64,000 bases of DNA, from assembly GCA_047459655.1 (NCBI GenBank), contig JAJREF010000005.1, forward strand, positions 128,001 through 192,000, read 5' to 3'. Below the pieces are notes generated by a model. The model was not told where the DNA came from. It saw only the letters and a list, made by a program, of their open reading frames with translations, and did not search any database. Source of the stretch: Rhabdochlamydiaceae bacterium. GTDB lineage: Bacteria > Chlamydiota > Chlamydiia > Chlamydiales > Rhabdochlamydiaceae. The position numbers and the translations under genes were made by a program. Positions 1 through 64,000 of this stretch are shown in pieces (position 1 is the stretch's first letter; each line of letters begins with the position of its first letter).

Positions 1-673
1 TGTGTGATTGTCACCTTTGTTCTTCTTTTTTTGTGATTCCCTCCATGAAAGAGTTATTTGAGGGAAGAGAGCTCCACACATTAACAACCGTTGTCCTCTT
101 TTCTAGCCAGTTTTTACGCACACATATTTTAGCTTTAGGGTTAACAATCGTTTCTTTAGTCGGTGGGAGTATTTTGCTATTTCGTCAAAAAAGCACGCAG
201 GTTTTCTTGCAAAAGATGCTCCTCTCTTTACCTATTTTAAAGACCATTTTTTTACAGTCGGCACTTATTCGATTTTGTAGAGCTTGCTCGATCCTATTAG
301 AGGGGGGCGTGCCTTTATTAGAATCCTTGCGTCTTTCTCGAAAAGTGATGCATAATCTCCCCTTAGAAGCCGTCATGGAGAGTGCTGAGAAAAGGATTAT
401 GGAGGGGCTTTCCTTCAGTTCAGAGCTAAAAAATTCCCCCTCATTCCTTCGCTGATGGTTCGCATGTTGGAACTTTCTGAAGAAACAGGTAATATGGGAG
501 GCAATTTGGGCAATATTGCAGACATCTACGAAGAAGAACTCAGCAAGAGCCTTGAGCAAATCACAGCCGTTCTTCAACCGGCCCTGCTACTTTTATTAGG
601 ATTAATCGTAGGGATAGTGCTCGTGTCTGTACTGCTCCCGCTCACTGACGTGAGTTCGTTACTAGACACTTAA
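1..673 (+). CDS. gspF: Type II secretion system inner-membrane protein F, C-terminal part (5' truncated by window; frameshift ~450)
   Basis: T2SSF motifs 'RFCRACSILLEGGVPLLESL' and 'MLELSEETGNMGGNL..IADIYEEE..LQPALLLLLG'; ORFs 33-455 and 455-673 join. Confidence 0.9.
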
Positions 674-684
674 AAAGGAAAATT

Positions 685-1113
685 ATGAAAAGAAAAAAAA
701 GACCCATCACTCTCATGGAGATCATGATCGTCATCCTTTTGATAGGGGTGATCAGTAGTGTTGTTGGCTACAACATGAAAGGCAGCTTAGACAAGGGTAA
801 GGCCTTCAAATCTAAGCAGGGCGCCGCAAAGATTCAGCAGATCCTATTGTTTGAATCTATTGATAAAGACATTCCGTTGGAAAAGTTTATAACAGCAGCA
901 GGCAAAGAAGCATATATCAAGCATCTGATTAACTCAGGTCTTTTCAAAGATACAAAAGACTGTACGGATGGATGGGGCGAGCCTTATGTGATTAGCATAG
1001 AAAAAGGCGAGCTTATTGTCGATTCACCTAAGTTAAAAGATTATGAGAAATCTCACACTCTTAAAATTGATTCAAAAACTACAAAATCTACCCCAGAGGC
1101 TACAGGCGGTTAA
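685..1113 (+). CDS. T2SS pseudopilin (GspG-like)
   Basis: Prepilin-type N-terminus 'ITLMEIMIVILLIG', 'DGWGEPY' motif, directly after gspF. Confidence 0.85.
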   Translation: MKRKKRPITLMEIMIVILLIGVISSVVGYNMKGSLDKGKAFKSKQGAAKIQQILLFESIDKDIPLEKFITAAGKEAYIKHLINSGLFKDTKDCTDGWGEPYVISIEKGELIVDSPKLKDYEKSHTLKIDSKTTKSTPEATGG

Positions 1114-1619
1114 TTGAAGAAAAGATCTTTTACCCTTTTAGAGATCATGATGGCCATGATGATCATGACCATTATCGCCGGAGTTGTTGGCTTTGAGCTG
1201 AAGGCGATGATGGGTATTCACCGCTTTCGGCATGATACATGGAGGGTAAAAGAACACCTAGAAAGAGCCCAGCTCTTGGCTTTGATTTATAATGCTGACT
1301 TAGAGGTTACCATCGCTAAGAAAAAAATATGTGGGTTCTAACAACACATAGCGATGAGTTAGCCCTTCAGTCGTTAAATAAAGTGCGCACGTCTCTAGAA
1401 GGTATTCACTCGATTTCTTTACTGGGCCCATCTAAACACAAACCCCCTATTGTATTACATATCTTGTCTAATGGGAAAATCGACCCCTCAGGGGCTTTAA
1501 AGATGGAAGGAAAGGATAGGGTTCGTTACGTAGATTTTCAAGTGCCTATTCAAATTAATTTTGCAGAAGCCTATACTAGGCCTGCAGAGATGGCAATTCC
1601 TGACAAACCAAAAAGGTAG
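1114..1619 (+). CDS. Minor pseudopilin with prepilin-type N-terminal motif (frameshift in A run ~1325)
   Basis: 'SFTLLEIMMAMMIM' N-methylation motif; ORFs 1114-1341 and 1329-1619 join. Confidence 0.8.
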
Positions 1620-1621
1620 CT

Positions 1622-2074
1622 GTGCAACTAACCAGTCCGGCATTTAAACAAGGGGAAAGCATCCCTTCCCTTTATACCTGTCAGGGGAAAGACATCAATC
1701 CCCCTCTTATTATTTCAAACGTTCCCAAAAATGCAAAAGCCCTTGTGTTGATCATGGATGACCCTGATGTGCCCCTTTCTTTACGTAAAGATGGGATGTG
1801 GGTGCATTGGGTTATTTTTAATATCCCTCCAGAAACAAGAAATATCGAGGAGAATACAAACTCAATGGGAATTTTAGGAAAAGGCACGCGCGGTGATAAC
1901 AGGTACCAGGGGCCCTGTCCGCCCGACAGAGAGCATCGCTATTTCTTCAAACTCTACGCGTTAGATTCTTTATTGAACTTGAAAGTTGGAGCTACAAAAG
2001 AAGAGGTTGAACAAGAGATGGAAGGGCATGTTCTAGCCTATTCAGAGCTTATGGGAAAGTACCAGAAAAAATAA
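1622..2074 (+). CDS. YbhB/YbcL family PEBP (Raf kinase inhibitor-like) protein
   Basis: 'LIMDDPD', 'WVHW', 'YQGPCPP..HRYFFKLYALD' motifs. Confidence 0.93.
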   Translation: MQLTSPAFKQGESIPSLYTCQGKDINPPLIISNVPKNAKALVLIMDDPDVPLSLRKDGMWVHWVIFNIPPETRNIEENTNSMGILGKGTRGDNRYQGPCPPDREHRYFFKLYALDSLLNLKVGATKEEVEQEMEGHVLAYSELMGKYQKK

Positions 2075-2112
2075 AATTTTCAGGAAAAACACCTCAGCTT
2101 AACCAAAGAAAG

Positions 2113-2142
2113 TTGACAAATAAATTATTTAATCCTTATGTT
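2113..2142 (+). promoter_or_regulatory. Putative sigma66/sigma70-type promoter
   Basis: TTGACA (2113-2118), 18-nt spacer, TATGTT (2137-2142), upstream of ORF 2189 with GGAGG RBS. Confidence 0.5.
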
Positions 2143-2188
2143 GCGGATTAGAGTAATTCTCTATTTCTGTAACCCTTAAGGAGGGAAG

Positions 2189-2566
2189 ATGGAACATGTA
2201 ATGTGTTTGGCCGGTATATTTGGGCCGTTTTTAGCAATTGTTGGTCTCTGGATGCTGCTCTATGCAGATAGTTTAGTAAAAGTATGGACAGCGATTAAAA
2301 ATTCTCCAGCTTTAGTATACTTAATCAGTGTGATTACCCTTTTATTGGGTATCATCATTGTAAAAGTATACAACGTATGGGCATGGGATGCTTATTTGCT
2401 TGTAACTTTATTAGGATGGTTATTTGTTGTGCGTGGACTATTAGGTCTATTTGTTCCACAACTATTGATCAAATGGACAATGGGAAAGCCTGCTGCCGCA
2501 AAAATTCAAGGAATCGTTCCTTTTGTTTGGGGCTTAGCGCTCTGCTGGCTTGCTTATTTCATGTAA
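2189..2566 (+). CDS. Hypothetical integral membrane protein (~4 TM)
   Basis: Intact hydrophobic ORF with RBS, promoter-like site and terminator. Confidence 0.8.
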   Translation: MEHVMCLAGIFGPFLAIVGLWMLLYADSLVKVWTAIKNSPALVYLISVITLLLGIIIVKVYNVWAWDAYLLVTLLGWLFVVRGLLGLFVPQLLIKWTMGKPAAAKIQGIVPFVWGLALCWLAYFM

Positions 2567-2583
2567 TTTATTTCTATGAAAGG

Positions 2584-2616
2584 AAACGCCTTTTATTTCC
2601 AAAAGGCGTTTTTTTT
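2584..2616 (+). terminator. Rho-independent terminator between convergent genes
   Basis: AAACGCCTTTT-atttcc-AAAAGGCGTTT followed by T run. Confidence 0.8.
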
Positions 2617-2647
2617 GCCATTTCCGATCAAAAAACTCCACCGTGGA

Positions 2648-3945
2648 CTACTTACCAAGCTTGTTAATTCTTTCCTTTACCCCCGGTACTAGTCTATGAG
2701 CATTTGCTTGTTTCTCTGGGGAGATGTTGCTGCCAGTTTTTCTAGCTAGTAGAGTATCTATGTAATCGCCTACTTGGTCATGTACCTTTTGATAGGCAGC
2801 TGTAACAAGGGCTTCTACGAGTTTATGTATGGATTCCCTAGCTTCTTCGACTACACTTGGCAATCCGGGAGGATGTTCTAGGGGTTCCTTCAGACGAAGC
2901 GCTAGCTGTCCTAATGCGTAAGCAATTATCTCATCAGAGCGGAAGCTGTCCCAAACTGCTCGGAGCTCTCTTTGTAAGCGTTCGTTTTCAGTTTGCAAGC
3001 GATCTACTGCCCTTGCGCCGGCTTCCAATCTCTTCAATTTTTCTTTTGCAGCGTGAAGTTTAGTAAGGGCTTGATTTTGAGTTTCAGCTAAGGTTTTGTT
3101 CTCGGCTTCAAGAGAGCTTATTTCAGCTTTATGCTCTTCAGCTATTTTTTCCAATTTTTTGGCTTGATTTTCAAGGGTAGCAAGAACAGTTGTGTGTATT
3201 GTTTCTAATTTACCTTTCTCCTCTTTTAATTGAAGTATGTCTCTGCTATAATTTTGTTCCAACGTGGTCTTTTGAGCTTGAAGAGCGCGTATATCGTTTG
3301 TGTTTTTTCCTTCTGCTGTTTCGAGCATAGAAAGTCTAGCATGTTCTTGATCATAATTTGTTTTTAATTGATTCAGCTGAGCTTGAAGGTTATCAAGGGC
3401 AGCGAAGGCGTCGTCTCTTTGTTTTTCCAAATTCTTTTTTCTTCTTCAAGGGCAGCATATTTTGTCGTATATGTTTTTCTAGCATTTGCTGCTTTCTGTT
3501 CGATCTCCTTGAGTTTGGCAGCGTGGCTTGTCTCTAATTCAATTATTTTATTATTGAGGAACTCTTCGTGTTGTTTTTCTAAGGCAACCGTTAGCTCAGC
3601 AAGCTTGGCAGTGTGAGCTGCTTCCAATTGAGCTGTAGTTTGATCTATGTCCGCTTGAGATTCCTGCTGCGCAAGGTTAAATTTCTTTTTTTCTGCATCG
3701 AGATCGGCTAGAAGAGTTCTTCTATCAAGGAAAAATTTTATAGCAAAAGCGGCGGCAGCCACAATAGCCACTACGCAAAGAGCAATAATGGTAAAAGAGT
3801 GTTTTTGTATAAACGATGGCGGATTTGAAGAGGCAAGCGCGCGGCATCCACAATCAGCCACGCGTTTTGCAACGCTGTCTTGAGCATTTACAAGAGAAGG
3901 AAGCTGTGTTTGGGAACCAGTAGAGCCTATAGGTGAAAGGGGCAT
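2648..3945 (-). CDS. Membrane-anchored long coiled-coil protein, candidate secreted effector (frameshift ~3425)
   Basis: Ser/Thr/Pro-rich N-terminus, one hydrophobic segment, long E/K/Q/L heptad-rich region; ORFs 3373-3945 and 2648-3430 overlap and join. Confidence 0.7.
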
Positions 3946-4079
3946 ATATTATCCTCGCGGGTTATAATTTTTTACGTGTAATAATCAAAATTACACGTGA
4001 TTCGAAAAATTTTTCGAACCGATTGTAGTTTATGCCTTTTATTTATTACAACCGTGATTTTTCATATGTCTAATAATTT

Positions 4080-4242
4080 GAGACTGTTGCATAAGTGATC
4101 ATGTTTCTAAAAACGCATATTTTGCGATCTTTCGATTTTCGCTCGCCCCCTATGGGGTGTTCCGCATATGCGGGCTCGCTCAATTCAAAATCTCACCAAA
4201 ATGTGCTATTTTTCAAAACACGCTGACTTATGCAACGGTCTC
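4080..4242. repeat. Palindromic MITE-like element, family A copy 1 (163 bp)
   Basis: TIRs GAGACTGTTGCATAAGT / ACTTATGCAACGGTCTC; AATTT on both flanks; similar copy at 13446-13599. Confidence 0.85.
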
Positions 4243-4327
4243 AATTTCCATATATGAGTAGAGGGTTCTGGTTAATAAAGCCCTATCGCGCTAAAATCTC
4301 AAAAAGTATGAATGATAAGGAATATCT

Positions 4328-6928
4328 ATGAAATTTTTACAAACTATTTTTATATACGTTGTCTCTTTGATCGTGTTGAATTTAGGTGCTAGCGATAAGT
4401 TTTTAGCAGGACTTGAACAACTAAAGGTTCAAGAACCTCATTGGCAGCATGTAATTTTAGAGGGTTATCCTTCAGGGCAACCTGCAAGAATGCAGTTTTA
4501 TGAACTAGGAGAAGAAGATCAGAAACATCCTCTCAAGGAAATTTCTTTTTTCCCCAATGGGCAAATCAAAAGTGAAACCGATTTAACAACAGTTGATCAA
4601 GAATCTCCAGGCGCAATTTTTTGGAAAACCACCACTGTTCCTCAGGGAGTATCTGTTTCCTTGCATGAAAATGGAGGGATTGAAAAGATTGCTTTCTACA
4701 AAAAGGGGGTTTTACATGGGGAGATGAAAATCTTTTATCCCAGCGGTAAACTCAAAGGGATATGTGGGTTTTCTCAGGGGAAAAGGGAGGGAGCTGCTTA
4801 TACCTACTATGAAGATGAAACAAAAGCAGAAGAAATTAATTACCACGAAGATAAGATTGTTGGGAATTTGATCCGCTTTTTCCCCAATGGGAAAAGGGCC
4901 ATTTTAGTATCTTACCAAGACGGCGTGCCTCATGGCAGCGCTTTTGAATGGTTTGAAAGTGGAGCTTTAAAAGTCAGCAAACACTATGAAAAAGGGCTTC
5001 TCCATACAGAAGGAAAACACTCGGCCCTTATTGTTTACAATGAAGACCATGCCATTGTAGAAGTCCAAGATTTTAAACTGGGAGAGCCCATTGGGACACA
5101 TTTAAAATATCATCCTAACGGCAAGGAAAGTTATAAAGTTCAGTATAAAAATGGGAAAAAAATAGGAAAAGAACAATTTTTCACTGACGCGGGTGTTCTT
5201 TGCGGAGAAGGAACCTATCAGGAAGGAGTTGCAATAGGTGTTCATTGGAAGAATTATGATAATGGCAAAGAGGCCTACGTTGCAAAATTTGATGAGGCAG
5301 GCAAGCTTCTTGCTCCTGTCGAAGAGTTCAATCCAGCAGGGCAATGCGTTGCCAAATATACTCCGATAAATAACAAATACGAGGGCCTGTTCGAGCAGTG
5401 GTATGACGATGGAGTGCAGAAGACCATCTTTCATTATCAAAATGGAGAGTTTGAAGGGGATCAACAAGAATTCTTCCCTTCTGGACAGCTCAAATTACAC
5501 GTGATTTATCACAATAAAGAAAAAGATGGCCCTTATGAAGAATGGTATGAAAACGGACAACTGGCTTTAAAACTTACATTCAAAAATGGCATCAAAGATG
5601 GCCTTTTACAGGCCTATTTCCCGACGAGAGCTCCCAAATTAGAAGAGTATTACGTGGAGGGGCAGCTTGATAAGACCCGTAGAGAGTGGTTTGAAAATGG
5701 AAAACTTAAGGCAGAAGGATTTTTTGTCCTTGGGAAGAAAGAGGGAAGCTACAAAGAATGGAATGAAAAAGGAGATCTGCTCGTTGATGCATCTTATCAA
5801 AACGACCTTCCTCATGGAGTCATTAAAATTTGGTTTGAAAAAGACCGCCCTAAGCAGTCTCTTCAATTTGACCAAGGGAAAAAAGTGGGTAAAGAAGAGG
5901 AATACTGGGCCAACGGACAACTCAAGGGAACCGTTGTGTACAAAGATGACAAGATTGAAGGTAAAGTTGAGGCTTTTTATGAGGATGGATCCCCCTCTTT
6001 TATCAAAATTTTTCGAGAAGGACTTCCTGTGGGAGAGCACAAAGTCTTTTATAGATTTGAAGATGCTAAGAAAAAAGAGTGCCTAGCTAGAGTGATGCGT
6101 TTCAATGAAGAAGGGCAGTTAGATGGAGAGCAAAAAGCATTCTATGCCGACGGTACCTTACAAGAACTAACGCAGTATCAGCAAGGTGAATTGCATGGAA
6201 TAGTAGGCAGATGGGACAAAGATGGCAATATCGTAGAAGAGATGTGGTACGAAAATGGCAAGTTAAACGGACGCTTCTTCAAAAAGCAGAGGATGGAAGG
6301 GAACTGATTTTCCATTATGACAATAACCGTAGACACGGCCCGCACATTGTCTACTACCCCCGCATGAAGTTTTGGAAAGAAAAAAGCACTTGAAATGAAC
6401 TTTGAACATGGAGAGATCCAGGGTGACATGATCGAGTATGATGAGGGCGGCAATAAAATTGCAGTCACAGTCTTCAGAAAAGGTCAGCCAGATGGGTTAT
6501 TGGAGCGGTTTGATCCTAAGGGCAACTTGCTTATGAGGGTAAATTACGTAGCAGGTAAACGGGAAGGTTCTGCTTTTGAGTATTATCCCAATGGAAAAAT
6601 TTACAAAGAGATGCAGTACGTTGACAATGAGAAAGAAGGGGTAGAAAATAGTTATTTCCCCGATGGGAAACTATCTAGCTCTACCCACTACATGAGTGGC
6701 AAGTTACACGGGCTTTCATGTCAGTGGAATGAGAAGGGCGTTTTGACCTTTGAAGGGGAATATATAAAGGGTCTTCGTCATGGGAAGTTTAATAAGTACT
6801 ACGAAGATGGTAAACCACACCTCTTGCAGGTATACACCGATGACCAACTAAATGGGATCAAGAAAGCCTATGATGTAAAGGGCAGCTGCCAACAAACCAA
6901 ATGGGAAAAAGGAAAGAAAGTAGGCTGA
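4328..6928 (+). CDS. Large MORN_2-repeat (YwqK-family) protein with N-terminal signal peptide (frameshifts ~6285, ~6380)
   Basis: Repeated 'YxxGxxxG...Y.NG' units throughout; ORFs 4328-6307, 6211-6393 and 6395-6928 join. Confidence 0.88.
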
Positions 6929-8163
6929 GTTAACCCCATATAGAAGAGATAGGAGAGGCTGTGATTTTTCTCCAAAAGACAAATGGGTTGTTCCGGCATA
7001 TAAAAGAATCCCTTGTACGAATTTTTCTTTTGCCATTTCTTGAAAAGCTTTTAAGCTTTTTGCATCATCTGGCGATACGGTCTCGCTACTTTTGATTTCA
7101 ATGGCAACTAGCTTCCCTCCGGGGCCTTCGAGTATAATATCGATTTCAGAGTGTTGGTAGTCTCTGTAGTAGTACATCTGAATATTTTGTTCATTCCAAG
7201 AGAGTTGTTTTAAGAGTTCTAAAACAACAAAATTTTCTAGGATCTTCCCCATTAGGTTAGGATCTTTGCTTAGCCTTTCCCGATCCATGTTGAGAAGGAA
7301 CAGTTGTAGAGCTGTATCTGTGAGATAAATTTTTGGTGATTTGACTAGGCGTTTGCCTAAGTTTGTATGCCAAGGAGGGAGAAGGTGCACGAGAAAAAGC
7401 GTTTGTAGTAACCCTAAGTATCTGTGGAGAGTCATTGAAGAAAGTCTGAGCGCACGCGCTAGCTCTTCTACATTTAATAAGCAGCCGACTCGCGAAGCTA
7501 GTAAAATCAGAAGATTTGGGATTTCGGTGATATTTTCAATACGAGAGAGCTCTAGAATGTCTTTTTGTAATACAAGGGAGATGTAATCATTGAGCCAAGC
7601 ATTTTTTTGTTTTTCAGACTCTATTGACAAGAGTGTAGGATATCCTCCCTCAAAGATTTTACCCAGGAGAAGCCCTTTCGAGCATTCTACTGTTTCCCCT
7701 GTGGAGGGGATGTCTTGATTAAAAATTTTGTCTAAAAATGTTTCCTGTTGCCCTAAGATTTCTCCTTGGGAGAGTGGCCATAAATTTAATAATCGCAACC
7801 TTCCAGCCAAGGAGTCTCCTAGTTTAGGAATAAGAAGGGGATCTGCTGATCCAGTCAAGAGGTAGCGCCCGGAATTCTATTTTCATCTACGTCTTGTTTG
7901 ATCGGAAGAAAGAGTTCAGGAACCCTTTGTATTTCATCTAAAATAGCAGGCTTTTTGATGCGTGATATAAAACCTACTGGATCATCTTTTGCTGATAAAA
8001 AAGAGGGTAGATGGTCAAAAGATAGATAAGTATACTCTTTTTGACTCTGACTGATAGTTTTCATAAGAGTTGTTTTACCGGTTTGTCTTGCACCCCGTAA
8101 AAGAACAATAGGCATGAATCGAAGTGATTCGTAAAGTGTTGATAATATGTGTCTTGCAAACAT
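6848..8163 (-). CDS. AAA_14 ATPase with DUF4143 C-terminal domain (frameshifted)
   Basis: Walker A 'GARQTGKTT', Walker B 'ILDEIQ', 'LTGS', 'KSPKIYLTDT', 'EIDIIL..AIEIK'. Confidence 0.9.
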
Positions 8164-8259
8164 AATAAGCCTGAGTTGAAAATTTTACCACCGCATGTTA
8201 GATATTCTAACATATAAGTATAGATTTTTCAATGCCGATTATAATCGGTTCATTTGCAA

Positions 8260-8835
8260 TTACTTATGGCATTCGTATCGATGCAGGATTGATTTCCCGA
8301 AGCGCCTCGAATCTTTATGAACGAGGTGTGTAAGGGCAATCTGTTTTACATCAAGGCAAGAGGGTGAGGCTTCTTCAAGAAAAAGAGTCCCACCTTTTAT
8401 TAAAAGAGGGTGTTCATCTAAAAAAGAGAAACTTCTAGATGGATAGACGCAAGAGCGTAAGGTGGATCGCAGTAGATGATCTCGAACTGTGCATTTTTCT
8501 TGCTTAAGGACTCTAGGGCTTTTTTGACATCGTAGGTTAAGAGAGTCGCTTGCGTCTCGAGCTGCAATCTGCTCAGGTTATCCCGAATACAAGCAAGGGC
8601 ATCTTTCCCATTTTCTACGAGTGTTGCATGAGTAGCACCTCGGCTCAGCGCTTCAATTCCCATTGCACCACTTCCCGCAAAGAGATCTAAAAAGTGCGAT
8701 CCCTCTATTTCAGGCGCTAGCATGTCAAAAACCGCTTTGCGCACCAGCGCAGTCGTAGGACGTGTCTTGTCTCCTTTCAGGAGATTTTAGGGCGCGACTA
8801 CGCAGGCTACCGCCAATTATAGTAAGGTGACTCAT
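8260..8835 (-). CDS. rsmD: 16S rRNA (guanine966-N2)-methyltransferase (frameshifted)
   Basis: N-terminal 'LTIIGGSLRSR..TRPT' read from DNA; 'FLDLFAGSGAMGIEALSRGA', 'DPPY'. Confidence 0.92.
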
Positions 8836-8860
8836 TTCTAGTACCTAGATTTGGTGGAGT

Positions 8861-10679
8861 CTAGGAATGTGCGGGCTTGTTCGAGGAGCTCTTCTTCGCC
8901 ACTTGCAAGGTAGGCTTCGTAGGCTGTATGGGCTTGGCTGTGAGACCATTGCTTAGCAAGGACTCTGGGGTCGCTTTTTGCTTCTGCAAAAGAGATGTTT
9001 TCTTGATGGTGAAGAGTTGGTTTTTGTTTTTCCCTTGTAGCACGAGGGTGAAATTAGTCAGAGTTTCTGCTGTTCCATAGATGGTATAGGGGCGTTTGCT
9101 AAAAAGGCAGGGGAGCGCTGTTGAGGAAGAGTATAGTTTAATACGTCCCTTAGGATTTGCTTGAGAGATTGAAACGGAGATGTCTTTGGCAATAGGGTGC
9201 AGTAGATCAAGTACTAGTTTTGTAAGTTTTCTGGGGAAGCTAGCGTGAGTGTCAGAGTAGAGGAGGTGGCCATTATTTAAGCTGCTGAGTAGCTCTAAAA
9301 ACGCTAGGTTATTTCCTTCTCCTACTGCAGCCGTATATAAAGAGAGTCTTCCTTTATTTTTCTGTGCGAACGATTGGATGATCTTTCGTTGTTTTTCTTG
9401 GTTCAGGGAAGAGTCTCCGTCTGTCATTAAAATAACAGAGGTTGCTTCATTTTCTTGGACAGTCTCAGGAACGATTTTAGAAAGGGATTTGCAGAGGTCG
9501 GCTGCGCTGAAGTAACTGCCATGATCTTGCTTTTCTAAGAAAGCTTGAGCCATTTGGAGAGACTTTTTTGAATAGAGTAAAGGTTGTTCACTTAAAGAAA
9601 CGACTTTTTATCAAAGACCACGATGTTAAAGCGAGAGTTTTCCTCAAGGGAGCTGAGCGCACGGTTGACAGCGCGTTTTAAAAGTCTGGTAGCGATTTTT
9701 TCCAATAGAGTTGGTGCGGTCGATAAGAAAATAGTAATTTTGGTTCATTTGCTTACGCGACATATCGTATTTGGGGATTAGGGTAACAGAGAAATATCCC
9801 CCCTCTTCCCTTTTCATTGTACAAACTTCTACATCGAATCCTGCATCCCATGGAGCACCTATCGTTTCAGTGGCAAGGGGGTAATTGTCTTTTGCAGAAG
9901 ATGCCAGATTAGGGACAGGTGGAAGAGGTCTGTCTGTAACTGCAGGAGGAGGTGTGGTAATCACTATATCCATAGGAGGTTGGGGAGCTTGCAAAAAGAA
10001 TTCGCTCGTTGCTAGAGAAGGATTTGGCAAGGCATTATCTTCTAGAGATAGAATATTAGGCAGTTCTAGCTCTTTGGGGATATCAATGTAGGGAGCGTTT
10101 TTCTGCAAGGGCAGAATAATGAGGGGTCGTTGTAGAATCTAATTTTTTGTGGGTCTTTGCCTCTACAGGAATATCGATCTGGGGAATGAAGCTACCATTG
10201 AGTTCTTTTATGGGTTCTACCTTTGTAATGAAGGAAAGGGATGTCTCAGGCAGAATAAACTGTTCTAGCGAGTCTGAAGGGATGGGGATTTCAGCCGTTG
10301 CTATCTTGGGGTCCTCTACGAGTATGATATCTGCTGAGTCGGCAACGGCTACAGACTTTCCAAGAGGTTCACCGTTTTTTTCTAAAGAAGGTTGTTGCTG
10401 GTTGTGCGTGAGATATGATTTATCTTGGGATAGTTGTTTTTGCATGGGGATTTCAATGATCTGACTCATGACTTCTTCTAAAGAGATGTTTCTTTCCGAG
10501 AGATTGATATCTTCATCTCCTAGAGGAATCACCACAGAGGCAGGCTTTTGTGTTAAAGCCCCAAAATAAGGGCGCAAGAAAAGTGGTTGTTTATAAAATA
10601 TCCAACCAGCTCCTAAGTGAATGCCTACTGAAACAAAAAGACATGTATAAAAAAGACTTTTATTGTTTTTTAAGTTCAA
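8861..10679 (-). CDS. Membrane-anchored VWA-domain protein (several frameshifts)
   Basis: N-terminal TM, Pro/acidic linker, MIDAS-like 'FLIDRTNSI', 'VILMTDG'; ORFs 10083-10679, 9644-10108 and 8861-9553 join. Confidence 0.75.
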
Positions 10680-13399
10680 ATTCCAAGGCCTTGTAAATTG
10701 GTTTGTACTCGGGTTCGAAGATAGGGGGTAATTGTCTCATCTGATAATACTTCCTGAAGCAACAAGATGGCTAGGTCTTCTTTTTCTCTTGCTTCATCGA
10801 ATTGTTGACTTTTTTTGCTCACGAGTGCTTCTAGTCTTAATATTTCCCCTTCGATGGCTTTCATATAACTTTGGTAAAGACCGTTCTTTTCTGGGGATAG
10901 CTCTCGCTGGTTATGATACTCTTGACATACTGTATCTTCGTAAGAGACAAAGTCATCTTTTAGTCGATTTAAAAAGAAGAGCGCTGTTTCGATTCTCGAT
11001 GCAGGCTCAGAAAGCAAAGAACGCATGTCAGCATATTCTAGCGCTGCTTCTAAATGTATCGGTTCAGAGTTGGATATTTTTCTGAATTTGAAGATCTTTC
11101 AGATTGTTTAAAACGGAAACAATTCGCGGATTGTTTTCATGAAAATCTTCTTTTTTTCTGTTTTAAACTGAGTTAGTAATAGCCTAGCTTTTTCAAGTGA
11201 GGCAGCACAAGAAAAGTAGGATGTTGCTTTTGGAACCAGGCGGGTTAGACGGTCATAAGTTGTCATAGCTTTTTGATAATCTTTTGCTAGAGCATATGCC
11301 TGCCCTAGTTCAAAAAGCGCTTGGTGGTAGAATTTCCAGCCACCCAAAGGGTTTTTCCCTTGTGTTTCTGTAAGCGAAATCAGGAGGTCTGTTCGCGCAT
11401 TAAGAGGGAGGATACGAGCAAATTTAAGGGCTTCAACTTCTAAAAAGCTATCTTCAGGAGCGATGTGTAATCTCATGGAAGTGTCTTTAATTTTCAAAAG
11501 ATCTTCAAAGAGAACGGCTGCTCGATCGTAGGCAAAAGCATTTTCAGGGTTGCTACTTGCAAGAGAGTAGTAGTAATTAGCTAGCCACAACTGGTTATCA
11601 AATTGAATAGGGTGTTTTTCCACGATATAGCTTGTAAAGAGATGCGCTGCTCCTTTTTCTAAATCACCTAGTTTTAAGTAATTGTTAAACAGTTCTAAGT
11701 GGATAGATCCTTTATTAGCATTGGGTAGCTGAAATTGTAATGCTTTCTCTGCATTAACAATAAAATCTTCTGGGCTAGAGTCTAATTTTTGATAGCAAAC
11801 AGCTGTTAAAAGGTACCCTTCTCCTATAGAAGCATGGTTTGGGTAGGACTGAAGGTAGTTCCGAAAAGATTGGAGGCTTTCCGCATAGTTATTTAACTCA
11901 AAATAGGTCTTGCCTAATAAAAATTCATAACTTGCTTGCTCATCTGCTTTGAATTTTCTATTGTGTTTTAATGTAGTCTGAAGATCTACAGCAAATTGTT
12001 CTTTCTTTGCGTCTTGCTCGCTTGGAGGCGCATTTTTAAGGTCTTGCATAGAGCAGTTTAGTACGTGTTTCCAAACGGCATCGATATGGCGACTTTGAGG
12101 AAATTCTTGCGCTACACCTAGGAAAGCTTTTTTGCTTTCTTCCCACGCTTCCATTTGGGATAGAATGATTGCTTTGTTATACATCGCATCTTCTTTTTGG
12201 TCGGCATCTGGGAATTGAGCGATAAACTGGTTTAAATCAAAAACAGCTTGCGCAAACTGCCCTGCTTTCAGGCAATTTTCTGCGTGTAGAAGAAGGGCTT
12301 TAGAAGTCTCGGGATCTTTTGGAAATTCAAGGGATAGCTTGCGGAGGGCTTGTTCGAATAACATGTCGTCATTTGATTTTTGGGCACATGTAATTAACAT
12401 CAGGAAAGCTGATTTTTTTAAATCGGAGGTCTCTTTTTCTTCTTCGATATATTGTTTCAAAAGAGGGGCCGCATCAGAGAAATTCCCAACGTTAAAATAG
12501 CTTCTTCCTAACCAGAAATGAAATAGTGGTTGCTTTTCTGGGGCTAGATGAATTTCTATTGAGGACTGCAAATTAATAAATTCATCATATTTTTTTTCTT
12601 GGAAAAGGAGCACGAACTGGTTGTAAGCAGCTAAAGCTGCTCTTTCACCATTTAAGTTATCAGATTTTTCCATAAGTTTCAATAGCTGCACCCTTATCAA
12701 ACAGAAGTTGCATAGAAGCTGCCTGTAGAAGAAACTCCTCTGCTTTTTCTGGATGTTTTTCTGCGAGGGTTAAATAGAGAGAAGCGGATTCAGTGTACTC
12801 ATTCAATATTTTATGCAATTCTGCACGGGGAAAAGAGCTAGATCTTGATATTTTTCAGAGGATAGAGATTCGTAAAAACGTTTAATTTCTGAGGCTAGCT
12901 GTTTTTTTTCAATTGGATCAGAGGAGCTAACCACTTGCTTGAAAAGAGACTCTGCTAAAAGAAAAAGTGCTTCTTCTCTGAAGGGAATAGGAAGGGATTT
13001 CAGCGCATCATCTTCTTGGAAAAAAGGGAGGGCTGTTGCAATGATTTCTTCCGATTTCTTTAACTCGTATAGGCAATGGAGGCGTTTGTAGAGTGTTTTT
13101 TCTACGAACTCTCTATGCTTAATTTTTTTATAAAATGCCAGAGCATCTAAAAAATTATCCTCTTGAAAAAAAATATCGCCTAGAATGGCGTGTAAATTAT
13201 CATGAAAATTACTTTGGGGGTAAGCTGTGAGAAATTCTATAATTTGCTTTTTGACCATTTGGTAGTCTTGATCTTTCCAAAATTCAGAAATTCTTTTTAA
13301 ACATAAAGACTCTTCCTGTGTAGCTTGCTTGCTTTGACAAAAAGCACTCCCCTGTAAAAGAAGAACGCAGGTGCATACTTGGAAAAAGACTGAATTCAA
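10676..13399 (-). CDS. Large exported TPR-repeat protein (frameshifted)
   Basis: Signal-peptide-like start, many TPR-like helices ('LGRSYF', 'LGKTYF', 'LGQAY'); ORFs 12803-13399, 11108-12700 and 10676-11026 join. Confidence 0.8.
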
Positions 13400-13445
13400 C
13401 TTCGTTCATAGAACCCCAAAATATTATTTATTCGGACACATTCTT

Positions 13446-13599
13446 GAGGCCGTTGGATAAGTAATCATATTTGTAAAAACGCACATTTTGCGATTTTTTG
13501 ATTGCCGCTTGTCTCCTAATAGGGCCTTACGCATAGGGAGCCTCACTCAATTCAAAATCTGCTATTTTTTCAAAACACGCTGACTTATGCAACGGTCTC
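13446..13599. repeat. Palindromic MITE-like element, family A copy 2
   Basis: GAGGCCGTTGGATAAGT...ACTTATGCAACGGTCTC; last ~35 bp essentially identical to 4080-4242. Confidence 0.85.
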
Positions 13600-13757
13600 A
13601 TCCTTATATCCCAAGGCTTCGAAAAAAGGAGCGGTTAGAAGCATTGAGTATACCTGCATATGTATACATCTTAGCACTTTAAAGTGTTAGTCATTTTCAA
13701 GAAAAATTAATTTAAAAGGCAACCTGAATTTCAAAAAAATCTCAAAATTGTTATTCC

Positions 13758-13920
13758 AACACCTCTGGATAACTCTGGTGAAGTGAAAAAATCTTCGATT
13801 TTTTTACAGATTTTTGTTTTTATGTCGAAGACATCCTATGGGGAGCAGGCGAGATGTGGAAATAAACATCTGCAGAAAAAGCACGATTTGATCGATTGAC
13901 CAGAGTTATGCGGAGGTCTC
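13758..13920. repeat. Palindromic MITE-like element, family B (163 bp)
   Basis: TIRs AACACCTCTGGATAACTCTGGT / ACCAGAGTTATGCGGAGGTCTC; ATTCC direct repeat on both flanks. Confidence 0.8.
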
Positions 13921-14039
13921 ATTCCGATAGTAGGCTATTTGGGTATACTGCAAGGCGGTCAAATGCAAAACTTCACCGCCTCATACTATAATCCAGGTCC
14001 TGTTAATTTTAGGATGAAGGCAGCTATAAAGCTACAGAG

Positions 14040-15625
14040 CTACGATTGATCATTCAAAAAATTTAATAAAATGTATTTGAGTGGCATGTGCTTGTTTCCC
14101 GTAAGGTAAGTTTTTAATTTTTCTTTATCCAAGTCAGGGAATTTTTCATGGATACAGAAGATTAAATAGTATTGATTAGTGTTGTGTTCTTCAGTATCAG
14201 GAATTACGCCATTATTAAGTGTGCTGATATGACTATTAAAGCATTCTTTCATTCTTTCTTGCCAAAGTGATTCATTAGGGCTCATGTTTCTGCTAGCACT
14301 CCCTATTAATCTGATCAATTCAGCAAGCTTTAGATAATTTGGATCATTTGGATGATTAAAAATGTCCATTGCCTTTTCCATTCTTTCTAATTTCTCTTGA
14401 ACAGATTTTCTGTAAGTTGTTTCAAAAACTTGGCAACAATCAGAAGGTCTTGCATTTAAGGCTGCTGCAAGCTCTTTATGTGGTTTATAATATTCATTAT
14501 ATGTTTTGTGCACCATAAGGATAAGGAAAAATGCGCTTTTGTCTTCCTTAGATAAAGGGATGCCTCTTTTTAAAGATTTTTGTATTTTAGAGAGAAAATC
14601 AGCCGTTTCAAGATCTCTTGTCAAACGTGTAATCCCATTTTCATTTAAAAAAGTATGTAAGAGGTAAAGAGGATTTAATGTTTGTGCTGATTTGACCATT
14701 AATTTAATGGTATATTCTGCAATTGATGATAAATCTTCCATGCTATCTCTTGTTATTACAATGGGGGCTTCATATGAGCGGTGTTGGAAATAAATAAAGA
14801 TATTTATTTGATCTTCTGTGGACAGGTGCTTTCCGTCTTGCGCTTTCTTTATTGAAAGGGCGTATTTACGATCTTCTATATCAAAATTCTTGACATTCTC
14901 CTTTTCGGCAAACTCAATGATTTCATCGGTTATTGCAAAGGAGGGTATTAAAAGAGGTCCTTTTCCAGGATTGATCTTTTGCATGCCTAACTTCTCTCTA
15001 AGATGCTCTCTCTCTTTTCTTTTTGTATACTGCAAGATGGAAAAGCACCAGGCGGTGAATAGGGCAGAAGGAATAGAAAATGTGCCAGCAGCAGCAGTCA
15101 GGGCCCCTCCTGTAATAAAAGCAAGAGCGTTTGATATTTGCGGATAGTTGATATGTGCTCTTGTTGGGGCGCATTTGTCCCATATTTCTCTGATTATCAA
15201 GGATGAAAGAGCAATGTAAATTATTTCTTTTGGAAGCGCAGGGGATTTCTCCACACACTTTTCTAAAAATGGGAGGAGAGGTGAAGGTGTTTTTAATATA
15301 GAAGATAGTCTTGGATGGGTGACTGCATAATGGATTGTTGGGTGGGTTTGTAAGCGCTGTAAAAAGAATTGTAGGTAGGAAAGCGATCTTAATGCAACGG
15401 GGGAAGGCATATTAGGAAAGCGTAAAAAGTGGTAACACTTCTTTCATAGAGAGAAGGTTTCGGAGTGTCAAAACGAGACTGTGCTGAGAGTTTGTCTATG
15501 CAGCTAGCGATTATGCGTTCCTGCAAAATATAATATAGACATGCAGCGGTAGTGGCTCCGATCCCTAGGGTGAAAGATTGAATTGTGGACGCTTGTAAGG
15601 AGGGAAAATTGGTAAGTTTTTGCAT
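14040..15625 (-). CDS. Hypothetical protein with hydrophobic segments (ORFs 15389-15625 and 14040-15410, possibly one frameshifted gene)
   Basis: Long ORF, no recognisable family. Confidence 0.6.
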
Positions 15626-15815
15626 AGATCACCGATTTAATTTTTCGGAGAGTATATCATATAGTTTTCATCGGGTTCAAGATGTTTTTTAGATTATTTT
15701 TTGCCATTTTCGAGCAATTAAAAATACACTTGGCAACGTTTGGTTTTCGACGCTTTTAAATAGCTCGTGGCCCCAAATACCATGTTTATTTTCTTAAGAC
15801 ACTTGTCCAGATTCC

Positions 15816-17164
15816 TTAAAATTGCAAAACGGCCACGCACTCAACGTGAACGGTTTGGGGGAACATGTCAAACGGCTTTACATTGCCTATTTTATATCCT
15901 TTTTCGCATAGAATCACAAGGTCGCGAGATAGGGTTGCAGGATCACAGGAAACATAAATGATTTTGGTGGGCTTGAGAGTGGCCAGGCTTTCGAGGAAAG
16001 AACGCTCACAACCCTTTCTGGGGGGATTGAGAATAGCTATATCGATATGTTTTAAAGAGGAAATGAAATCTTCTGCGGATGCGCAGGTAAATTGGACATT
16101 GGAGATGTGGTTGGCATGGGCATTTTCTTTGGCATCTGTGATGGCTTCTTTGATATATTCTACGCCGATTACGGTATGTGCTTGTTTGGCAAGAATCAAA
16201 GAGAGGGTGCCCACGCCGCAATAAGCATCCAGAACGGTTTCTTTTCCTGTTAAGGCAGCATATTCCAAAACGGTTTGGTAGACTCTTTCTGCTTGACCTG
16301 GATTAACTTGAAAAAATGAAGCAGGGGAGACTTTAAAAGTAAGATCTAAGAGGGTCTCTTTAATCGAATTCTCTCCGAGAAGGGGTAAAACTCTTTTCCT
16401 AGCATCACATTATCTTGTGAAGGGTTGACATTTTGAACAACACCTTTGATTTCAGGCATCGATTGCATAATCGCTTTAGCTGCTTCAGAAAGTCCTGGCA
16501 GAGATTTTTTTGTCGTTACCAAAATAACAAGGGCTTGGTTTGTGGCAACAGCTGTTTTAATGAGGGCGCATTTTATGTCTCCTTCGCCCGTATTGATGTT
16601 ATAAGCAGTTAGCGGAGAGGTTTTAAGAATGTTTTTCACTTTCTGGAAGACCGCTTCGCCTAGTGAGCAGTGAATATAACATTTGTCTATCTCTATCAGG
16701 TCATGGGTGTTATAAGCATACAGTCCTAGGTAGAGATGGGAGCCGCGCGCTCCTGCTGGTAGTTGAATTTTATTTCTGTAAGCTAAAGGCAGTGGAGATG
16801 GTTGGCAAGGAGCAACTTCGACGTTAAGAAATTTCCCTATTCTTTGCAGGGCATCGATCACGCGTTGACGTTTGATGACTAGCTGCTCTTTGTATTCTAG
16901 GTGCATGATCTGGCATCCTCCACATTTGCCGAAAACAGGGCACGGAGGTTTTTGCCTTTGGGGTGAGATTGTCAGATGCTGGATTAATTTTGCTCTTGCA
17001 AAATTTTTACGCACCTCGCAAATGGTGGCTTTTATTTTTTCTCCAGGCAGAGCGCCATCCACAAAAATTGTGAATCCTTCAAAAACACCAACACCTTCCC
17101 CGTTGATTCCTAGGCGTTCTATAGAAAGCGTGATGGTTTGTTCAAGTTGGGGCTTACTAAACAT
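15816..17164 (-). CDS. rlmD: 23S rRNA (uracil-C5)-methyltransferase RlmD (frameshift ~16380)
   Basis: TRAM domain, 'CPVFGKCGGC', 'YRNKIQ', 'DAYCGVG', 'YVSCDPATL', 'DMFPQTVHVE'. Confidence 0.93.
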
Positions 17165-17240
17165 ATTGGACAGGATATCTGAAGCTCGCATTAAAAATAA
17201 GAGATGTATATAGTTGCCGTATTTCAAATAAGGATGAGAT

Positions 17241-18011
17241 ATGAAAACATTTTTGATGATATTGATCGGTGCGTGTGTCAAGCTTCAGGCATTATATTTT
17301 GGAAATCCTGCTTCTCCCCAGATCATAGAAGAGGGTTTTTTTATCCCTCTCGATAGTGTTTTTTCTTTTAAACTAGGGTTTGAAAAGATTGGGTTTTTGA
17401 CCGAAAACTTCACCTCCATGGAAACACAAATGGCTATACAGGTGGTTTTGAATCTAACATGAACCAGGGTCTTTTTACTTTAGTGTTTCTTGATAGGCTA
17501 GAAGTCTATGGTTCGATGGGTTCTTTTCAAGCATCTTTTTCGAATAGGCTTGCCATCGACGACGAGCAAAGAGATTACCACTCTATTGATAAAATTACCT
17601 ATGGTGGGGGCGCTAGGCTTATTTTAGCGCAATTTGGGAAGGTAGTCATTGGAGTTGATGGTAAATTTCAGTATTCAAATCCTCGGATAGATTCTGTAAC
17701 TGTCAATGGGGTGGGTTTTTCTTCCCGTTCTCGAGTTCAATATCGAGAGAGTCAAGCTGGCTTTGGGGTATCTTTTGAGATAAAACCCTTGATGCCTTAC
17801 TTGGCGGTTAAGTATTCAGAGGCTACTGCACGTGTCAAATGGATTAAAAGCAAATATTAGCCCTATATCTCAATTTAAAATGAGAAGTAAAGGAAGATGT
17901 GGAATGGTTGTGGGGTGCACGATCTCTCCTAGTAAAATTGTAGATCTTACATGCGAGGCTGCGTTATTTGATGAACAGTCTACAACAGTTGCTGGTAACC
18001 TGAAGTTTTGA
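17241..18011 (+). CDS. MOMP/PorB-like outer membrane beta-barrel protein (frameshifted)
   Basis: Signal peptide then 'LYFGNPASP..IEEG', resembling the chlamydial MOMP N-terminus; C-terminal Phe (GNLKF) read after frameshift. Confidence 0.75.
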
Positions 18012-18155
18012 AAGAGAAGGTAATTGCAAAACTGAAGAAAATCTTCTTCTTTAAAAAAACCTGGGCCTGCTTTATAATCGGGCCGCCGTGAGGAGCGTGT
18101 TTTGTTCTTCTTGCTATAAATAGGCGGCATTCTTCCATAATGAGGTAAGGTCTAT

Positions 18156-19385
18156 ATGAGAAAATATCATCAATTATTACTGCTTTCTTTAATATTACTG
18201 ACCTCATATGCAGGTGCAGCCGACATCAATGAGCGCGATATTGAAACGTTGCGTGAATGGATCAACTCCAGAAGGATGATCACTGTCAAGGAATTGGGCG
18301 GCCAGCTCTCGATCAGCGGAGATATACATGCGGAGATGCAAGCTGCGAATGAAGTAAGGAATGGGAAACGGCAAAGAGGGTCAGGGACTTCTAACCCGAC
18401 CAAGACTTATGATATAGAGTTTAACCTAGCCGTAGATTACAGAGCAGATCGTACGTGGGCAGCAGCAAGACTTCGTTTTGATAATGATGCTGGGATTACA
18501 AATACAAAAGTAGGCTCTGGGACAACAAGCAATATTAAATTGGATAGAGCCTATTTTGGATACCGTATTTTTGATGGAGATCAACATACGATGGATTTTG
18601 AGATCGGGAGACGTGGATTGTCGACGGTTTTTGATTCAAAATTACAAGTTCAATTCCAATTTTGATGGAGTCTTGTTTAAAGATAATTACGTGTTTGACC
18701 GTGCAGGTGATTTTTATTACGAGTTGGGTATTTTGCTTGTGAATGACAAGAGGAGCCAAGCGGCTTATCTTGAGAGATCGGCCTCCAAAATATCGCGAGA
18801 ACAGGGTTTTATACGAAGTATTCTGTGGCCGATTGGGATACATCCAATGCTTCGGGCATCCCTCACCAATTTCAGTTCTTAGTTTCCCAGTGGCTAATCG
18901 GTTATAAATTTATTCCTGTGCAGTTCGACAGGGTTGTTAATTTTTATCTTGCAACTCTTTACAACCATGTAGCTGAAAGACATGCAATTAGTGATTACAA
19001 AAAAGCCAATAATGGTGGATATGTGGGCTTCAGCGTTGGTCAAGCTAAATTGCAGGGAGATTGGGTGTTTGAAGCTAGTTACCAATTCTTACAAGCGCAG
19101 TGTGTTCCTGATTTCGATGCTTCAGGTGTTGGCCTTGGCAATACTTCAGGGAATGCATTTTATTATGCTAAAACAGGGGCTAAGGCTAGTGATTATGTTC
19201 TTAACACACGCAAAACAGCAGAAGGGAATGTGAATTTCCGTGGCTTTGAGCTTACTCTTCAATATCTCTTATCAAATAATCTCAATCTTTTCCAACAGTG
19301 GAAACAGGGTATCACGCTAGATAAACACATTGGGCCATTCCGTAAGTACAAACAGTACGAGGTCGATTTTATCTATAACTTCTAG
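18156..19385 (+). CDS. Chlamydial outer membrane protein / putative porin (CT623-like; frameshifted)
   Basis: Signal peptide, 'LSISGD', 'DIEFNLAVDYRADRTWA', 'LDRAYFGY', terminal 'VDFIYNF'. Confidence 0.75.
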
Positions 19386-19521
19386 GAACCTTCCCAATAA
19401 TAAGGTTTCGTCGATTTTTGGGATTACTTTGGCCCATTTTGCGAGGGGTTATATACGCAGTGGATATTACCCCTCGCAAAGAGTCCGAAAATCGACAGAA
19501 ACTTATTATCGGGATAGGTTC
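19386..19521. repeat. Palindromic intergenic element, family C (136 bp)
   Basis: Outer arms GAACCTTCCCAATAATAAGGTTTCGTCGATTTT / AAAATCGACAGAAACTTATTATCGGGATAGGTTC; inner stem TTTGCGAGGGG/CCCCTCGCAAA. Confidence 0.8.
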
Positions 19522-19530
19522 AGAGGTCCA

Positions 19531-22474
19531 ATGCAAATTTTTCTCAGTAACCGTCTAGAGGTTTTAGCGGATGCTTTGAGAGATGTGCTTTTTTCTAGTC
19601 ATAATCCCTTTGCAATCCAGCATGTAATTGTTCCTACTCATCATCTTAAAAATTTTTTGCTTTACAGGTGGGCAAAAGATAAAAAGCTTCAAATTGTAGC
19701 TGGGATAAAAATTCTAACACTTGCAGAAGCCCTTCGATTGTTTTTCCCTAATATTCCGACTTCGGTAGAGCTCTCGCTGCAGATAGAAGAGTATCTCACC
19801 AATCATCAAGACACTCAGCCTGTAGCGGATTATCTAAAACAAGGGGGCCCTAAAAGACTAGGATCCCTTGCGGACCAGATCAGCTCCCTTTTTTTAACCT
19901 ATGGCATATGTGAAAAGGAAGTGCTCTCTAATTGGCAAGGAAAGAAGGTTGGCAGCAGACGCTTTGGAAACAGTTGTGGAAAGATTGTACTCCTTGGGAG
20001 CAGGGAAAAGAGGAAACGATCAAATCCACCTATTCCATTTAAGTTTTCTGCCTTGTTTTTATTTTAATTTTTTCGATCGATGGACACCAGAGTCTACCAT
20101 CTTTCCCCTTCAGAGATGTTTTTAGGGGATTTTTTCTCAGAAAAAAGCAGGCGTTTTTGTTAAAAAAAACAGCGGCTTTCCAAAAAGAATCCTTGAAAGA
20201 GTATTTTAAAGAGCAAAATACTTTTCTGGCTAATAACGGAAGGGTCTACCAACTATTTTCCCGTTTCCTTGAAGACAACAACATTCCTTATGAAGAGTGT
20301 TACGAATCCCCTTGTCAAGATCATCTGCTTGGGCTTGTTCAACAAGAAATGCTCTTTCTTGAAAAATATGATAAGCCTCAAGATGACTCTATCCAAATCC
20401 ACTCGGCTACTTCTAAACTTAGAGAAGTTGAAGTTGTGTGGGAAATCATTCAAAGATTGGGGACATCGCCTAGTCAAATTCTTATCTATGCTCCTGATAT
20501 CATGGAATATGTTCCCTACATTCATATGGTGTTTGGGCGGAAAGAGAATCCTTATGAGTACACTATTTTCGATTTAGAGTTAGAAAATGAAAGCAGTCTA
20601 GCTGGTAGTCTAAAAAATTTCTTAGATCTGCCATCTTCTAACTTTGATGTAGACTCTATCTTGAAATTACTGTCATTTTCTAACTTTTTACAAAAATGGC
20701 AGCTTGCAGACGAGGATGTAGAGGTCATAAAAAAATGGACAAAAGAAGCGCGCATTTATTTTGACATCTACTCTCAAGATCCTGGGTCTTGGGACGTTGG
20801 ACTTTCTCGGTTAATCGAGGCTCTTATAAATGGCAGGGGGAGGGTTAATATTGAACTATCGCAAGCAGATCTGCTAGGCAAATGGATAGAGATTATCCAG
20901 GCAGTACGTTTGGCATTTAATCCTATTGTAAAGCTTGAAAAGAAAAGGGTTGCAGAGTGGATGATCTATATACAAAAAATGGCAGAGCAATTTTTTGCCG
21001 TTCATGAGGATGATGAAGCTATTTTAAAAGAATTTTTCCACTTAGGAAAAATAGAGGCAGGTCCCTTTACTTTTACAAGTATTAGTAGAGTGCTGGAGCA
21101 GGTTTTCAAAAGAAGAGAAGGCTCTTTTCATGGAAGCTATTTAAATAGCGTTCGATTTTGTTCTTTAAAACCAGGCACATCTTTTCCAGCTGAAAGTATT
21201 ATTTTGATGGGGATGGAAGATGGGGTCTTCCCTCGAGTACAACTAAGAACATCTCTGGAAGAGGTGGTGTCTAAACAATCCATTACGGTAGCAGAAGAAG
21301 ATCGCTATCTTTTCTTAGAACAGTTTTTATGTGCGCGCTCCTACTTCATCTTAACTTATACGCGCATTGACAAACAGGATGGGAAAGACAACCCCCCTTC
21401 TCTCTTAGTGCAGGAGTTAATGCGGTATCTTCCTAATGTGCACATACATTTTCATCCTCGTGAGCCTTTTGATGAAAGTTATTTCCAAGAGACCGGTTTT
21501 AGAAGTTATTCTCCTTTTTATTTTGCAGCTGCGAAAAAAAATTATCAGGAAAAATTTCCCAGGATGCCCATTTTTTCTATGGTTCCTTCATTAACTCTCC
21601 AAGATGTTCCCACATCTTCTTTAGATATGAGGAGTTTAAGTAAACTAGCGCGCCATCCTATCCAATTCTATTTCGAAAAAAACATGGCATCTATTTTCAA
21701 CATGAAAAACCTGCTCATCAAGATTGCGTTCTTTCTTATCTTGATTTAGCTTCTTTTAGAAAAGCTTCTCTCAAGGAGGATCTCTCTTCTATCCTTAAGC
21801 AGACAGAAGCAAGAGGGGAACTTCCTCTAGGTTCACTCAAAGATGTGGCTGTCTATAGGATCAAAGAGGAAATTACGGGCTACCACAAGGCTTTAGATTT
21901 GCTTCATGTAGATAAAGCAGACATTTTTTCTGTTGAGTTGAATGTTTCATGCAAGAAACAGGTGGAAATAGAAAAAGGAAGATGGATTTCTCCCCCTCTT
22001 GTTGTTTCGGTAGAAGGGAAAGAGATTACAATTGTAGGAAAGATCGAAGGCCTCTCTCTGCAGGGCGTTCTCATTCATGGAGAAGAGAAGATAGAGGATT
22101 TGATAAAAGGTTGGCCCCTCTACCTGGTAGCAAGATCACTTCCTTTCAACATACAACCTTATTTTCTTTTGACAAAAGAAGGGAAACAAGTATCTCCTCC
22201 TTTTACAGAGGGAGAAAAAGCGCTTGCTCAATACATCAAGTATGCCTTGATGGCCTCTCATCATCCTTCTCCTTGTCTTCCCAAGTTTACAAACATCCTT
22301 TTACGAGAAGAGGCCCAAAGTCTGGAGAAAGCTTTTCAAACAGAAGCTCAGGGAAATTTTTCAGATCCTATCTTGCAGTGGTTGCGAGAGCAAGAAGGGT
22401 TGCCTTCTATTGCAGAGTGGCACCGCCTTTGGGCTCCTTTATTGAAGGAGGTCTTTCTTAGACCTTTTACGTGA
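19531..22474 (+). CDS. recC: Exodeoxyribonuclease V gamma subunit (frameshifted)
   Basis: 'FLSNRLEVLADAL', 'SIQIHSATSKLREVE', 'EEDRYLFLE', 'PSLLVQEL', 'LARHPIQFYF'. Confidence 0.9.
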
Positions 22475-22583
22475 TTAAGGTTCTATCGATGAGTGGAAAG
22501 ATACGTTTGCGAAGTTCTCCTTTGATAGACAGCCTTGCAATAAGTCCCCAGCTAGATTGCTCGGGGACCGATCGATTGTCCTT

Positions 22584-23072
22584 CTATGATAAGGTGCCAA
22601 CAGTAGCACCTACATTTGTCCCTATGAGAATAGCTAAGGATAAAAGAGAGATAGTGTCCAGGGTTTTCAACTCAAGCCCCGAACCATCTCGTTGTGGCAT
22701 CCCTACATACGGATGATTATCTTGATAACCTCTTGCATCACAACCACAACAACATCCATTAGCACCCGAACAATATTCTAATCCGGGAATGGACACTCTC
22801 TTTCCACAAATCCCTACATCCATTGGGTCATATAACCCAGTGTAATGCCCAAATAATCTCGCAAAAGCACAAGGGGCAAATACAACGCCCAATGTCATTG
22901 CACAAAGAAGCTGCCTGTGACAATCGAATTCTCTTCCGCCACAATTATCACCTCTTAATCTTGCCTCCTCGTCAACTTCTTCAAGCAACTGTCGTCCTAG
23001 CTCTCCAGCGGAAGGAGTTCTTGAATTAATCGTTGTTACTGTCGGTTGTGTGGTTAATGGTGGGACTCTCAT
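22584..23072 (-). CDS. Cys-rich hypothetical protein with two hydrophobic segments
   Basis: Intact ORF with AAGGA RBS; Thr/Pro-rich N-terminus, CCCGC cluster. Confidence 0.65.
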   Translation of the reverse strand: MRVPPLTTQPTVTTINSRTPSAGELGRQLLEEVDEEARLRGDNCGGREFDCHRQLLCAMTLGVVFAPCAFARLFGHYTGLYDPMDVGICGKRVSIPGLEYCSGANGCCCGCDARGYQDNHPYVGMPQRDGSGLELKTLDTISLLSLAILIGTNVGATVGTLS

Positions 23073-23311
23073 ATTTTTTCCTTTTGTTAATTTTCTTTGC
23101 CAAACTTTCTTAGTCTGAATTCACAGAAAACATGTTACACTAACTATAGCTAATCTTACACTTTTTTTATACTTTTTTTAGATACTAACATGATGCAAGC
23201 TATCAAACTTTCTTGATGTACATCAATACCAAACCATCTATCTAAAATTTCTTACATACAAATGCCTCCATTATTAGCATTCAAAACATGCAAAGATATT
23301 TTAATGATATT

Positions 23312-23401
23312 AACACCGTTTTATAAGTCAGCATGTTTAGGAACCTCTGGACAAGTCATTTATCGAATTTTTCAAAACATGCTCACTTATGCAGCGGTCT
23401 C
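23312..23401. repeat. Internally deleted family A palindromic element (90 bp)
   Basis: AACACCGTTTTATAAGTCAGCATGTTT...TTTTCAAAACATGCTCACTTATGCAGCGGTCTC; right end matches copies 1 and 2. Confidence 0.75.
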
Positions 23402-23700
23402 ATGCTGAGTTTGAAGAGAAAAGACTTTTCATGGATTATTGTGAGCAAACAGAGTTGCTCATTTAGGTTTTGGAGGCGATCAAAAGAGGCCTTCCAACTA
23501 AAACTGACCACTTAACTCATGCACAAATCATTCTCGCCCCGCAAGAAAAGCACATATAGAAAATTATAGGTATTCATGAGTCAATACAGAATTTTATATC
23601 ACAGGTTAAAAGTTAAGAGGCATTATGAGTTGACTTGCTGTCTCTTTTCAGAGAAAATAATCTATAAAATCAACGAACCATTAATTACGCAAGAGGTCTT

Positions 23701-26682
23701 TTGAGCGCCTTTGATGTTTTATCGAAAGAGACGTCCATTTTGGGAAATTGGTTTTTACAAGCCTCTGCAGGCACAGGGAAAACTTTTACCATTGAACACC
23801 TTGTCATTCGCCTGCTTTTAGAAGGTGATTGCCGGTTAGATCAAATACTTGTTGTAACTTTTACAAGAGCTGCTGCAAGAGAGCTTAAAACAAGAATTCG
23901 AGCAAAATTAGAGAAGGTTATCGAAGAAAAGGAAGCTTTTCCTTACTTAAACGATGTATTCAATCTAGAAAAAATAGAAGAAGCGCTGTTGGTGTTTGAT
24001 CAGGCGCAGATCTTTACGATCCATGGCTTTTGTCAAAAGATGCTGCAAGAGTATGCTTTTGAAGCAGGGCTTGGATTCAATACAGAGCCTTGGACACCTC
24101 AAGAAGAAGAAAAGGAAGCTCTTTCTTTTTTTCGTGCGGTGATAAAAAATTATAGCCCAAGTCAGCAGCTACTTTTACTAAAAAAATTTCGCAACGACAT
24201 AGATCATCTTATCGAGTTTATCGTGAAAGAAAAGGCTTCTTTTGGAATAGAGGAGATCTCTTTTGAAGATATGTTAACCAGGTTCAATGCCTTGCTTCAA
24301 ACCATTCCTGATTTTCCTCTAGCAAATCTATTCGCGCAAGAGATGGTTCACTACAAGAAAATGACAGATCCAGATTTCCCTGATCAAGCTAGATTCTTAG
24401 AAACGCTGGTTATAAAAAATGTGTTCATCTGATGAACTAGATCACCTTCTTTTAAAAACCCCCTTTTTTTTAGAGGGGCTAGATCCTTCCAACCTAAAGG
24501 TTAAATCAGCGGGTCGCCCTCTTCACAAGCAGCTAGCTTTCCTAAGAGACACTCTTCTGCCTTTTATAGAGCAGATGTCTGATCCTAAACTCATTGTGAA
24601 AGATATCATCAAGCACTGGAGAAAAGAGAAAAAGAATCTCTCCTTGCTCAAGGACAAGATGTCACCGGATGATATCTTAGAAAAATGGAAGCAAGCTTAT
24701 CGAATGAGAGCTGTGTAAGGCACATACGGCAAAAATATCAAGCCGTTATTGTGGATGAATTTCAAGATACAGATCCGGTTCAATGGAATATCTTTGAAAA
24801 ACTCTTTTTACCCTCATATGTGAAAGCTATTTATCTTGTAGGAGATCCTAAACAGTCGATCTATGCTTTCAGAAAAGCTGATATCTATACCTTTTTAAAA
24901 GCATCTATGCAATTTACTTCCCATGCTCATCTAGACACCAATTACAGATCAGAGCAAGGTTTAATACAAGCCTTGAACAGCTTGTTTTGTAAAAAATCCT
25001 GGATCGATCTTCCTGCCTGGGGGACTACGCTCCCTGTTTTACCTATGAAGGCAGGAAAGCAAGGAGGAGGGGATCTTCATTTTTTTATAGCAGAAGGTAA
25101 TCTTGGAAGAGAAAAAAGATGGCCCTCTTATCAAATAGAAAAGGATTATTTATTTCCATTCATCGTCCAAGAAATCCATAAAGTTTATGGCACTTCATCG
25201 ATAGCCATTTTGGTGAAAGATCGTTTTCAAGCCCATCGCATCCATACATTTTTGCAGGAGTGGAATTTTCCCTCTTCGATCCAACGAGGAGAGAGTCTCG
25301 GAGATTCGCTTGCGCTCTTAGCTCTTCAAGAATTGATAGAGGTGCTCATGAGTCATGATCTTAGTTTGATGAAAAACTCTCTTGGGTCCGCTCATCGGCT
25401 GGACCACGCAAGAGCTCACAGAGGAAAATATATTTTTAGCACGGGAAAAATTTTTAACCTTCGCTACGCTGTTTAAAGAGAAAGGGTTTGGTGCTTTCTG
25501 GGGGGAATTTTTACAAACCAGATGGTGGTGCATAACAACTCTTGAGCGCTTAGTAGCCCTTCCTGATTTAACACTTTACCACGATCTCCAAGAAATTGCA
25601 GAAAAAGCCATTTTGCAAAAAGATCCTGAACGCATCTCCCACTTTTTAAAAGAACTTAAACAATCAGAAGTTACAGATCGCATTTTAGGGGAAAGCTCGG
25701 GCATTCAGATCATGACAATACATGCTAGCAAGGGGCTAGAATTCGATACCGTGTTTGCGCTCGGCCTTGCTTCAAGGAATGTGGTGCAAGAGGCATCAGA
25801 AGGAGAGCAACGCGAGTTAGATGCAGAAAAAATGCGGCAGCTTTATGTCGCAATGACAAGGGCTAAACAGAAGCTCTATGTTCCTCTTGTCATTGATCTT
25901 GATTACAAACCTGTTTCTCCTGGAGAGGCATCTCCTATGGAGCTTTTCTGGGATAGGGTAAAACCTTCTTTAGAAGAGTATGCCTATACCTTGATTAACA
26001 AGACTCCCTGCATTTTGACCCCGTACCAATCTAAGGAGCAGATTCTGTTTGTTTCCACCTCTTCCACTTCCTCAACCTTCTCCTCCTGAATTTATCCTCT
26101 CTTTTTCTTCTCTTTCTAAAAAAGTTAGAACCTTGAAGCATGTTCCTCCACATATTCTTCCTCTAGGTGCTGAAACAGGGATCATCCTTCATCGCATTTT
26201 TGAGCGCATACTTCCCCTACAATCTCAAATAGAAACGGTCGTTGCTGAAGAAGTGAAAGGGACACTCCTTGCAGATTGGTCCAAACAGGTGGTGGAGATC
26301 GTTGAAAAAACCCTTCAACTTCCCCTAATGGCTTTTTCTCTACAAGAGGTTAGACAAGATAAAATGCAGCAAGAGATGGAGTTTCTTTTTTCTACAAAAA
26401 ATGGCCTGATGAAAGGTTATATCGATCTCTTTTTTGAAAAAGATGGCAAATATTACCTCGTCGATTGGAAGACAAACTATCTCGATAGTTACGACTATCC
26501 TCATCTAGAGCAAGCGATGCAAGAGGGAGATTATTTTTTACAAGCTAATATCTATGCAGCAGCTCTTAAAAAATATCTTGCGCGTTTTGACCCAAGGCCT
26601 TTTGAAGAATGCTTTGGTGGCGTGTGTTATATCTTTGTAAGAGCTCCTGCATGTTTTTTCTTTTCCTAAAGAGGTTATGTGA
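23701..26682 (+). CDS. recB: Exodeoxyribonuclease V beta subunit (frameshifted)
   Basis: 'QASAGTGKT', 'VTFTRAAAREL', 'VDEFQDTD', 'GDPKQSIYAFR', 'TIHASKGLEF', nuclease 'GYIDL...VDWKTN'. Confidence 0.93.
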
Positions 26683-28145
26683 AAGATAAAAATTTTCTTC
26701 ATCCCATCGATCTATTTTTTGCAGAATACGTGGGAGCTAAAACCTATGAAGAGAAAAGCGCTCATGGCACAACTCATGGCCGTTTCAAGGGAGGGACATG
26801 TCTGTTTAGATGTTTCCGATTTTTCCGTTCAAGGATTAGAAGAAAGTGAAAAGCATGCTTGGCAAGCAGTTGTCCAAGAAGGCGCGCGCATCATACCACA
26901 GCTGCCACATGTTGCGCGCCACGGCAATCTTTTCTATCTTTCCAAAAATTGGACTTATGAGACACAGATTTTAGAAAATCTCCATAGGATTTCGCTGCAT
27001 CCAAGCTCTTTTAAACATGGTGCGGTAGCAGAAGGGCTGACTGCAGAACAGTCACAAGCTCTGCATATCACTCTTAGCCATTCCCTTTCACTCATCACAG
27101 GAGGGCCAGGAACAGGGAAGACTTTCGTTGCTAAAGCGCTTGTGGAAGCAATGGGGCCCGAGGCTCATGTGATACTCACAGCTCCCACAGGGAAGGCTGC
27201 CAGCAGGCTGAAACAACTGAACCCAGCAACGACTTGTGGGACTTTGCATGCGATTTTAGGCATCCGTTCAGAAGAGATCTGGCGTTAGAGGGAGGGTTTT
27301 TACAAGCAGATCTTATCATTGTAGATGAGTCTTCTATGATCGACCTTCGTCTTTTTGCTTATTTTTTACGCTCTATCCAATCAGGAACAAAAGTAGTTTT
27401 GATGGGAGATGGAGATCAATTGCCCCCCGTTGAATCTGGGAGTATCTTTTTTGATCTAGTGGGGCAAGCTCCAACAGCCTATCTGACACGCTCAATGCGC
27501 TCTGATCGCAAGGAGATTTTGGATCTAGCCGCTTCCATTAAGGAAGGCAGAAACGAGATCACTTGCTTGGCAGAGTGTGATATTTTAAAAATAGCTGAGG
27601 AAAATTTCCCTCTACCTTCAGATGAAACAAGTAGAATCAAAGATTTTGAGCAATTTAGGATGCTTTCATCCCTTCGTGAAGGGCCACTTGGCGTTAGAAC
27701 CCTTAACCAATCCATTTTTGATCACATGAAGGAAAGGGCTAGAGGAAAAGTGTTAACGGTGCCTATTCTGTTTATCCGGACCGACTATGCACAAGGGATT
27801 TATAATGGGGATACAGGTGTCTTAGTTTATATAGAGGGAAAAGCAGCCCATGCTTTGATTCCAGAAAAAGATGGCTCCTTACGGAAAATCCCAGTTTTCC
27901 ATCTTCCCCCTTATGAATATGCTTATTGTCTTTCTGTTCACAAAAGTCAAGGTAGCGAATTTGATAAGGTTTTACTTTTTATCCCTCCAGGGTCCGAGGT
28001 CTTTGGTCGGGAGATTCTTTATACAGGGGTCACAAGGGCGCGCCACCAAGTGCAGATCTGCAGCACGCCAGAGATTTTAAATAAGACTTTGGCTAATGTC
28101 TCTAGAAAAAGATCAGGAATACGAGAAAGGTTATCCCTTCCATAG
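26679..28145 (+). CDS. recD: Exodeoxyribonuclease V alpha subunit (frameshifted)
   Basis: 'GGPGTGKT', 'APTGKAA', 'VDESSM', 'GDGDQLPPV', 'VHKSQGSEF', 'YTGVTRA'; follows recB. Confidence 0.92.
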
Positions 28146-29188
28146 GAAGGTTTTAGTATCAAGGTTCTCTTTTATATAAGAGAATACTTCGCCCTCGCTA
28201 TCCCAGCCTGTATCTTTGTAGTTGGCTAATCCGGCAGGCAAGAGAGCTTCAGTGATGGCTCTCATTCTGTCCTTTGGCTCATACGCATTCCAACTGTTTC
28301 TAATAATTGCTAGGGTGTCTGAGCTCAATTTTTGTTCTTTTATGAGCTTTAAAATAAAGCATAAGTTTTTATGGTTAAGTAGTAACTCTTTTGGTACCGC
28401 GGAAGGACGACCTGTCGATATGGCATAGTTGGGATCTATTCCTATTTCTAACAAGTTTTTAGCAACTTCATATTTGTTGGGAGCTGAGGTGTTAATGATA
28501 GCCCAAAGCAGTGATAATTCTGGATGATTTTTTCTACGGTCTGATAGTCTATCTAGGACTTTGCAAGCAGACTCAAGTCCCCACGATTCTTTTAACTCTG
28601 TTGCAGCAGTTAAGATTGTATCCTAAGGAATAATCCATGAAGAATTATTCAAAAAATAAACTCTGATAATGAAAGCTGATGTTTCATGAATTCTGTAGGC
28701 GGGGCGTCTTTCCTTTCCACCATAGAGAACTCCTCTTCTTCAATAATAGAAGGCTGTTCTGTAGGCGCAGCATTAGTGACAAAATTTCCGCTAATTACGC
28801 CCCATACTGAATCGAGGGCTGTACGTAGTAGTCCTGTATTTTGTGGGGTTTCTTTATCAGTTGCTCGAGTCTGATTAGGTCGGAAAATTTGTTCATATTT
28901 TTTCTTGATTAGTGCACAACACTCTTTCACTTCTTGTTTGAGCGTAGCAATCTCTGCTTCTATTCCAGAGGTCTTACTTGAGGAATTGGCTTGTTGTGGT
29001 GAGGGAATGAATAGGGAAATCTTATTTTGCAACTCACCTAGCCTTATTTCGAGATCGCTAATATTTGTTACATCTTTTCTTTCTTGCCTAAGAGAAGCGG
29101 TCTCAAGTTCTGTTTTGATCTTAGCTAATTCTGCTCTGCACCAGTCTACGTTTGAAGTCAAATTTGTTATATGACTCATAATATTCAC
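28131..29188 (-). CDS. Hypothetical protein: N-terminal coiled coil plus ankyrin-like repeat (interrupted ~28620-28650)
   Basis: Frame upstream of ORF 28131-28454 reads 'LSLLWAIINTSAPNKYEVAKNLLEIGIDPN'. Confidence 0.55.
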
Positions 29189-29478
29189 CTATTATTAAAT
29201 ATTTCTTTAATTATACCGCGTTTTGCTTGGAAATTCAAATTAATTTTACTACATAATGTGCGCATTATTTTTCCATAACACGTTAATTGTGAGCATGTTA
29301 AAGTGTTTTTAAGGTTGTTGGAATCACTGCAAGCCTTTGTAAATAAAGAGCTTGTGTACGCTATTTTTGTAGCCTTGGGAGTCTCTATATATAGAGAGGA
29401 GGAGTGCTTCTAGGTCTGGGTATTCAGGTTTATGGGAAATTTTATTGACAGGGTATTCAGAAATCTATATTCACTGAT

Positions 29479-29652
29479 TTATAACTCACTTACGCAAAAA
29501 GGATGGCTCATGGACTGTTTGAAAGCTGTTGATAAATCGAATTGCAGAAAATGGGTAGTATTGAATGAAATACAACCCAATTTCTGCAATTCGATTTTCA
29601 ACGCTTTGAAACAGTCCATGAGCCATCCTTTTTGCGTAAGGTGAGTTTATAA
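29479..29652. repeat. ~174-bp near-perfect inverted repeat (family D)
   Basis: Left arm ATAACTCACTTACGCAAAAAGGATGGCTCATGGACTGTTT...GGGTAGTATT pairs with right arm AATACAACCC...AAACAGTCCATGAGCCATCCTTTTTGCGTAAGGTGAGTTTAT. Confidence 0.92.
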
Positions 29653-29678
29653 TTAGAGTTTAATGGAGATCATTCCTT

Positions 29679-30065
29679 ATGGAAGAAAAGAAAAAAGACG
29701 GAGTGTCAGTCAGAGAGATTGAAGATTTCGCTAAAAAACATCGTTTCGAAGTATTTTTCTGCTTAATGTTTTTCTTAGCCTTTATTTTTGGAGCTTTTGG
29801 ATTTTTTAAATCTTTTTGGAGTATTGCTGCTTTTATGGGTGGTGCTATTGTAGGAGTTCTCTTTGCTCAAAAAGTGGATGCGATGCTCAAAAATGTGCTT
29901 AGCTTTATTTTTAAGCACGATTCCACAATGCAACTCGTACTTGGAATTGTTTGCCTTGTTATAGCAATATTCATCCCTTTTCTAGTTTTTTTAGTAACGG
30001 GACTAGCCGGTGGCAGAATTTTATATCTTCACGCTATCGAGAGCGCTCGTTCCCGGATGAAATAA
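29679..30065 (+). CDS. Hypothetical membrane protein
   Basis: Intact hydrophobic ORF with GGAG RBS. Confidence 0.8.
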   Translation: MEEKKKDGVSVREIEDFAKKHRFEVFFCLMFFLAFIFGAFGFFKSFWSIAAFMGGAIVGVLFAQKVDAMLKNVLSFIFKHDSTMQLVLGIVCLVIAIFIPFLVFLVTGLAGGRILYLHAIESARSRMK

Positions 30066-30810
30066 TAGCTTCTCTGTGATTAATATAATCAAGAAGAGAG
30101 ATGTCTTGTTTTTTGAAGTTTTGCTGGATGAGAAAATAAGCCTCAGGATCATACATTTGGCTGATGATTTTATTTTCTCCCCATCCTGCATTTTGCTTAA
30201 GCTCTTTCCATGCGGCTAGCTCTCCTTCTGGAGAGCCTAACTCTTTTTCTAAAGTTGCAATCCGCAATAAATTATAAGCATAAAGAAGCGATCCGTGGGG
30301 CGCGATCTGGCTTTTCTGACTCCAAAAAGAGTTGTCGACTGCAAGTTGCATTTTTAAATTTTTCGCATCTTCTAAAGCTTCTTTGAGATGACCTTCAGCA
30401 ATCATAAGAGATCCTGTTGCAAATTTTGTGTAGTAAGGAGAAAACTCTCCAATACGTTTTAGTGTAGCAGAGGCATAGGTAGCGGCAAGGCCACTCTGGC
30501 TTGAGCTTAAAAATTTTTGTGCAATCACGCTATCATACTTCTGGTGGAGTTCTGGGTGTTTGTGCATGAGCTTTTGTAGCTGCGCAAGGCCATCTTTTGT
30601 CACTTCCCAATTTGAGCAAACAGATTCAGCTTGTATGTAGTCTAATTGAGATCCTCCTTTTGCCCAATTGATCAAAGGGCCTCCCGCTATTAAAAGTGCC
30701 AAAAGACCTAAACTTCCGACTACAATTAAGTTCACACGGGAAGAAAACCAGTCAACGATATGTTTTTTGACATACCCAAATTTACCGATCGGGATCTGTT
30801 CTATTGTCAT
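30034..30810 (-). CDS. Hypothetical protein with N-terminal TM anchor
   Basis: Intact 258-aa ORF coupled to the upstream glycosyltransferase. Confidence 0.75.
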   Translation of the reverse strand: MTIEQIPIGKFGYVKKHIVDWFSSRVNLIVVGSLGLLALLIAGGPLINWAKGGSQLDYIQAESVCSNWEVTKDGLAQLQKLMHKHPELHQKYDSVIAQKFLSSSQSGLAATYASATLKRIGEFSPYYTKFATGSLMIAEGHLKEALEDAKNLKMQLAVDNSFWSQKSQIAPHGSLLYAYNLLRIATLEKELGSPEGELAAWKELKQNAGWGENKIISQMYDPEAYFLIQQNFKKQDISLLDYINHREAIISSGNERSR

Positions 30811-31863
30811 AAATTTTTTCCATCCTGTCTACAGTTTGCTTAAAGGTGAATTTTTGCTCTACAAGTTCTTTAGCTGCCATTCCAAATTGTCTGCGAAGCT
30901 CTGGATTATTTACAAGCTTCAGCACGTTTTCAGCTACTTTATCAGGAGAAAAGGGAGGGACGATAAACCCTGTTTTCCCATCTAAGCAAACTTCTGGCAG
31001 TCCTCCGATAGAGGTGGTGATTAGAGGGCGTTGTAAATAGGAGGCTTGTAAGGAAGCCTGGGATATCCCTTCATTAGCGGTACTTAGTAGCACAAAAATA
31101 TCCATGGCAGCCGTGGCTATATAGGGATTATCTAGATGTCCTGTAAAAGTTAAAGCTCCTTTTAAATCGATGAAATCTTGGTATTGGTCGAGGTATCCCC
31201 CACCTACGATTACCCATTTTAAATGAGGGTAGTTCAATAAGTTCTCTGCTGCCTTCATAAGGTCTTTGATCCCCTTCCAAGACCTGACCACACAAGTAGT
31301 TCCAATTAAGATATCGGTTGGCTTGACTCCTATAGAGTTTCTAAAAGCTTCGATGTCTGCTGGAGCAACATCAAAAGGATCTACACCTGTGGGAACGCAC
31401 TGACATCGATTTTCTGGGATTTTTGCTTGGGAACAAATCATAGGAATAATACTAGAAGAGGTTGTCACTACAAAATCAGCTAGGGAACGATAAAGAAGAC
31501 GGCTATTGATCCCTTTACGAATAGGTGTAGAAAGGTGGCGTGTTCTGACAGCCCTAATACCTGATAGACGTGCAGCAACACCTCCTAACCAAGCATCTAG
31601 GGAGGAGTGGGTGCTAACAACTTGAATGTGGTTTTTTCGGATGATTTTCTCAAGGACCAGAGAACGGAAATTGCATATTTTTTTTCAAAGGATAGCTCAT
31701 AGACAGAAAATCCTTCTTTTCTAGCTTGGGAAGAGAGCTTTCCTTCTTTTTGTACTGCGAATACGCATGTGTGTCCTCTTGCGCGTAGCCCAATGGCTTC
31801 TTTTAAAACACGGATCTCTTGCCCGCCCCATCCATTAGAACTTTCTGTATATAAAATCTTCAC
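30782..31863 (-). CDS. Glycosyltransferase family 4 (frameshift ~31625)
   Basis: 'MKILYTESSNGWGGQE', 'EGISQASLQA', 'GGLPEV..GKTG'. Confidence 0.9.
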
Positions 31864-32851
31864 TCATCACTTCTTTTAAAATTCGTTTGTGACCCGATGA
31901 AAAAGGAAGCTCTTCAAGTTTTTCTATAGCTATCCATTCATACCCTTCTATCTCTTTTTTGCTCCACTTGGTAAACTGTAGGGTATAGGTCAGCAGAAAA
32001 TCTTGTAAACCCATGGTTAACCTTGGATAAAATCTTTATCTTTTCTAGCGTAAGGCCCAAATCTAAGGTAGAGTCCTTCGGTACATAAGGAAACTCGTAA
32101 AGCCCCCCCATCACTTTGCCTAACTGCTCTTTTCGGACTAAGAGTTCCTTCTTGCAGAAGATGACTGCTACATCCCTACTCAGGTAGGTTATTTTAGCAG
32201 GTTTTTTCTTTATTGGTAAAAGAAAGGCGCTGCCTTCTCCATAGGCAAGGCATTTTTCTTGTAAAGGACACTTTTCACACTTAGGTTTTTTTTGACAAAT
32301 CTGGGCTCCTAGCTCAATTAAAGCCTCCATAAGGACCCAAGGCTCATCTTCGGGAAGAATAGAAATAACGGCATTTTCAAAAATTTTCTTTTTAGATGCA
32401 TCTTCCCATATAGAGAAGAGGCGGGAGATTACGCGCACTACATTGCCATCTACAGCGGCTGCTTTTTGATGGAAGGCAAAGCTTAAGACAGCACCTACTG
32501 TATAGGGTCCAAAGCCTTTTAGGGCCTCCAGCTGCTCTCTTTTAGAAGGTATTTCTCCTCGAACTGCTCTACAATTATTTTAGCTGTGGCATGCAGGTTT
32601 CTTGCTCTTGAATAGTACCCCAACCCCTCCCACGCTTTCATCACATTTTCTAAAGAAGAGGCAGCTAAAATTGCCACGGTAGGAAATTTTTGCATCCATT
32701 TCTCAAAATAGTTGATCACAACAGCGGCTTGCGTCTGTTGCAGCATGATTTCTGATATCCACACCCGGTAGGGAGAGGGATTCTCCCGCCAAGGGAGGGC
32801 TCTTTTCTCTTCATTAAACCATTCTTTCAGGCTTTGGCACACTTCTTGCAT
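31835..32851 (-). CDS. mutY: A/G-specific adenine glycosylase (frameshifted)
   Basis: 'LPWR..PYRVWISEIMLQQT', 'WEGLGYYSRARNL', Fe-S 'CQKKPKCEKCPLQEKC'. Confidence 0.95.
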
Positions 32852-32910
32852 GAGATCTAGCTACACCCCTCTCGTTTTCACTAAACGGAGATATTATACC
32901 AGAGGTCTTT

Positions 32911-33387
32911 ATGATTAGCAAAAAGAGTCCCGCTTGGCTTGAAGTACACATACAACTGCAAGACTCTATGAGAAAAGAAATCGAAATTATGCGAGAAATC
33001 TTAGGCAATATGCACCAAGAGGAGTATTTTCTACTTTCAAATGACAAGGTTTCGAGGGATCACGTCGTGGAGGAGAGATCTCTTTTGCTAAAGCGTTTTA
33101 ACGACATAAGACAAAAAAGACTATTGGCCACAGAGACTTTAGAGAACTTATCTTTTCCTAATGCTGACCTTGAAAAAGCCTCTCTAGAAGAGTGTCTATT
33201 GCAAAGTGATGAAAATAGCTGTGAGACTTTGCTCCTCAGAGATCAACTGGTAGCCATTTTCAATCGTATAACGATGCAAAATTCCCGCAATCAACTTTTG
33301 TGCAAGCTTAGTCAGCATCAATCCTTGAGCGCTCCTAAGCCTGTGAAAAAAAGATCATCATTGAGACAATTCCTCGCAACTCGATAG
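32911..33387 (+). CDS. Helical protein resembling FlgN-type export chaperones
   Basis: Pattern 'E..IL..M.QEE..L..ND.....EER..LL....IRQKR ... QNSRNQLL'. Confidence 0.55.
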   Translation: MISKKSPAWLEVHIQLQDSMRKEIEIMREILGNMHQEEYFLLSNDKVSRDHVVEERSLLLKRFNDIRQKRLLATETLENLSFPNADLEKASLEECLLQSDENSCETLLLRDQLVAIFNRITMQNSRNQLLCKLSQHQSLSAPKPVKKRSSLRQFLATR

Positions 33388-33395
33388 AATAAGGC

Positions 33396-34406
33396 ATGGC
33401 AAATGATATTAGAGCAGCAGGGTTAGTATATGGGCAGATGCTCCATCATCTTGATCATATAGGGCCTTTGTGCGCTCTCGTAGGCGTTCCTCTCATTGTC
33501 ACAGAAGAGGAGATAGCCGCTCTTGCAGAAAAATATTATCCAGGGCTAGAGGTCATCTACTGGGACTATCTTGAAACTCCTTTTAATCTTGTTCAGCAGT
33601 TTGATGCTATTTTTAGCTCTCTTCCCCGTCCTTTATTTGAGGACATTTTTTTTCTTGCCCAGCAGCTTGCGCGTAAGCAGGTGACCTCTATTTGGGTCCC
33701 TCACGGCAATTCCGACAAAGGTCATGCCTCTATTTTTATGGAAGGGCTGCAAAACGATCTGTATGCACTTGTATATGGAAAGAAGATGGTAGATTTTTTA
33801 AAAGAAAAGGAAGCCTTTCATCAGTTAAAATCGTGTATTACCATAGGAAATTTTCGCTATACGTATTACTTAAAAAACAAAACTTTTTACGACAATCTTG
33901 TCGAGCAAATCTTACCTAATGGTAAAGAAGTCATTCTCTATGCCCCCACTTGGAAAGACAAAGAAAATTCGACTTCTTTCTATGAAGCTTGTCCGATCCT
34001 CATTGATCATCTTCCAGAGCGCTATCATCTGATTGTTAAGCTGCACCCCAACCTGAATGACTCAGAAACAGATAGGCTGCTTTATCGTTATGAAAATACA
34101 CCGCGCGTTCTGTTTTTAAAAGAGTGGCCCCCTATTTATCCCCTTTTACAGAAAGCAGCCCTCTATATCGGAGATATGTCATCGATTGGATACGACTTTC
34201 TAATTTTTAATAGACCGATGTTTTTTCTCAATCAAAATAAGCGCCACCCTTCCAATGACAAGGGGCTATTTCTATATCAAGCAGGGGTTTCTTTACTTCC
34301 AGAAGAATATATGCACGTCTACACTATCATAGAGCGAGAAATTCAAAAAGATAAACAGCGCTTTCCCTCTATTCGACAGAATATGTATTCTTACACTTTT
34401 GCGTAA
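33396..34406 (+). CDS. CDP-glycerol glycerophosphotransferase (TagB/TagF-like) family protein 1
   Basis: 'PHGNSDKG', 'LYAPTW', 'VKLHP', 'IGDMSSIGYDF..RPMFF'. Confidence 0.85.
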   Translation: MANDIRAAGLVYGQMLHHLDHIGPLCALVGVPLIVTEEEIAALAEKYYPGLEVIYWDYLETPFNLVQQFDAIFSSLPRPLFEDIFFLAQQLARKQVTSIWVPHGNSDKGHASIFMEGLQNDLYALVYGKKMVDFLKEKEAFHQLKSCITIGNFRYTYYLKNKTFYDNLVEQILPNGKEVILYAPTWKDKENSTSFYEACPILIDHLPERYHLIVKLHPNLNDSETDRLLYRYENTPRVLFLKEWPPIYPLLQKAALYIGDMSSIGYDFLIFNRPMFFLNQNKRHPSNDKGLFLYQAGVSLLPEEYMHVYTIIEREIQKDKQRFPSIRQNMYSYTFA

Positions 34407-34428
34407 GGTGAATTGATAAGGAGGATCT

Positions 34429-35484
34429 ATGCGTTTTGTGACTATTCATATGGGAGCTGACACCTATCTTGATCATTTAGGAGTGCTATCTATTTTGTTA
34501 GATATTCCAATGATAGTTACCGATCCAGAAACATTTCACGTAGCTCAGCGGTTTTATCCAAAGCTAAAATGTGTTCTCAAAGACCCGCTTGATTTATCGC
34601 TGCCATTTTTAGCTAACCATTACGATGTCATCCTGATGTCAGGACGTTTTCTAGCAGATGAAATGATCCCCCTTTTTGACCTTTTATTTCGTAAAAAAAT
34701 GCGGATGATCTATTGCCCGCATGGGAATTCTGATAAAGGTTATTCTTTACAAGATACACCTAGCCAAGATATTTCCCTTGTCTATGGACAGCACATGATA
34801 GATCTTTTACAGAAAATAGGAGCGTTAGAGAAGATCTCTTCATATGTTGTGACAGGTAATTTTCGGGCTCATTTTTATTTAGAAAACAAGTCTTATTACG
34901 ACTCCATCACTCACCAGTTACTAGGTCCTCACATAGATAAAAATAAAAAAACACTTCTATATGCTCCAACTTTTTCAGACAAGGAAAATACCTCATCCTT
35001 TTTTAGCAAGTGTGAGAAAATTATTGAAGGCTTACATCCAAACTTTAATCTAGTGATTAAGCTTCATCCTGGCTTAGAAGAGCAAGCTCTTGCGCATACT
35101 CACTACGTCAGAGAAAAGTACAAAAAAATAGAAAATGTTGTTTTTCTTTCATCCTTTCCTATGATCTATCCTCTTCTCAATTTTTGTGATGGATACCTTG
35201 GAGATTTTTCTTCCATTGGATATGATATGCTGTTTTTTAAAAAGCCGATGTTCTTTTTTGGATCAAATGCGGGTATTATTTATCGGTGTGGGCAGGAAGT
35301 TCCAGCAGATGGAGATATTCTATCGTTTATATTGGAAAATTGGGATTGGAATGTAACCCACTTTGTTTCTATTAGAAAAGAAATCTACAGCTATACCTTT
35401 GGAAGAAAGCAATCAGGGAAAGAGATGTTGCGAAAAATTAAAAGAGCCCTACTAAATCGTAGAGCTCTTGATAGAGAAAATTAG
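34429..35484 (+). CDS. CDP-glycerol glycerophosphotransferase (TagB/TagF-like) family protein 2
   Basis: 'PHGNSDKG', 'LYAPTF', 'IKLHP', 'GDFSSIGYDM..KPMFF'; paralog of the preceding gene. Confidence 0.85.
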   Translation: MRFVTIHMGADTYLDHLGVLSILLDIPMIVTDPETFHVAQRFYPKLKCVLKDPLDLSLPFLANHYDVILMSGRFLADEMIPLFDLLFRKKMRMIYCPHGNSDKGYSLQDTPSQDISLVYGQHMIDLLQKIGALEKISSYVVTGNFRAHFYLENKSYYDSITHQLLGPHIDKNKKTLLYAPTFSDKENTSSFFSKCEKIIEGLHPNFNLVIKLHPGLEEQALAHTHYVREKYKKIENVVFLSSFPMIYPLLNFCDGYLGDFSSIGYDMLFFKKPMFFFGSNAGIIYRCGQEVPADGDILSFILENWDWNVTHFVSIRKEIYSYTFGRKQSGKEMLRKIKRALLNRRALDREN

Positions 35485-35678
35485 TTAGACTGAGAAACTG
35501 GAGCTTCTGGAGCAACAGGAGTTTCTCCATTAGCAACTACTGGATTAGTTTCGTCTTTCTTTTCTTCGGGAACGGTAACAGCAACAGATGTTTCACAACC
35601 TGAGCATTCATTGGCAGTAACCAAAGAGCTTGTTCCACAGATAGCAGCTAGCAGTAACATCCAAACGTTCTTTTTCAT
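35481..35678 (-). CDS. Small exported acidic protein with CxxC (65 aa)
   Basis: AGGGAG RBS, start MKKNVWMLLLAAICG (signal peptide), 'ECSGC', Pro/Glu tail. Confidence 0.7.
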   Translation of the reverse strand: MKKNVWMLLLAAICGTSSLVTANECSGCETSVAVTVPEEKKDETNPVVANGETPVAPEAPVSQSN

Positions 35679-35778
35679 ACAAATCTCCCTTTTTGGTGGT
35701 TTTAAAAGAATGGCCTCATTTTTCCAAATTCCTTCATTTCTTGTCAACGAATCATATAAAAAAAATTGAGTTTAAAAA

Positions 35779-35808
35779 TTGACATTTATAAGAGGTCTTT
35801 CCTATACT
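35779..35808 (+). promoter_or_regulatory. Putative sigma66 promoter
   Basis: TTGACA-N18-TATACT upstream of ORF 35846. Confidence 0.6.
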
Positions 35809-35845
35809 TCTTCCTTTCGATGGGTCGTTTAAAAGGGAAATTGCT

Positions 35846-36592
35846 ATGCAATTAGTTACATATATGGGGGCTATGGCCCAATTCATGAGGAGAGCTCTTC
35901 CAGATCAAGACCTTTCTTTTAGAAATATTTGGGATAAATTTCGATATGATCTTGAACAAACTTATTTGAAAATTTCGCTTGCAGAGGCAATCATACAAAC
36001 ATCCGTGCTTCGGCCCGCTAATCTTTTTTCTGCAAATAATCCTTTTGTTCAAGAACTAGTCCGCTGTTTAGCTGTTTTCCAGGTGACAAAACCTATTTTT
36101 CAATTAATGAAAAGTGACTCTATTTCGGATTTTCTAGATGATTTAGAGTGTAAAGCAGGGAAAGATGCTATTGTTTCTGCCCCTCGATTTAAGGAAAATG
36201 GCCTTTTACACATTTTACAGTTATCTTCCATATTTGTTAAATTTTTTGTAGATTTTGCTGTTGGCTTATCTTTTCTTGGTAAGAGAGGGCTGCTTGGTAG
36301 AATTAATGCTTCATTCCCAGAGGATGGATTTGCTTTAAAAAACGGCGCATCACTGCTGTTCCATTTGGTTAATATCTACATGAGAGCCGTTCCTTTAAAA
36401 GAGTTTGAAGTCTTAAAAAGCAAGCAGATGTATAATAGGGAAGCTATAAACGTTTTAAGTTGGTTTGATTCTTCCGTTAAGGCCGTTGCTTTGGGGTGTA
36501 TGTTCTTGGAAAGGAGAAGCGTTGGTGGTCAACCGTTAAAATTTGCTGCTATAGCTTTTTATGGAGTCAGTGTGGTGTCTAAATGGTGTTAA
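35846..36592 (+). CDS. Hypothetical protein with hydrophobic segments
   Basis: 248-aa ORF with promoter-like site; no recognised family. Confidence 0.65.
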   Translation: MQLVTYMGAMAQFMRRALPDQDLSFRNIWDKFRYDLEQTYLKISLAEAIIQTSVLRPANLFSANNPFVQELVRCLAVFQVTKPIFQLMKSDSISDFLDDLECKAGKDAIVSAPRFKENGLLHILQLSSIFVKFFVDFAVGLSFLGKRGLLGRINASFPEDGFALKNGASLLFHLVNIYMRAVPLKEFEVLKSKQMYNREAINVLSWFDSSVKAVALGCMFLERRSVGGQPLKFAAIAFYGVSVVSKWC

Positions 36593-36734
36593 ATTACTGG
36601 GTTGAAGCAGATTGTCAAATGAGTAGTCGCCGATTTTATGAGCACCATCTTGATGATTGAAGATGGTAGTTATAAACGCAGATTCACTTAAATTTAGGGA
36701 AACGTAGGTGTGTTTTAGCTGTATGAAAGCTCAA

Positions 36735-36807
36735 GGGGTGTTAGCTCAGTTGGTAGAGCGCAACGATGGCATTGTTGAGGTCAGCGGTTCGATCCCGCTA
36801 CACTCCA
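36735..36807 (+). tRNA. tRNA-Ala(GGC)
   Basis: GGGGTGT acceptor, D arm GCTC-AGTTGGTA-GAGC, anticodon arm CAACG-AT-GGC-AT-TGTTG, T arm AGCGG-TTCGATC-CCGCT. Confidence 0.97.
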
Positions 36808-36851
36808 TTTTTAAGACCTATGAACCTGAATTTTGCAACTACCTCAGATGT

Positions 36852-38513
36852 CTATTCACTTTCTAAAAGATCTAAGAAGGCGTGTAGCTGTTTCGAGCGT
36901 GTGGGGTGGCGCATTTTACGGAGCGCTTTTGCTTCTATCTGTCTCACTCTTTCTCTTGTCACTTTAAAGCGAACGCCGACTTCTTCAAGGGTTTTTGGTT
37001 TCCCGTCAAGGAGTCCAAATCTTTCAATGAGGACGGTTCTTTCTCTTTCAGTGAGAGTGGACAAGACTTCTCCCATCTTATCTTTTAAGATGGCATAGCC
37101 TGTTGCTTCAGCAGGAGATTCTATAGTTGTATCTTCTAGAAAATCTCCAAATTGGCTTTCTCTCCATCTCCGACTTCAGCTTGCAAAGAAATTGGGTGCT
37201 GCGCAATTTTATAGATCTCACGCACTCTTTCGGGTGTTAAATCTAGCTCAATTGCTAATTCTTCAGGAGTAGGCTCTCTGCCGGTTTCCATCATGAGCTT
37301 TTTAGCGCCTCTGAGGACCTTGTTGATTGTTTCAATCATATGAACAGGGATGCGGATGGTGCGAGCCTGGTCAGCAATAGCTCTTGTGACAGCTTGTCTA
37401 ATCCACCATGTTGCATAGGTGGAAAATTTATAGCCTCGGCGGTACTCAAATTTTTCTACTGCTTTCATAAGGCCCATATTTCCTTCTTGGATTAAATCAA
37501 GGAAAGAAAGGCCTCTATTTGTATATTTTTTTGCAATCGAGATAACAAGACGTAGGTTGGACTCTACCATTTCTCTTTTTGCTTCTTGGCTCTTGTCCAT
37601 CCAGCGTTGTAGCATGCGGACGTCTTTTTTAAACTCGTCGAGCGTTCTTCCTGCGGCTAGCTCGCGTTTGCTCAATTTGCGTTGGACGGCGAGAAGTTTA
37701 GCAGCTGCAAATTTGTTTTTTTCTGCTCTTGGAATCAACTCTTGCATCTCTTTTTCTAAGCTTAAAAATCTGTCATAGGCAGTGAGAATCACTTCGCCGA
37801 AGTCTTCGATGATGTTATGGCGAAGATGCATTTGACGTAGGTAAGCTTGTGTGCGGATTCTGCTCTTTTCGAGATTTTCTAGGATTTTAGACTTGTCGAG
37901 TTTTTTTAGATTTGGATCTCGGAGCTCGACTAAATAATTTTGTAAGACAGCGTCTTCCTCTTTGAGGAGGTTGCATAATTTTAAAAGGATGGTCAGGTAA
38001 TGGGCCTTATCGGTCACTTCTTTTTCAGAGATAACCTTATCGAACCTTTCTTTATTCGTGATGAGGTAGTTGGCAATTGAAATGGCTTCTTGTCGAGTAG
38101 CGGAAACGGAGAATGATTTTTTCAACTTGGATCTGAGCTTTTTCAATTCTCTCGGAGATCTCCACTTCTTCTTCTCGAGTTAGAAGTGGAACAGATCCCA
38201 TTTCTTTCAAATACATCCGCACAGGATCGTCTGATGTGCCTTCTGTTCTTTTTCCAAGGCTTTCGATTTCCTTTGCTTCTTTCTTACGCTCCTTTTGGCG
38301 TTCTACATCTGCTTGGTTTTGAACTTGAATGTCCATTCCGCTCAAGAAAATCAAAACCTGATCGATTTGCTCGGGTGAGTCAAACGTCATTGGTAAGATT
38401 TCGTTGATTTCTTCGTATGTGATGTAGCCTTGTTCTTTGGCTAGGGATACCAGCTCTTCAACTTTTTGTTGATGCTGTTGATTAAAAATGTTTGAAAAAT
38501 TACCTTTACTCAT
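36852..38513 (-). CDS. rpoD: Primary sigma factor sigma66/RpoD (frameshifted)
   Basis: '[12 protein letters not shown]', '[12 protein letters not shown]', 'YATWWIRQA', '[15 protein letters not shown]'. Confidence 0.97.
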
Positions 38514-38561
38514 GCAATTTCTTAATCATCCAATGATTATTCAGTTAAAGTCAAGAGGTCT

Positions 38562-39338
38562 ATGCAATTATACGCTCTACACAAGCAAGTTCCCATACTC
38601 GCCCAAGCTGCCTCAAAAAAACAACACTACCAGTGTCCCGAATGCGCAAGTCTTGTTCAAGTAAGAGGAGGCCCTCATCGTCAGCTTCACTATTTCCACG
38701 TTCGCAAAAATAGGCACTGCCGCCAACACTCTAAAAGTATAGCACATTTAAAAATCCAGCTCCACCTTAAATCCTTAATTCCTGAGGTTACTCTAGAGAA
38801 ATCTTTTCCTGCCATCGGCAGAATTGCAGATGTTGCATGGGAAGAAAGAAAAATTGTTTTTGAAATACAGTGCTCTCCTATTTCTAAAGAAGAGGTGGAA
38901 AGTAGGTGTAGAGATTACGAAAAAGCAGGCTACACTCCTGTTTGGATTCTCTATGCCAAACGTTTTAATAAAAGAAATTTAACGGCAGCAGAAAGCTTTT
39001 TAAGGAAAAGACCCTGTTTTTTTGCCGATGGTTTTAAAATCTACGACCAGTTTGAAATTATTCACAGGGGAAAAGAGTTCTTGCGGGGCCCGCCCCTAGT
39101 CGTCTTGCTCAACCAACCTCTTTCTAAGATCCCTTCCTTGACAAGCCCTCCTTTAGCAGTCTCTGTCAGAGCGTGGCCCATCTCTTTTCAAGGAGATCTT
39201 TTACACAGGCTCTCTGAGGGAACCCTTCCCCACCTAAAATATTTAGAGAAAAGATTTGCTAAACATTCCACCTTGTTTAGTTGGAAAGGTTTCTACCGCG
39301 AGCTTTTTTATAACTTGCTTGCCCGATTAACTCATTAA
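38562..39338 (+). CDS. CoiA-like competence/nuclease-domain protein
   Basis: 'YQCPEC...HYFH...C...H' zinc-binding N-terminus, 'RIADV', 'FEIQCSPI', 'PVWI'. Confidence 0.85.
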   Translation: MQLYALHKQVPILAQAASKKQHYQCPECASLVQVRGGPHRQLHYFHVRKNRHCRQHSKSIAHLKIQLHLKSLIPEVTLEKSFPAIGRIADVAWEERKIVFEIQCSPISKEEVESRCRDYEKAGYTPVWILYAKRFNKRNLTAAESFLRKRPCFFADGFKIYDQFEIIHRGKEFLRGPPLVVLLNQPLSKIPSLTSPPLAVSVRAWPISFQGDLLHRLSEGTLPHLKYLEKRFAKHSTLFSWKGFYRELFYNLLARLTH

Positions 39339-39787
39339 AGATGAGCGGTATTTGAGGATCCAGAAATAGCCCAGGAGCCCGAGAATAATCAGAGCATTAA
39401 AACATTTTTTGGAGGGGAAGGATTTTTCTAAAGAAGATATGGCAGGGTTTTTATGACTATACCATACAACCCAGCTGTGTTGTTTTTTTTGTGCCACTCC
39501 TTGTTCAGCAGAGGGACGATTTAAATAGTAGGGTTTTGAAAAAATCATTTGTCCATTCCACTCTTTTCCCTCTAAAGAAAAGGTGTTAAAAGCTTCGATA
39601 GCTAGCTTGGAGGGGAATATTCTACTATTTTCCATGTATTCACTTGGACAGCGGTAGCCCGATCGAGTTGTGTGTAAGAATAGAGCGCGACCCCGCTACA
39701 GAGCAAAACCAGCCTGCAGCTAACCCGACAATCATAAATAAGACCTTGAACATATCTCCCCAAAACAGGTAGAATACAGCTCATCAA
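39327..39787 (-). CDS. Hypothetical membrane-associated protein (frameshifted)
   Basis: ORFs 39602-39787 and 39327-39635 overlap; hydrophobic ends. Confidence 0.45.
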
Positions 39788-39807
39788 TATTTATTTCAGG
39801 TTAATTT

Positions 39808-40101
39808 ATGTCAGAAGAAAAAAAAGTAAGTGAAAAAGGTCTCAAAAAACGTACTCCTTCAGCTCAAAAGAGGGATCTACAGAACGAAAGAAAAAAGCAT
39901 CACAACCACGGTTTAAAAGCCAAAGTTAAGACGGCGATTCGTGCGTTCGAAGATTCTGTGACTGCTGGCAACAAAGCAGATGCGAAAAAGCACCTCAATC
40001 TCGTCTACAGCTTGATGGACAAAGGCGTTAAGACAAACTTGTTCAAGATGAACAAGGCGTCTAGAGCTAAATCAAGACTTTCTGCACGCGTTGCAAAATA
40101 G
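39808..40101 (+). CDS. rpsT: 30S ribosomal protein S20
   Basis: 'SAQKRDLQNERK..HN..KAKVKTAIR', 'NKASRAKSRLS'. Confidence 0.97.
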   Translation: MSEEKKVSEKGLKKRTPSAQKRDLQNERKKHHNHGLKAKVKTAIRAFEDSVTAGNKADAKKHLNLVYSLMDKGVKTNLFKMNKASRAKSRLSARVAK

Positions 40102-40110
40102 ATCTTCTTA

Positions 40111-40163
40111 GAGCCAGTTGCAAAACTCGAGATTCGATAGAATCTGAGTTTTGCAACTGTCTC
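40111..40163. repeat. Minimal 53-bp palindromic element with family A-like ends; probable bidirectional terminator
   Basis: GAGCCAGTTGCAAAACTC...GAGTTTTGCAACTGTCTC, CTTA on both flanks, between convergent genes. Confidence 0.75.
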
Positions 40164-40164
40164 C

Positions 40165-41103
40165 TTAGGCTAGCAGAGTTTTCCAATCGATTGTTCCAAT
40201 TACAATTCCGAGCATACAGAGAATGTTGGCTTTCCAGTTAACTTTCTCTTTGTATAGCCATTGCCCCCAGAGATTACAGAGTACGATGATCGTGATAGCA
40301 AAAAGTGGATAGATCATCGCATGTTCAAATGAAGTAGCAACTTCTGTACTCCAAATCATAAAAAATGTTCCAATTCCGTTAGCAATACCTCCAAAGATCC
40401 CATAAATAACCTCCCCTTTATAGAGTTTTCTCTTCTCTTTGGAGAAGATGAAGGATTGGATGACAAAAGCAGCGCAAAAGGCCATTGGCATGAACCATTG
40501 ACTTTTTACATCATCGGTATCAAAAGAAAGAAGGAGTCCGTTGGCATCTGGGAAATTGATAAAAAGAGCTCGCCAGCTTAGAAATACAAGAAAAATCACG
40601 TGGAGAAAAAAAGCGGCTGTGACAAAACTCACCCAGTTTGCTTTTTTTTCACCACTCCCTCCTGTTTGCCACCCTGCCCAAAACAGCCCTAGTAGTACAA
40701 TAACAGATCCAAGGGCATGCCATAGGGTATAGAGATATCCAAAAGCGCTTCCGAAGCAACAGGCCATGACAATACTTGGCATCACGGTTGATCCGTTAAG
40801 CGCCGCAAAAGTAAGTCCTGGAGGGCCTGTTTCTAGCGCTCTTCCCAAACATGCCATCATGAACGCTAAAACAATCCCTCCTGCAACTCCAAATAAAGCC
40901 ATGCTCGAGCTCCACTGGTAATTGCCACTTCTAACGGGATTGAGTAAAATTGCAATCAAAAACACTAAGAAAAACTGAATCATCAAGAAAGCTTTGGTAG
41001 ATCCTCCTGAATCAATACTTTTACGCATACAGTAATTCGATGTTGCGACAAATAAACCAGCTAAGATCATGAGTTCTGTTCCAAGCATGCAATACCTCTC
41101 CAT
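40165..41103 (-). CDS. DMT/EamA-like multi-TM membrane protein
   Basis: About 10 hydrophobic segments in two halves, 'LYKEKVN' near the C-terminus. Confidence 0.75.
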   Translation of the reverse strand: MERYCMLGTELMILAGLFVATSNYCMRKSIDSGGSTKAFLMIQFFLVFLIAILLNPVRSGNYQWSSSMALFGVAGGIVLAFMMACLGRALETGPPGLTFAALNGSTVMPSIVMACCFGSAFGYLYTLWHALGSVIVLLGLFWAGWQTGGSGEKKANWVSFVTAAFFLHVIFLVFLSWRALFINFPDANGLLLSFDTDDVKSQWFMPMAFCAAFVIQSFIFSKEKRKLYKGEVIYGIFGGIANGIGTFFMIWSTEVATSFEHAMIYPLFAITIIVLCNLWGQWLYKEKVNWKANILCMLGIVIGTIDWKTLLA

Positions 41104-41130
41104 TACAAGAGGAGAAGTCTATTATTTATT

Positions 41131-41949
41131 TTAGCAAGATGCAAGAAAAATCGAGGAGTCTATTTTTTGGACGTTGATGATAGGATAGGAGAAAAATTTT
41201 TCACCTAGCAAGGGGAATTTCTCGGGTGCATCGGAGACGTAAAAATCGTAGGTGGGAGGTGTCATAGAAACACGTAAGAGGTGTAGGTTTGTGAGGTGCT
41301 CTTTGACGGATTGCGCGCATCCTATAGCAGGATCGATTAAAGAAACAGGATGGGGAAAGTAGTTTTGGATTTGTCTAGATAAAAGAGGGAAATGGGTACA
41401 CCCCAGCAAGATAGTGTCAGCAGAGGTGAGAGATTGTAGGTACTCATGGATGGTTAATGCGGTTAAGGGGTGATCGATGAAACCTTCTTCGACCAAGTTA
41501 ACAAAGAGTTGACAAGGGATCCCGGTAATATCGATATGGTGACATTTTTCTTGGATCAATTTTTGATAAATCCCTGATGTAATGGTTGCACGAGTTCCAA
41601 GAATTGCCACTTTTTTTGCATGAGGAAGAAGTGCAATTTGTTCAACAGCTGGATGGGTAACACCTATAACAGGAATAGGGAATAGTTTTTGGAGCGTGTC
41701 AAGAGATAAGCAGCAGGCTGTATGGCAAGCTACGACGAGTAATTTGATATTTTGCGCGATGAGAAAAGAAGCATTTTCAATGGCGTAACGAAGGACAGTC
41801 TCTTTGCTTTTAGTTCCATAGGGGATTCTAGCGGTGTCGCCAAAGTAGACAATGTTTTCAAAGGGAAGGGCTTCCCGGATGGTTTTCATGACAGTCAGGC
41901 CCCCAAAACCTGAGTCAAAAATTCCAATGCTCTTATCTGAGTGGGGCAT
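41131..41949 (-). CDS. murI: Glutamate racemase
   Basis: 'IGIFDSGFGGLTV', 'DTARIPYG', 'VVACHTA', 'LLGCTHFP'. Confidence 0.95.
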   Translation of the reverse strand: MPHSDKSIGIFDSGFGGLTVMKTIREALPFENIVYFGDTARIPYGTKSKETVLRYAIENASFLIAQNIKLLVVACHTACCLSLDTLQKLFPIPVIGVTHPAVEQIALLPHAKKVAILGTRATITSGIYQKLIQEKCHHIDITGIPCQLFVNLVEEGFIDHPLTALTIHEYLQSLTSADTILLGCTHFPLLSRQIQNYFPHPVSLIDPAIGCAQSVKEHLTNLHLLRVSMTPPTYDFYVSDAPEKFPLLGEKFFSYPIINVQKIDSSIFLASC

Positions 41950-42512
41950 ATGGTTCAGGTAGCTGAAGAGTTTGGCCGATGAGGATTTTATCGCCTTCAA
42001 GACGATTGATTGTTTTTAAGGTTTCAACAGAGGTTCCATGGGCTTTAGCAATTTTTGTAAGAGAGTCACCATTCTTTACTTGATAATAGGATGTTTTTTT
42101 TGATTCGATGTAGTGCGAAACGGAGACAAGGGCGCTTTTTACCTGATCTATATCTGCTATTTTTCGATCAAGAGCTTGAATATGATCTCCATATGAGGCG
42201 CTACGCTTTAGATCGGTTGATACTTTGTCTTGTGTTTTTTCAAGGAGTGTATTTTTTTCCTAAAACAGTCAGCTCTTCTTCTAAGTAATCAGTTTTAGAA
42301 GCGGTTTGATTTTCTAATTTTTCTTCTAAGAGGTGTAACTCTATTTCTGTTGCATGGATAGAGTGTTTGAGATCGGCAATTTCTGTTCGTATCTCTTCTA
42401 AGAGGGCTCCATTATCTTTAAATCTTTGGAGCGCGGCAAAGGGGGAGACGCATCCCCCCATTATTGCTAATGCTCCAATAAAAAAAACTGTTTTCAAAGT
42501 TAAGGTTGGCAT
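41933..42512 (-). CDS. LysM-domain lipoprotein with coiled coil (frameshift ~42255)
   Basis: Lipobox-like 'MGGC'; downstream frame reads YQVKNGDSLTKIAKAHGTSVETLKTINRLEGDKILIGQTLQLP. Confidence 0.88.
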
Positions 42513-42514
42513 AT

Positions 42515-43179
42515 TTATTTTTTATATATACGGAAGTGCCCGCGTCTATTTTGCGACCAAGCATCGGGATCATGCCCCTCTTTGAAAGGCATTTCCTTTC
42601 CGCACGATATCGTGTGTACTTGGCGTGCGTCGACACCTTCTTTGACTAAAAGTGAACGGACATAGTTAGCTCTTTTTGCACCGAGTGCCATGTTGTAAGC
42701 TCCAGGGCCTCTTTCATCGCAGTGGCCTTCAACGATGATAGCAACACCAGGGTGAGCTTTTAAATAAGAGATCATCCGATGAATGGTTTCTAGGTGTTCT
42801 TTATTCTTTAAGACATATTCATCTGTGTTAAAGAAGACGGGTTTAAAAATAGAGGCAAGCTCTCCTTGAGGATCTGAGAATTCATTGGCTCCAGGGACTC
42901 CATCTTCACCGAGAGAGGAAATGGGAGTTGCATCGTTTTTGAATTGATTTTTTAGATCATCTTCATTCAATGGGATGAATTCCTCAGAAGAAAGCATCAA
43001 CGCATGATCTTCTGAAGCATCTTCCCCGCTTTCCCATAGAGAAGAGCTGTTTTTTTGGACTGTTGATAAGTTCCATTTGGTTGATCATCCCATGTGTTGG
43101 GGGATCTATGTTGACATCCGGCCATCCACAATATTGCTGGGCCGAGCAAAAAAATCTTCAAAAGTTGCGTTTTTTTCAT
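42515..43179 (-). CDS. pal: Peptidoglycan-associated lipoprotein (frameshifted)
   Basis: Lipobox 'MAGC'; OmpA-like 'EGHCDERG..YNMALGAKRA', 'NRRG'. Confidence 0.93.
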
Positions 43180-43212
43180 AATTTATCCTTAGCGGTAGTT
43201 ATAACTACTTCC

Positions 43213-44589
43213 TTAATGATTTCCCCATGTCGGGTAGTGTTTCACACCAGGGCCTTGGGAAATCTTTATAGCTTCTGGTTGATTTAAATTCACAATATAT
43301 AAATCTGAAGATACAGCATCTGTGGCATCAAACACAATATGATTACTATCAGATGCCCAAGAAGGATTTTCTTTGATCCCCGGCCCTTCTGTCAGCTGCT
43401 TTTCTTCTTTTGTTTCGAAATCATAAATCCAAATTTGGCGTACACCATTTGTTTTAGCGCTATAGGCTAATTTTTTTCCATCAGGAGACCAAGCTGGGCA
43501 AGAATTTTCCTGATTTTCTTTGGAAATCAAAATGGGAGTGGCTCGCTTGCCTTGGAATCTAGCTGGGATAATGTAGATCCGAGGAGATCCATCTTTGTCA
43601 GATACAAAGGCAACTCTTAGACCCGTCAGGACTAAATGTGGGAGAAGCTTGGGTAGCTTTTGGAAAAGAGAATAACTGGACGGGTTTTCCCACTTCTCCT
43701 GTTTCAGGATGAAACTCTTGAAGGAACAGGTCGATATTTCCTCCTGCATCTGAAATAAATGCAATTTTATCTCTTTTTGGGGAAATAGCTGGGAGCATTT
43801 GATGTCCTTTCAGATCGATCAATCGTTTTCCTGCTCCATCTTTCAAAGAAGCAAGGAAAATCTTGGGTTGTCCAGATTTGTAAGATACATATAGAAAGCG
43901 GTCGTTGGCAAATTTTGTATGAGGAGGAATAAAGACAGGTGTTACGCAATAACTGCCCTCTTTTGTGATCTGTTTTGGGTTAGCGCCATCCCAATCACAC
44001 GACCAAATTTCAGAGACCCAATCTCTTTTATGGGAGGGCTTTTGTTTAACAGAGTAAAGGATGCGTGTGCTTGCAATCCCATCTGTTCCAAACAGCGCTT
44101 TGTGGACAGCATCTGCTGCAACGTGGATTTGGTGGCGATCTTTTCCGATAATACCTGTTAAGGGAATGTCTGTAAATTGTTTAAGAGATCCTGTTTCTGA
44201 GGAGAAAACAGTGAGGGATAGCATCTTGTTCTCAATTTTAGCTTGTACAACGTGGGCTGCTCCAAAATTTCTCCATACCATGGGATTAAAAGCTGCGCTT
44301 AAATTTTTGTGTGCAAGCACTGCTTCTTTTTCTGCAGAGAGGGCATGATTTTTGTAGACCCATTATAATTAAAATCATAGGCGAGGATGTCTTCCAGAAG
44401 ACTTACATATTTAGCATCAACCCCTTCACCAGACTTTACTACTTTACCAAAATAGAGAGGCTCTAGAGAATTTGTAGTGGGAAGGTAGACGCGGATTTCC
44501 TGGGCATCTTTAGGTGGTTCATCCGATGCGCAGACAGATAACGTAGATATAAGGCTTAGGGAAAATATTATTTTATGTAAAAATCGCAT
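43213..44589 (-). CDS. tolB: Tol-Pal beta-propeller protein (frameshifted)
   Basis: PD40 repeats 'PAISP', 'PTFSPDG', 'PAWSPDGKKLAY', 'PSW'; operon context. Confidence 0.93.
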
Positions 44590-44598
44590 AATTTTAAC

Positions 44599-45315
44599 TC
44601 AGTTTTTAGGTTCATTACAAAACGTTACTACAAAAACTTTCTCCTTAACTTGCAAACTTTGCAGATCGGGAAAATGTAAAAGCGGCAACTGTTTTTCTAG
44701 ATATATCCTATTTTTAACACTTTCCGCTTTTAAAACAACTATCTTTGCTAAAGTTCCATCCTCTTGTATAGAAAGCTGTATTTTTACCTCTCCTTGCTCA
44801 GGGAGATGCAAAGCCTCATGCAGGTAAGAGAGGAGTGCATCTTGATATCTCTCTTCAGGGGTGGCAATAAAAATAGCTGCCGTATCTTGTAAACTACTGC
44901 GTGTTTCTTGTAAAGGAGCAGGCGGACTTATTTTCTCCTGATCCTTTTCAATCTTAGCGACGAGTTCTTCTAGCTCTTGCACGATTTGCTTTTGGAGGTC
45001 AGCTGGTGGGGTTTCTTTTTTTGGAGGGGTAGCTGGTTGTTTAGGAGTTGGCTTACGGGTTACAGGGGCGGCTTTAGGCTCTATTTTTTTTGCGGGAGAT
45101 TTTTTCTTAACAGCTGGTTTTTTTGTAGGAGGGTTGGAAGGTGTTTGCGTTATTTTCTTTGGCTGAGCAATAGAGCGAGATGGTTGTTTAAAGGTATGTG
45201 TTTGGACAATGAATTTTTGTGGAGGGACTTTAGATGCTTTCACGGGGGAGAATAAGAGGAAAAAAATCCCCGCCAAATGGATCCAGATCACAGTGAGCGA
45301 GATTTTCTTTAACAT
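44599..45315 (-). CDS. TolA/TonB-like protein
   Basis: N-terminal TM with His, Pro/Lys-rich linker, TonB_C-like 'GEVKIQLSIQEDG'; between tolR and tolB. Confidence 0.8.
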   Translation of the reverse strand: MLKKISLTVIWIHLAGIFFLLFSPVKASKVPPQKFIVQTHTFKQPSRSIAQPKKITQTPSNPPTKKPAVKKKSPAKKIEPKAAPVTRKPTPKQPATPPKKETPPADLQKQIVQELEELVAKIEKDQEKISPPAPLQETRSSLQDTAAIFIATPEERYQDALLSYLHEALHLPEQGEVKIQLSIQEDGTLAKIVVLKAESVKNRIYLEKQLPLLHFPDLQSLQVKEKVFVVTFCNEPKN

Positions 45316-45322
45316 GAGATGA

Positions 45323-45744
45323 TCAACTTGGTTTTAAAATCACATCCATTTGCTCAAAGCCTGACATTTCAACAGCGTTCTTAACTGTTTGATAAGTCCC
45401 AAACACTGCGTTTTTGTCGTGGAATACCTGGGGCGTGCGTCCTGGGGTTTTTTTATGGATTTCTTTGAGCAGAGAAATCAATTCTGAGGCGTTCACTTTT
45501 TTCCGTTTAGCCAAATCGTATTGTTCGCGTGCACGTGGATCACAATTTCCCCTTTTTCTGGACTCAAAGTTACCGTTTTTTCTGGACCTGAAGGAGCGCT
45601 TGCAAGCGTCACTCTATCTAGTTCTAACATTGGCGCAATGATGATAAAAATGATGAGCACGACCATCACAATATCGATCAAAGGAGTAAGATTGATACCC
45701 GCATCTTCTATTTCTATATCTCTTTGAGAAGCTCTTTTACGCAT
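45323..45744 (-). CDS. TolR/ExbD family protein (frameshifted)
   Basis: 'INLTPLIDIVMVVLIIFII.AP'. Confidence 0.92.
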
Positions 45745-45758
45745 TTGAACCTATCCCT

Positions 45759-46505
45759 CTATTCAACCTTTCGAAACTGAATGTCGATGGTAGAGATTAG
45801 ATTAGAGAGAAAACCATCCATGTCAGAGGCGTAGCTTTTGACGGTGTTTTTGAGGTAGTTGTAAGAGACAAGCGCAGGTATGGCAATGATGAGTCCTAGT
45901 ACGGTGGTTGCAAGAGCGGTTGACAGTCCTCCTAAAATAGCAGAATTTGATCCAACAGCTCCTCCCGAACTAAATCCAGAAAAACTTTCTAAAATCCCCC
46001 ACACAGTTCCCAGCAATCCCATAAAAGGGGCCAAAGCTGCAATAGTTGATAAAACAAATATGTTGCTCTCAAGGCGTTTGTGCTCTTCTGCAATGGTTGC
46101 AGAAGCGTGGTACTCTAATAATTCCAGGTCACTTGCTGTTAGGTAAACAGAGGCTTTCTCTTTACTCCCTTCCGATGAGAAGAAGTGATTTTTATTGAGC
46201 ACATCGATTGTCTTTTGTTTTAAAGATTGGGAGATAGATAAAAAAGGATGGGGAATGTGAGGGTGTTTAGGTGAAGGGAAATGAGTTAAGTCTGTATCTA
46301 AAAAAGAGCGGCCCTGTTTTGTAAGCGATTGTTTAAAAGCGGAAGAAATTTCTTTTACTTTTTGTAGTACCCATATCTTGTAGATCAACACAATCCAACA
46401 GATAACAGACAGAACTATTAGGCCGATAATGATTAATTTTCCAAAAAGATCTGACTGCCCATAAGCAGAAAAAAAAGCTGTCAAACTAGCTAGTGGTGCT
46501 AACAT
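45759..46505 (-). CDS. TolQ/ExbB proton channel family protein
   Basis: 'APFMGLLGTVWGI', 'ALATTVLGLIIAIPA'. Confidence 0.93.
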   Translation of the reverse strand: MLAPLASLTAFFSAYGQSDLFGKLIIIGLIVLSVICWIVLIYKIWVLQKVKEISSAFKQSLTKQGRSFLDTDLTHFPSPKHPHIPHPFLSISQSLKQKTIDVLNKNHFFSSEGSKEKASVYLTASDLELLEYHASATIAEEHKRLESNIFVLSTIAALAPFMGLLGTVWGILESFSGFSSGGAVGSNSAILGGLSTALATTVLGLIIAIPALVSYNYLKNTVKSYASDMDGFLSNLISTIDIQFRKVE

Positions 46506-46661
46506 ATCATCCTCTTGTGTGATTTGTTCTAGAATAGCGAAATATTAGGGCTTGCGCAAGAGAATTGCTTCAAAAACTTTTCTAAAAATAACTTGCAACA
46601 AAAATTGTATACACGCTAGATTCTCTCAATCATTCGGTAAGATTTTTTTGCGGAGGCAATC

Positions 46662-48659
46662 ATGTTTCAGCTTCCTAAGTTCTTCACTAACTTTATTCTC
46701 TTATTTACCCTCTTCACCGTTATTGTTTATCCTCAAGGGCATGTTCCCCTTCAACACTCTGAAATAACTCTAAGAATATTACCTGAGTTCTCTGAGATGA
46801 CTTACGATGATGTCATGAATCTGCTAGATGACTTCGAAACCGGTGCTATCGAATACAAATATAGCCGAGAAGATATCGAGAAGGCTATAGATCTAGTCAT
46901 CATGCTTGCAAGGACAGGTCTTTTACCCGACGAAGATCCTGAAGAGTTAGAAAGAGATATCCAAGAGCTCTTATACGGGGAAGGTGATTTTTCTGAGTGT
47001 TCTTTTAAGGAGGGTTGTTCCACTTTTCCTGCTCTTTTTTATGGGAAAGGAGATACTGTTTTATGTAAAAATTGGTTTGTTAAATCCTGCCAAAAGACAG
47101 GAAAATTCATTAAAAAGAAAAGAAAGGCCATCATCATTGGAGCAGCTGTTGCTGTAGCCGTTATAACCGTAGTTGGAATTGCAGCTGCTGCAACAGCAGG
47201 AGCTGCGGCAGTGGGAGCTGCCGCAGATAACTCCACCTCATCAAAATCAAGCACTTCAACTTCTTCTCCAACTGCTTCTAATCCAACCTCTACTCTATAT
47301 ACTCAGATAGAAGTCCCAACCATATCTTTCAAAGAAAACATAGCTAGCGAGCATTTTTTTCAACCCTCTTTTTACAAAGAAACTTCTCAAGAAAAGGGAA
47401 GAGTTTTAGGGTCCCTTTTTGCCCATGACACTCTTAATCAATTTAGTGATCGATTTGCTGTGCACCCCAACTTTGCTACCAATGAACATGATAAAATCGA
47501 CCATAAATTTACAACAGACTATACGCAGTTGTATTCAAACTCTAAGAAAGAGCCTGATTTCAATACCCTTGCCTATCAGCTTCAAGGAGAAAGAGAGCTA
47601 TCTTCTGGTCACCTAAACCAAGCCATCTATGACTTCAGCCAAGCCATTGAACGCAATCCCACAAGCCCCCTTCCCTATCTTGAAAGAGGCGTTGCACATT
47701 TTGGGCTGGGGCAATACGACCGCTCCTTAGAAGATTATCATCAGTTTGCAGCTCAAGTAGAAAAAACAGAACCACTATCAATCCCCTCCTTCAGCTTAGG
47801 CTTTGCAAAAGGTCTTCCAAGCGGCATCTGTGAATCGGGAAAAGGTTTGGCCTTGTTTGTCTCTGATGTCGCTCTACACCCCGTTCGCACAGGAGGTCAA
47901 GTTTGGGAGTCGCTTAAACTTTTAGCAGACCTTACAAAATCTCAGGAGTGGAGCACTTTAAGCGAGGTGTTAGCCCCAGAAGTTCATCAACTTGTCAAAG
48001 AATGGGATACGCTTGACTCTGAAGTAAGAGGGCAACTCGCAGGACATGCCTTTGGCAAATACGGAGCTGACATCCTCATACCAGGAGCCCTAGCAAAAGC
48101 TGTTGCCAAAGGAGCAAAGGGAGCCCAAGAGCTAAGCGCTGTCTACAAAACACTCCAAAATGCTGAAAAAGCGCTCCTTCTTGAGTCTGCAGCTGAGTTA
48201 GGCAGTAGCGCCAAGATCGGAGAAGCGTTAACTACCACGTATAATACGGCTCTTCTTGGAGAGGAGTTAGGGTTTAGTGTTAAAGAAATGAACCAGCTTA
48301 AGCAAGCGGGAAAGCTGGAAGGAGCTATCAATAGTAGCTTAGAGAAATTAGTCTCTCAATCGGAAAGTGAGGTTTACAAGGCTACAATCAATCAAAATAA
48401 ACATGTAAAGATGGTAAGAGACTATCTTGATAAGCCAGCTAAAGAGATTCAAAAGGGTATTAATAGCTACGAAAAACAAATTGCTATTCACAAAGATAAA
48501 ATTGTGAATCCAGCAAAATATTGCCCAGATTGGGATAAATTAGATCCAAGGCAGCGTGAAGCTTTACTTAATAAAAAATGGCCAGCAGAAATTCAGGTAT
48601 AAGAAGAACAAAGGGGCGTTCTTCAATCTATTCTAAATGAAAGGCTTTCTCATGAATAA
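46662..48659 (+). CDS. Exported TPR protein with putative C-terminal toxin domain (in-frame TAA at 48600-48602)
   Basis: Signal-like N-terminus, Ala/Gly hydrophobic stretch, Ser/Thr linker, TPR pair, C-terminal charged domain; frame stays open after the TAA to 48659. Confidence 0.7.
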
Positions 48660-49186
48660 AGGGAAATTTAAAGGGTATATTGTTGATACAATAATTTTGT
48701 TAAAAGAGTTAGCTAGAAAAGCAAAAGTAGAGGCCGATAATCCAAAAAAAGGTCTTAAGAATTATGCACAAGGTGTAATAATGGGGTATTATTCAATTAT
48801 TACTCTGTTAAAGCATGAAGCATTTGCCTTTTGTATTGATCAGAAAAGAGTTAGGGTTGGCAGATATAAAACCTGATGTAGATTTGCTCAGCCTTGGTCG
48901 AAATCTTGATGTAGATAATGAGGAAGATAATTGGGCGGTCGATGTTATGCACGAGGAAAAAATCAAAGGCTATCTTATTGATTCAATAACCTTGCTGAAA
49001 GAGCAGGCGATAGAAGCAAAAAAAGAAGCAGATAATCCGAAAGAGGGTTTTGAGGATTACAACAAGGGGGAATTAATGGTTTATTGTTCGTTATTCTCTC
49101 TTTTAAAGAAACAAGCTTCTGTGTTTAACATCGATGAAAAAGAGCTCGGATTAGTTGATATAAAGCCTGAACAAGATCTAATCTAA
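48652..49186 (+). CDS. Putative immunity protein with two tandem homologous domains (frameshift ~48845)
   Basis: ATG overlaps the extended upstream stop (ATGAATAA), GAAAGG RBS; internal repeat 'KGY..D.I.LLKE.A..AK.EADNPK.G...Y..G..M.Y.S...LLK..A..F.ID.KELGL.DIKP..DL'. Confidence 0.7.
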
Positions 49187-49214
49187 TGCACATTTTAGAT
49201 GGAAAAGTTGACTG

Positions 49215-49988
49215 ATGTATATCGATTCTCATGCACATTTGGCCGATGATTCGGTGATAGAAAATGTTGAGGGTATATTGCAAAGAGCCCAAGAAAAAGG
49301 GGTTGGGAAGATTGTTAACGTTTGTACAGGGCCTATCTCTTTGGAGAGGGGCCTTGTATTGGCAAAAAAGTTTCCCTTTGTTTATAACACGGCGGCTACA
49401 ACGCCGCACGATGTGGAAAAAGAAGGGGAAATATTTTTCCCTATGGTTGAAAAGGCAGCCCAAGAAAAGAAATTAGTTGCCATCGGAGAGACGGGGCTTG
49501 ACTATCATTATAAGCATTCTGACCCTCTCGTGCAGAAAAAGTTTTTATCAAAATATTTTGAGTTAGCCAAAAAAATGAACTTGCCGGTGATTTTTCACTG
49601 TAGAGAGGCTTTTGCTGATCTGTTTGAGATGGCAGATCTCCAATATAAAGCCCATCCAGCGGTATTGCATTGTTTTACTGGGACCTTAGAGGAAGCAAGG
49701 CAGTGTCTGGATAGAGGATGGTATATTTCCTTTTCGGGAATCGTCTCTTTTAAAAAATCTGAGCAATTAAGGGAAGTAGCAGCCTATGTCCCCCTAGAAA
49801 GAATGTTCATTGAAACAGACACACCTTATTTGGCGCCGCAAGCTTACCGTGGAAAAATGAATGAGCCCAGTTATATTGGAGAGACGGCCAAAGTTTTGGC
49901 TACAGTCAAAAATATTTCCCTTGAGGAACTTGCGCGGCAAACTTTATTGAATGCTTCTCAATTTTTTTCTTTTCCAAAAGTTCTCTAA
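49215..49988 (+). CDS. tatD: TatD family deoxyribonuclease
   Basis: 'IDSHAHL', 'AIGETGLDY', 'HCREA', 'HCFTG', 'ETDTPYLAP'. Confidence 0.95.
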   Translation: MYIDSHAHLADDSVIENVEGILQRAQEKGVGKIVNVCTGPISLERGLVLAKKFPFVYNTAATTPHDVEKEGEIFFPMVEKAAQEKKLVAIGETGLDYHYKHSDPLVQKKFLSKYFELAKKMNLPVIFHCREAFADLFEMADLQYKAHPAVLHCFTGTLEEARQCLDRGWYISFSGIVSFKKSEQLREVAAYVPLERMFIETDTPYLAPQAYRGKMNEPSYIGETAKVLATVKNISLEELARQTLLNASQFFSFPKVL

Positions 49989-50013
49989 AGATGTTTAATA
50001 TGCTGAAGTAAAC

Positions 50014-50988
50014 ATGATAAAGGCAACTCTCCCTAGTGTATTTGTATGGAAAAGACTTCAGTCTCTGATGGGGCTTTGGCTTGTTCTTTTTCTCATGGAG
50101 CATCTATTTGTTAACTCTCAGGCGGCGCTTCTTTTGGGAGAAAGTGGAAGGGGGTTTGTTGAGTCGGTAAATGCAATTCACAATTTACCTTACCTGCCTG
50201 TCATCGAATGCGTTCTCTTAGGGGTCCCGATCTTGATTCATATGGTGTGGGGCGTAAGGCTGTTATTTACAGCTAAGTCGAATTCGGTTTCGAGTGATGG
50301 TAGCAAACCACAACTTTCCGAATACAAAAGAAATAAAGCATATTCATGGCAAAGAATTACTTCGTGGATTCTTTTATTTGGACTCATGGGACATATCTTC
50401 ATGTTCAGATTTTTGAATTACCCTTGGTCTGCTTCTGAGGGATCTACTTCTTCGTATTTTGTAAAAATTAAAATGGATAAAGGGCTCTACACTTTGGCAG
50501 ATCGGCTGGGGTTTACTCTCTACGACAAGAACAGCATCTTAATAGAAAAGCAAGAGCTTGCAAATAGGCAAGAGGAAGCGGCAAAAGCTACTCCAGAGAC
50601 GCATGTATTTGATCCTGCTGAGCAAGTTGTTTCGGTGGCTGCACAGAAATATCGACAAAAAATAGCATGGGTTCAAGCTCTTGATAAGAAGCCTTTACAA
50701 GAGGGAGAAGTTATTGCTGTAGCGAGTAATTTTGGAACCGCCTCTCTTTTGACTGTGAGGGATACATTCAAAGTTCCTCTGTATGCATGCTTATACACTA
50801 TTTTTGTTCTTGCAGCTTGCTTTCATGGATTTAACGGATTGTGGACTTTTTTGATAACATGGGGCTTTGTTATTAAAGTAGCATCACAAAAAAGAGCGGC
50901 TTTTGTAGCTGTAGGATTGATGTTAATGGTTACTTTCCTTGGGCTTGCCTCTATTTGGGGTACTTACTGGTTAAATCTAAGATCATGA
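50014..50988 (+). CDS. sdhC: Succinate dehydrogenase cytochrome b558 subunit
   Basis: 'RLQSLMG..FLMEHL', 'WQRITSW', 'CFHGFNGLWTF'; upstream of sdhA. Confidence 0.92.
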   Translation: MIKATLPSVFVWKRLQSLMGLWLVLFLMEHLFVNSQAALLLGESGRGFVESVNAIHNLPYLPVIECVLLGVPILIHMVWGVRLLFTAKSNSVSSDGSKPQLSEYKRNKAYSWQRITSWILLFGLMGHIFMFRFLNYPWSASEGSTSSYFVKIKMDKGLYTLADRLGFTLYDKNSILIEKQELANRQEEAAKATPETHVFDPAEQVVSVAAQKYRQKIAWVQALDKKPLQEGEVIAVASNFGTASLLTVRDTFKVPLYACLYTIFVLAACFHGFNGLWTFLITWGFVIKVASQKRAAFVAVGLMLMVTFLGLASIWGTYWLNLRS

Positions 50989-52875
50989 AAAAAACAACTA
51001 AAGAAGTGATTGTAGTGGGTGGTGGTCTTGCGGGTCTTTCTGCAGCTATGAAGCTAGCAGAAGCTGGGTGCAGAGTCAAGATTGTCTCTGTTACAAAAGT
51101 GAAGCGCTCCCATTCTGTTTGCGCGCAAGGTGGGATCAATGCAGCAATTAACTTAAAGGGGGAGGATGATTCTCCCTACATCCATGCTTATGACACTATC
51201 AAAGGGGGAGACTTTCTAGCGGATCAGCCTCCTATCCTGGAGATGTGTTTGGCAGCTCCGGGGATTATTCGTTTAATGGACAGGTTGGGTTGCCCCTTCA
51301 ATAGAACACTCGAAGGGAATCTAGATTTTCGACGCTTTGGAGGAACGCTCTACAATAGGACAGCGTTTTGTGGGACATCTACGGGGCAGCAGCTATTGTA
51401 TGCTTTAGATGAGCAGGTCCGTCGATTTGAAAGCAAAGGAGTGGTTGAAAAATTTGAAAGCCATGAATTTTTGCGTCTTGTCATCGATGAAGAAGGGCGG
51501 GCAAGAGGGATCGTGATCATGGATCTGATCAATTTAAAATTAGATGTTTTGAAAGCGGATGCTGTCATTTTTGGGACGGGTGGTCCGGGGCTTATTTTTA
51601 AAAAATCTACAAACTCCACTTTTTGTACGGGTGCTGCCAATGGTCGTCTCTTTGTTCAGGGGATGTGGTATGCGAATGGGGAGTTCTATTCAAATCCACC
51701 CAACAGCGATACCGGGGGAGGATAAGCTCCGCTTGATTTCAGAGTCGGCAAGGGCAGAGGGAGGAAGGGTTTGGGTTTATGGAGATTCTTCTAAATCTAT
51801 CGAAACAGCCAATAAAAAGACCATTCCTTGTGGAAAGACGGGAGAGCCGTGGTATTTCTTAGAAGAGCTCTACCCTGCTTTTGGAAATCTAGCCCCTCGC
51901 GATATCGCCGCAAGAGAGATGTTAAAGGTTTGCGAGCTGGGGCTCGGCATAGATGGTAAGATGCAGGTTTATTTAGATTTAACACATCTTTCTAAAGCCA
52001 CATTCCACAAAATGGAGTCGATTTTAGATATCTATAAGAAATTTACGGGTGAGGATCCTAGAAAAGTACCGATGAAGGTATTTCCTGCTGTGCATTATTC
52101 TATGGGAGGTGCTTGGGTAGATTGGCCGGCTGCAGATGATCCAGATCGAGCAACAAGATTTAGGCAAATGACCAATATTCCTGGCTGTTTTAACATTGGA
52201 GAATCTGATTTCCAGTACCATGGAGCTAATCGTTTAGGAGCTAATTCTCTTTTATCCTGTATCTTTTCTGGCCTTGTAGCGGGTGTGGAAGTGCCGAAGT
52301 ATTTGGAAAGCTTAGAGGTCAGCTATGATGCCCTACCTACATCGATTTATCTAGAAGCTCTTACTCAAGAAGAAACCTTGAAAAAGGACCTCCTGGGTCG
52401 TAATGGTCCAGAAAATGTTCATCAGTTACATGATGAGCTTGCAGACATCATGGTGCGTAACATGACGGTGAAAAGAAATAATGCTGACTTGAAAAAAACT
52501 ATTTCTCAAATAAAAGAATTAAGGGAGCGTTATGGCAATATTTCTTTAAGTGACCGTGGGGCTTTAATGAATCAAACATATGCGTTTGCCAATCAATTCG
52601 GCTTCATGTTAGAACTGGCTTTAGCGATGACAGTGAGTGCGCTCATGCGCGATGAATCAAGAGGTGCACATTTTAAAGCAGATTTTCCAGAGAGAAATGA
52701 TGAAAGTTGGCTTAAGACAACCATTGCGTCCTATGAAAGAGAGGGTCCAAAGATTTTTTATCGCCCTGTTGATACAAGGCACTACCCAAATCTTGAAAAA
52801 AGGGATTATGCGCATGCAAAGAAAAAAAAACCTACATTAGAAAAGATACCACCTAACATACAACTCCCCTTATGA
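50985..52875 (+). CDS. sdhA: Succinate dehydrogenase flavoprotein subunit (frameshift ~51685)
   Basis: 'VVGGGLAG', 'RSHSVCAQGG', 'QIHPT', 'HYSMGG', 'HGANRLGANSL', 'ESRGAH'. Confidence 0.97.
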
Positions 52876-53642
52876 GAAAATTTATCTTAAAAGTTTTTCG
52901 TGGAACTCCTGAAAAACAATATTGGGAGGAATTTGAGCTTGAGCTGAAGCCTTTTTACAACATCATATCTGCTTTAATGGACATACAGAAAACTCCTCAT
53001 AATCGGAAAGGAGAGAGGGTAGCTCCTGTTGCCTGGGAGCAAGGGTGTTTAGAAGAGGTATGTGGATCTTGTTCAATGTTGATCAATGGGAAACCAAGGC
53101 AGGCTTGTACAGCTCTTATTGAAAAGCTAATTGAAGCAACGGGTAGCTCTACTGTCACGTTAGCTCCGATGACCAAATTTGTCCTTATCCGGGATCTTGT
53201 GGTATCCCGAGACACGATGTTCAATAATTTAAAAAAGATGCACGCATGGATTGATGTCGATGGGTTTTTTGAGCGTGGAGTTGGCCCTAAGATGAGTCCC
53301 CAATTGCAAGATACGAGATATAAACTCTCCACATGTATGACATGTGGGTGTTGTTCTGAGGCGTGTCCCCAAGTCAACGAGCACTCCTCTTTCATGGGTC
53401 CTGCGCCCATCTCACAGGTGCGTCTTTTTAACTCTCATCCTACAGGTAAGATGCAGGCTTCCGAAAGACTCCATGCCTTGATGGAAAAAGAAGGGGTTGG
53501 TTGCGGCAATTCACAAAATTGCGTTGAGGTTTGCCCTAAAGAAATTCCTCTCACTGAATCACTTGCAGAGATGGGAAGAGAGGTGTCCAAACAAGCTTTC
53601 CGCGATTTATCTGGCTCCTTAAATCCCGAAGAAAAATTATAA
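52872..53642 (+). CDS. sdhB: Succinate dehydrogenase iron-sulfur subunit
   Basis: 'CLEEVCGSC', 'CMTCGCCSEACP', 'CGNSQNCVEVCP'. Confidence 0.97.
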   Translation: MRKFILKVFRGTPEKQYWEEFELELKPFYNIISALMDIQKTPHNRKGERVAPVAWEQGCLEEVCGSCSMLINGKPRQACTALIEKLIEATGSSTVTLAPMTKFVLIRDLVVSRDTMFNNLKKMHAWIDVDGFFERGVGPKMSPQLQDTRYKLSTCMTCGCCSEACPQVNEHSSFMGPAPISQVRLFNSHPTGKMQASERLHALMEKEGVGCGNSQNCVEVCPKEIPLTESLAEMGREVSKQAFRDLSGSLNPEEKL

Positions 53643-53678
53643 ACTCACCTTGACGCAGAAAAGAGGTGAATTTTTTTT
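53641..53678 (+). terminator. Probable terminator after sdhB; left arm resembles the family D terminus
   Basis: AACTCACCT...AGGTGAATT followed by T run. Confidence 0.55.
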
Positions 53679-53715
53679 GGAATCTGATTTAATAGCCCTC
53701 TTTGGAGGAAAATCA

Positions 53716-54433
53716 ATGAGTCAGAAGAAACGAATACTATTAATCGAAGATGAAGAAGACATCGCTGCTCTTATAAAACTGCAAGCTGAAATGAGCGGAT
53801 ACAAACTTCATGTGGAAGTGGATGGGATCAATGGCTTTCAAGCTGTAAAAAGAGAGCGGCCTGATCTTGTGATTCTTGATATCATGTTACCTGGGCAGAA
53901 TGGATTTGATGTATGCCGTAAGATGAAAAGCGATCCTGATCTCAAAACTATTCCTATTATTATCGTGTCTGCTAAGGGAGAGGAATTAGATGTGATCTTA
54001 GGTTTAGAATTAGGCGCTGATGACTACGTTCCTAAACCTTTTTCTCCCAAAATTCTCTTTTCTCGTATTAGAGCTATTTTGCGTAGAGGGAAAGAGCCAG
54101 AAAAGCTCCTAAAGTGATCGGATTTGGAGAGTTCACTCTCGAAGTTGATCGTTATCTATTGCGTAAAGAAGATAAAATTGTAACAATTACCTTATCTGAG
54201 TTTGGCATATTGAAGAGGCTGCTCACTAACCGAGGTAAAGTGCTCACCCGCAATCAATTATTAGATGATGTGCATAATGATGATGCATTCATTGTAGATC
54301 GTAATATTGATGTCCACATCGCTTCTCTGAGAAAAAATTGGGCCCAAAATTTGATTGGATTGAAACAGTGCGAGGTGTAGGGTATCGTTTTAAAGAAGAG
54401 GCTATGCCTGCCCTTGCTAAAGATAGAGATTAG
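53716..54433 (+). CDS. OmpR/PhoB family response regulator (frameshifted)
   Basis: 'IEDE', 'LDIMLP', 'GADDYVPKPF', 'DRNIDVHIASLRK', 'ETVRGVGYRF'. Confidence 0.93.
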
Positions 54434-54442
54434 AAGGTTAAC

Positions 54443-54888
54443 ATGCAAAAAATTATCATTGTTTGTATATCAGCTGCCATTCTTGCTTTTGGATGTGAGA
54501 GTAAAGCGGGAACTGGCGCTCTTGCAGGTGGAGCTACGGGGGCTGTAGCTGGCGGCCTTATTGCTGGATCTGGGACTGGCGTTCTTATCGGTGCAGCAGC
54601 AGGAACTGTGGGAGGAGCCATCATTGGGGCTTCTCTGGAAGATTCTGATAGAGATTCCCTACAAAAAGAGAGTCCTCAGACAGTCAATAAAATCGATCAT
54701 GCACAGCCGCTGGACATCGATGATATCAAGCAGATGACAAAAGCAGGCTTCAGCGACCAGGTGATCATTACCCAAATTGACGCTACCCATAGCGTTTTTA
54801 CTTAAGTACCGCAGACATCATCGATCTAAAGAGTGCGAATGTGTCGCAAAAAGTGATCGACTACATGGTAAAAACAGGGAATCAATAG
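54443..54888 (+). CDS. Glycine-zipper lipoprotein (frameshift ~54798)
   Basis: Lipobox 'AFGC', 'GALAGGATGAVAGGLIAG..GVLIGAAAG..GGAIIG'. Confidence 0.85.
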
Positions 54889-54894
54889 GTGTTT

Positions 54895-55826
54895 TTAGAC
54901 TTTAGCAGATAAAAGAGGGAGAATGTCTTCCTGTGGCAGCGCAGTTGCAAGCGCAACCTGGTCTACTGAAAAGCCTTTTTCAAGCATAGCTTTGGCGGTT
55001 TCGATAAGCGCTGCTTGACGCCCTTCTTCGCATCCTTTCTTATGCCCCTCCTGAAGGCCTTCCTCATGTCCTTTCCTACGCCCTTCTCGGTGGCCTTCTT
55101 CACGTGCCTCTGTTTTAGCAGCGTCTATCATGCCTTGCGCATCTGCGGTATTCATAATGAGCTTTTCATACCATTGAAGCTCCCCTTCTGTCCAATGGTA
55201 GCGATCTAAGATTTCATAGGCTGCTTTAATTTCAGGATGGTTGGAAAGGACCGCTTCGATGTCCTTGCTCTCATCGGCGTGTTTGAGGAAATAGTACCAT
55301 CTGTCTTCAATGGTTTTGAGTTCTTCAAGGGTTTTTGTGAATTTTGGTAGTTCTACAAAGGTAAAATAAAAGTCCTTGAGATCGTTTTCATGGGAAAGGT
55401 TGTCTAGAATGACATGGTCAGATTTATACCCTTCTTTTTTCAGGAAAGACAACATAGTCAGTAATGGCTAAAAAAACAACTTTTTTCAAATCGGGGTATT
55501 TTTGCCTGCGCCAAAGTGAGCGCAATACGTTTTCGCAGCATAGTACTGCGCTCTTTTTTCAAAACCCTCGACTTTGGCAACTTGCATCTCGATGATATAT
55601 TTAACACCTGATTGATCTTCTACAAGAACATCCACAATGCTTTCCTTTCTGGCTTCAATTTCAGGAGCTTGTTTGGTGTTAAGAAACTCAAGAGAAATGA
55701 TTTTGTGCTTTCCTGTTAAATGAAATACAGCATTGAGAAAATCTATCGGAATACGTTTGTGCTTTTCAGCTCCAAACACTTTTTAAATGCTAAATCGTTT
55801 CTGGGATCTAAATATCTTGTAGACAT
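54895..55826 (-). CDS. Rpn family PD-(D/E)XK recombination-promoting nuclease/putative transposase (frameshifted)
   Basis: 'YLDPRNDLAFK..FG', 'SIVDVLV', 'IIEMQ', 'KRAQYY', 'FVELPKF', 'EG..EG..KG' C-terminal repeats. Confidence 0.92.
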
Positions 55827-55876
55827 AGCATGAATCTAGCACGAAAGGAATTGGAAGACAATTTTTTTGATGGAAA

Positions 55877-55901
55877 GCCTCTTGCATAGATTGCAAGAGG
55901 C
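55877..55901. repeat. Short perfect hairpin upstream of rpn
   Basis: GCCTCTTGCA-TAGAT-TGCAAGAGGC. Confidence 0.55.
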
Positions 55902-56005
55902 CTGGATAAGCGCTACGTTCTTTTTTGTAGTATTTATGTCAAACATGATTTCTTAGAAAGCAGAAATTTATACGTTTGAATTGGAAAATCATATACACTG
56001 AGGAG

Positions 56006-57062
56006 ATGTTCACCTCAGAAATATCTCAACAAACAAGTAAAAATCCGCAGGTAAATCACCGCTCCTCTTTTGATGCGCAGGTCGGTAATCTGATCGGCAG
56101 CGCCGTCTCTTACTTTAGACAGATCACGCGCAGGTATGCTGTTTTCAATATGGGTTTTTTTCTTCTTGGTCTTTTTGAGGTTTTGGGGTTGATTCTTTTT
56201 TTCCATTTTTTGCACACTCTTCTCTTGTAGCTTTTGCTCTCGGAGCGATTTTTTTGACAGGTTTTGCTTATTTTATTCTTCGATTTTATTTAGAAGCAAA
56301 AAAGCCAGAGCAGTTTCTTCAGCTGAAAAAAGAATTTATCAGAATCTTGCCGGGACTGCTTTCTTATGAAGAAAAAGAATCGGGAAGCCATCTGCAGATC
56401 ACTCATATTGTCTACAGTTTACTGGAGCATCTTGAAGGACAAGAATGTCAATATTATGCGGCGTCTATTTATTTTAAATCGCTGCAACCTCTTTTAGAAA
56501 AATTCAGCCTGTGGTGTCATTGGCATGATACTCATCAGATGAAAGAGCTCTTACATTTTTACTGTATCCAGCAGCGGATTGAGTGGATCAAATTAGAGCC
56601 GACAAATGTTGAGGCGCATGCTGCCTTAGCAAAAGCTTATGAAGCACTCTATAAGTTATATATCGACCCTCAAAGACTGGGGAAAATATTCCCTACACAT
56701 TTATCATGAAAGAATACCAATCCTCTTCTATGGTAGAAAAATTCCAGCGGTCAGCAGAAAGAGCTTTAGAAGAGCTAAAGATTTTAGATGCTTACATCCC
56801 CCAAGATCCTTGGATCCATTCTGAAATGGCTGCAATTTACCATGATTTACAACTTCCTGATCAAGAAATCACCGAATATGAAATGCTGAGACTTATTGTG
56901 CCAGATGATAAGGAAATCCTTTTTAAATTAGGGGTCCTCTATTTCCAGCAAGGCAGAAACGCGCAAGGGCTTCGATTATATGAAGAGCTCAGAAGGGCAA
57001 AAGATCCAAAAGCTGGAGCTTTAATTCATTTTTATGACGCCTATAATTCTTCGCATTCGTAA
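56006..57062 (+). CDS. Membrane-anchored TPR protein (frameshifted)
   Basis: GAGGAG RBS, two N-terminal TM segments, TPR 'ILFKLGVLYFQQGRNAQGL'. Confidence 0.75.
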
Positions 57063-57751
57063 ACAGTACTTTGTCTGTGGGGGCTTTTACAAGGAAGGTC
57101 ACTTTCAGATATATCTATGACTTCGTAGAGAGATCTTAAGGTAGCTTTTAGGGAGTTAATCCATAGATCTTTATTGGGGCTATGAGAAGAGAGGGGTGTG
57201 AGGAATTCTGTATGGGATCTTTCCTTCCGGTAGAGAGGTGTTTTCTTAGGGTGTAGTAGAAGTTCCATATGGGAAGGTTTAAAGTTCCATAGAAAAGAGG
57301 TGTGGTGTAGCCATCTGTCTTTTTTTATGTACTGCGCATTTCCACCGCATTTTTTGTTTCCAATCACGTAATCATTTTCTTTTAGAGAGATAAAAGGGAA
57401 TGCTTGGGCATAGATGGATGCTGACCATTTTAAAATAGGTTCTGGATAGGCGGGAAAAGGGTGGGAGGCCTTCTGGCAGATAAATGTCACAAAAATTGTT
57501 TCCTCATCGACAATCACGGTGCCACCTCCTGAGAAGCGTTTAATGATGGGGATGTTGCGAGACTGTGTTTTTGGAACGTCGATGAGTTCTCGTGTTTTTC
57601 CTGATATTCCCATGACAATTGCAGGAGAAGACCCTTCATTGATTAAACAAAAGTTGCGGCTATCGTGACGCAAAAGGGCTTCTTCGAGTTGCAGTTGGGA
57701 AAAGATGGGCATCCCTTTGAGGTGGAGAAGATAAAAGGGTATTGTGCTCAT
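57041..57751 (-). CDS. lplA: Lipoate-protein ligase A family protein
   Basis: 'KRFSGGGTV', 'NDYVIGNKKCGGNAQ', 'HHTSFL'. Confidence 0.88.
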   Translation of the reverse strand: MSTIPFYLLHLKGMPIFSQLQLEEALLRHDSRNFCLINEGSSPAIVMGISGKTRELIDVPKTQSRNIPIIKRFSGGGTVIVDEETIFVTFICQKASHPFPAYPEPILKWSASIYAQAFPFISLKENDYVIGNKKCGGNAQYIKKDRWLHHTSFLWNFKPSHMELLLHPKKTPLYRKERSHTEFLTPLSSHSPNKDLWINSLKATLRSLYEVIDISESDLPCKSPHRQSTVYECEEL

Positions 57752-57764
57752 AGGTTATACCATT

Positions 57765-59588
57765 TTAGGTATTACGTAAGTGCACCATCAGAACAAGAAT
57801 ATCAGCAGGAGAAATGCCTGAGATACGTGCGGCTTGTCCTAAGGTGGTTGGTTTAATTTTATGGAGTTTTTCTTTTGCTTCGTTGCCTAGTCCTTGAACA
57901 GAAAAATAATCAATATGTGAAGGGAGGAGCATCTCTTCGCTAGCTTTTAGTTTATCTGCTTCTTTCGACTGCCTTGCGATATAACCTGCATATTTTATTT
58001 CAAATTCAATGTGGAGGTTAATCTCAGGTGAGTGATGCTTGACGTGCTCAGGATGATGTTCGATTAATTTCTGATACGTCCATTCAGGGCGTGAAAGGAG
58101 CTGAGATAAAGAATTTGTTTTATCACCTGTTGGGATAAATTTCTTTTGCAATACAGTGATCTGCTCAGCAACGATTTGTTCTTTGAGGCGGAGTCTTTCT
58201 AGTTGGGTTTCATTGATTAGGCCTAGCGTGTATCCATAACGACGCAGTCTAATGTCTGCATTGTCTTGCCGGAGGAGCAAGCGATGTTCTGCTCTACTTG
58301 TAAACATGCGGTAGGGCTCATCGAGTTCTTTGGTGATCAATTCATCAATCATGACTCCAATGTATGACTCAGCGCGACTTAATTGAAATAAGGGTTTACC
58401 TAAGACTTTACAAGCGGCATTAATACCTGCAATTAGGCCTTGCCCTGCAGCTTCTTCGTAACCGGTAGTTCCGTTGATTTGCCCTGCAAAAAAAAGACCT
58501 TCAACTGTTTTTGTTTCTAAACAAGAAGTGAGCTGTCCTGAAATGACATAATCATATTCGATAGCATAGGCAGGACGCATGATTTCTGCTTTTTGTAGGC
58601 CAGGGATTGTATGGAGCATTTGTAGTTGCACATCAAAAGGAAGGGATGTAGAGATCCCATTGATATACATTTCTTGTGTTTGTACTCCTTCTGGTTCGAT
58701 GAAGAGTTGGTGTCTTTCTTTGTCTGCAAAACGCACAAACTTATCCTCAATAGAGGGGCAATAGCGGGGGCCTACGCTGTGGATTTTTCCTGAATACATC
58801 GGAGAGAGATGAAGGTTGTCTTGGACGACTTTTTTTGTTTCTTCAGAGGTGTAGGTGATATAGCAGGAGGCAGGAGGAAGCCCTTCCCCTTCTTTTGGAT
58901 CAAAAGAAAAACGAACTCCATGATCTCCATGTTGTTCTTCCATTTGAGAGAAATCCAAACTGCGACGGTTCACCCTAGGGGGCGTTCCTGTTTTCAAGCG
59001 CTTTAACTGAAATCCTAGCTTTGTGAGACTGGCAGAGAGGCCGATAGAAGGTAAATCTCCTGTTCTTCCGCCAGCAAAAGTGGTTGCTCCAATATGAATA
59101 AGCCCGCGCATAAAAGTGCCAGAAGAGATGATCACGGTTTTTCCTACATAGGCGATTCCTTCTACTGTTTCTACGCCGATAATTTTGCCATTTTCAACAA
59201 TGAGGGAATCGGTTGTACCTTGCTTGATGTAGAGGTTAGGTGTTTGCTCAAGTCTGTGTTTCATGGCTGTTTGATAGGCAAGCTTGTCGACTTGGGCTCT
59301 TGGAGACCAGACAGCAGGACCTTTGGAGGCATTCAACATCCGATATTGGATTGCGGTTTCTTCTGTTACTTTTCCCATGATGCCACCGAGTGCATCGATT
59401 TCTCGAACAATGTGTCCCTTTGCAGTTCCACCTACCGCAGGATTGCAGCTCAATTTGCAAATGGTATCGAGATTCATGGTGAGTAGGAGAGTGGAAGCTC
59501 CTATTTTTGCAGAGGCGTGAGCAGCCTCACAGCCTGCATGGCCTGCGCCTACAACAATGACATCGAACTGTTCTGGATATTTCCACAT
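57765..59588 (-). CDS. mnmG: tRNA uridine-5-carboxymethylaminomethyl modification enzyme
   Basis: '[12 protein letters not shown]', 'SCNPAVGG', 'LKTGTPPR', '[11 protein letters not shown]', '[14 protein letters not shown]'. Confidence 0.97.
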
Positions 59589-59642
59589 AAGCTAGACGCT
59601 TAGTATATATCTTTGACGATCTTAGAGCAAGAAGGGATGGTT

Positions 59643-59686
59643 ATACCGTTTCCATTAAATATAAATTTATTTAATGGAAATGGTGT
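59643..59686 (-). terminator. Stem-loop immediately after the small basic gene
   Basis: ATACCGTTTCCATTAAATA-taaatt-TATTTAATGGAAATGGTGT. Confidence 0.6.
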
Positions 59687-59775
59687 TATTTAGTCTTATG
59701 ACGATCTCTACGGCTACGTTTTTTTCTTTTATGTTTAGCCATTTTATACTTTCTTTTCTTCTTTACTGATGACAT
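59686..59775 (-). CDS. Small basic protein, bS22 / AURKAIP1-COX24 (mS38)-like ribosomal protein (29 aa; not in ORF track)
   Basis: Hand translation MSSVKKKRKYKMAKHKRKKRSRRDRHKTK; GGAG 8 nt upstream of ATG. Confidence 0.85.
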   Translation of the reverse strand: MSSVKKKRKYKMAKHKRKKRSRRDRHKTK

Positions 59776-59888
59776 TCAAGATGCTCCGATATGTTAAATT
59801 TAATTTTAAAATTCTGGGAATATAAAAGACACATCCCCTCTTTTGCCTGTATCCTATAGCATTTGGTGTGATTTTTGCAACTGTAGTT

Positions 59889-61462
59889 TCAGGTAGCCAC
59901 TTCTTGAGGTTTGTTAGATTCAGTAGTGGGCTCTTCTTCTGGAAGGGCGATTGTTTCATCTTGTGAAACAAGCACGTTGAACTGTTTTCCTAGAGAGATA
60001 ACAGCGATCATCCAAGCAACGATGGCTAAAAGGAAGATGGCACCGACGTAGGGAACCGTTGAGCCTACGGTGCCTAGGAATATCAAGAGTGTCTGGTAGA
60101 TTAAAGCAGCGCCCGATTTTCCTAATCTAGATCCAACACCATCAATAGCGGCTTTCCCTTTTAACTTTGATTCTTTACTTAAGGGGATAAAGGCTAGCTC
60201 TTTTGTGGCGTCAAAAATAGTGTATTTGGAGGCTCTTGAAAAACAGTGTTGGAGAGAGCCAAAGAAGACGCCGATCATTTGAGGTGTGCTGCCTAGAACA
60301 AGAGAAATCATAAGCCCAAAAGAGGTGTTTTTAAAGATAAGAAAGGAGAAAAATCCAAGACCAGCAACGAGAAGGATAACAGGCGGGATAAGGGCATTAG
60401 CAGTCCAGCTCCATTTTCGGATAACAGTCGCAGATATGATGGCAACGATGGTTGCGGTGATCCCAATCCACATGGTGACTTTACCCATGTAGGCATTAAA
60501 ATCATTAGGATGGGGGCAGATCTGCAGGAGCTGATCTTTCCAAGTGACTTCTGTAAGGTTCATACAGATGTTATAAGTAAGCACGATAGTTGCAATGCAA
60601 AGTAAATATTTTGATTTAGCTAGGTAGCTAAAGGTCTTACGGAGACTTATCTTGAAGTCAGGTTTGTCGGTAGGGGGGCTGAGGTGGTGGGAGAAGTCTT
60701 GGTGTGTTAAAATATTTTTGTGTAGCCAGCGGAAAATCCCGATGATCAGAAAGCCACTAAAGATAATAACTGAGGTTAGTACTAAAAGAGAATATTGCCA
60801 TGGATCTGAACCGTGAAAGCTGCCCCAGTGGATCCCTAATTTAGAGATGACAGCTGATAAACTTCCAGCCCCAATGGCAGAGAGGTTACCGCCCACCAAA
60901 ATCAACACATAAAATCTTTTAGCCGTATGTACATTTAAAATTTCATTTGCAAAGCCCCAGAAGAGGACAGTCATGATGGTTGTTCCCCAGAGCTCTGCCA
61001 TCACATAGAAAGTGGTGTAGGTCCAGTTCCGGAGAAGTGCTACAAGTCCTTTACATCCAATAGGGAGCATGGTCTCCAGTTTGTCTGCAAATTCATGGGG
61101 ATGTAAATAATCTTTTAATGGGTAGAGAACTCCCGCAAAAAGGATGAAAAATCCTAAAAAGATGCTCATCATGATATAAAAAACTTTTTCTCTACTAAAA
61201 CGATTGGTCAACCTGGTAAACAGCAGGGTCATTAGCAGAGCCATGGGTAAGATTACCCATAGCTTAATAAAAGGAAGGATTTCCGCTCCTGAAGAGGGGG
61301 CAGTAATGACTAAAGAATCTTTTGCAGGTCGTAGAACGTTATAATTAAAACAAATGAAAAGAAAATTAACACCAGGGGGAGGAAGAGCTTCAGCTCACTC
61401 TTATGGACAGGGCAGAACAAAGAACGAAACTTACCAAATCCCTGAGAAGAGGATGTGCTCAT
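59889..61462 (-). CDS. Nucleotide transport protein (NTT/TLC, ATP/ADP translocase family; frameshifted near 5' end)
   Basis: 'FYVMAELWG..VLFWGFANEI', 'KYTIFDATKELAFIPL', 'KGKAAIDGVGSRLGKSG'. Confidence 0.93.
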
Positions 61463-61562
61463 CGAACTCCCGTATTGATGACTTCACTGAACTGGCGCGT
61501 AAAATATTTTTATATTTAAAATAAATATATGCGCTTCATTATAGAGGGTTTTTGTTTATATG

Positions 61563-63004
61563 TCAATCGGGCGAGAAGGCTGCAAAAGCGTCTTTATTAT
61601 CTTTGGCAAAGGAGGGGTTAGTAGAGGCAGCTGAGTAGTTAGCAAACTGAGCGACTTCTTTGCGGAAGGCCATATTGATAGTTCCTACGCCTCCATGACG
61701 ATTTTTAGCAACGATGAGCTCGGCCATCCCAGGCTTATCATAGGGGTCATAGTATTCCCGTCTTAACAGGAACATCACAACGTCAGAGTCTTGTTCGATG
61801 GATCCACTTTCTCGGAGATCACTCATCATAGGTCTATGTCCTTGCCTTTCTTCAACTTTACGCGAGAGCTGAGAGAGGCAAAGAATCGGGATGTCGAGCT
61901 CCCTAGCAAGCGTTTTGAGCATGCGCGATATTTCGGAAATCTCGCTTTGTCTATTTTCAACATTGCGAACATGTCCAGATCCAGACAGAAGCTGCAGGTA
62001 ATCAACAACAAGGAAGGAGATGTTATGCGACTCTTTCATGCGCCTAGCTCTTGCACGTAGATCGGTAATTTTGAGTCCCGGTTGGTCATCAATGATCAAT
62101 GTATGCTTTTGCATCCTGTTAACAGCGGTCACAATTTTTTGAAATTCGTTCCCATTTAGAGCGCCTGTTCTGATTTTATCAGATTCGACATCTGATTGAG
62201 AGCAAATGATCCGGTGTAAGAGTTGATCAGCTGTCATCTCTAAAGAGAATATTCCAACGGCTTGATGGTTTTTAAAGCAGACGTTTTCTACGATGTTCAG
62301 CGCAAGAGCTGTTTTCCCATCGCGGGGCGGGCTGCTAAGATCATTAAGTTAGAGGCCCCGAGGCCATTGATCATTTTATCAAGATCAATGAAATGGGTTG
62401 GAATCCCCGTGATCCCTAGATCCCCTTCTGTGCGACTTAAAAATTTTTCTTGCCTTTCTTGCAGCTCCTTTAAATACGGTAGCTTCGAAGGAGCTTTTGC
62501 ACCTGATAGGAGATCTTTGAGTTGAAGTCCTGCCACAGGGTTCGCTGATTGGCTGATGTTAAAAAATTTTTGTTGAGCTGTATCCAACGCATTATGGACA
62601 TCTTCTGGTTCATCAAAGGCTTGTTTTTCGACTTCCTGTGAAGCATAGATCATCCGCCGTAAAAGAGATTTATTGCGCACTAAATCGGCATACTCTTCAA
62701 TATACGCAGCCGTTCCTGCATACTGAGCAAGTGTTGTAACATAGCTAACGCCGCCTGCTGCATTGAGCTTTCCTGAGCGCTTTAGCTCTTCACAGATGAG
62801 GTGAACATCGGCAGGCTTATCTTGCTTATAGCAATTACGAAGAGCTTCAAAAATAAGCTTGTGTTCGTTGTAGTAAAAATCTGTTTCATCCAAGGAGTCA
62901 GCTGCGACATTTAAGCTGCCGATGGAGGTGAGCATGCAGCCCAAAACAATCATTTCTGATTCTTTGGAATTGGGTGGGATTTTTGTTTTTGAGTTCTCGT
63001 TCAT
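61563..63004 (-). CDS. dnaB: Replicative DNA helicase (frameshift ~62312)
   Basis: 'PPNSKESE..VLG', 'AARPAMGK', 'VDYLQL', 'LSQLSR', 'DLRESGSIEQDSD'. Confidence 0.97.
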
Positions 63005-63051
63005 ACTATAACCAGACAGTAAAAGAAAGCCTTGATTTGTTCCAGAAAAAT

Positions 63052-63138
63052 CGGAAAGAGTGGGATTTGAACCCACGGTACCCGTAAAGGTACGCGTCCT
63101 TAGCAGGGACGTGCCTTCGGCCGCTCAGCCATCTTTCC
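63052..63138 (-). tRNA. tRNA-Ser(GCT)
   Basis: Reverse complement GGAAAGATGGCTGAGCGG..CGTCC-CT-GCT-AA-GGACG, long variable arm, GGTTCAAATCC. Confidence 0.96.
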
Positions 63139-63198
63139 TTAAGGGAAACACTTTAGACCTTAGCTACGCAACAGGTCTTATCAGTTCGGAAGAGGTCT

Positions 63199-63226
63199 AT
63201 TATATTCTTTGAGAGGTATTAGTCAA
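63199..63226 (-). promoter_or_regulatory. Putative promoter of tRNA-Ser (and possibly dnaB)
   Basis: Minus strand TTGACT-N16-TATAAT about 60 nt upstream of the tRNA. Confidence 0.6.
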
Positions 63227-64000
63227 TGAGGATTGACGCTGATTAAAATAGAAAGAGAGAGGCCCGTGATCACTACGAGGGAAAAGAAAATACTTGTCTT
63301 GCCCAGCGATGATCATTGGAGCATGTAAATCCTTTTACACAAATCCAAAGCCACGTACTTCCAAGGATGCAGGCTGTCATCAGGTAGACATCCCCTACAT
63401 ATCCCAAGATAAAGGGCACTAGTGAGATACCTACAAAGGCGATTGTGTAGAAAAGCATCTGCACCTTGGTATGGAATATTCCTTTTTTATTTGGCAGAAC
63501 AGGAATAGACCCTGCAGCATAGTCCTCCAGGCGATAGATCGCAATCGCAAAGAAGTGAGGCATCTGCCAGAGAACCAATATAGCAAACAATAGAAGAGCG
63601 CATAGATCAAGAGCGTTAGATACAGCACAATATCCAACGACAGGTGGTATTGCCCCCGCTACACTTCCAATCAAAGTGAAGTGCACGGTTTTATATTTTG
63701 CAAAACTGTATAAGAAAACATACACAACGAGTCCTACAAGTGCAATGAGTGTAGCAAGAGGGTTTGTAAATATAAAAAGGCATCCTGCTCCAAGAAGGCC
63801 CAGAGAGGTTCCGAACGTAAGGGCCGACTTTTTCGATATGTCTCCTGTGACAAGAGAGCGATTTTTTGTTCTTTTCATTTTTTTATCTAGGTCACAGTCG
63901 ATGTAGTTGTTAAATACGCAAGCAGATGCCATGACAAGAGAAAGGCCCAGGAGAGTCGCTATACAAAGGGAAGGATTGAACGTTCCTTTTGCAGCCAGAA
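63223..64000 (-). CDS. cyoE: Protoheme IX farnesyltransferase (heme O synthase), 5' truncated by window
   Basis: 'NNYIDCDLDKKMKRTKNR', 'GAIPPVVGY', 'WQMPHF..I..EDY'. Confidence 0.93.

Follow-up and report, generated by a model that had tools for sequence, protein, structure and literature searches.

The window analyzed here, a 64,000-nucleotide stretch of a Rhabdochlamydiaceae genome, contains a gene that starts at 46662 and is flanked by tolQ (minus strand) and tatD, and it raises the question of whether obligate intracellular chlamydiae code for polymorphic toxins with cognate immunity proteins. The original prediction read this gene, together with the small gene that follows it, as such a system, with a constant trunk carrying a C-terminal toxic tip.

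Organization of the toxin-type gene and its partner

The proposed order of parts is confirmed: a hydrophobic N-terminus is followed by an acidic block, an Ala/Gly stretch, a Ser/Thr linker, a TPR pair, a GFAKG..HP..FGKYG region, and a charged tip, here termed tip A (Table 1). The predicted length of ~665 codons holds for the open frame, which continues beyond 48602 to a TAA at 48657-48659, whereas the open reading frame (ORF) as it stands ends after 646 codons; the ATG at 48652 overlaps the extended stop, as reported. The premature stop cuts the protein inside the last conserved helix of tip A, and the full-length same-tip relatives P0006, P0007, P0022, and P0063 extend 19 residues past its end. 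Because a short-read contig spans 48572-48833 without a difference (the stop lies 28 bases from the contig end, and the run may be that of the source sample) and two database contigs, one of them longer than any in this assembly (G000), encode an identical protein of 646 aa, the stop is more likely real than an assembly error. A terminator-like hairpin at 48603-48624, directly 3' of the stop, is probably incidental (1 site vs 2.4 expected by chance).

Table 1. Features of the toxin-type locus in the window
Feature	Coordinates	Strand	Basis or remark
Upstream stretch duplicated with the gene, likely promoter and ribosome-binding site	46584..46661	+	76/78 identical to sister copy
Toxin-type gene as it stands	46662..48602	+	646 codons; premature in-frame stop 48600-48602
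Signal-like hydrophobic N-terminus, aa 1-30	46662..46751	+	Hydropathy and YPQ-like motif; export predicted
Acidic helical domain, aa 44-115	46791..47006	+	pI 4.05, conserved motif, pLDDT
Conserved Cys, basic-aromatic helix, and Ala/Gly hydrophobic helix, aa 135-188	47064..47225	+	Motif, hydropathy, model
TPR pair, aa 300-370	47559..47771	+	Pfam TPR_11 and TPR_1 above cut-off
Helical pre-toxin region, aa 371-549	47772..48310	+	Conservation, short-read fork, Atlas leads
Tip A, unnamed all-helical toxin-type domain	48357..48659	+	Portion past 48602 lies beyond premature stop
Cognate partner (predicted immunity) gene	48652..49186	+	Tandem duplicate of ~80-aa unit, frameshifted near 48841-48848

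The N-terminus is hydrophobic over aa 4-30, and a YPQ-like motif is present in 71 of 105 long homologues and a strong hydrophobic 11-mer within the first 45 residues in 47, whereas a lipobox Cys is not conserved (22 of the 105). The signal-like N-terminus of the original prediction thus holds as a hydrophobic segment, and a signal peptide is only suggested. The acidic domain has the conserved motif YD..E..LA.eG.LP..L..D and is modeled at pLDDT 87-97 over aa 41-100. The Ala/Gly hydrophobic stretch (aa 153-188; Kyte-Doolittle peak 2.78) belongs to a motif of Cys, basic-aromatic helix, and Ala/Gly helix that recurs in 80 of the 105 long homologues and is modeled as helices 136-152 and 154-187, making aa 135-188 a candidate membrane-crossing element. 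Only TPR families score above cut-off in Pfam and NCBIfam scans of the trunk (PF13414 at aa 309-350, and PF00515), and the TPR pair is the only part of the trunk with solved sequence relatives. The model of the full-length protein consists of helices throughout (mean pLDDT 85, pTM 0.80), and a fold search with it gave only weak TPR matches (E≥0.059); for the pre-toxin region, Atlas points to clusters of MafB and EndoU toxins (0.87). A consensus promoter scan found no promoter site within the upstream stretch, and the repeat, promoter, and terminator scans of the window locus gave nothing above chance.

In the window, the partner region is split by its frameshift into ORFs of 74-79 and 123 aa, the intact partner in relatives being 177-182 aa long. 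It is a tandem duplication with halves that are 50% identical, and the short acidic gene of the original prediction fits the second half (pI 4.7) and the intact relative (pI 5.2) but not the first half, which is basic. The frameshift could be an assembly error, since many housekeeping genes in the assembly are also frameshifted; its site is covered by none of the short-read contigs placed on the locus. Those split by frameshifts are at window positions 37136-38513, 43213-45744, 50955-52875, 53650-54380, and 54895-55779 and at L001:2477-5028 (by eye, rpoD-, tolB-, tolR-, sdhA-, response regulator-, Rpn/PD-(D/E)XK-, and topA-like genes), pointing to an error-prone assembly. With both toxin and partner genes broken in such an assembly, the state of the window copy is uncertain; it is probably damaged, and the stop codon and partner frameshift suggest that it may be broken near its end, decaying, and possibly nonfunctional.

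A sister copy with a different tip

The same genome (G000; 1.61 Mb, 82% complete) contains a second copy at C5:40617, which is identical to the window copy at 1586 of 1619 aligned bases over 46662-48310 (98%) and then at only 154 of 336. The last base common to both is 48310, the tip exchange point. Upstream of the gene, 76 of 78 aligned bases are identical, and further upstream the two are unrelated (68/157). The sister copy is intact and codes for a 682-aa protein with an unrelated tip (tip B), overlapping an unrelated 120-aa gene. In run X1, short-read contigs diverge at 48310, with one branch leading into each tip, and in run X2, from another study, the tip A junction (48278-48474) is unchanged. 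A long-read chimera as the origin of the two copies is ruled out by the presence of both junctions in short-read contigs.

The two copies differ in gene neighborhood, with the sister copy located downstream of topA and flanked by an ATPase-like gene and a gene for a long coiled coil (L001:5218-6528 and L001:9068-10111). The tolQ-tatD slot was compared in the loci of 19 relatives (L141 to L159), where it holds other genes (including in both same-genus genomes), nothing, or a dsbD-like gene (by eye), and never the toxin cassette of the window within the 1.5 kb examined. The slot, upstream of tatD (window 46506-49214), has varied cargo in most relatives, is empty in three, and contains the dsbD-like gene in four more distant genomes; it is an insertion hotspot. 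The window copy would have arisen by duplication of the trunk and its upstream DNA into this variable slot, with a different tip.

Distribution of the trunk in Chlamydiota

A search with the window protein gave 145 hits. Among the 120 listed, those with a named source are nearly all chlamydial, including Candidatus Rhabdochlamydia sp. T3358 and Simkaniaceae, and these have no annotation beyond TPR or hypothetical protein. Of 400 Chlamydiota genomes, 146 contain a match to the pre-toxin region (E≤1e-5), often with several copies each, although about half of these matches are weak and ~77 by hand count are below E 1e-20; one chlamydial family of 29 genomes has no match. Conservation is high to aa ~525 and collapses after aa 550.

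Some pre-toxin matches sit behind different N-terminal halves. In L119, L121, L126, and L127, the trunks are divergent, with the TPR and pre-toxin region behind other N-terminal parts, and one divergent trunk has a long TPR array (1062 aa); L119, L121, L123, L125, L126, and L127 carry Ntox50, DUF6883, or Ntox35-like tips. No longer, fused forms of the pre-toxin region were found, which is weak evidence. Locus L069 (G340:C38) has an open frame of at least 1245 aa in which an unrelated N-terminal part precedes the pre-toxin region and a stacked double tip, consisting of a partial tip A and then a tip B variant with its own 179-aa partner.

Tips and partners change together

Tips and partners were compared in loci L001 to L131, drawn from the 400-genome match list, some of them for their weak or clustered matches, and supplemented with 20 loci from metagenomes. 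These yielded 142 trunk ORFs, of which 130 are closed with a tip of at least 50 aa and 126 are distinct. The 126 ORFs form 15 tip clusters, or 13 tip types when two frameshift artifacts are subtracted, and P0113 shows a 14th. Among the 120 listed homologues, tip B is the most common (47), followed by tips C (37), A (24), and D (7), with five unassigned.

A gene of at least 60 aa starts within -45 to +60 nt of the ORF end in 117 of the 126; the nine ORFs without one include five at a contig or locus edge, three that are broken, and one (L106) that is unexplained. In clusters with at least two members, 105 of 110 ORFs have the modal partner of their own tip, compared with a mean of 54 and a maximum of 61 in 2000 shuffles, related genomes not being independent samples in these counts. 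On a quick IQ-TREE tree of 110 trunks, with short, duplicate, and artifact rows left out, there are 46 tip changes vs a minimum of 7. Tip A requires 17 changes for 19 rows, no fewer than with shuffled labels (17.7); tips A, B, and D are scattered like shuffled labels, C and Ntox50 are clustered, and trunk copies from the same genome often pair yet bear different tips. The tips thus do not follow the trunk phylogeny.

More than one tip or partner type is present in 35 of the 131 loci, some of which overlap one another. Stacked tip-partner cassettes occur in L053, L084, L113, and L126, and partner-only tails for tips not encoded at the locus occur in L007, L013, L016, L017, L118, and L129; the window locus has no extra cassette. 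The original prediction anticipated that the same trunk would be found with different C-termini, each followed by a different small gene, and this is seen both in the sister copy and across the tip types; the C-termini of the homologues vary, and the downstream gene co-occurs with the tip.

Tip A is widespread outside the chlamydiae

A search of 1.84 billion representatives yielded 593 tip A hits; in nearly all of the 147 that were examined, the domain stands at the C-terminus. Scans of 40 longer hits identified eight Rhs proteins, three PT-TG proteins, two chlamydial TPR proteins, one each with DUF637, PT-HINT, eCIS-core, DUF4280, and TSP3, and 22 without a Pfam family; the chlamydial pre-toxin region is absent from 41 of 54 long tip A proteins. 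Eight non-chlamydial loci, from Planctomycetota, Myxococcota, Bacillota, and Pseudomonadota, have tip A, and in seven a partner homologue is directly downstream (E 1e-7 to 5e-26). Tip A was expected on Rhs, CdiA, LXG, or MuF trunks beside partner homologues, and this is borne out for Rhs and DUF637 (CdiA-type) proteins and for the partner, but not for LXG or MuF, neither of which is among the 40. At the eighth locus, L133 (Syntrophomonadaceae bacterium):966-1616, a single frame runs without a stop from tip A into a partner-like sequence (by eye).

Tip A is entirely helical when modeled in an intact relative (pLDDT 88), with two short helices and a long hairpin, and its conserved positions are GGKH, S, H, KIxNP, LDPRQ, KKWPxDI, and EQ. 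Neither Pfam and NCBIfam nor PDB contains a sequence relative of tip A, and there is no Foldseek match at E≤0.001; its VIA fold matches are generic helical hairpins (best Z 8.4), several of them ribosomal uL29-like, and are not taken as evidence. Like Ntox28, the helical tRNase CdiA-CT of Escherichia coli 536 described in excerpts of PMC9086364, tip A is small and helical with a conserved His, and Ntox28 is a weak Atlas lead (0.76). However, identity with Ntox28 was rejected, as hhalign against ten Ntox28 members gave a probability of 0.5% and no PF15605 Pfam hit is among the families shown (83 members). The CdiA-CT536 fold is not listed by Foldseek or VIA, whose matches are generic hairpins, nor is it among the 50 fold matches shown. 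Tip A is an uncharacterized toxin-type domain. Because it is basic (pI 8.1-9.5), its intact partner is acidic (pI 5.2), and the identified sister tips are nucleases, it probably targets nucleic acid, with a roughly even chance of its being an RNase that uses two conserved histidines, this catalytic role being a guess since there is no sequence relative and the fold matches are generic.

Known toxins among the other tips

Tip B has a single weak match, 8owu_B (E 0.003), which we take to be the PT7 nuclease complex, and its partner resembles SCO4402 below cut-off; no solved relative was found for tip C. Tip F matches 6d7y_A (E 1.8e-24), the CdiA-CT of PABL017, which is a tRNase according to excerpts of PMC9086364. 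Ntox50 is present on the trunk above cut-off and matches the YxiD C-terminal domain (9v8i) and MafB2 (8hhj); YxiD is described in the available part of PMC12700104 as a tRNase with a cognate immunity protein. Also present on the trunk are DUF6883 followed by a DUF4926 partner, DUF4258 (at about the cut-off), and a weak Ntox35, and one partner has a colicin-like immunity domain. Some of these known toxin tips ride on divergent trunks that share only the TPR and pre-toxin region.

Relationship to known polymorphic toxins

Among the closest known systems is MafB/MafI of Neisseria, a mid-sized single chain with a conserved N-terminal part, a variable C-terminal toxin, and a downstream immunity gene; MafB has a signal peptide, and maf islands contain downstream cassettes. 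An Ntox50 tip is shared with MafB2, and the pre-toxin region has an Atlas lead to a MafB cluster. However, PF06255 (DUF1020) is absent from the window protein (E≤1) and from 20 homologues (E≤0.1), and the chlamydial trunk is built differently, combining a TPR pair with an acidic domain and a long hydrophobic helix. No mafA-like gene was noticed, and the carriers are obligate intracellular bacteria. With CdiA/CdiI and Rhs systems, the family shares a pool of tips (tip A on Rhs and DUF637 proteins, and tip F similar to CdiA-CT PABL017) and downstream tip-immunity cassettes, but the trunk is ~700 aa rather than thousands, has no hemagglutinin or YD repeats, VENN, DUF637, or HINT, and has no CdiB, VgrG, or PAAR gene noticed beside it. 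The LXG/WXG (type VII) and PT-TG toxins, such as Bacillus YxiD-YxxD, resemble it in having an all-helical trunk, a pre-toxin region, and tRNase tips (excerpts of PMC12700104), and tip A occurs on PT-TG proteins, but no such domain is hit in the chlamydial trunk, and the producer is Gram-negative.

Toxin families are defined by their N-terminal region, according to excerpts of PMC5576092. Pfam and NCBIfam scans of the trunk found no YD repeats and no hemagglutinin/TPS, LXG, or MuF domain, and because the defining N-terminal domains are absent, the family is not a member of MafB, Rhs, CdiA, LXG, or MuF. In its available part, the founding survey (PMC3482391) names chlamydiae among the carriers of Ntox50, Ntox35, and other tips, notes as rare cases the URI toxins of Simkania that have immunity genes, and does not mention the chlamydial trunk; polymorphic toxin domains in Protochlamydia are mentioned without detail in excerpts of PMC6520448, and the excerpts of PMC9997750 describe no chlamydial toxin family. 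A literature search, with subscription journals mostly outside its coverage, found no description of the family. The Nachmias preprint (10.1101/2021.10.19.465003; PMC13675652) in its available part screened the C-termini of known toxin trunks, so tip A may be among its candidates. Judged by sequence, this is a polymorphic toxin-immunity family that had no name before; its trunk is new, and its tip A is uncharacterized and widely shared.

A probable role in interbacterial conflict

The reading of the locus as a polymorphic toxin-immunity system is supported by tip exchange at 48310, the 13 tip types, the pairing of tips with partners, and sister tips that are known toxins. Four of the six features considered here under the definition of polymorphic toxin systems by Zhang et al. 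(2012) are found, namely, a constant N-terminal region with diverse C-termini; tips shared with other toxin families; a cognate gene that changes with the tip; and standalone cassettes, poly-immunity tails, and tip exchange by recombination. The other two are an export determinant, to which the hydrophobic N-terminus and the secretin loci of the genome may relate, and toxicity that the partner would neutralize. We consider it likely that the family serves environmental chlamydiae in interbacterial conflict, as a poison for rivals encoded with a protective partner.

The choice of target depends mainly on the partner-only tails, because of which bacterial rivals are preferred. These tails correspond to tips not encoded at the locus and would be useful only against incoming toxins of kin, which makes it unlikely that the proteins are host-directed effectors, with nuclease tips delivered into an amoeba, an invertebrate, or the organelles of such a eukaryotic host and partners that only guard the producer before export. 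Chlamydiae do live in eukaryotic cells, excerpts of Zhang et al. (PMC3482391) treat TPR or ankyrin proteins with C-terminal enzymes from Waddlia and others as host-directed, and some polymorphic tips also kill fungi (excerpts of 10.1101/2021.10.19.465003), but the examples in PMC3482391 are without immunity genes, whereas a coupled partner is present in 117 of 126 cases here.

Two readings without a bacterial rival fare less well. One is an internal module for suicide or dormancy, in which a TPR sensor anchored in the membrane would free a nuclease tip, otherwise restrained by an antitoxin, in its own cell upon phage infection or stress. The combination of membrane helix, TPR, and variable nuclease effector is also known in abortive-infection systems, no export gene was noticed beside the loci, and the window copy sits in a variable insertion slot. 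Such a module is nonetheless very unlikely, as the tips stem from the Rhs/CdiA/PT-TG pool of competition toxins, the stacked cassettes and foreign partner tails fit conflict between cells, and the signal-like N-terminus would put the tip outside the cytoplasm. That the gene codes for a variable surface protein with no toxic role and only incidental downstream genes is scarcely credible: tip A is without a known enzymatic fold, as this would have it, but its sister tips are known toxin families, and the pairing with partners (105/110) is maintained in other phyla.

The constant helical trunk bears exchangeable tips, each with its own small gene, and tip and partner move together. Tips are swapped where the pre-toxin region ends (48310 in the window copy), and spare cassettes, either tip with partner or partner alone, collect downstream. 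If the family acts in interbacterial conflict, the N-terminus would direct the protein through Sec, and outer-membrane vesicles or a type II system would release it; the genome has four secretin loci above cut-off, which do not tell the route, and no gene dedicated to export, chaperoning, or proteolysis was noticed next to the loci. The Cys/basic and Ala/Gly helices could take the protein across the target membrane, while the TPR and pre-toxin helices would hold the tip and deliver it, presumably as a nuclease, with the partner binding and neutralizing the tip and so protecting the producer. Transfer from one vacuole-bound chlamydia to another bacterium has no explanation in this scheme.

Excerpts of PMC3482391 conclude that intracellular bacteria are mostly without immunity genes and so rarely fight kin; a family carried by between a fifth and a third of the chlamydial genomes sampled, with strict pairing of toxin and partner and with poly-immunity tails, would overturn this conclusion for the phylum. 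How symbionts of amoebae keep out co-infecting bacteria is an open question in the available part of PMC6520448, for which the family is a candidate answer, and it supplies a new trunk and several uncharacterized toxin-immunity pairs (A, C, and others). More tentatively, and with the balance slightly against it, there may be a phylum-wide chlamydial arms race in shared hosts, in which a previously undescribed helical delivery chassis of ~700 residues, made up of hydrophobic helix, TPR, and pre-toxin region and with no need of a dedicated secretion locus, is reloaded with Rhs/CDI warheads and serves kin discrimination or superinfection exclusion, tip A being a new helical toxin with a new immunity family.

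A second chlamydial polymorphic family

A second, unrelated chlamydial polymorphic family is located just outside the window on the minus strand (G000:C5:119797-122054) and in loci L160 to L169. It has a module of ~120 aa ending in WPxLxAAG that precedes a variable toxin-like domain, and this genome has two adjacent copies of it in tandem, accompanied by a T12-like tip and a partner of 171 aa. Ntox28 is found in 15 of the 400 genomes and follows the WPxLxAAG module in nine of the ten loci read, often near the N-terminus of ORFs of ~2250 aa.
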